IMG/VR virus record: IMGVR_UViG_3300037508_000348 | Source: an uncultured virus (IMG/VR IMGVR_UViG_3300037508_000348) | Taxonomy: Duplodnaviria; Heunggongvirae; Uroviricota; Caudoviricetes | Reading direction: 5' to 3' (one strand) | DNA length: 20,000 bases | Shown here: positions 1 through 20,000 of the stretch, one piece after another | Layout: every line of letters starts with the position of its first letter | Numbering within the stretch: the stretch's first letter is position 1 | Notes under the pieces: generated by a model | Told to the model about the DNA's origin: nothing | Databases searched by the model: none | What the model saw: the letters and a program-made list of their open reading frames with translations, nothing else | Program-made: the position numbers and the translations under genes

Positions 1-13
1 GCGGAGGCTGGTA

Positions 14-340
14 ATGGCTCAGCGTTTTGCATCGGAGAAGCGGAGCTTTGGATTTTGTGATCGTTGCGCCTTTCGCTACCCACTGAAAAAGCTCAAGCAG
101 TATGTGGTTTTCGGCAAGATCATCAATCAGAGAGTTTGCCCTACCTGTTGGGAAATAGACCACCCGCAAAATTGGGTCGGAGTTATAGGCGCACAGAAGG
201 TAGCTAACGATCCGCAGGCACTGCGTAATCCAAGACCCGATACTAATTTGAACGATTCCAGAGGGTTATTTGCATGGAACCCTATCGCTTCACAACAGGC
301 CGATTTTACGCTTAACAGCGTTTTTGTTACAATTAGCTAG
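14..340 (+). CDS. Phage Zn-finger-like virion/neck-associated protein (CxxC...CxxC) with C-terminal TLNSV motif
   Basis: ORF track; CDRC and CPTC pairs, DPQALRNPRPD; start overlaps an upstream stop (TAATG at 12-16) with GGAGG at 3-7. Confidence 0.75.
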   Translation: MAQRFASEKRSFGFCDRCAFRYPLKKLKQYVVFGKIINQRVCPTCWEIDHPQNWVGVIGAQKVANDPQALRNPRPDTNLNDSRGLFAWNPIASQQADFTLNSVFVTIS

Positions 341-349
341 AGGTTACAG

Positions 350-535
350 ATGAAGTACGATGACGTTTCTCAGGATAAGAAAATGATTAAGAAGGCCGTG
401 CGTATGCACGACGATCAACTACACGAAGGAAAAAAGACACGCCTGAAGGGTCTCAAGAAAGGTGGAGTCACCTCTGCTGAAATGAAAAAGATGGGCCGGA
501 ATAGGGCTCGTGCCAAGAACCAAAAGAGTAAGTAA
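350..535 (+). CDS. Small basic phage protein (61 aa) with LKKGG motif
   Basis: ORF track; GAGG upstream; packed between neighbours; Lys/Arg-rich. Confidence 0.75.
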   Translation: MKYDDVSQDKKMIKKAVRMHDDQLHEGKKTRLKGLKKGGVTSAEMKKMGRNRARAKNQKSK

Positions 536-537
536 TC

Positions 538-690
538 ATGAGTACACGTAAAACGGGCGGTACCGCCGAAAAAGTCCCGACTCCAAACACCGCTGGCTAC
601 CCAAATGAGAAGCCCAACACTCAGACCGTAAAAGTACGCGGCACGGGTGCAGCCGTCAAAGGCGATAAGTCTTCTACCAAGCTGGGTTAA
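538..690 (+). CDS. Small phage protein (50 aa, MSTRKTGG...VKVRGTGAAVKGDKSSTKLG); not in ORF track
   Basis: Manual translation: ATG 538 just after the previous stop, TAA 688-690; fills the gap; RGTGAAxKG motif I recognise from phage structural modules. Confidence 0.75.
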   Translation: MSTRKTGGTAEKVPTPNTAGYPNEKPNTQTVKVRGTGAAVKGDKSSTKLG

Positions 691-710
691 AAAGTTAAGG
701 GATATTTGAC

Positions 711-1352
711 ATGAGCCTGACGTACCAGCAGCTTTACGATGCCATTCAGCAATATAGTGAAGTTGACGAGCCCACGTTCAACGCAAACATCCCTAACTTT
801 GTAAAGAATACAGAGCTACTGGTCAACAACACCGTTCAACTCCCAGCATTCAGACGTAATGTTACGGGCGAAGCCACTCAGTTGTTTCAGTACCTCAACA
901 TGCCATCAGACTTTTTGTCTGTGTTTTCAATGGCAACCATTGACGCTAGCGGTAACTACACTTACCTCCTGCAGAAAGATGTGAACTACATCCGTGAAGC
1001 CTACCCGTTTCCAACGGCTATCGGTGAGCCAAAATACTACGGTCTGTTTAGTTCTACTGCGTTTATTCTAGGCCCGACTCCAGACGTGAATTACACGATG
1101 GAGCTTCATTACTACGCGGCTCCGCAGTCTATTGTTGACGCAGGGACTAGCTGGTTGGGCCAGAACTACCCCTCTGTGCTGTTGTGGGGCTCTTTGGTAG
1201 AAGCCTCTGTCTTTCTGAAAGGCGAAGCGGATATGACGCAGAACTACCAGAACAAGTATAATGAAGCGATGATGTTGCTCAAGCAGCTTGGAGATGGTAA
1301 GAACCGCGAAGACAATTTCAGAACAACCCAAGTTAGAGATCAAGTCGTATGA
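711..1352 (+). CDS. Probable head-tail adaptor/connector protein
   Basis: 213 aa; PKYY...ILGPTPD..Y..ELHY, WL..NYP..LL.G.L.EA pattern typical of podovirus adaptor-like proteins; position upstream of tail genes. Confidence 0.6.
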   Translation: MSLTYQQLYDAIQQYSEVDEPTFNANIPNFVKNTELLVNNTVQLPAFRRNVTGEATQLFQYLNMPSDFLSVFSMATIDASGNYTYLLQKDVNYIREAYPFPTAIGEPKYYGLFSSTAFILGPTPDVNYTMELHYYAAPQSIVDAGTSWLGQNYPSVLLWGSLVEASVFLKGEADMTQNYQNKYNEAMMLLKQLGDGKNREDNFRTTQVRDQVV

Positions 1353-1462
1353 ACGAAGAAAACGAAGCGAACCAGAATATAGAATTTACCCTCAATAGTG
1401 TCGCTGTAATGGCAGATCACTTTGAGCCCGACGCAGAATTTGAAATTTCCGAAGAGGTATAA
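1349..1462 (+). CDS. Acidic micro-protein (37 aa, MNEENEANQNIEFTLNSVAVMADHFEPDAEFEISEEV); not in ORF track
   Basis: ATGA overlap with the adaptor stop; TAA 1460-1462, 3 nt before the next ATG; carries the shared TLNSV motif. Confidence 0.7.
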   Translation: MNEENEANQNIEFTLNSVAVMADHFEPDAEFEISEEV

Positions 1463-1465
1463 ATC

Positions 1466-1894
1466 ATGGCGATCACCCAAGCCTTAGCATCAGCGTTCAA
1501 AAGTGAGGTTCTACAAGGCATTCATAACTTCGCCGCTGCGGGTGGCGATACCTTCAAACTTGCTCTTTACACTTCGGCAGCTAACCTAGACTCCACGACT
1601 ACGGTTTATACGACTTCTGGGGAATCTTCAGGACCGGGGTATACGGCGGGTGGGCAGACGCTGACTAATGTAGGTGTGAGTCTCTCGGGCACCACCGCAT
1701 TTCTGGATTTTGATGACGTGACATGGACCTCTGCTTCTATCTCTGCGGCGGGCGCTCTGATTTACAATTCTACTGATTCCAATAAGGCAGTAGCGATTCT
1801 GAGCTTCGGAGGGACGTACACCTCCACTAACGGTAATTTTACGGTCACGTTCCCTGCAGCTACGTCTAGTACGGCCATTATCATTTTGAACTAA
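1466..1894 (+). CDS. Conserved beta-rich phage structural protein (142 aa)
   Basis: GAGG SD; FKLALYT, E.SG.GYTAGG.TL, GALIYN, F...FP motifs; Thr/Ser/Gly-rich. Confidence 0.7.
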   Translation: MAITQALASAFKSEVLQGIHNFAAAGGDTFKLALYTSAANLDSTTTVYTTSGESSGPGYTAGGQTLTNVGVSLSGTTAFLDFDDVTWTSASISAAGALIYNSTDSNKAVAILSFGGTYTSTNGNFTVTFPAATSSTAIIILN

Positions 1895-1907
1895 CCTAAA
1901 CGCACAA

Positions 1908-1927
1908 GGGGCAGCGACAACTGCCCC
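1908..1927 (+). promoter_or_regulatory. GC-rich hairpin in the HNH gene leader
   Basis: GGGGCAG-cgacaa-CTGCCCC perfect 7-bp stem; no U-tract follows. Confidence 0.45.
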
Positions 1928-1964
1928 GAAGTGCTACACCACCAATCTGAGAAGGAGATTGAAG

Positions 1965-2465
1965 ATGCAAAACGATACTATCATCATAGAAAATGCAGCG
2001 CAACTACTTGACTATGACCCAGAAACGGGGGAGATGGTGTGGAAAGTCCGCAAAAAAGGAAGTCGCGGGCGGGGTAAAAAAGCCGGCTACGCCAGTCACG
2101 GCTATATCGTAGTAGGGTTAACCGGGAAGCGCTTATTCGGGCATAGGATAGCGTGGTTTTTACATTATGGGAATTTACCAGAACAGCAGATAGACCACAA
2201 AGACAGAGATCGCTCAAACAATAAAATATACAACCTGCGAATAGCCGAGAATAATTGGTTCGATAATCATCAGAATAGGTCGCTACCGTCAAACAACACT
2301 TCCGGTGTAATAGGCGTAAAATGGCATAAAGTTAGTGGCAAATGGGTGGCGCAGATACAGGTCAATAAGAAACAGATACATTTAGGGCTTTTTGAATCTT
2401 TTGAAGACGCAGTTGCCGCACGTAGAGCCGCTGAGTTAAAATATTTTACGTTTGCTAATCCATAG
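1965..2465 (+). CDS. Free-standing HNH homing endonuclease with C-terminal AP2 DNA-binding domain
   Basis: HRIAW...IDHKDRDRSNNKIYNLR (HNH); NTSGVIGV.W....KW.AQI......HLG.F...E.A..AR (AP2). ATG 1965 preferred over TTG 1959 because AAGGAG lies at 1952-1957. Confidence 0.92.
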   Translation: MQNDTIIIENAAQLLDYDPETGEMVWKVRKKGSRGRGKKAGYASHGYIVVGLTGKRLFGHRIAWFLHYGNLPEQQIDHKDRDRSNNKIYNLRIAENNWFDNHQNRSLPSNNTSGVIGVKWHKVSGKWVAQIQVNKKQIHLGLFESFEDAVAARRAAELKYFTFANP

Positions 2466-2477
2466 AGAATAGACACC

Positions 2478-3674
2478 ATGCCTAAGATGCAAAATCGGGT
2501 CCAAGAGACCACTACTACTGGCGGTACCGGCACGATTACTTTGGCTGGTGCTGTTACTGGGTACATTACATTCGCTGCGGGATTCACTACGGGCGATGTG
2601 CTCTTTTACACTATAGATAACGGCATTGGCGAGTGGGAAATTGGCATAGGTACACTGGTTACTACAGGTACACTATCTCGTACTACGGTCATCGCCTCGT
2701 CTAATAGCGGTGCGCTAGTCAACTTTTCTTCTGGTACTAAACGAGTATTTTGCTCCGCGCCCACGCGCTCACTGGTGCCCGACCAAGACAGCAAAAGCGG
2801 CTACGTCCTCACTACAGACGGCACGAACCCAAGCTGGACTCAGACGCTAAACAGCGTCAACATCGGCAACACAACCGCAGGCACAGGGGCCTTTACTACT
2901 CTTTCGGCTTCTTCTACCGTCTCCGGCACGGGCTTCAGTAACTATCTCGCTTCTCCTCCCGCCATTGGCGGCTCATCCCCTGCGGCGGGTAACTTCACTA
3001 ATCTTGGCTATACCGGCACACTCACGGGCGGCACGGGTGTTATCAATATCGGATCGGGGCAGATAGTTAAGAATGCGTCCGGCGTAGTCACCATAGGCAG
3101 CGCCATCAGCCTCGACCCCACGACAGCCAATGCGCTGGTGGTAAATAGCAGTGGGAATGTGGGGATTGGTACTGCAAGTTCTTCAGGTAGATTTACATTA
3201 AAAGGCTCAGGGGCGACAGCGGGGACTTCTTCTATATACGTTACAAATAGTACTCCCGTATATACATTTGTAGTTAATGATGATGGTTCATTTTATACAG
3301 GTGCATCACCAGCGGGTGCTCCATATAACGTAACAACAGGCACAGGCGCAAATTTAGTTGTTACATCCGCTGGACAATTGCAAAGGTCTACATCATCACT
3401 TAAATATAAGACAGATGTACAAGATGCTACCCATGGGCTTGCTGATGCTTTGAAGCTAAGAGCAGTTACATACAAAGGCAAGAATGATGGAAGCACTGTT
3501 TTTGGCGGCTTAATTGCCGAAGAAGTGCATGAGGCTGGTTTAACAGAGTTTGTGCAATATGCTGAAGATGGTTCTCCTGATGCGTTGAGCTATGGAAATA
3601 TGGTTTCCCTTGCATTCAAAGCCATCCAAGAACTCCACGCCGAAATCGAATCACTCAAACAGAGGACACACTAA
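2478..3674 (+). CDS. Tail fibre with C-terminal peptidase S74 intramolecular chaperone
   Basis: N-terminal RVQETTTTGGTG...WEIG.G...LSR..V..SSN anchor; GNVGIGT motif; TSSLKYK...GLIAEEV...KAIQEL chaperone. Confidence 0.85.
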   Translation: MPKMQNRVQETTTTGGTGTITLAGAVTGYITFAAGFTTGDVLFYTIDNGIGEWEIGIGTLVTTGTLSRTTVIASSNSGALVNFSSGTKRVFCSAPTRSLVPDQDSKSGYVLTTDGTNPSWTQTLNSVNIGNTTAGTGAFTTLSASSTVSGTGFSNYLASPPAIGGSSPAAGNFTNLGYTGTLTGGTGVINIGSGQIVKNASGVVTIGSAISLDPTTANALVVNSSGNVGIGTASSSGRFTLKGSGATAGTSSIYVTNSTPVYTFVVNDDGSFYTGASPAGAPYNVTTGTGANLVVTSAGQLQRSTSSLKYKTDVQDATHGLADALKLRAVTYKGKNDGSTVFGGLIAEEVHEAGLTEFVQYAEDGSPDALSYGNMVSLAFKAIQELHAEIESLKQRTH

Positions 3675-4015
3675 TGGCCGATTACAAAGAAACTGACGTA
3701 TCCGGTGTCGCATGGCAACGCGCTTACCAAATCCTGATTCTTAATCCTCTGGGTCAAGTGCCAACAGTGAGGTATGACGAGGAACAGGTAATCAACCTAA
3801 ACAATGAGCAGATCAAGCAATTTGTCGGCAATCTGGGCTACACGGTAGACCCGCTCGGCATCATCGAACTGCGCGATCCAGAAACCTTGGAACTGACCGG
3901 CGAAAGTATCCCGGTGGCGACGGTGCATGAAGCGCTATTCTCGGACTACATTAACAGAGCGATGGCCCGTGATGATGGGGCTAACTTGGTCCCTCCTGTT
4001 GAGCCGGAAGAATAA
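3674..4015 (+). CDS. Phage protein, possible tail-fibre accessory/assembly factor
   Basis: TAATG coupling to the fibre gene; 113 aa, acidic; function inferred from position only. Confidence 0.6.
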   Translation: MADYKETDVSGVAWQRAYQILILNPLGQVPTVRYDEEQVINLNNEQIKQFVGNLGYTVDPLGIIELRDPETLELTGESIPVATVHEALFSDYINRAMARDDGANLVPPVEPEE

Positions 4016-4028
4016 AACCTGCTACACT
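3999..4028 (+). promoter_or_regulatory. Putative sigma70 promoter upstream of the lysis cassette
   Basis: TTGAGC (3999-4004), 18 nt, TACACT (4023-4028) with extended TG at 4020-4021; lies at a rare intergenic gap. Confidence 0.4.
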
Positions 4029-4062
4029 ACGCGCTCCTATCAACAACAACTCATAGACAACT

Positions 4063-4218
4063 ATGCAGCCTAAAATTGAAATCAGTATAGAGCTTTTGAA
4101 CGCGGTCCTGAACTATCTGGGCACCAAGCCTTTCGTGGAAGTCGCAGGACTCATCAACGGCATTCAGGAGCAGGCCAAAGGGCAGTTGCCAGAGGCAACG
4201 GAAGCGGTAGAGGAATAA
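4063..4218 (+). CDS. Small helical phage protein (51 aa, MQPKIEISIELLNAVLNYLGTKPFVEVAGLINGIQEQA...); not in ORF track
   Basis: Manual translation; amphipathic helix pattern YL...P..EV..LI; fills the gap before the endolysin. Confidence 0.75.
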   Translation: MQPKIEISIELLNAVLNYLGTKPFVEVAGLINGIQEQAKGQLPEATEAVEE

Positions 4219-4236
4219 GGATAAGAGGAGGTAGGT

Positions 4237-4665
4237 ATGGTTACATCGAGACAGTGCTTTGCTAAGTGGGGCGACCCTAACACTCGGGAAGACGAGGGCA
4301 AATATATGGTGCTGTGGGACGTACCTACCTCGCTTGAAATCGGCGTGATCCCCAAAAGGCTGTACTGCAATCGCGCAATGATCGAACCATTAACCAAAGC
4401 ATTCAACAACATCATTAGCCGGGGTCTCATTAACCATCTTAAAACGTGGGACGGGTGCTTCAATATCCGTAAAAAGAGAGGGGCAACCTCTCAGTCCCTT
4501 CATGCGTGGGGTATCGCTATTGATATCAATGCCGCGTGGAATCCCTTCGGGAAAAAGGGCAATATGAGTCCTGAATTGGTGAAATGCTTCACAGACGCGG
4601 GTTTTGATTGGGGAGGTACGTGGAGTAAGCCAGATTCAATGCACTTCCAACTAGCGAAAATATGA
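4237..4665 (+). CDS. Endolysin, M15-family zinc peptidase
   Basis: SLHAWGIAIDIN (SxHxxGxAxD) and WGG.W...D.MHFQ; strong SD GGAGGT. Confidence 0.9.
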   Translation: MVTSRQCFAKWGDPNTREDEGKYMVLWDVPTSLEIGVIPKRLYCNRAMIEPLTKAFNNIISRGLINHLKTWDGCFNIRKKRGATSQSLHAWGIAIDINAAWNPFGKKGNMSPELVKCFTDAGFDWGGTWSKPDSMHFQLAKI

Positions 4666-4790
4666 AACCCCGCAACCCAAAAGATAAATCGCCTACTGAA
4701 CTGCTGGCTGAAGGGTTAGTGTATGCCTGTCTGACGGTCTCTTTTCTGTTGGTGTTTATGTATGGTGTTGTGACTTACTTTTGGGATTAG
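4662..4790 (+). CDS. Single-TM membrane micro-protein (42 aa), possible lysis accessory; not in ORF track
   Basis: ATGA overlap with endolysin stop; MKPRNPKDK...GLVYACLTVSFLLVFMYGVVTYFWD; TAG 4788-4790. Confidence 0.6.
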   Translation: MKPRNPKDKSPTELLAEGLVYACLTVSFLLVFMYGVVTYFWD

Positions 4791-4799
4791 GAGAATACA

Positions 4800-4988
4800 A
4801 TGGGTGCTTTAGTAGACAGATTTGGTATTGCATTAGGCGAGGCGAGTACGTGGCGCGGGATTGTAATGCTGTTGACTGCAGTGGGACTGCAGATTGATCC
4901 TGCTCAGCAGACGGCTATTATTCAAGCGGGCCTTGCCGTTGTTGGTGTTATCAGCGTTTTCACAAAGCGCAAACCGTCCGTAGGCTAG
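4800..4988 (+). CDS. Putative holin (62 aa, two hydrophobic segments, basic C-terminus)
   Basis: AGGAG SD; E.STWRG motif, two hydrophobic stretches, KRK tail; close to endolysin. Confidence 0.65.
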   Translation: MGALVDRFGIALGEASTWRGIVMLLTAVGLQIDPAQQTAIIQAGLAVVGVISVFTKRKPSVG

Positions 4989-5004
4989 CTGACAGAGACT
5001 CGGG

Positions 5005-6318
5005 GTGTTAGGCTTCTCGGCTATTGCAGACTCGCCCATTGCGGCACCACGCATTGATGCCTATTTACTCCTAACTTCTCAGAGTCTTAGCCTCTCTCTT
5101 TCTTCGGCTGCAGTCACGGCTGCAGCTAACTACGCGCTCTCTTCTCAGTCACTTGTAACGACACTCAACAGCCCCACTATTCAGGCAGGGGCACAATACG
5201 CGCTTGACTCGCAGACACTCACTACTACACTCAACGCTCCCTCTGTTACTGCCGCCAGTGCAGTCACTCTCACTTCTCAATCTCTCACGCTGACGCTCAA
5301 TAGCGTCACGGCTACGGCCATCACCTACGTACCCCTCGTAGGCCAAACACTCAACTTGACGCTCAACAGCGTTACGGTTACAGCAGATGCGCTCTATACC
5401 CTTGATTCTCAGAGCCTTACGACAACGCTCAGCAGTGTCGTCATTGAAGTTCAGCCGCCGACGTTTGACTCCCAGAGCCTTACCAGCACACTCAATAGCG
5501 TAGCGCTAGAGACCAACAATGACATAACCCTCACGGGGCAGAATCTAATTGCCTCCCTAAACTCCGTTGCTCTATCTGTTGGCCAGACGGTTGATCTTAC
5601 GGGGCAAACCCTCACCACTACGCTCAATTCGGTTACTGTCTCTGCGGCAGCGGGTATAACACCCACGGGGCTGTCCTTCTATGGATATGTTTCGCCGGTT
5701 ATTCTGAGTGTAGGGGCTACGGTCCCCACTACGGGGTTGATGCTCACATCGACGCTCAATAGTTTCAGAAAGTTCTGGGTAGATATTTATACGCCGCAGA
5801 CACCTGAGATTCCCTATGATGACTGCTCGATTGGCTCAACGCCGATATGCTACACCCCACCAGAGCCTACAACGCAGGCGACGATTCAGGGAAATTGGAA
5901 CGAGATAACGCTTGATGCGGTGGTAGATGGTCAGGACTGCTCGATTGGGTCACAGCCTATCTGTGTGGGAGTCAACTATACGAATACCGAATTGCTGGTG
6001 ACAGCAGTGAATGGTGGTGGAGCCATCACGGGAATTTCGATAAAGCACACCTCGCTCTACGATGAAGTCCCGCCCAACCCAGCCATTGTGGTAGCAACAA
6101 ACGGTGGAGCAAATGCCACGTTCAATATACAATACTCCCAAAATGTAGCGATCAGCGTAGCGATTGCCAACGGCGGCTCTGGGTATGTAGTAGGTGATAC
6201 ACTCTTCGTATTAGGAGGAATCGGATACAATCTACCCTCTACTGGAAAATATCCTGCCGCATTGTGGTCCAACATTACAACCGCCCAGACCAGCAACTGG
6301 GCCAATATACCGACATAA
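5005..6318 (+). CDS. Virion structural protein with about 11 tandem 22-aa repeats
   Basis: GTG start; repeats L-x-[SG]-Q-x-L-x-x-T-L-N-S-V; C-terminal W..I...Q..NW..I. Confidence 0.75.
   Translation: MLGFSAIADSPIAAPRIDAYLLLTSQSLSLSLSSAAVTAAANYALSSQSLVTTLNSPTIQAGAQYALDSQTLTTTLNAPSVTAASAVTLTSQSLTLTLNSVTATAITYVPLVGQTLNLTLNSVTVTADALYTLDSQSLTTTLSSVVIEVQPPTFDSQSLTSTLNSVALETNNDITLTGQNLIASLNSVALSVGQTVDLTGQTLTTTLNSVTVSAAAGITPTGLSFYGYVSPVILSVGATVPTTGLMLTSTLNSFRKFWVDIYTPQTPEIPYDDCSIGSTPICYTPPEPTTQATIQGNWNEITLDAVVDGQDCSIGSQPICVGVNYTNTELLVTAVNGGGAITGISIKHTSLYDEVPPNPAIVVATNGGANATFNIQYSQNVAISVAIANGGSGYVVGDTLFVLGGIGYNLPSTGKYPAALWSNITTAQTSNWANIPT
5071..5763 (+). repeat. Coding tandem repeat, 22-aa (66-nt) period, about 11 copies
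   Basis: e.g. LTSQSLTLTLNSVTATAITYVP / LVGQTLNLTLNSVTVTADALYT / LTGQTLTTTLNSVTVSAAAGIT. Confidence 0.85.
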
Positions 6319-6330
6319 AGGTGCGTAACC

Positions 6331-8256
6331 ATGCCTGCAACATATTCATCTAACCTCAGACTTGAACTCATCGGCCCCGGTGAGCAGGCCAACACATGGG
6401 GCAACACCACCAGCAACAATTTAGGCACGCTGATGGAAAGCGCTGTTGCGGGGCGTATAGAGCTCTCTTCGGGTTGGGTAGCTAACTCGCTTACACTGAC
6501 GGCGTTCAATGGTGCTAACGATCAGTCGAGGCAGATGTGTCTGGTGGTCCCGGCTATTACGATCAGCGCGAACTCAAACATCGTGGTTCCCGCCAGTGCG
6601 GTTACAGCCTCATCGGGCAAGCTCTATACCGTCATCAACCGATCAACGTCCTATGCGGTCACGATCAAACTCCCATCAACTACGGGCATAACGATTCCAG
6701 CCAATACAACGAAGACGGTTATCTATAACGGCACGGACTTTCAAGAAACCATTACTGCGCTGGACTTCCTTACACTGACAGGCACCCCCACGGTCAACGC
6801 ACATGCCGTAAACAAAGGCTATGTAGATGGGAAATTTTTCATCAATGCAGGGGCCAATACCGTCACGGGCAACACTACATTTACAGGCACCGTCACTCTG
6901 CCCGTAGCGACACCCACAGGCAACCAAGCCACCTCGTACAACTACGTCAATAGCAACTATTTGTGGAAAGCGGCGGGTGAAAGCACTCAGACCATGATCC
7001 CTAGGCTGAAATTAACCCAAGCGGCTGTTGATAATGATGATGTAATCACTAAAGGATACGCAGACAGTAACTTTGTAGGGCTCACCACTGTCCAGACGAT
7101 TTCTGGCACTAAGACATTTTCTACAAATGTCTCCCTAAGTGGCTCCGCGCAGCTTATTCTCCCCAACGCTCCCTTGAGTGGCACTCAGGCTACCAATAAG
7201 AGCTATGTAGATGGAGAGATAGCGGCGGCGTCATCTCTAGCCGCGAGCACTTTTGTCCCCCAGACGAGGACCATTACAGTAGGCACGGGGCTTCAGGTCA
7301 ATGGCACGGCGAGTGCGGATTTGAGTGGAAATATCAATCTTCAGCTTGTTGGAGGAGGTACGGTCACTTCGGTTACGGCAACTTCTCCTTTGACCGCTAC
7401 AGGCACTACGGCGGTTAATTTGTCCATGAATATAGCCAGCACTTCACAAAACGGCTATTTAACCTCCACGGACTGGAACACGTTTAACGGCAAATGCAAT
7501 GCTAATGGTTCCAACGCTTCGGGTACTTGGGCCATCAGTATTGCAGGCAATGCCGCTACCGCTACGAATGCAACAAACGCTACGAATGCAACAACAGCCA
7601 CGACAGCTACAAACGCCACGAATGCTACGAATGCGACAAACGCTACGAATGCAAATGCTTTGGGCGGTGTAGCCGCTAGCGGTTACGTACTAAAAACCGG
7701 CTCCACGATGACTGGGGCGTTAAATGTTCAGAATAGCGGTTCTCCATCAGGGTATGTTAGTGTAGACACTGTCTTTAATGGCTCTGACTATTTCCCCGCT
7801 ATTTTGTCTGTTAATACAGCCGCTTCTACATATAGGCCATTAGTATTAGCGCAATTAAGCACTTTAGGCACTTATGAAGTTAGATTAGCCATAGGCACAG
7901 GGGGCGCTGTAACGATATCTAACTTAGCTGCTGGCGGTACTGTCTCTGCAGGGGCGGGCACAGGCACACTAACGGTATCCTCAGACCAAAACTTAAAAAT
8001 AGCTGACGGTTTCATAGAAGATGGCCTCTCTAAAATAGATGCGCTGCAACCTCGTTACTTTTATTGGAAAGATGAAGAAGGTAATGCTAACCTTGAAGAA
8101 GGAAGGCAACTAGGTTTTTATGCTCAAGAGGTGCAAGCAGTTAGCCAAGAAGCCTCTCCAACGGGGCAAGGCATATACGATAGAGCGATAATTGCTATGC
8201 TGGTTAAAGCCGTGCAAGAACTCAAAACCGAAGTAGAAGCTCTTAAAGGAGCATAA
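6331..8256 (+). CDS. Tail fibre with C-terminal peptidase S74 chaperone
   Basis: N-terminal L.LELI..GEQ..TWG.TT..NL anchor; four xKxYVD-like stalk motifs; ATN repeats; SSDQNLK...LGFYAQEV...LVKAVQEL. Confidence 0.85.
   Translation: MPATYSSNLRLELIGPGEQANTWGNTTSNNLGTLMESAVAGRIELSSGWVANSLTLTAFNGANDQSRQMCLVVPAITISANSNIVVPASAVTASSGKLYTVINRSTSYAVTIKLPSTTGITIPANTTKTVIYNGTDFQETITALDFLTLTGTPTVNAHAVNKGYVDGKFFINAGANTVTGNTTFTGTVTLPVATPTGNQATSYNYVNSNYLWKAAGESTQTMIPRLKLTQAAVDNDDVITKGYADSNFVGLTTVQTISGTKTFSTNVSLSGSAQLILPNAPLSGTQATNKSYVDGEIAAASSLAASTFVPQTRTITVGTGLQVNGTASADLSGNINLQLVGGGTVTSVTATSPLTATGTTAVNLSMNIASTSQNGYLTSTDWNTFNGKCNANGSNASGTWAISIAGNAATATNATNATNATTATTATNATNATNATNATNANALGGVAASGYVLKTGSTMTGALNVQNSGSPSGYVSVDTVFNGSDYFPAILSVNTAASTYRPLVLAQLSTLGTYEVRLAIGTGGAVTISNLAAGGTVSAGAGTGTLTVSSDQNLKIADGFIEDGLSKIDALQPRYFYWKDEEGNANLEEGRQLGFYAQEVQAVSQEASPTGQGIYDRAIIAMLVKAVQELKTEVEALKGA
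7555..7659 (+). repeat. Ala-Thr-Asn/Thr tripeptide repeat (9-nt period)
   Basis: ATATNATNATNATTATTATNATNATNATNATNANA; gctacgaatgc recurs. Confidence 0.85.
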
Positions 8257-8263
8257 CCGTGCC

Positions 8264-8986
8264 CTATTCGCTAGCCGCTTTACGCTTAGCCCATACCTCT
8301 TTCATAATAGCTGAGGTCTTAGCCCTAGCCTCTGGAGTACGCTTTGCGGCATTGCGTTTTTCGCGTATAGTTGGGTCGGTATTCAAATGCTTGTGCGTTT
8401 CACGCATTGGGTTATTTGGGTCTAACAGGCGCTGTCTACGTTTTTCTTTTGTCTCTTCCGAGTGTATAGGTCTACCTATCTTTTCTGCTATCCTAGCCGC
8501 TCTGTACTCGGGATCGGCCCATTTGTCCTTTATCTTTTTTCGCACTTCAGCCCTCTTAGCAGGGTTGTTTTCCCCAGAGTATCTAGCGACTATATGGGGC
8601 GCATTCATTCGTTCGATGGCCTTTGCTTTTATTTCTGGGTTGTGCATTGGGTTATTTGCCTTCATTCGTTCTCTAGTTTTTTCCCTAGCGGATTCGGGCA
8701 TTGTTTCTAGGCCCTCGCCACCTTTACGCATATTTGCTAAAGTGCCTGTACCTTGGGTTATGCGCCCATATTTTTCTATCAACGCTGCTTCCAGAGTTTG
8801 GGCCTCGCCTAAAGATGTTACTTTTATCACTTCTACGATAACATTATGAGCGCCTACCTCCTTAACCAGAGTTTTACAAAATGCACTCCTAGGGCTGGGG
8901 CCGGTCGGGTCAGTACGCCGTGTGTCTTTAGTGGCTCCAACGTAAAAGGGTACGCCATTAGGGTGCTTCCAAATGTAGACGAACAT
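8264..8986 (-). CDS. Free-standing GIY-YIG-type homing endonuclease with NUMOD3-like basic repeats
   Basis: FVY...FYVG, E..LI..YG....GTG.L.N...GGEG; HSEETKEK and NNPM repeats. Start moved to ATG 8986 (AGGAG at 8997-8993). Confidence 0.8.
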   Translation of the reverse strand: MFVYIWKHPNGVPFYVGATKDTRRTDPTGPSPRSAFCKTLVKEVGAHNVIVEVIKVTSLGEAQTLEAALIEKYGRITQGTGTLANMRKGGEGLETMPESAREKTRERMKANNPMHNPEIKAKAIERMNAPHIVARYSGENNPAKRAEVRKKIKDKWADPEYRAARIAEKIGRPIHSEETKEKRRQRLLDPNNPMRETHKHLNTDPTIREKRNAAKRTPEARAKTSAIMKEVWAKRKAASE

Positions 8987-9015
8987 CGTAGTCTCCTGAT
9001 TAACGCCAGAGCAAG

Positions 9016-9044
9016 AGTGTAACAAAATGCTTCAGAAATTGCAA
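9016..9044 (-). promoter_or_regulatory. Sigma70-like promoter for the antisense endonuclease
   Basis: Minus strand reads TTGCAA (9044-9039), 17 nt, TACACT (9021-9016) with extended TG at 9024-9023; about 30 nt above the start codon. Confidence 0.65.
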
Positions 9045-11405
9045 ATGAGGCCCGGAGTTAATAGGGAGTCAACATCTCTTGCTAACGAAGGGGGGTGGTA
9101 TGCCTGCGATAAGATTCGCTTCCGTTCAGGTCAGCCGGAAAACATCGGTGGGTGGACGTTTGCTTCAGATGATGTATATCTAGGGGCTTGTCGTGATCTG
9201 ACTGAGTGGGAGTCTCTAGCCAATTCCGGGGTGTCTTTCACTCTGCTGGGCATGGGGACTAACCTCAAATACTACATCGACTCCAACCAAGTCTTTTACG
9301 ATATCACACCCATAGCAGACTCTTTTGCTGCGGGCACGGTGTCCCTTGATACCATCTATTCAACGCTCGCTTCCTCGATCAGTGCTACTAGCACGGACAT
9401 TACTCTTGTCTCGGGTACGTCTTTTCAAAGAGCTTATCCTTTGGTCATCACCATTGGTTCAGAAGATATCTTTGTTCAGAATGTCAGTGGCAATACTCTC
9501 ACTGGCTGCTCACGAGGCTATAACGGCACTACAGCGGCGGCGTACAATTCAGGCGTTGCTGTCACCAGTCGATGGTTGATCCTTGCGGCTACGGCTCATG
9601 GCTCGGGTACAAATAACTTCGTCACTATAGGTGGGGCGACTGCGTTTGGGCCTTACACTGCCGCGCAGTTAAACAAGAACTTTCAGATCAAAGCGTTTAC
9701 TACCAATTACGTAGCCGTAGATGTTGGGGTACTGGCAACGTCGGCTTTAACGGGGCAGGGCGGTGCGGCTATCACCGCAGAGTTTGAGATCGACACGGGG
9801 GCTGAGTTTTCTACCCAAGGCGCAGGGTGGGGTGCGGGGGTTTGGAATGCTATGGTCTACAACGCGGGGCTCAGCACGGTAGCGGAAGAAGTAGATAACA
9901 CTGAGACGACAATCACTCTAGCCGATGCTTCGACCTTTCCGACTTCGGGGTATGCACTGCTCGAATCTGAAATTATTCAATACTCCGGTAAAAGTGGCAA
10001 TGACCTGACCGGGTGCATACGCGGAGCGCCTTCAAGCACAGCGACCTTCCACCAGAACGGTACGACGATAAGAGGCTTGGTCTATCAGTCAACAACACCT
10101 AGTGCAACGAATCCTGTTCGTGGTTGGAACACCCCCGCAGAGTTCGGCATCAACATTCCCATGCGCCTATGGAGCTCTGACTCGTTTGGTCAAGACTTGG
10201 TTTATAACATTCGCAACGGCGGAGTGTACTACTGGGCGGCAGCGGCCAATCTTGATCCTACGGGCGAGGTTACGCTGCATAGTGGTGTGAACATTATTGA
10301 TCTTCCCGGCGCGGATAGTTGGTCTCCTGAAGTGGGTGCCTATGCCTTTGTTTCTGAAGAACGACATATTGTGGTGCTAGGCACCAACGACCCCACAGCC
10401 ACGGAACCTAGCGCTCAAGACCCATTGTTGCTTCGCTGGTGCGAACAGGAAGACCCGTTGATCTGGGAGCCAACACCTGTCAACACGGCTGGGTTTCAAC
10501 GCATGGCCTATGGCAGTAAGCTGATTACGGCTGAAAAGACTCGACAGGAAGTGCTGATTTGGAGCGATAGCGCGCTGTATTCCATGCGCTATCTAGGCCC
10601 GCCCTACACCTTTGGGTTCAACACGATCTCAAACGAAGTCACTCTCGCCGGTCCTAATGCAGTCGTCACTGCCAGCAACATCACGTACTGGATGGGCTTG
10701 GAAAAATTCTATGTGTATTCTGGGCGTGTTGACACGCTCCCCTGCAGTCTGCGGCAGTACGTTTTTGATGATATTAACGAGTCGCAGTTGGATCAGGTCT
10801 ATGCGGGCACCAACGAAAAGTTTAATGAGGTATGGTGGTTCTACCCTTCGGCTTCCACTATCGGCGTGGACAATCCCACAAACGACCGCTATGTAGTCTA
10901 CAACTACCTTGAGAAAGTCTGGTACTACGGTCAAATGCCGCGCACCGCTTGGTACGATTCACATATCAGAGCTTTTCCGCTGGCGACCAGTGGAGGCAGA
11001 CTTTTGCTTCATGAGAACGGTGTAGATGACTACACCACCAACCCTCCAACACCCGTTGACTCCTTTATTGAATCTTCGGATTTCGACATCGGTGAGGGTG
11101 ACAACTTCTCGTTCATAAAGCGCATCATACCGGACGTAGACTTTATTGGGTCACTAACAAACACACCTTCTGTGACGATGACGGTATCGACGAGGAATTT
11201 CCCCGGTCAAGGCACTTTCACCTCCACAGATAGCGAAATAGTCTCCAGTAACAGAGTGTCACTGCAAGTGTACGATTACACGCACCAAGAATGGATTCGC
11301 CTGAGAGGAAGGCAGGTAGCCTTTAAGATTAGCAATAACTCTTTGGGTGTAAAATGGCAGTTGGGAGTCCCAAGAATCCAAGTGCAGCCAGACGGACGTA
11401 GATAA
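9027..11405 (+). CDS. Tail hub/nozzle (P22 gp10 / tail tubular B-like) protein
   Basis: 792 aa, beta-propeller-like C-terminal half (DPLLLRW..QE, EVWWFYP, RYVVYNY.E.VWY.G...RTAW.D, RLRGRQ...W.LG.PR....PDGRR); position between fibres and internal proteins. Confidence 0.72.
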   Translation: MLQKLQMRPGVNRESTSLANEGGWYACDKIRFRSGQPENIGGWTFASDDVYLGACRDLTEWESLANSGVSFTLLGMGTNLKYYIDSNQVFYDITPIADSFAAGTVSLDTIYSTLASSISATSTDITLVSGTSFQRAYPLVITIGSEDIFVQNVSGNTLTGCSRGYNGTTAAAYNSGVAVTSRWLILAATAHGSGTNNFVTIGGATAFGPYTAAQLNKNFQIKAFTTNYVAVDVGVLATSALTGQGGAAITAEFEIDTGAEFSTQGAGWGAGVWNAMVYNAGLSTVAEEVDNTETTITLADASTFPTSGYALLESEIIQYSGKSGNDLTGCIRGAPSSTATFHQNGTTIRGLVYQSTTPSATNPVRGWNTPAEFGINIPMRLWSSDSFGQDLVYNIRNGGVYYWAAAANLDPTGEVTLHSGVNIIDLPGADSWSPEVGAYAFVSEERHIVVLGTNDPTATEPSAQDPLLLRWCEQEDPLIWEPTPVNTAGFQRMAYGSKLITAEKTRQEVLIWSDSALYSMRYLGPPYTFGFNTISNEVTLAGPNAVVTASNITYWMGLEKFYVYSGRVDTLPCSLRQYVFDDINESQLDQVYAGTNEKFNEVWWFYPSASTIGVDNPTNDRYVVYNYLEKVWYYGQMPRTAWYDSHIRAFPLATSGGRLLLHENGVDDYTTNPPTPVDSFIESSDFDIGEGDNFSFIKRIIPDVDFIGSLTNTPSVTMTVSTRNFPGQGTFTSTDSEIVSSNRVSLQVYDYTHQEWIRLRGRQVAFKISNNSLGVKWQLGVPRIQVQPDGRR

Positions 11406-11409
11406 ATAG

Positions 11410-11832
11410 ATGAGTAAGTCAGGCAACGTCCCTCCCGCTCCGGTACTCCCGCTAGCTCCGCTAGAGTACGACATTCAGTTCCAGAATAATCTGGTGCGGC
11501 TGGTCAATTACTTCATCGAACAGGTCAATAACCCCGGCGATGTGCGGTGCTCGTCGCTGGTTGTGGCTAACTTCAACCCGGATGGGAATGCGTTCTCTGC
11601 GGCTCTTCCAACACCTATTGCAGCCACAGCTATGGTGGCGCTTTCGTACTATACTATCGTCACGGTAGGCACTACAAATTTCACACTGGTTGGCGCAGCA
11701 GACAACAACATAGGCACCACATTCAAAGCCACAGGTGCAGCGACAGGCACAGGTCGAGTGATTACAGGCTCACCCCACGGCACGGTATGGCGGGACACCG
11801 CTGCAGACAACACCCTAAAAATTATTCCTTGA
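11410..11832 (+). CDS. Small tail protein (needle/plug-like position)
   Basis: AP.LPLAP.EY followed by an amphipathic helix and a beta-rich C-terminus; directly after the nozzle. Confidence 0.55.
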   Translation: MSKSGNVPPAPVLPLAPLEYDIQFQNNLVRLVNYFIEQVNNPGDVRCSSLVVANFNPDGNAFSAALPTPIAATAMVALSYYTIVTVGTTNFTLVGAADNNIGTTFKATGAATGTGRVITGSPHGTVWRDTAADNTLKIIP

Positions 11833-11842
11833 GGTTACGATT

Positions 11843-13066
11843 ATGAGTTACGGTGGCATAGGCGGTCTTCTTAGTTCAGTAGGTGGCATGGCCTTGACTC
11901 CTGCTTTGGAGACGTATATTCAGGATTATTTGAGTAAGTCTTTGGTAGATGCGGATTTACTTAAAGACTTAGACCCAGAAGAAAGAGAGATGTTAGGGAA
12001 TGTCGCTGGCGGCACTCTAGGCACTCTACTCAGTACCGGACTCAATGCGGGCTTAGGATACGCTACGGGGGGTAAAGAAGGCGCAGCAGCAGGCGCAGCG
12101 CAAGGACTCATTATGGGTGGCGGTGCAGCCCTTCAGCACGACAAGTTCAAAGAAACTATGGGCATGGGAGCAGCGCCTAATAAACCTGCACCCGGAACGG
12201 CTATGGCTAGCACCTACGGTATAAACGAAGACCCCACAAAGATCACAGGTGCTGAAGCATGGAATGAAGCTGCTAGGAAAGCGCCTGTACAAATAGGAAA
12301 CACCTCGACAGCAGCCTCCGTACCAGAGGTTTCAAAAACGGTGGCGGTAACAGATAACACGAAGCCGGAAACGTCCGTAGGCGACAAGCCCGGCTATTTT
12401 GAATTAGCAGGCAAACTGGGGCTACCGGCTTGGACTATTGGTGCTGGGATCGGCAGTTCTATGGCCCGCTCAAACAAAATGCAGCAACTCGAAGAAGAGC
12501 GTAGGCGCAAAAAGCTCCAAGAAGAGCAGTACATGCAGAGCTTAATGGCCTCGCTGTATCCGGCGCAGCGCTTTAGCGAAGGGGGTATGACCGTCTCTTC
12601 CAATGCGGGGGCTCCTGCTTCTGTAACCTTTCCTGATTGGTTTATAGATGAGTTTGCGGGTACGGGCGGGTTAGGTAGTTATGCTTCAGGAGGGTATATC
12701 AACACCGAGCCGATGGACCCTGATACTGCTTATCCTCAGTCGATGATTCATAGGGCACGTCCCTATCCAGCCGCATCTCCCATACCGCACGAAGTTGTCA
12801 GTATGGAGAAAGGAGGTTTGCTAGAAGGCGAAGGCGATGGAATGAGTGACCATATCCCTGCCAATATAGATGGAAAAGAGCCTGTACGAGTAGCCGATGG
12901 GGAGTATGTAGTGCCTGCGAATATCGCGGAACGCTTTGGTGAAGAACGCTTACATGCTATGATGAACAAAGTCCGTAGCGCAGCCCATGCTAAAAAAGGT
13001 AAGCAAATTGTCGAGAATGCAGGCAAGCGGGCATTCATTCAAACCATGAGCCGAGTCAAAGCGTAA
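11843..13066 (+). CDS. Internal virion (ejection/pilot-like) protein
   Basis: Gly/Ala hydrophobic segments, three x-x-x-GG tags, C-terminal G.GDGMSD.IPA.....DGEYVVPA domain. Confidence 0.6.
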   Translation: MSYGGIGGLLSSVGGMALTPALETYIQDYLSKSLVDADLLKDLDPEEREMLGNVAGGTLGTLLSTGLNAGLGYATGGKEGAAAGAAQGLIMGGGAALQHDKFKETMGMGAAPNKPAPGTAMASTYGINEDPTKITGAEAWNEAARKAPVQIGNTSTAASVPEVSKTVAVTDNTKPETSVGDKPGYFELAGKLGLPAWTIGAGIGSSMARSNKMQQLEEERRRKKLQEEQYMQSLMASLYPAQRFSEGGMTVSSNAGAPASVTFPDWFIDEFAGTGGLGSYASGGYINTEPMDPDTAYPQSMIHRARPYPAASPIPHEVVSMEKGGLLEGEGDGMSDHIPANIDGKEPVRVADGEYVVPANIAERFGEERLHAMMNKVRSAAHAKKGKQIVENAGKRAFIQTMSRVKA

Positions 13067-13500
13067 TGAGCACAGAAGTTGCACCCGGATATATTATCCA
13101 TGAGTTTGATCTAAAACTCCAAGAGGCGCTTGCTAATGGAGAAGTCGCTCCGGGTGTACAAGAGATAACCCACTACCAGACTGATGACCTCTATGGCAGG
13201 CGATGCCGCATACCTTCGGGCACCGTTGGAGCTACACTCGTTCACAAATATGACCACATAGCCATCTGCTTGTCGGGGACTGTGGTGCTAGTAGATCAAA
13301 ACGGCGAGAAGCAAACTATCACCGCTCCTGCTGTAGTCATCACAAAAAAAGGCACACAACGGGCAGTCCTCGCTGTTACAGATGTTGATTGGGTAACTGT
13401 CCATCACTGCGAGAACCAAGACTTGGACAACATTGAGAGTATTCTGGGGTGTAAGACAATGGCCGAGTACCAGAATCTACTGACGCATACGGAGCACTAA
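13066..13500 (+). CDS. Cupin-fold phage protein
   Basis: Y.R...IP.G......H...H.....SG.V.......I.AP......G..R...A..D....TVH; TAATG coupling. Confidence 0.65.
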   Translation: MSTEVAPGYIIHEFDLKLQEALANGEVAPGVQEITHYQTDDLYGRRCRIPSGTVGATLVHKYDHIAICLSGTVVLVDQNGEKQTITAPAVVITKKGTQRAVLAVTDVDWVTVHHCENQDLDNIESILGCKTMAEYQNLLTHTEH

Positions 13501-13501
13501 C

Positions 13502-14362
13502 ATGTCGCTATTTGGAACATTAACCGCTATTGGGGGCGCTATTGCTTCTGCTGCTTCGGCTATCGGGGCACCTGTCGCTGGTCTTGCTTCTGCTATGGGG
13601 GCTTCTACAGCCACAGCGGGTACTATCGGATCAGTAGCAGGTTCAGCGGCATTAGGCTCGGCTTCAGGTGCTGCACTCACGGCTGCTACGGGGGGCGATC
13701 CGGGGCAAGGGGCTCTTTTGGGGGCACTCACTGGTGGCGCTACAGCGGGTCTTGGGGCATTGGGCGGCGCAGCCGCACCTGCGGGGGGTATAACAGGTCA
13801 AGCGGGTCAAGCGGCCACTGCAGCGCAACCGGCAGTCAGTGAGATCACTAAGGGAGTAGCCACTCCAGCATTTCAACAGGCAGCGGGCGGTATTCCCGGC
13901 GCGGCTCAAGTCGCAGCGGCAGAGCCTTCTGTTAGTGCTATAACTCAGGGTGTAGCTACTCCAGCATTCCAACAAGCATCTCAAACAGCGGCGGCTAATG
14001 CTGCAGGCAGCGGAGGTATTGGTTCTCTTCTTAGCAATAACACCGTTAAAGGTGTCGGCATGGACCTCGCCAAAGAAGGGATCGGAACGGGAATGGATAA
14101 TATGCAACAAGCGCAGCGATCAGAAGAAGGGAGAAAACTTGCTCAGCAGGCAAGCATGGACTTTCAAGCGGAGCGAGATCAGCAGAGTGCTGATATACGA
14201 AACAAAGTGGGTAAGACTTTTAGCGGTATGAACTTTGCTCAGGGCGGAGAAGTCGGTTTGAAAGAGGGACAGTTCATTATTCCAGCCGATGTTGTCAGTG
14301 CGTTGGGCAATGGGTCCACTAAAGCGGGTGCTAACTTCTTGGATGAGTTCTTCGGTGTATGA
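13502..14362 (+). CDS. Gly/Ala-rich internal virion (ejection-like) protein
   Basis: Glycine-zipper-like N-terminus; FAQGG; C-terminal EGQFIIPADVVSALGNGS..AG. Confidence 0.6.
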   Translation: MSLFGTLTAIGGAIASAASAIGAPVAGLASAMGASTATAGTIGSVAGSAALGSASGAALTAATGGDPGQGALLGALTGGATAGLGALGGAAAPAGGITGQAGQAATAAQPAVSEITKGVATPAFQQAAGGIPGAAQVAAAEPSVSAITQGVATPAFQQASQTAAANAAGSGGIGSLLSNNTVKGVGMDLAKEGIGTGMDNMQQAQRSEEGRKLAQQASMDFQAERDQQSADIRNKVGKTFSGMNFAQGGEVGLKEGQFIIPADVVSALGNGSTKAGANFLDEFFGV

Positions 14363-14772
14363 GTTGGAAAGCTAAAGTCGTCCCTGCTGACTTTGCAAAC
14401 GTAGTGTGGGATGAGGTTGAAGGTTTCCTAGAGAGGTCCGTTCAGTATTCTTATGGGGAATTGACGCTAGAGGAGATTAAAATGCGTGTGCTAGATGGTA
14501 CATGGCTTTTGATTGTGGCTATTGACGATTCTGATATAATTCGTGGAGCTTCTACTGTTACATTTTTTAACAGAACAGACAATCGCGTTGCTTATGTAAC
14601 CAGCATTGGAGGGCGGCTTTTAGCTAACCTCGACACTTTTTCGCAATACTGTGACATTCTCAGACAGCATGGTGCTACTTGTATTGAAGGTGCTGTAAGA
14701 GATTCCCTGATGCGCTTATGGGCTAGGCTTGGTGCCCATAAAAAAACCACCATTGTACAGATAGCGCTATAA
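14359..14772 (+). CDS. GNAT-fold-like phage protein (position equivalent to P22 gp14)
   Basis: 137 aa; W..V...L, L.V......GA, ..IGG, G...IEG..R....RLW..LG pattern; ATGA coupling. Confidence 0.5.
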   Translation: MSWKAKVVPADFANVVWDEVEGFLERSVQYSYGELTLEEIKMRVLDGTWLLIVAIDDSDIIRGASTVTFFNRTDNRVAYVTSIGGRLLANLDTFSQYCDILRQHGATCIEGAVRDSLMRLWARLGAHKKTTIVQIAL

Positions 14773-14790
14773 ATTTACGAGGTCACTATT

Positions 14791-17262
14791 ATGGGCGGTC
14801 CTGCTATGTCTCCGGGTTCGAGAACCGAAACTACGGAAAAACCAAGTCCCTATCAAGAATGGTTGTTCAACGTCATGTCCAACCCCGGCTCCGCCCCTTC
14901 TACGGGGTTACGGGTGTCAGCACGAGATGCAGCCCTTGGAGAGCAAGTTAACCTAGGCAATAAAAGTGCTATAAATAAAATGTGGGGGCGTAATGTTACC
15001 CCCGCTGATTTTGCTGCAATGCAGCGAGGCAGCACCGACTTTTATACCGGAAGAAAAGCCGCACAAGGCGGGCTGATGGCTCTGCGGGGGTACTCTTCGG
15101 GCGGTTCTCCAAAAGCAACAAATGCGCCCAAAAAGGACGCACCCAAAAAGAATGCCCCTGAAAAACAAAAACCCCCTGCTAAACCCAAGCTAGCCCCTCC
15201 TCCTAAAAATGAAACCGCGCAGCAGCGTACTGATCGGTTGATGGCCTTTGAAAATGCGGGCGGAAAGCTAAACAAGCAGCAGAAAGACTACGTATCAAAT
15301 TACACTGAGTACGCCGGTAAAGGCTATCCCATAAACCCAAAGACGGGTATGCCCACTCCACCCAAACTTCCTTCCAACGCTACCAAAAAGCAGAAAGAAG
15401 AGGCGATGAAAAAGTTCACTGAGGCTACTCAGCTCGACGTGAATGATAAAGGCAAGTTAACTCCCAGTACGGGGGGCGATCCAAACAAAACAAGCTATAC
15501 TATGGCCGATGCCATGTTTGGGCAAACGGCTGGGTTTGACCCCGCGCTGTTAAGTGAAAACCCCGAAGTGCGCGATGCGGCTATGAAAAAGCACGGGATG
15601 ACTTCTCCCTCTGGCGGCATAACCAACGAGTTTGGGCGAAAGGCCATTGATATGGCCCAGAATATGAAAATGCCCGGTGAGTTTGGGCAAGCCTCTGATA
15701 TGTATCGAACGGCTGGGGCTGGATTAGAGAGTCTGGCCGGATACAAACCGCAAGATGTCTCCTACCAAAATGCTTCGGCGGAAAGAGCCAGTGCAGAAAA
15801 AGCCGCCGCCGCACAGATGGGCAGTATTGCTAATGTCAGTGCGGAACGCGCAGCGGCAGAAAGAGCTCAAGCCTCTCAAATGGCGGCTATTGCTGATGTT
15901 AATGCCCAGCAAGTAGACCTCGGGCAGTATAACGTAACCGCCTCGCAAATGCAGCGCCCAGAGGATGTAACCGCTAGAGAACTGCAGCGGTATCAGATGG
16001 ACAGCGCAAACCCCGTCACCACCCAAGCACTCGAAGCCTATCAAATGGCGGGGCCGGGGTCTTGGACCGATGAGGGTGTGTCTAGCAAATACATGAGCCC
16101 CTACATGCAGGGAGTCATTGACATCTCAAAGCGCGAAGCGGAGAGAGACTATACCAAGCAGATGAATGCGCTGAATGCCAAGGCTGTATCGGCTGGAGCG
16201 TTTGGTGGGTCTAGGCAGGCTTTGGAGCGCTCTGAAGCACAGCGTAATTACAACGAGCAGTTACAAGACATCCAAACGCGAGGTCTGCAGCAAGCCTACG
16301 AATCAGGTCGTTCTCAGTACACTGGGGAATTAAGCATGTCGCAGCAGGCGGCTCTGCAGAATCTGCAGTCTAAACTCTCCACACAGTCGCAGTCTTCGCA
16401 GCAAGAGTTGCAAGCGATGCTCTCTAACCAGAACATTGACTACCAGACCAAAGTGCAGAACTTACAGGCCATGCTGGGGGTACAGTCTCAAGAAGCACAG
16501 CAGATGCTCAATGCGTCACTGGCTAACCAACAGGCTGAAATGGTAACTAGCCAAACCAATGCACAACTAGCACAGCAGGCAGCGCTGGCTAACCAAGGGG
16601 TAAATTCTCAAGGTGCTCTGGCTAATCAAGCAGCGGCGTTACAAGCGGCTCTAGCTAATCAACAAACACAGTTTGGCACAGGGCAGTTCAATGCTGGGGC
16701 GCAGAATCAAGCCTCTCTTGCTAATGCTCAGTTGGGAACGCAGGCCAATCTAGCCAACCAACGGGCGGCACTTGAAGCGGCTCTGGCTAATCAGCAGACT
16801 CAGTTCGGTGTGGGCTCTTTGAATGCAAATCTGGCGAATCAAACCAACCTGCAGAATGCTTCGTTGGGAACACAGGCGGCTCTTCAAAATGCTCAGTTGG
16901 GCACAAACGTCAACCTCGCCAACTCTCAATACGGCCTCAGCGCTGCTTTGGCTAACCAACAAGCGGGGCTTCAAGGAAACCAACAGAACATCGCAGCCTA
17001 TGGTGCTATGGGTAATATGGCTACTGGGCTGGGCTCTATCGGTACTAACATCGGTAACTTCAACCAGCAGCAGCTTGGCAACATGGCGCAGATTTACAAC
17101 ACTACACAGGGTTTACAGCAAAGCTGGATGGACCAGCAGCAGAAAAATGCCATCAACCAGTACCAAGCACCGTATAAGGCGGCGGGTGCTGTACCGGGAA
17201 TGCTGAATATAACTGGAGCGGGCGGTGGCGGTGCCAGAGTCACTGAACAACAAAATTACTAA
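14791..17262 (+). CDS. Large Ala/Gln/Asn-rich internal (DNA ejection) protein with mirror repeats
   Basis: GAGG SD; central YMSPY...AGAFGGSRQA core flanked by pentad and hendecad repeats. Confidence 0.7.
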   Translation: MGGPAMSPGSRTETTEKPSPYQEWLFNVMSNPGSAPSTGLRVSARDAALGEQVNLGNKSAINKMWGRNVTPADFAAMQRGSTDFYTGRKAAQGGLMALRGYSSGGSPKATNAPKKDAPKKNAPEKQKPPAKPKLAPPPKNETAQQRTDRLMAFENAGGKLNKQQKDYVSNYTEYAGKGYPINPKTGMPTPPKLPSNATKKQKEEAMKKFTEATQLDVNDKGKLTPSTGGDPNKTSYTMADAMFGQTAGFDPALLSENPEVRDAAMKKHGMTSPSGGITNEFGRKAIDMAQNMKMPGEFGQASDMYRTAGAGLESLAGYKPQDVSYQNASAERASAEKAAAAQMGSIANVSAERAAAERAQASQMAAIADVNAQQVDLGQYNVTASQMQRPEDVTARELQRYQMDSANPVTTQALEAYQMAGPGSWTDEGVSSKYMSPYMQGVIDISKREAERDYTKQMNALNAKAVSAGAFGGSRQALERSEAQRNYNEQLQDIQTRGLQQAYESGRSQYTGELSMSQQAALQNLQSKLSTQSQSSQQELQAMLSNQNIDYQTKVQNLQAMLGVQSQEAQQMLNASLANQQAEMVTSQTNAQLAQQAALANQGVNSQGALANQAAALQAALANQQTQFGTGQFNAGAQNQASLANAQLGTQANLANQRAALEAALANQQTQFGVGSLNANLANQTNLQNASLGTQAALQNAQLGTNVNLANSQYGLSAALANQQAGLQGNQQNIAAYGAMGNMATGLGSIGTNIGNFNQQQLGNMAQIYNTTQGLQQSWMDQQQKNAINQYQAPYKAAGAVPGMLNITGAGGGGARVTEQQNY
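15742..16062 (+). repeat. 20 short units of 5-7 aa (ASAER/VTASQ/MxxxxD types)
   Basis: Manual parsing from YKPQD to MAGPGS, 107 aa. Confidence 0.7.
16324..16983 (+). repeat. 20 uninterrupted 11-aa (hendecad) units
   Basis: Asn at position 2 in 17 of 20 units (ANQAAALQAAL, ANQQTQFGTGQ...); 220 aa. Confidence 0.85.
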
Positions 17263-17272
17263 GGAGTAATTC

Positions 17273-19291
17273 ATGACTATAAATGCCAACATTGCAAACA
17301 GTGACTCTGGTAAACCGGCTCAGTTTGTCAACAGTATTTATGAAACGCTGAAAGGGGATGTGAATCGCACTAACCAGCTAATGCAACAAGGCCCTAGCGC
17401 GGGTTTGGCATGGCTTGGAGCCGCCGCAGCTTCCAGAGCGCAAGATCAGGCGAAGCGTGAACAACAATCACAGCAAGCGCAGCAGATGGGACAAAGCCCT
17501 CAGCCTACAGTAGCACAACAGCTTCAAGCAGCAGCGATGCAAGGTGGGATCATGGGCCAGTTACCTAGCAATATCGCTATGGCGCAGCAGCCAGAGCAAG
17601 GGCCTCAAGTGGGTGGTGGACTCGGAGCTCTTCCCGTTGACCCTCGTACTCTGCCGCAAGAGATGGCGGGTGGTGGGCTCGTTGCTCTAGCCGAAGGGGG
17701 GTTCCTTGACTACGCCTATGATGGCGGTGAAGGCTATGCCGAGGGCGGTGAGGTAAGAAGGTTTGCGGCGGGTGATAGTCTTAGAATACATGAGTATCCG
17801 TGGCGGGTTTTTGGGGAAAATGTACCTCCTATTGTGGTTGGGGATAACTTAGAAGACGAAGGCGCTTTCTGGGAAGACTTACCCGATATAGCTAAACTTG
17901 AAGCGCAAGATGCAAGAGAGTATTTTGACCCTATTGACAAAGCTCGTAGCTATATTGATGAGGGTGTCGATTTTGCTAAAACTCTTCCCAGTGAGACATC
18001 TAAGCTGAATGAATACCTTGGAGGGAAAATAGCGGATAAAGCGGCGGAAGCTAAAGAAAGATGGTCTGCGCGACTAGCGCCGTGGGCTAACAAAGTAGCT
18101 GAAATAGAAGCTCGTAGAGGGGAGCCTAGAGAAAGTCCATTAAAGCATGAAGCAGGTGGTCGTAATGGTGAAGTCCCTGCGGGTCAAGAGTCTATCAGAA
18201 ACCCCAAACCGCAAGTAGCAAAAGAAGCTACTAAAGTAGATAAGCAGTTCAAGAGTGGACAGAGAGACGACAACCATCTTGTTTCCGATGCCCAAACGCC
18301 TGCGGCTTCGGCTCAACCGCAAGGCCAAACTCTTGATGAGCTAGAGAAAGCATATACAGCGGCAGCTAATGAATTTGGTCAAGGTTCTCCGCAAGCATTG
18401 GACGTATTAGGCAAAATATCCGCTATTAGGAATGCCGCCGCTGCAAGAGAACAGGGAACAACAAATGTTCCAACTGCACAAACTGTATCTCAATCTGGAG
18501 GGCTCCCCGCTATTCAAGGACAAAGAGCAGCAGCGTCTGATACTGGAAGCAGCTTTGAAGAAAATGCTAGACGAATGAACGAGCTCTATGGTGCTACACC
18601 TCAGATGTCACCTGAAGAACGTGCATGGCGAAAAGAGCAGATCGAATCTTCTAGGGCTGATAAATGGCTGCAGACGCTGACGGCTATGGCGGGTGGTACT
18701 TTTGCTAGTGGAGAAACTACTTGGCCTGCGGCGATAGGAAAAGGCGCTCTGTTTGGGTTGTCTACTTATCGTCAAGGTGCTCAAGCAGAAGCCGAAGCTG
18801 AACTGGGTCTAATCCAAGCCGACGCTGCCTATAAAGCCGCCGAAGCTGCCCAACGCAAAGAAGCCGTTAAAGACGTATCAAGCATCATGCAGAACACGGC
18901 TAAACTGGGTAGTGCGTCGGATATTGCTACTGCTAAAGCGCGGGCTCAAGCCCTTAGCGACGAACTTAAAAGGGAGCAAAAAGAGAGTCAATTTGTACGC
19001 GGGGAAGAAGGTAAATATGATAGAGCTTATATTATGTCAGGAGGGAGAGAAGCCGCAGAACGCAATGATTTGCTTCGACAAGCAAATGGCGAAATAGCAA
19101 AAAGGCAACAAGACATAGACTACATATCAGCCTCTCCTGAAGTAAAAGCCCGTATAGAAGCAGAAATTTATGCCCGCTATGGCGTGACTCCTCCCGGTCT
19201 AGGTGGCGGTCAAGGGCTTGGGGGCGGTATGGGCATGGGGAACAGGCCAATTGTGCGAAGAGATCGTATAATACCCGCTGCTCAACAATAA
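17273..19291 (+). CDS. Internal virion (ejection-like) protein, 672 aa
   Basis: AAGGAG SD; Q/A-rich, clustered AxGG tags, Gly-rich hydrophobic segment followed by coiled coil. Confidence 0.6.
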   Translation: MTINANIANSDSGKPAQFVNSIYETLKGDVNRTNQLMQQGPSAGLAWLGAAAASRAQDQAKREQQSQQAQQMGQSPQPTVAQQLQAAAMQGGIMGQLPSNIAMAQQPEQGPQVGGGLGALPVDPRTLPQEMAGGGLVALAEGGFLDYAYDGGEGYAEGGEVRRFAAGDSLRIHEYPWRVFGENVPPIVVGDNLEDEGAFWEDLPDIAKLEAQDAREYFDPIDKARSYIDEGVDFAKTLPSETSKLNEYLGGKIADKAAEAKERWSARLAPWANKVAEIEARRGEPRESPLKHEAGGRNGEVPAGQESIRNPKPQVAKEATKVDKQFKSGQRDDNHLVSDAQTPAASAQPQGQTLDELEKAYTAAANEFGQGSPQALDVLGKISAIRNAAAAREQGTTNVPTAQTVSQSGGLPAIQGQRAAASDTGSSFEENARRMNELYGATPQMSPEERAWRKEQIESSRADKWLQTLTAMAGGTFASGETTWPAAIGKGALFGLSTYRQGAQAEAEAELGLIQADAAYKAAEAAQRKEAVKDVSSIMQNTAKLGSASDIATAKARAQALSDELKREQKESQFVRGEEGKYDRAYIMSGGREAAERNDLLRQANGEIAKRQQDIDYISASPEVKARIEAEIYARYGVTPPGLGGGQGLGGGMGMGNRPIVRRDRIIPAAQQ

Positions 19292-19306
19292 CCCGCGAAG
19301 GCACTC

Positions 19307-20000
19307 ATGGCTAGAGACACAGGCTTAGGCGCTCTTTTTACTCCTTCTTATAGAACGGGCGATCCTGAAATGGACGCTCTCTTCGGCCTGATACGAGAAC
19401 AGCAAGAGCTACCTGAACTCAAACGGCCAGAAACCCGCTCCGCTCCTAGAGGTGCTAGGGAGCAAGGGGAAGCGCGAGGCGGAAGAGGTGTTAGCAACAA
19501 TGCCCAAGTAGCATACAACTTCTATATAAATAAAGGCGTTCCTCCCCATATAGCTGCTGGATGGGTTGGTAGTATGATGCAGGAGTCTGGGCCTAACCTA
19601 GACCCAAATGCTTATAACCCCGGTGGGGCATACGGTATCATGCAGGCTATGGGTCCACGTAAAGAAGCGATGCTTCGCGCTGGTGGTAAGGGTGATCTTA
19701 TAAAACAGCTTGAGTTCTCATGGGCCGAAATGAATGGTCCTGAACGGAAAGCGCTTGAGCGAATGCTCCAAGCAAAAACTCCAGCGGAAGCGGCTATTGC
19801 GCACCGTAAGTATTATGAGCGCCCCGGCGAAGCTGAAGCACGGGATGACAAACGTATCCAATATGCCAATCAGCTATTTTCTGGTGGGTATCAACCACAG
19901 CAAGAACAGGCTCAACCACAGGGGCAATTCGCTCGTAGCCCAGAGTTCCAGCCTCATGTAGTCGGCGCTGGCGTAAGTAAACACCCTATTAGTCAGACTG
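19307..20000 (+). CDS. Virion-associated muralytic protein (phage tail lysozyme-like domain), 3'-truncated by the window; not in ORF track
   Basis: Open from ATG 19307 to the end; AAGWVGSMMQES..LDP.A.N...AYGIMQ...QLEF...E...AKTPAEAA.....YERP...R..YA matches the Phage_lysozyme2 pattern as I recall it. Confidence 0.82.
   Translation, partial: MARDTGLGALFTPSYRTGDPEMDALFGLIREQQELPELKRPETRSAPRGAREQGEARGGRGVSNNAQVAYNFYINKGVPPHIAAGWVGSMMQESGPNLDPNAYNPGGAYGIMQAMGPRKEAMLRAGGKGDLIKQLEFSWAEMNGPERKALERMLQAKTPAEAAIAHRKYYERPGEAEARDDKRIQYANQLFSGGYQPQQEQAQPQGQFARSPEFQPHVVGAGVSKHPISQT

What the first reader, a model, noticed from the sequence alone, without database searches (positions are those of the whole stretch)
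15742..16983. Mirror-coded repeat arms in the 823-aa ejection protein: a hairpin ruler or conduit of about 33 nm
Seen: the YMSPY...AFGGSR core is flanked by 20 units of 5-7 aa (15742-16062) and 20 hendecads (16324-16983). Numbered outward from the core, unit types match. Units 2 and 5 (LEAYQ, LQRYQ) match QNLQSKL.. and QNLQAML... Units 4, 7, 11, 15 (MDSANP, MQRPED, MAAIAD, MGSIAN) match SNQNIDY, ANQQAEM, ANQQTQF, ANQQTQF. Units 8, 12, 16 (VTASQ, AQASQ, AAAAQ) match TNA, FNA, LNA. Units 10 and 14 (VNAQQ, VSAER) match ANQAAALQAAL and ANQRAALEAAL. Units 13, 17, 18 (AAAER, ASAEK, ASAER) match NAQLGT, NASLGT, NAQLGT. The single 7-mer (unit 9) matches the atypical ANQGVNSQGAL. Established geometry: 5 extended residues and 11 helical residues each span about 16.5 A, so 107 extended aa and 220 helical aa both span roughly 33-35 nm. 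Inference: the chain folds back as an antiparallel strand-on-helix hairpin, and duplications on one arm are compensated on the other. This could set the length of an envelope-spanning DNA ejection tube. I know of no description of this code, but cannot check the literature.
Basis: partly seen in the sequence, partly recalled or inferred. Interest (0 to 1): 0.9.

Follow-up and report, generated by a model that had tools for sequence, protein, structure and literature searches.

The report
Length-matched paired arms in ejection protein
A phage DNA-ejection protein carries two repeat regions on either side of a conserved centre that grow and shrink together, unit for unit and in mirror order, across its relatives, which points to a long, length-adjustable two-stranded stalk of a kind not described before.

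Summary
The 823-aa ORF (14791-17262, +) has a 107-aa N-arm, an 87-aa core and a C-arm of exactly 20 hendecads. All three anchors were found in 125 of 255 stored homologues, and 123 were kept. In these the N-arm is 36-193 aa and the C-arm 67-386 aa, with r = 0.995 and slope 2.06. In 46 phylogenetically independent pairs, r = 0.986. Insertions and deletions sit at mirror positions measured from the core. This supports antiparallel pairing with one 5-6-residue unit per hendecad. It refutes a fold-back of the C-arm. The protein is the first gene of a three-gene ejection cassette. It is related to phrog_4287 and to the putative outer-membrane channel protein of LUZ24-like phages. The tube or ruler role is inferred. 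Arm length varies fivefold among relatives and tracks no neighbouring gene.

The parts
14791..17262 (+). 823-aa ORF: first protein of a three-gene ejection cassette (the position held by gp14 in T7)
   Evidence: ORF list. 2373 homologues at E <= 0.001 among 8000 scored candidates. Conserved gene order in 24 related viral contigs.
14791..15639 (+). N-terminal region, aa 1-283
   Evidence: Not analysed in the window protein. In the homologue P0078, residues 20-200 of the equivalent region fold with pLDDT 87-97.
15640..15741 (+). N-anchor, aa 284-317: conserved helical segment at the far end of the N-arm
   Evidence: A profile HMM built from it finds it in 140 domains among the 255 stored proteins. 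Predicted helical, pLDDT about 76.
15742..16062 (+). N-arm, aa 318-424: 20 units of 5-7 residues, charged and Pro-containing
   Evidence: 12 D+E, 8 K+R, 4 Pro. Its length co-varies with the C-arm.
16063..16323 (+). Core, aa 425-511 (YMSPY...FGGSR): the most conserved part, probably a helical hairpin that forms the tip of the stalk
   Evidence: Found in 3266 representative clusters at E <= 0.001. Fixed 37-residue spacing between the two motifs. The P0078 model shows helix, turn at the Gly-rich motif, then helix, with pLDDT 75-81. In the window model, pLDDT is 84-92 but the helix is drawn as continuous.
16324..16983 (+). C-arm, aa 512-731: 20 hendecads, uncharged and Q/N/A/L-rich, with no Pro
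   Evidence: 77 Q+N, 44 Ala, 30 Leu, 0 Pro, 9 charged of 220. Family consensus has Asn at one position in 72% of hendecads. Predicted helical with breaks at Gly-rich units.
16951..17070 (+). C-anchor, aa 721-760: conserved segment that closes the C-arm and overlaps the last hendecad
   Evidence: Profile HMM hits. Nearly invariant columns in alignment A1.
14359..14772 (+). 137-aa gene directly upstream, conserved in position
   Evidence: A gene of 135-155 aa precedes the homologue in 22 of the 24 related contigs with anchors. No family match.
17273..19291 (+). 672-aa second cassette protein (the position held by gp15, the periplasmic-tunnel protein, in T7)
   Evidence: A protein of 430-630 aa follows the homologue in most related contigs. 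No family match.
19307..19999 (+). Start of the third cassette protein, with a phage tail lysozyme domain; it runs off the window
   Evidence: PF18013, E = 9.5e-25. In related contigs this gene encodes 2035-2480 aa.

Best explanation
The protein is a virion-borne DNA-ejection protein, the first of a three-gene ejection cassette. Its middle 414 residues form a long two-stranded hairpin stalk, with the conserved core as a helical-hairpin tip. From the tip the C-arm runs back as an alpha-helix of 20 hendecads, about 33 nm long. The N-arm runs alongside it in the opposite direction in a mostly extended conformation of about 3.1 A per residue, with one 5-6-residue unit facing each hendecad. Because the arms must stay in register, a duplication or deletion in one arm persists only with a matching change at the mirror position of the other. 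Observed quanta are 5 with 11, 16 with 33, 21 with 44 and 26 with 55 residues. Shown here, by comparison of sequences only: the length coupling, the mirror placement of changes and the in-register residue classes. Inferred: the conformation of each arm. Also inferred: that the once-per-hendecad Asn and the Ala-rich stripe of the helix hold the backbone of the N-arm. A further inference is that stalks associate through the second, Leu-rich stripe into a bundle or tube, with the charged N-arms acting as outer tape. In that picture the bundle or tube extends the ejection channel by an evolvable length.
For: Length coupling: all three anchors were found in 125 of 255 stored proteins, and 2 were set aside as mis-anchored. 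The remaining 123 give Pearson r = 0.995 and slope 2.055 +/- 0.019. In 118 of 123 the residual is within 11 aa (r = 0.9994, slope 2.059 +/- 0.007). The C-arm length is a whole number of hendecads in 112 of 123. Phylogenetic control: 46 independent pairs on a tree of anchors plus core give r(dN, dC) = 0.986 and slope 2.05. In 41 of the 44 pairs with |dN| >= 4, the C-arm changes in the same direction. Mirror placement: in 36 pairs, the distance of the indels from the core correlates between the arms (fractional r = 0.90; N x 2.06 against C r = 0.967). Pairs with two indels keep both size and order, for example 21 with 44 near the core and 10 with 22 far from it. Swapped modules: P0018 has the same totals as the window, but 21 aa moved from distal to proximal in the N-arm and 44 aa moved likewise in the C-arm. 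Matched internal repeat periods occur in 29 of the 36 homologues that have clear repeats in both arms; (21, 44) occurs 18 times. Residue classes in register under the mirror map: N-arm Pro faces C-arm Gly (peak 163 against mean 32.5; it persists beyond 25 residues from the core at 72 against 14, with 17 when the C-arm of another homologue is used). Aromatic residues face aromatic residues (74 against 17.6). Conformation: the N-arm has 4.2% Pro, 18% charged residues, hydropathy periods of 5.25 and 2.62, and none at 3.6. The C-arm has 0.0% Pro, 4% charged residues and two opposite apolar stripes on an 11/3 helix. AlphaFold2 draws the C-arm as a helix. Identity: window core to P0128 at E = 7e-23, and P0128 to phrog_4287 'DNA ejection protein' at 3.5e-17. 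The relative phiM5 gp27 matches phrog_4287 at 6.5e-91. Its record says it was detected in the particle proteome, and it is followed by three putative internal virion proteins. LUZ24 gp53 matches phrog_4287 at 2e-10. The same-sized protein at the same position in phage Pa223 is described as a gp14-like channel protein (passages). Gene order is conserved.
Against: There is no structural evidence for the pairing. Both AlphaFold2 monomer models (mean pLDDT 65.5 and 67.7, pTM 0.33 and 0.35) leave the N-arm at pLDDT 34-62. The window model draws aa 326-360 of the N-arm as a helix, and that stretch is Ala/Glu/Arg-rich, which favours a helix. The coupling is not absolute. Five of 123 homologues lie more than 11 aa off the line (P0014, P0034, P0061, P0119, P0129). 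Three of 44 independent pairs do not follow it. Contig L008 carries five 55-aa C-arm repeats against three 26-aa N-arm repeats. 130 of 255 stored proteins lacked my anchors and were not measured this way. The window protein itself gave no PHROG match at E <= 0.001, so the family link is indirect. It has no hydrophobic stretch of transmembrane strength: the highest 19-residue Kyte-Doolittle mean is 0.78. Arm length tracks no neighbouring gene's length, so there is no sign of what a ruler would measure. The in-register residue counts are not independent samples.
Confidence: 0.6

Rival explanations
1. Pairing is between subunits. The N-arm of one chain lies on the C-arm of a neighbour in a ring or bundle, so the hairpin is domain-swapped rather than intramolecular.
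For: Monomer models leave the N-arm disordered, as expected if it is ordered only in an assembly. The C-arm helix has two apolar stripes. In T7, an extended 'molecular tape' from gp16 stitches gp15 subunits into the tunnel (passages).
Against: Nothing here separates this from the intramolecular version. Both need the same antiparallel register measured from the core.
Confidence: 0.25
2. Two independent tethers. Both arms merely link the tip to a common base, so only their end-to-end lengths must match and they do not touch along the way.
For: This would give the total-length correlation. It would also fit the low confidence of AlphaFold2 for the N-arm.
Against: It does not predict mirror placement of indels (r = 0.90 and 0.967). 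It also does not predict swapped modules at matching distances, unit-type matching or in-register Pro/Gly and aromatic residues.
Confidence: 0.08
3. The conformations are reversed. The N-arm is an alpha-helix (1.5 A per residue) and the C-arm is a compact array of short helices rising about 0.75 A per residue, like a solenoid.
For: 5.29 residues x 1.5 A is about 8 A, near a helix-stacking distance. AlphaFold2 draws part of the N-arm as a helix. The C-arm has Gly-rich breaks about once per 44 aa.
Against: Most hendecads have no Gly or Pro (longest Pro/Gly-free run: median 42 residues), and the C-arm is drawn as long continuous helices. Changes of an odd number of hendecads (11, 33, 55, 77, 99 aa) are common, which a hairpin-based solenoid would not allow. 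The N-arm has 4.2% Pro and no 3.6-residue periodicity.
Confidence: 0.07
4. The C-arm folds back on itself and forms a three-helix bundle with a helical N-arm, which would explain the ratio of about 2.
For: The ratio of C-arm to N-arm length is close to 2.
Against: An N-arm indel at distance d from the core is matched by one contiguous C-arm indel of twice the size at about 2d. The bundle would need two indels, at d and at the far end. An example is P0058/P0082: residues 10-26 against 10-43. The slope of 2.059 +/- 0.007 differs from 2.0.
Confidence: 0.02
5. The match is chance, a product of the reader's free choice of unit boundaries in low-complexity sequence, or an assembly artefact.
For: The N-arm division was chosen by eye. 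Metagenome assemblies can collapse or expand repeats, and L008 may be such a case.
Against: 0 of 20000 permutations reach the observed match. The DNA repeats are diverged.
Confidence: 0.01

Closest known systems
phrog_4287 'DNA ejection protein': Sinorhizobium phage phiM5 gp27, LUZ24 gp53, and the gp56 of Pseudomonas phage Pa223 described as a gp14-like outer-membrane channel
   Same: Shared core domain. The link is indirect: window core to P0128, then P0128 to the family. phiM5 gp27 hits my core profile at 6e-19. These are the first gene of the ejection cassette and virion components (record note; mass spectrometry in the Pa223 preprint, passages).
   Different: Those proteins are 313-468 aa with only a rudimentary stalk. 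By eye, P0128 has about 16 and 33 residues. The window protein gave no direct PHROG match. It also has no strongly hydrophobic stretch, whereas Pa223 gp56 is reported with predicted membrane helices and an AlphaFold3 channel at nine copies. LUZ24 gp53 is only a weak match to my core profile (10.9 bits).
phiX174 H protein DNA-piloting tube
   Same: A helix built in part of hendecads and rich in amide side chains. It forms a wall-spanning DNA conduit: 18 of 23 inward-facing positions are N, Q or R (PMC7354561, passages). The C-arm is 37% Q+N family-wide.
   Different: No sequence similarity: no solved structure matches at E <= 1. The H tube is a 17-nm decamer of single helices with three hendecads, it has no partner strand and it carries ssDNA. 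The oligomeric state of the present protein is unknown.
T7 gp15:gp16-N periplasmic tunnel with its 'molecular tape'
   Same: An extended segment stitches helical subunits into a tunnel about 20 nm long that crosses the periplasm (PMC8954989, passages). The gene order of channel, tunnel and large lytic protein is the same.
   Different: In T7 the tape comes from a different protein. There are no repeats and no length coupling, and no homology was detected.
Antiparallel coiled-coil arms of SMC/Rad50, colicin Ia and the dynein stalk (recalled, not looked up here)
   Same: A tip domain flanked in sequence by two arms that run antiparallel and must match in length.
   Different: In those proteins both arms are helices and match residue for residue. 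Here the ratio is 2.06, with different repeat periods in the two arms.
Leash-in-groove hairpins of class I viral fusion proteins, and the Asn ladder of importin-alpha that holds an extended peptide (recalled, not looked up here)
   Same: An extended chain packs along a helical surface. A regular array of Asn side chains can hold a peptide backbone, which parallels the 72%-conserved Asn once per hendecad.
   Different: No homology, no repeats, no evolvable length, and the contact is not shown here.

Membership tests
phrog_4287 / LUZ24 gp53-like first ejection protein | Sequence match to the family profile | tested here: inconclusive
   The window protein has 0 PHROG families at E <= 0.001. The link is indirect: its core matches P0128 at E = 7e-23, and P0128, P0160, P0135, P0148 and P0173 (5 of 10 tested) match phrog_4287 at 3.5e-17 to 1.8e-10.
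phrog_4287 / LUZ24 gp53-like first ejection protein | First gene of a cassette, followed by a mid-sized protein and a large protein with a cell-wall hydrolase | tested here: met
   In the window, 14791-17262 is followed by a 672-aa protein and then a gene with PF18013 lysozyme. The same order occurs in related contigs, with a third gene of 2035-2480 aa. phiM5 gp27 is followed by three putative internal virion proteins.
phrog_4287 / LUZ24 gp53-like first ejection protein | Present in the virion and ejected | not testable with these tools
   Known only for relatives: the record note for phiM5 gp27 and mass spectrometry for Pa223 gp56 (passages).
phrog_4287 / LUZ24 gp53-like first ejection protein | Membrane-inserting segments, as predicted for Pa223 gp56 | tested here: not met
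   The highest 19-residue Kyte-Doolittle mean is 0.78 at aa 734. This is a crude test; the published prediction used another program.
Hendecad (11/3) alpha-helical repeat | Strict 11-residue period without indels | tested here: met
   20 units in the window. C-arm length is a whole number of hendecads in 112 of 123 homologues, offset by 3 in 10 and by 6 in 1.
Hendecad (11/3) alpha-helical repeat | Helical conformation with apolar stripes parallel to the axis | tested here: inconclusive
   AlphaFold2 draws a helix with pLDDT falling from 85 to 50. Hydropathy power is at periods 2.2, 2.75 and 5.5 and not at 3.67, which I read as two opposite stripes.
phiX174 H-type helical DNA tube | Oligomeric helical barrel with an amide-lined lumen | not testable with these tools
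   Only the composition fits. The complex tool never ran. There is no sequence match to solved structures.
Antiparallel coiled-coil arms (SMC, Rad50, colicin Ia type) | Two helical arms matched one residue to one residue | tested here: not met
   Slope 2.06. N-arm with 4.2% Pro and no 3.6-residue period.
Pentapeptide-repeat beta-helix (Pfam PF00805, name recalled) | Profile match of the 5-residue units | tested here: not met
   No such Pfam match at E <= 0.01. Units are 5-7 residues, with super-repeats of 11, 16, 21 and 26 residues.

The most novel reading that the evidence does not exclude
The two arms form a modular zipper in which each hendecad of a helix is read by one 5-6-residue unit of an extended strand. 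Nine or more such stalks assemble into a strapped helical tube that lengthens the ejection channel. Its length is tuned in steps of about 1.65 nm by paired duplications, to suit the host envelope or the capsid interior. This would be a natural, evolvable length-setting device built from two different repeat periods.
Probability: 0.3. Interest if true: 0.9.

Novelty: new variant of a known kind. Interest (0 to 1): 0.8.

Why it matters
Ejection proteins of short-tailed phages are poorly understood and largely invisible in virion maps. This finding gives sequence-only evidence for which residues of one such protein lie next to each other, over hundreds of residues and without a structure. The rule (5.29 residues per hendecad, mirror order) yields a testable model of a stalk 11 to 59 nm long in a family found in thousands of environmental phages. 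It also offers a natural experiment on compensated repeat evolution. If the stalk forms a tube, its step-wise adjustable length would bear on how phages bridge envelopes of different thickness. It could also guide the design of length-tunable protein rods.

Tried and rejected
1. AlphaFold2 monomer of window aa 284-775 with 124 aligned sequences and of the short-armed homologue P0078 with 123 sequences. The N-arm was not placed (pLDDT 34-62). No coordinates are returned, so no contact map could be read.

Nothing was folded.

3. Foldseek of the P0078 model against the PDB found no match at E <= 0.001. The best was E = 2.4, on long-helix proteins.

4. Sequence searches of solved structures with the window protein (E <= 1) and with P0128 (E <= 10) found nothing.

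5. The 'phages' collection gave no match with the window protein or the whole window. No genome is held for the window.

6. I looked for something the stalk length might measure. Neighbouring gene lengths in 24 related contigs do not track arm length.

7. I looked for a nucleic-acid explanation. There are 0 inverted repeats between the arm-coding regions.

8. I checked a suspected fusion of this family with the second cassette protein. P0135 against the 672-aa protein gives BLASTP E = 0.15, not significant.

9. A regex-anchored measure in other subfamilies worked for only 18 proteins. It gave Spearman 0.97 but slope 1.1, which is too crude to build on.

10. Literature: five full-text searches listed no paper describing coupled repeat arms in ejection proteins. 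Subscription journals are largely outside that library.

11. Earlier notes of this scan returned nothing.

12. The three-helix-bundle, solenoid, two-tether and chance readings were considered and are listed as rivals.
Full report
WHAT IS THERE. The window is a phage structural module. It holds an SU10-type adaptor (711-1352), tail-fibre genes with endosialidase-chaperone domains, an M15 peptidase and an HNH endonuclease. These are followed by three large genes at 14791-17262, 17273-19291 and from 19307, the last with a phage tail lysozyme domain. The finding lies in the first of these, an 823-aa ORF. The C-arm divides into 20 hendecads with no insertion or deletion, and all quoted units are present.

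IS THE MIRROR MATCH MORE THAN CHANCE? I compared the unit-to-unit similarity matrix of the N-arm (units numbered outward from the core) with that of the C-arm.
- In mirror order the Mantel correlation is 0.449, and none of 20000 label permutations reaches it.
- Shifts of one to three units give at most 0.16, and the parallel order gives -0.06.
- A shift of four units gives 0.31, because both arms carry a four-unit super-repeat (21 aa and 44 aa).
- The proximal units 1-9, which lie outside that duplication, still give 0.395, reached by 64 of 5000 permutations.

HOMOLOGUES. The protein has no Pfam or PHROG match of its own and no relative in the phage-record collection. It does have 2373 relatives at E <= 0.001 among the 8000 candidates scored in the metagenome protein collection. 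Its core alone is found in 3266 representative clusters. I built profile HMMs for three fixed landmarks:
- a conserved segment just before the N-arm;
- the core;
- a conserved segment just after the C-arm.
I then measured the two distances between them. Of 255 stored proteins, 125 had all three landmarks. I set two aside as mis-anchored (P0134, P0250).

In the remaining 123, the N-arm runs from 36 to 193 aa and the C-arm from 67 to 386 aa.
- Pearson r is 0.995, with slope 2.055 +/- 0.019.
- There are 52 distinct length pairs.
- 118 of 123 lie within 11 aa of the line (r = 0.9994).
- The C-arm is a whole number of hendecads in 112 of 123.
- There are 5.29 +/- 0.27 N-arm residues per hendecad.
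Five proteins are off the line: P0014, P0034, P0061, P0119 and P0129.

Relatedness does not explain this. On a tree built from the landmarks only, 46 pairs on non-overlapping paths give r(dN, dC) = 0.986 and slope 2.05. In 41 of the 44 pairs with |dN| >= 4, the C-arm changes in the same direction; two show no change and one goes the opposite way. The changes come in quanta: 5 with 11, 10 with 22, 16 with 33, 21 with 44 and 26 with 55.

An independent fetch of 80 viral contigs gave 24 genes with all landmarks. Of these, 22 follow the rule, including one at 173 and 353 aa. L065 was mis-anchored. L008 is a true exception, with three 26-aa N-arm repeats against five nearly identical 55-aa C-arm repeats on a 13-kb contig. 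The only relative longer than 1441 aa (P0256, 46% core identity) has 36-aa N-arm repeats and 66-aa C-arm repeats.

ORIENTATION AND REGISTER. I aligned the arms of 36 of the 46 independent pairs and located the indels by their distance from the core. I left out ten pairs:
- six with |dN| <= 6;
- three involving the outliers P0014, P0119 and P0129;
- P0096/P0167, for no good reason.
The positions correlate between the arms: fractional position r = 0.90, and N x 2.06 against C r = 0.967. Proximal goes with proximal (residues 10-26 with 10-43), middle with middle (37-60 with 62-106) and distal with distal (98-108 with 199-221). Pairs with two indels keep both size and order.

P0018 has the same totals as the window protein. 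It has nonetheless lost 21 aa distally and gained 21 aa proximally in the N-arm, and has done the same with 44 aa in the C-arm.

Under the mirror map, N-arm prolines face C-arm glycines and aromatic residues face aromatic residues. The peaks are sharp, persist far from the core, and are absent in parallel order or when the C-arm of another homologue is used. These counts are not independent samples.

Two conclusions follow. The arms correspond antiparallel, residue at distance d to residue at about 2.06 d. And each N-arm change is matched by one contiguous C-arm change of twice the size at twice the distance, so a C-arm that folds back on itself (a three-helix bundle) is excluded.

CONFORMATION (INFERRED). 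If the C-arm is an alpha-helix at 1.5 A per residue, the slope requires about 3.1 A per residue in the N-arm, which is an extended chain.

Family-wide, the C-arm has these features:
- 0.0% Pro, 4% charged residues and 37% Gln plus Asn;
- Asn at one hendecad position in 72% of units;
- two apolar stripes on opposite sides of an 11/3 helix, one Ala-rich next to the Asn and one Leu-rich.

The N-arm differs:
- 4.2% Pro and 18% charged residues;
- hydropathy periods of 5.25 and 2.62, and no 3.6-residue signal.

Frequent changes by an odd number of hendecads argue against a solenoid of helical hairpins.

I propose that the Asn ladder and the Ala stripe hold the backbone of the N-arm. The Leu stripe would then pack stalks together, with the charged N-arm as the solvent-facing tape of an otherwise uncharged helix.

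None of this is shown. AlphaFold2 gives mean pLDDT of 65.5 and 67.7. In the window model the core is confident (84-92), and the C-arm is helical with falling confidence. The N-arm is at pLDDT 34-62, and its Ala-rich distal part is drawn as a helix. In the short homologue the core appears as helix, turn at the Gly-rich motif, then a helix that runs on into the C-arm. That places the core at the tip of the hairpin. The complex predictor never ran. Foldseek and sequence searches of solved structures found nothing.

WHAT THE PROTEIN IS.
- Short relatives that share the core at up to 59% identity, such as P0128, match phrog_4287, 'DNA ejection protein'.
- Sinorhizobium phage phiM5 gp27 matches that family at 6.5e-91 and my core profile at 6e-19. 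Its record marks it as detected in the particle proteome, and it precedes three putative internal virion proteins.
- LUZ24 gp53 (313 aa) matches phrog_4287 at 2e-10, but only weakly matches my core profile.
- A preprint on the related phage Pa223 (passages read) describes the 313-aa protein at that position, gp56, as a gp14-like protein expected to perforate the outer membrane. It was found in virions by mass spectrometry, and AlphaFold3 modelled it as a hollow channel only at nine copies.
- In 24 related contigs the gene order is constant: a gene of about 137 aa, this gene, a protein of 430-630 aa, then a giant of 2035-2480 aa. This parallels the channel, tunnel and large lytic protein order of T7 (review passages).

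So the protein is best read as a much-elongated member of the first-ejection-protein family. It has no strongly hydrophobic stretch.

FUNCTION OF THE STALK (INFERRED, WEAKEST PART). The nearest working analogues are:
- the phiX174 H tube, a decameric helical conduit built partly of hendecads and lined with amide side chains (passages);
- the T7 tunnel, in which an extended tape from gp16 stitches gp15 helices together.
A strapped helical tube is therefore plausible.

A fixed 33-nm ruler is not supported. Arms range from 7 to 36 hendecads, close relatives differ twofold, and no neighbouring gene scales with them.

NOVELTY. Antiparallel arms of matched length around a tip domain are known for helix-on-helix stalks (SMC, Rad50, colicin Ia; recalled, not looked up). 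I found no description of two arms with different periods kept unit-for-unit in mirror register, nor of such coupling in ejection proteins, in five full-text searches. Subscription journals are mostly outside that library.

VERDICT. The extended-on-helix geometry is likely but unproven, and the tube or ruler role remains open.

Noticed in passing
window 1959-2465 (+): An HNH endonuclease with an AP2 DNA-binding domain sits inside the structural gene block (PF13392 at 2.8e-12; phrog_99 at 1.1e-64). It is probably a homing endonuclease.
   Followed up: no
window 2478-3674 and 6331-8256 (+): Two fibre or spike genes end in the endosialidase intramolecular-chaperone domain (PF13884; E = 8.3e-4 and 1.7e-8). 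This suggests two receptor-binding proteins. Relatives of the ejection protein are often mis-annotated as tailspikes, perhaps because some carry this same C-terminal domain (phiM5 gp27).
   Followed up: partly
window 19307-19999 (+, runs off the end); loci L001-L022: In related contigs, the third cassette gene, which starts with a tail lysozyme domain, encodes a giant of 2035-2480 aa. That is much larger than T7 gp16.
   Followed up: partly
proteins P0135, P0143 (about 800-840 aa): Some distant relatives carry the core near residue 100, followed by a long C-terminal extension. By eye the extension shares a few short collinear motifs with the window's 672-aa second cassette protein. BLASTP is not significant (E = 0.15), so a fusion of the first two cassette proteins is only a suspicion.
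   Followed up: partly
locus L008, ORF 6162-9380; proteins P0014, P0034, P0119, P0129: These homologues break the length rule. They may be uncompensated evolutionary intermediates or repeat mis-assemblies. L008 has five nearly identical 55-aa C-arm repeats against three N-arm repeats.
   Followed up: partly
protein P0078, residues 20-200 (equivalent to window aa 1-283): The N-terminal region of the family folds with high confidence in the homologue (pLDDT 87-97), but no similar solved fold was found. Its role is unknown.
   Followed up: no
18 proteins of other subfamilies: In short basal family members, the distances from the core to conserved N-side and C-side motifs also rise together (Spearman 0.97), but with slope near 1.1. 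This hints that the ancestral stalk may be helix-on-helix. The measure is based on crude regular expressions and only 18 proteins.
   Followed up: partly
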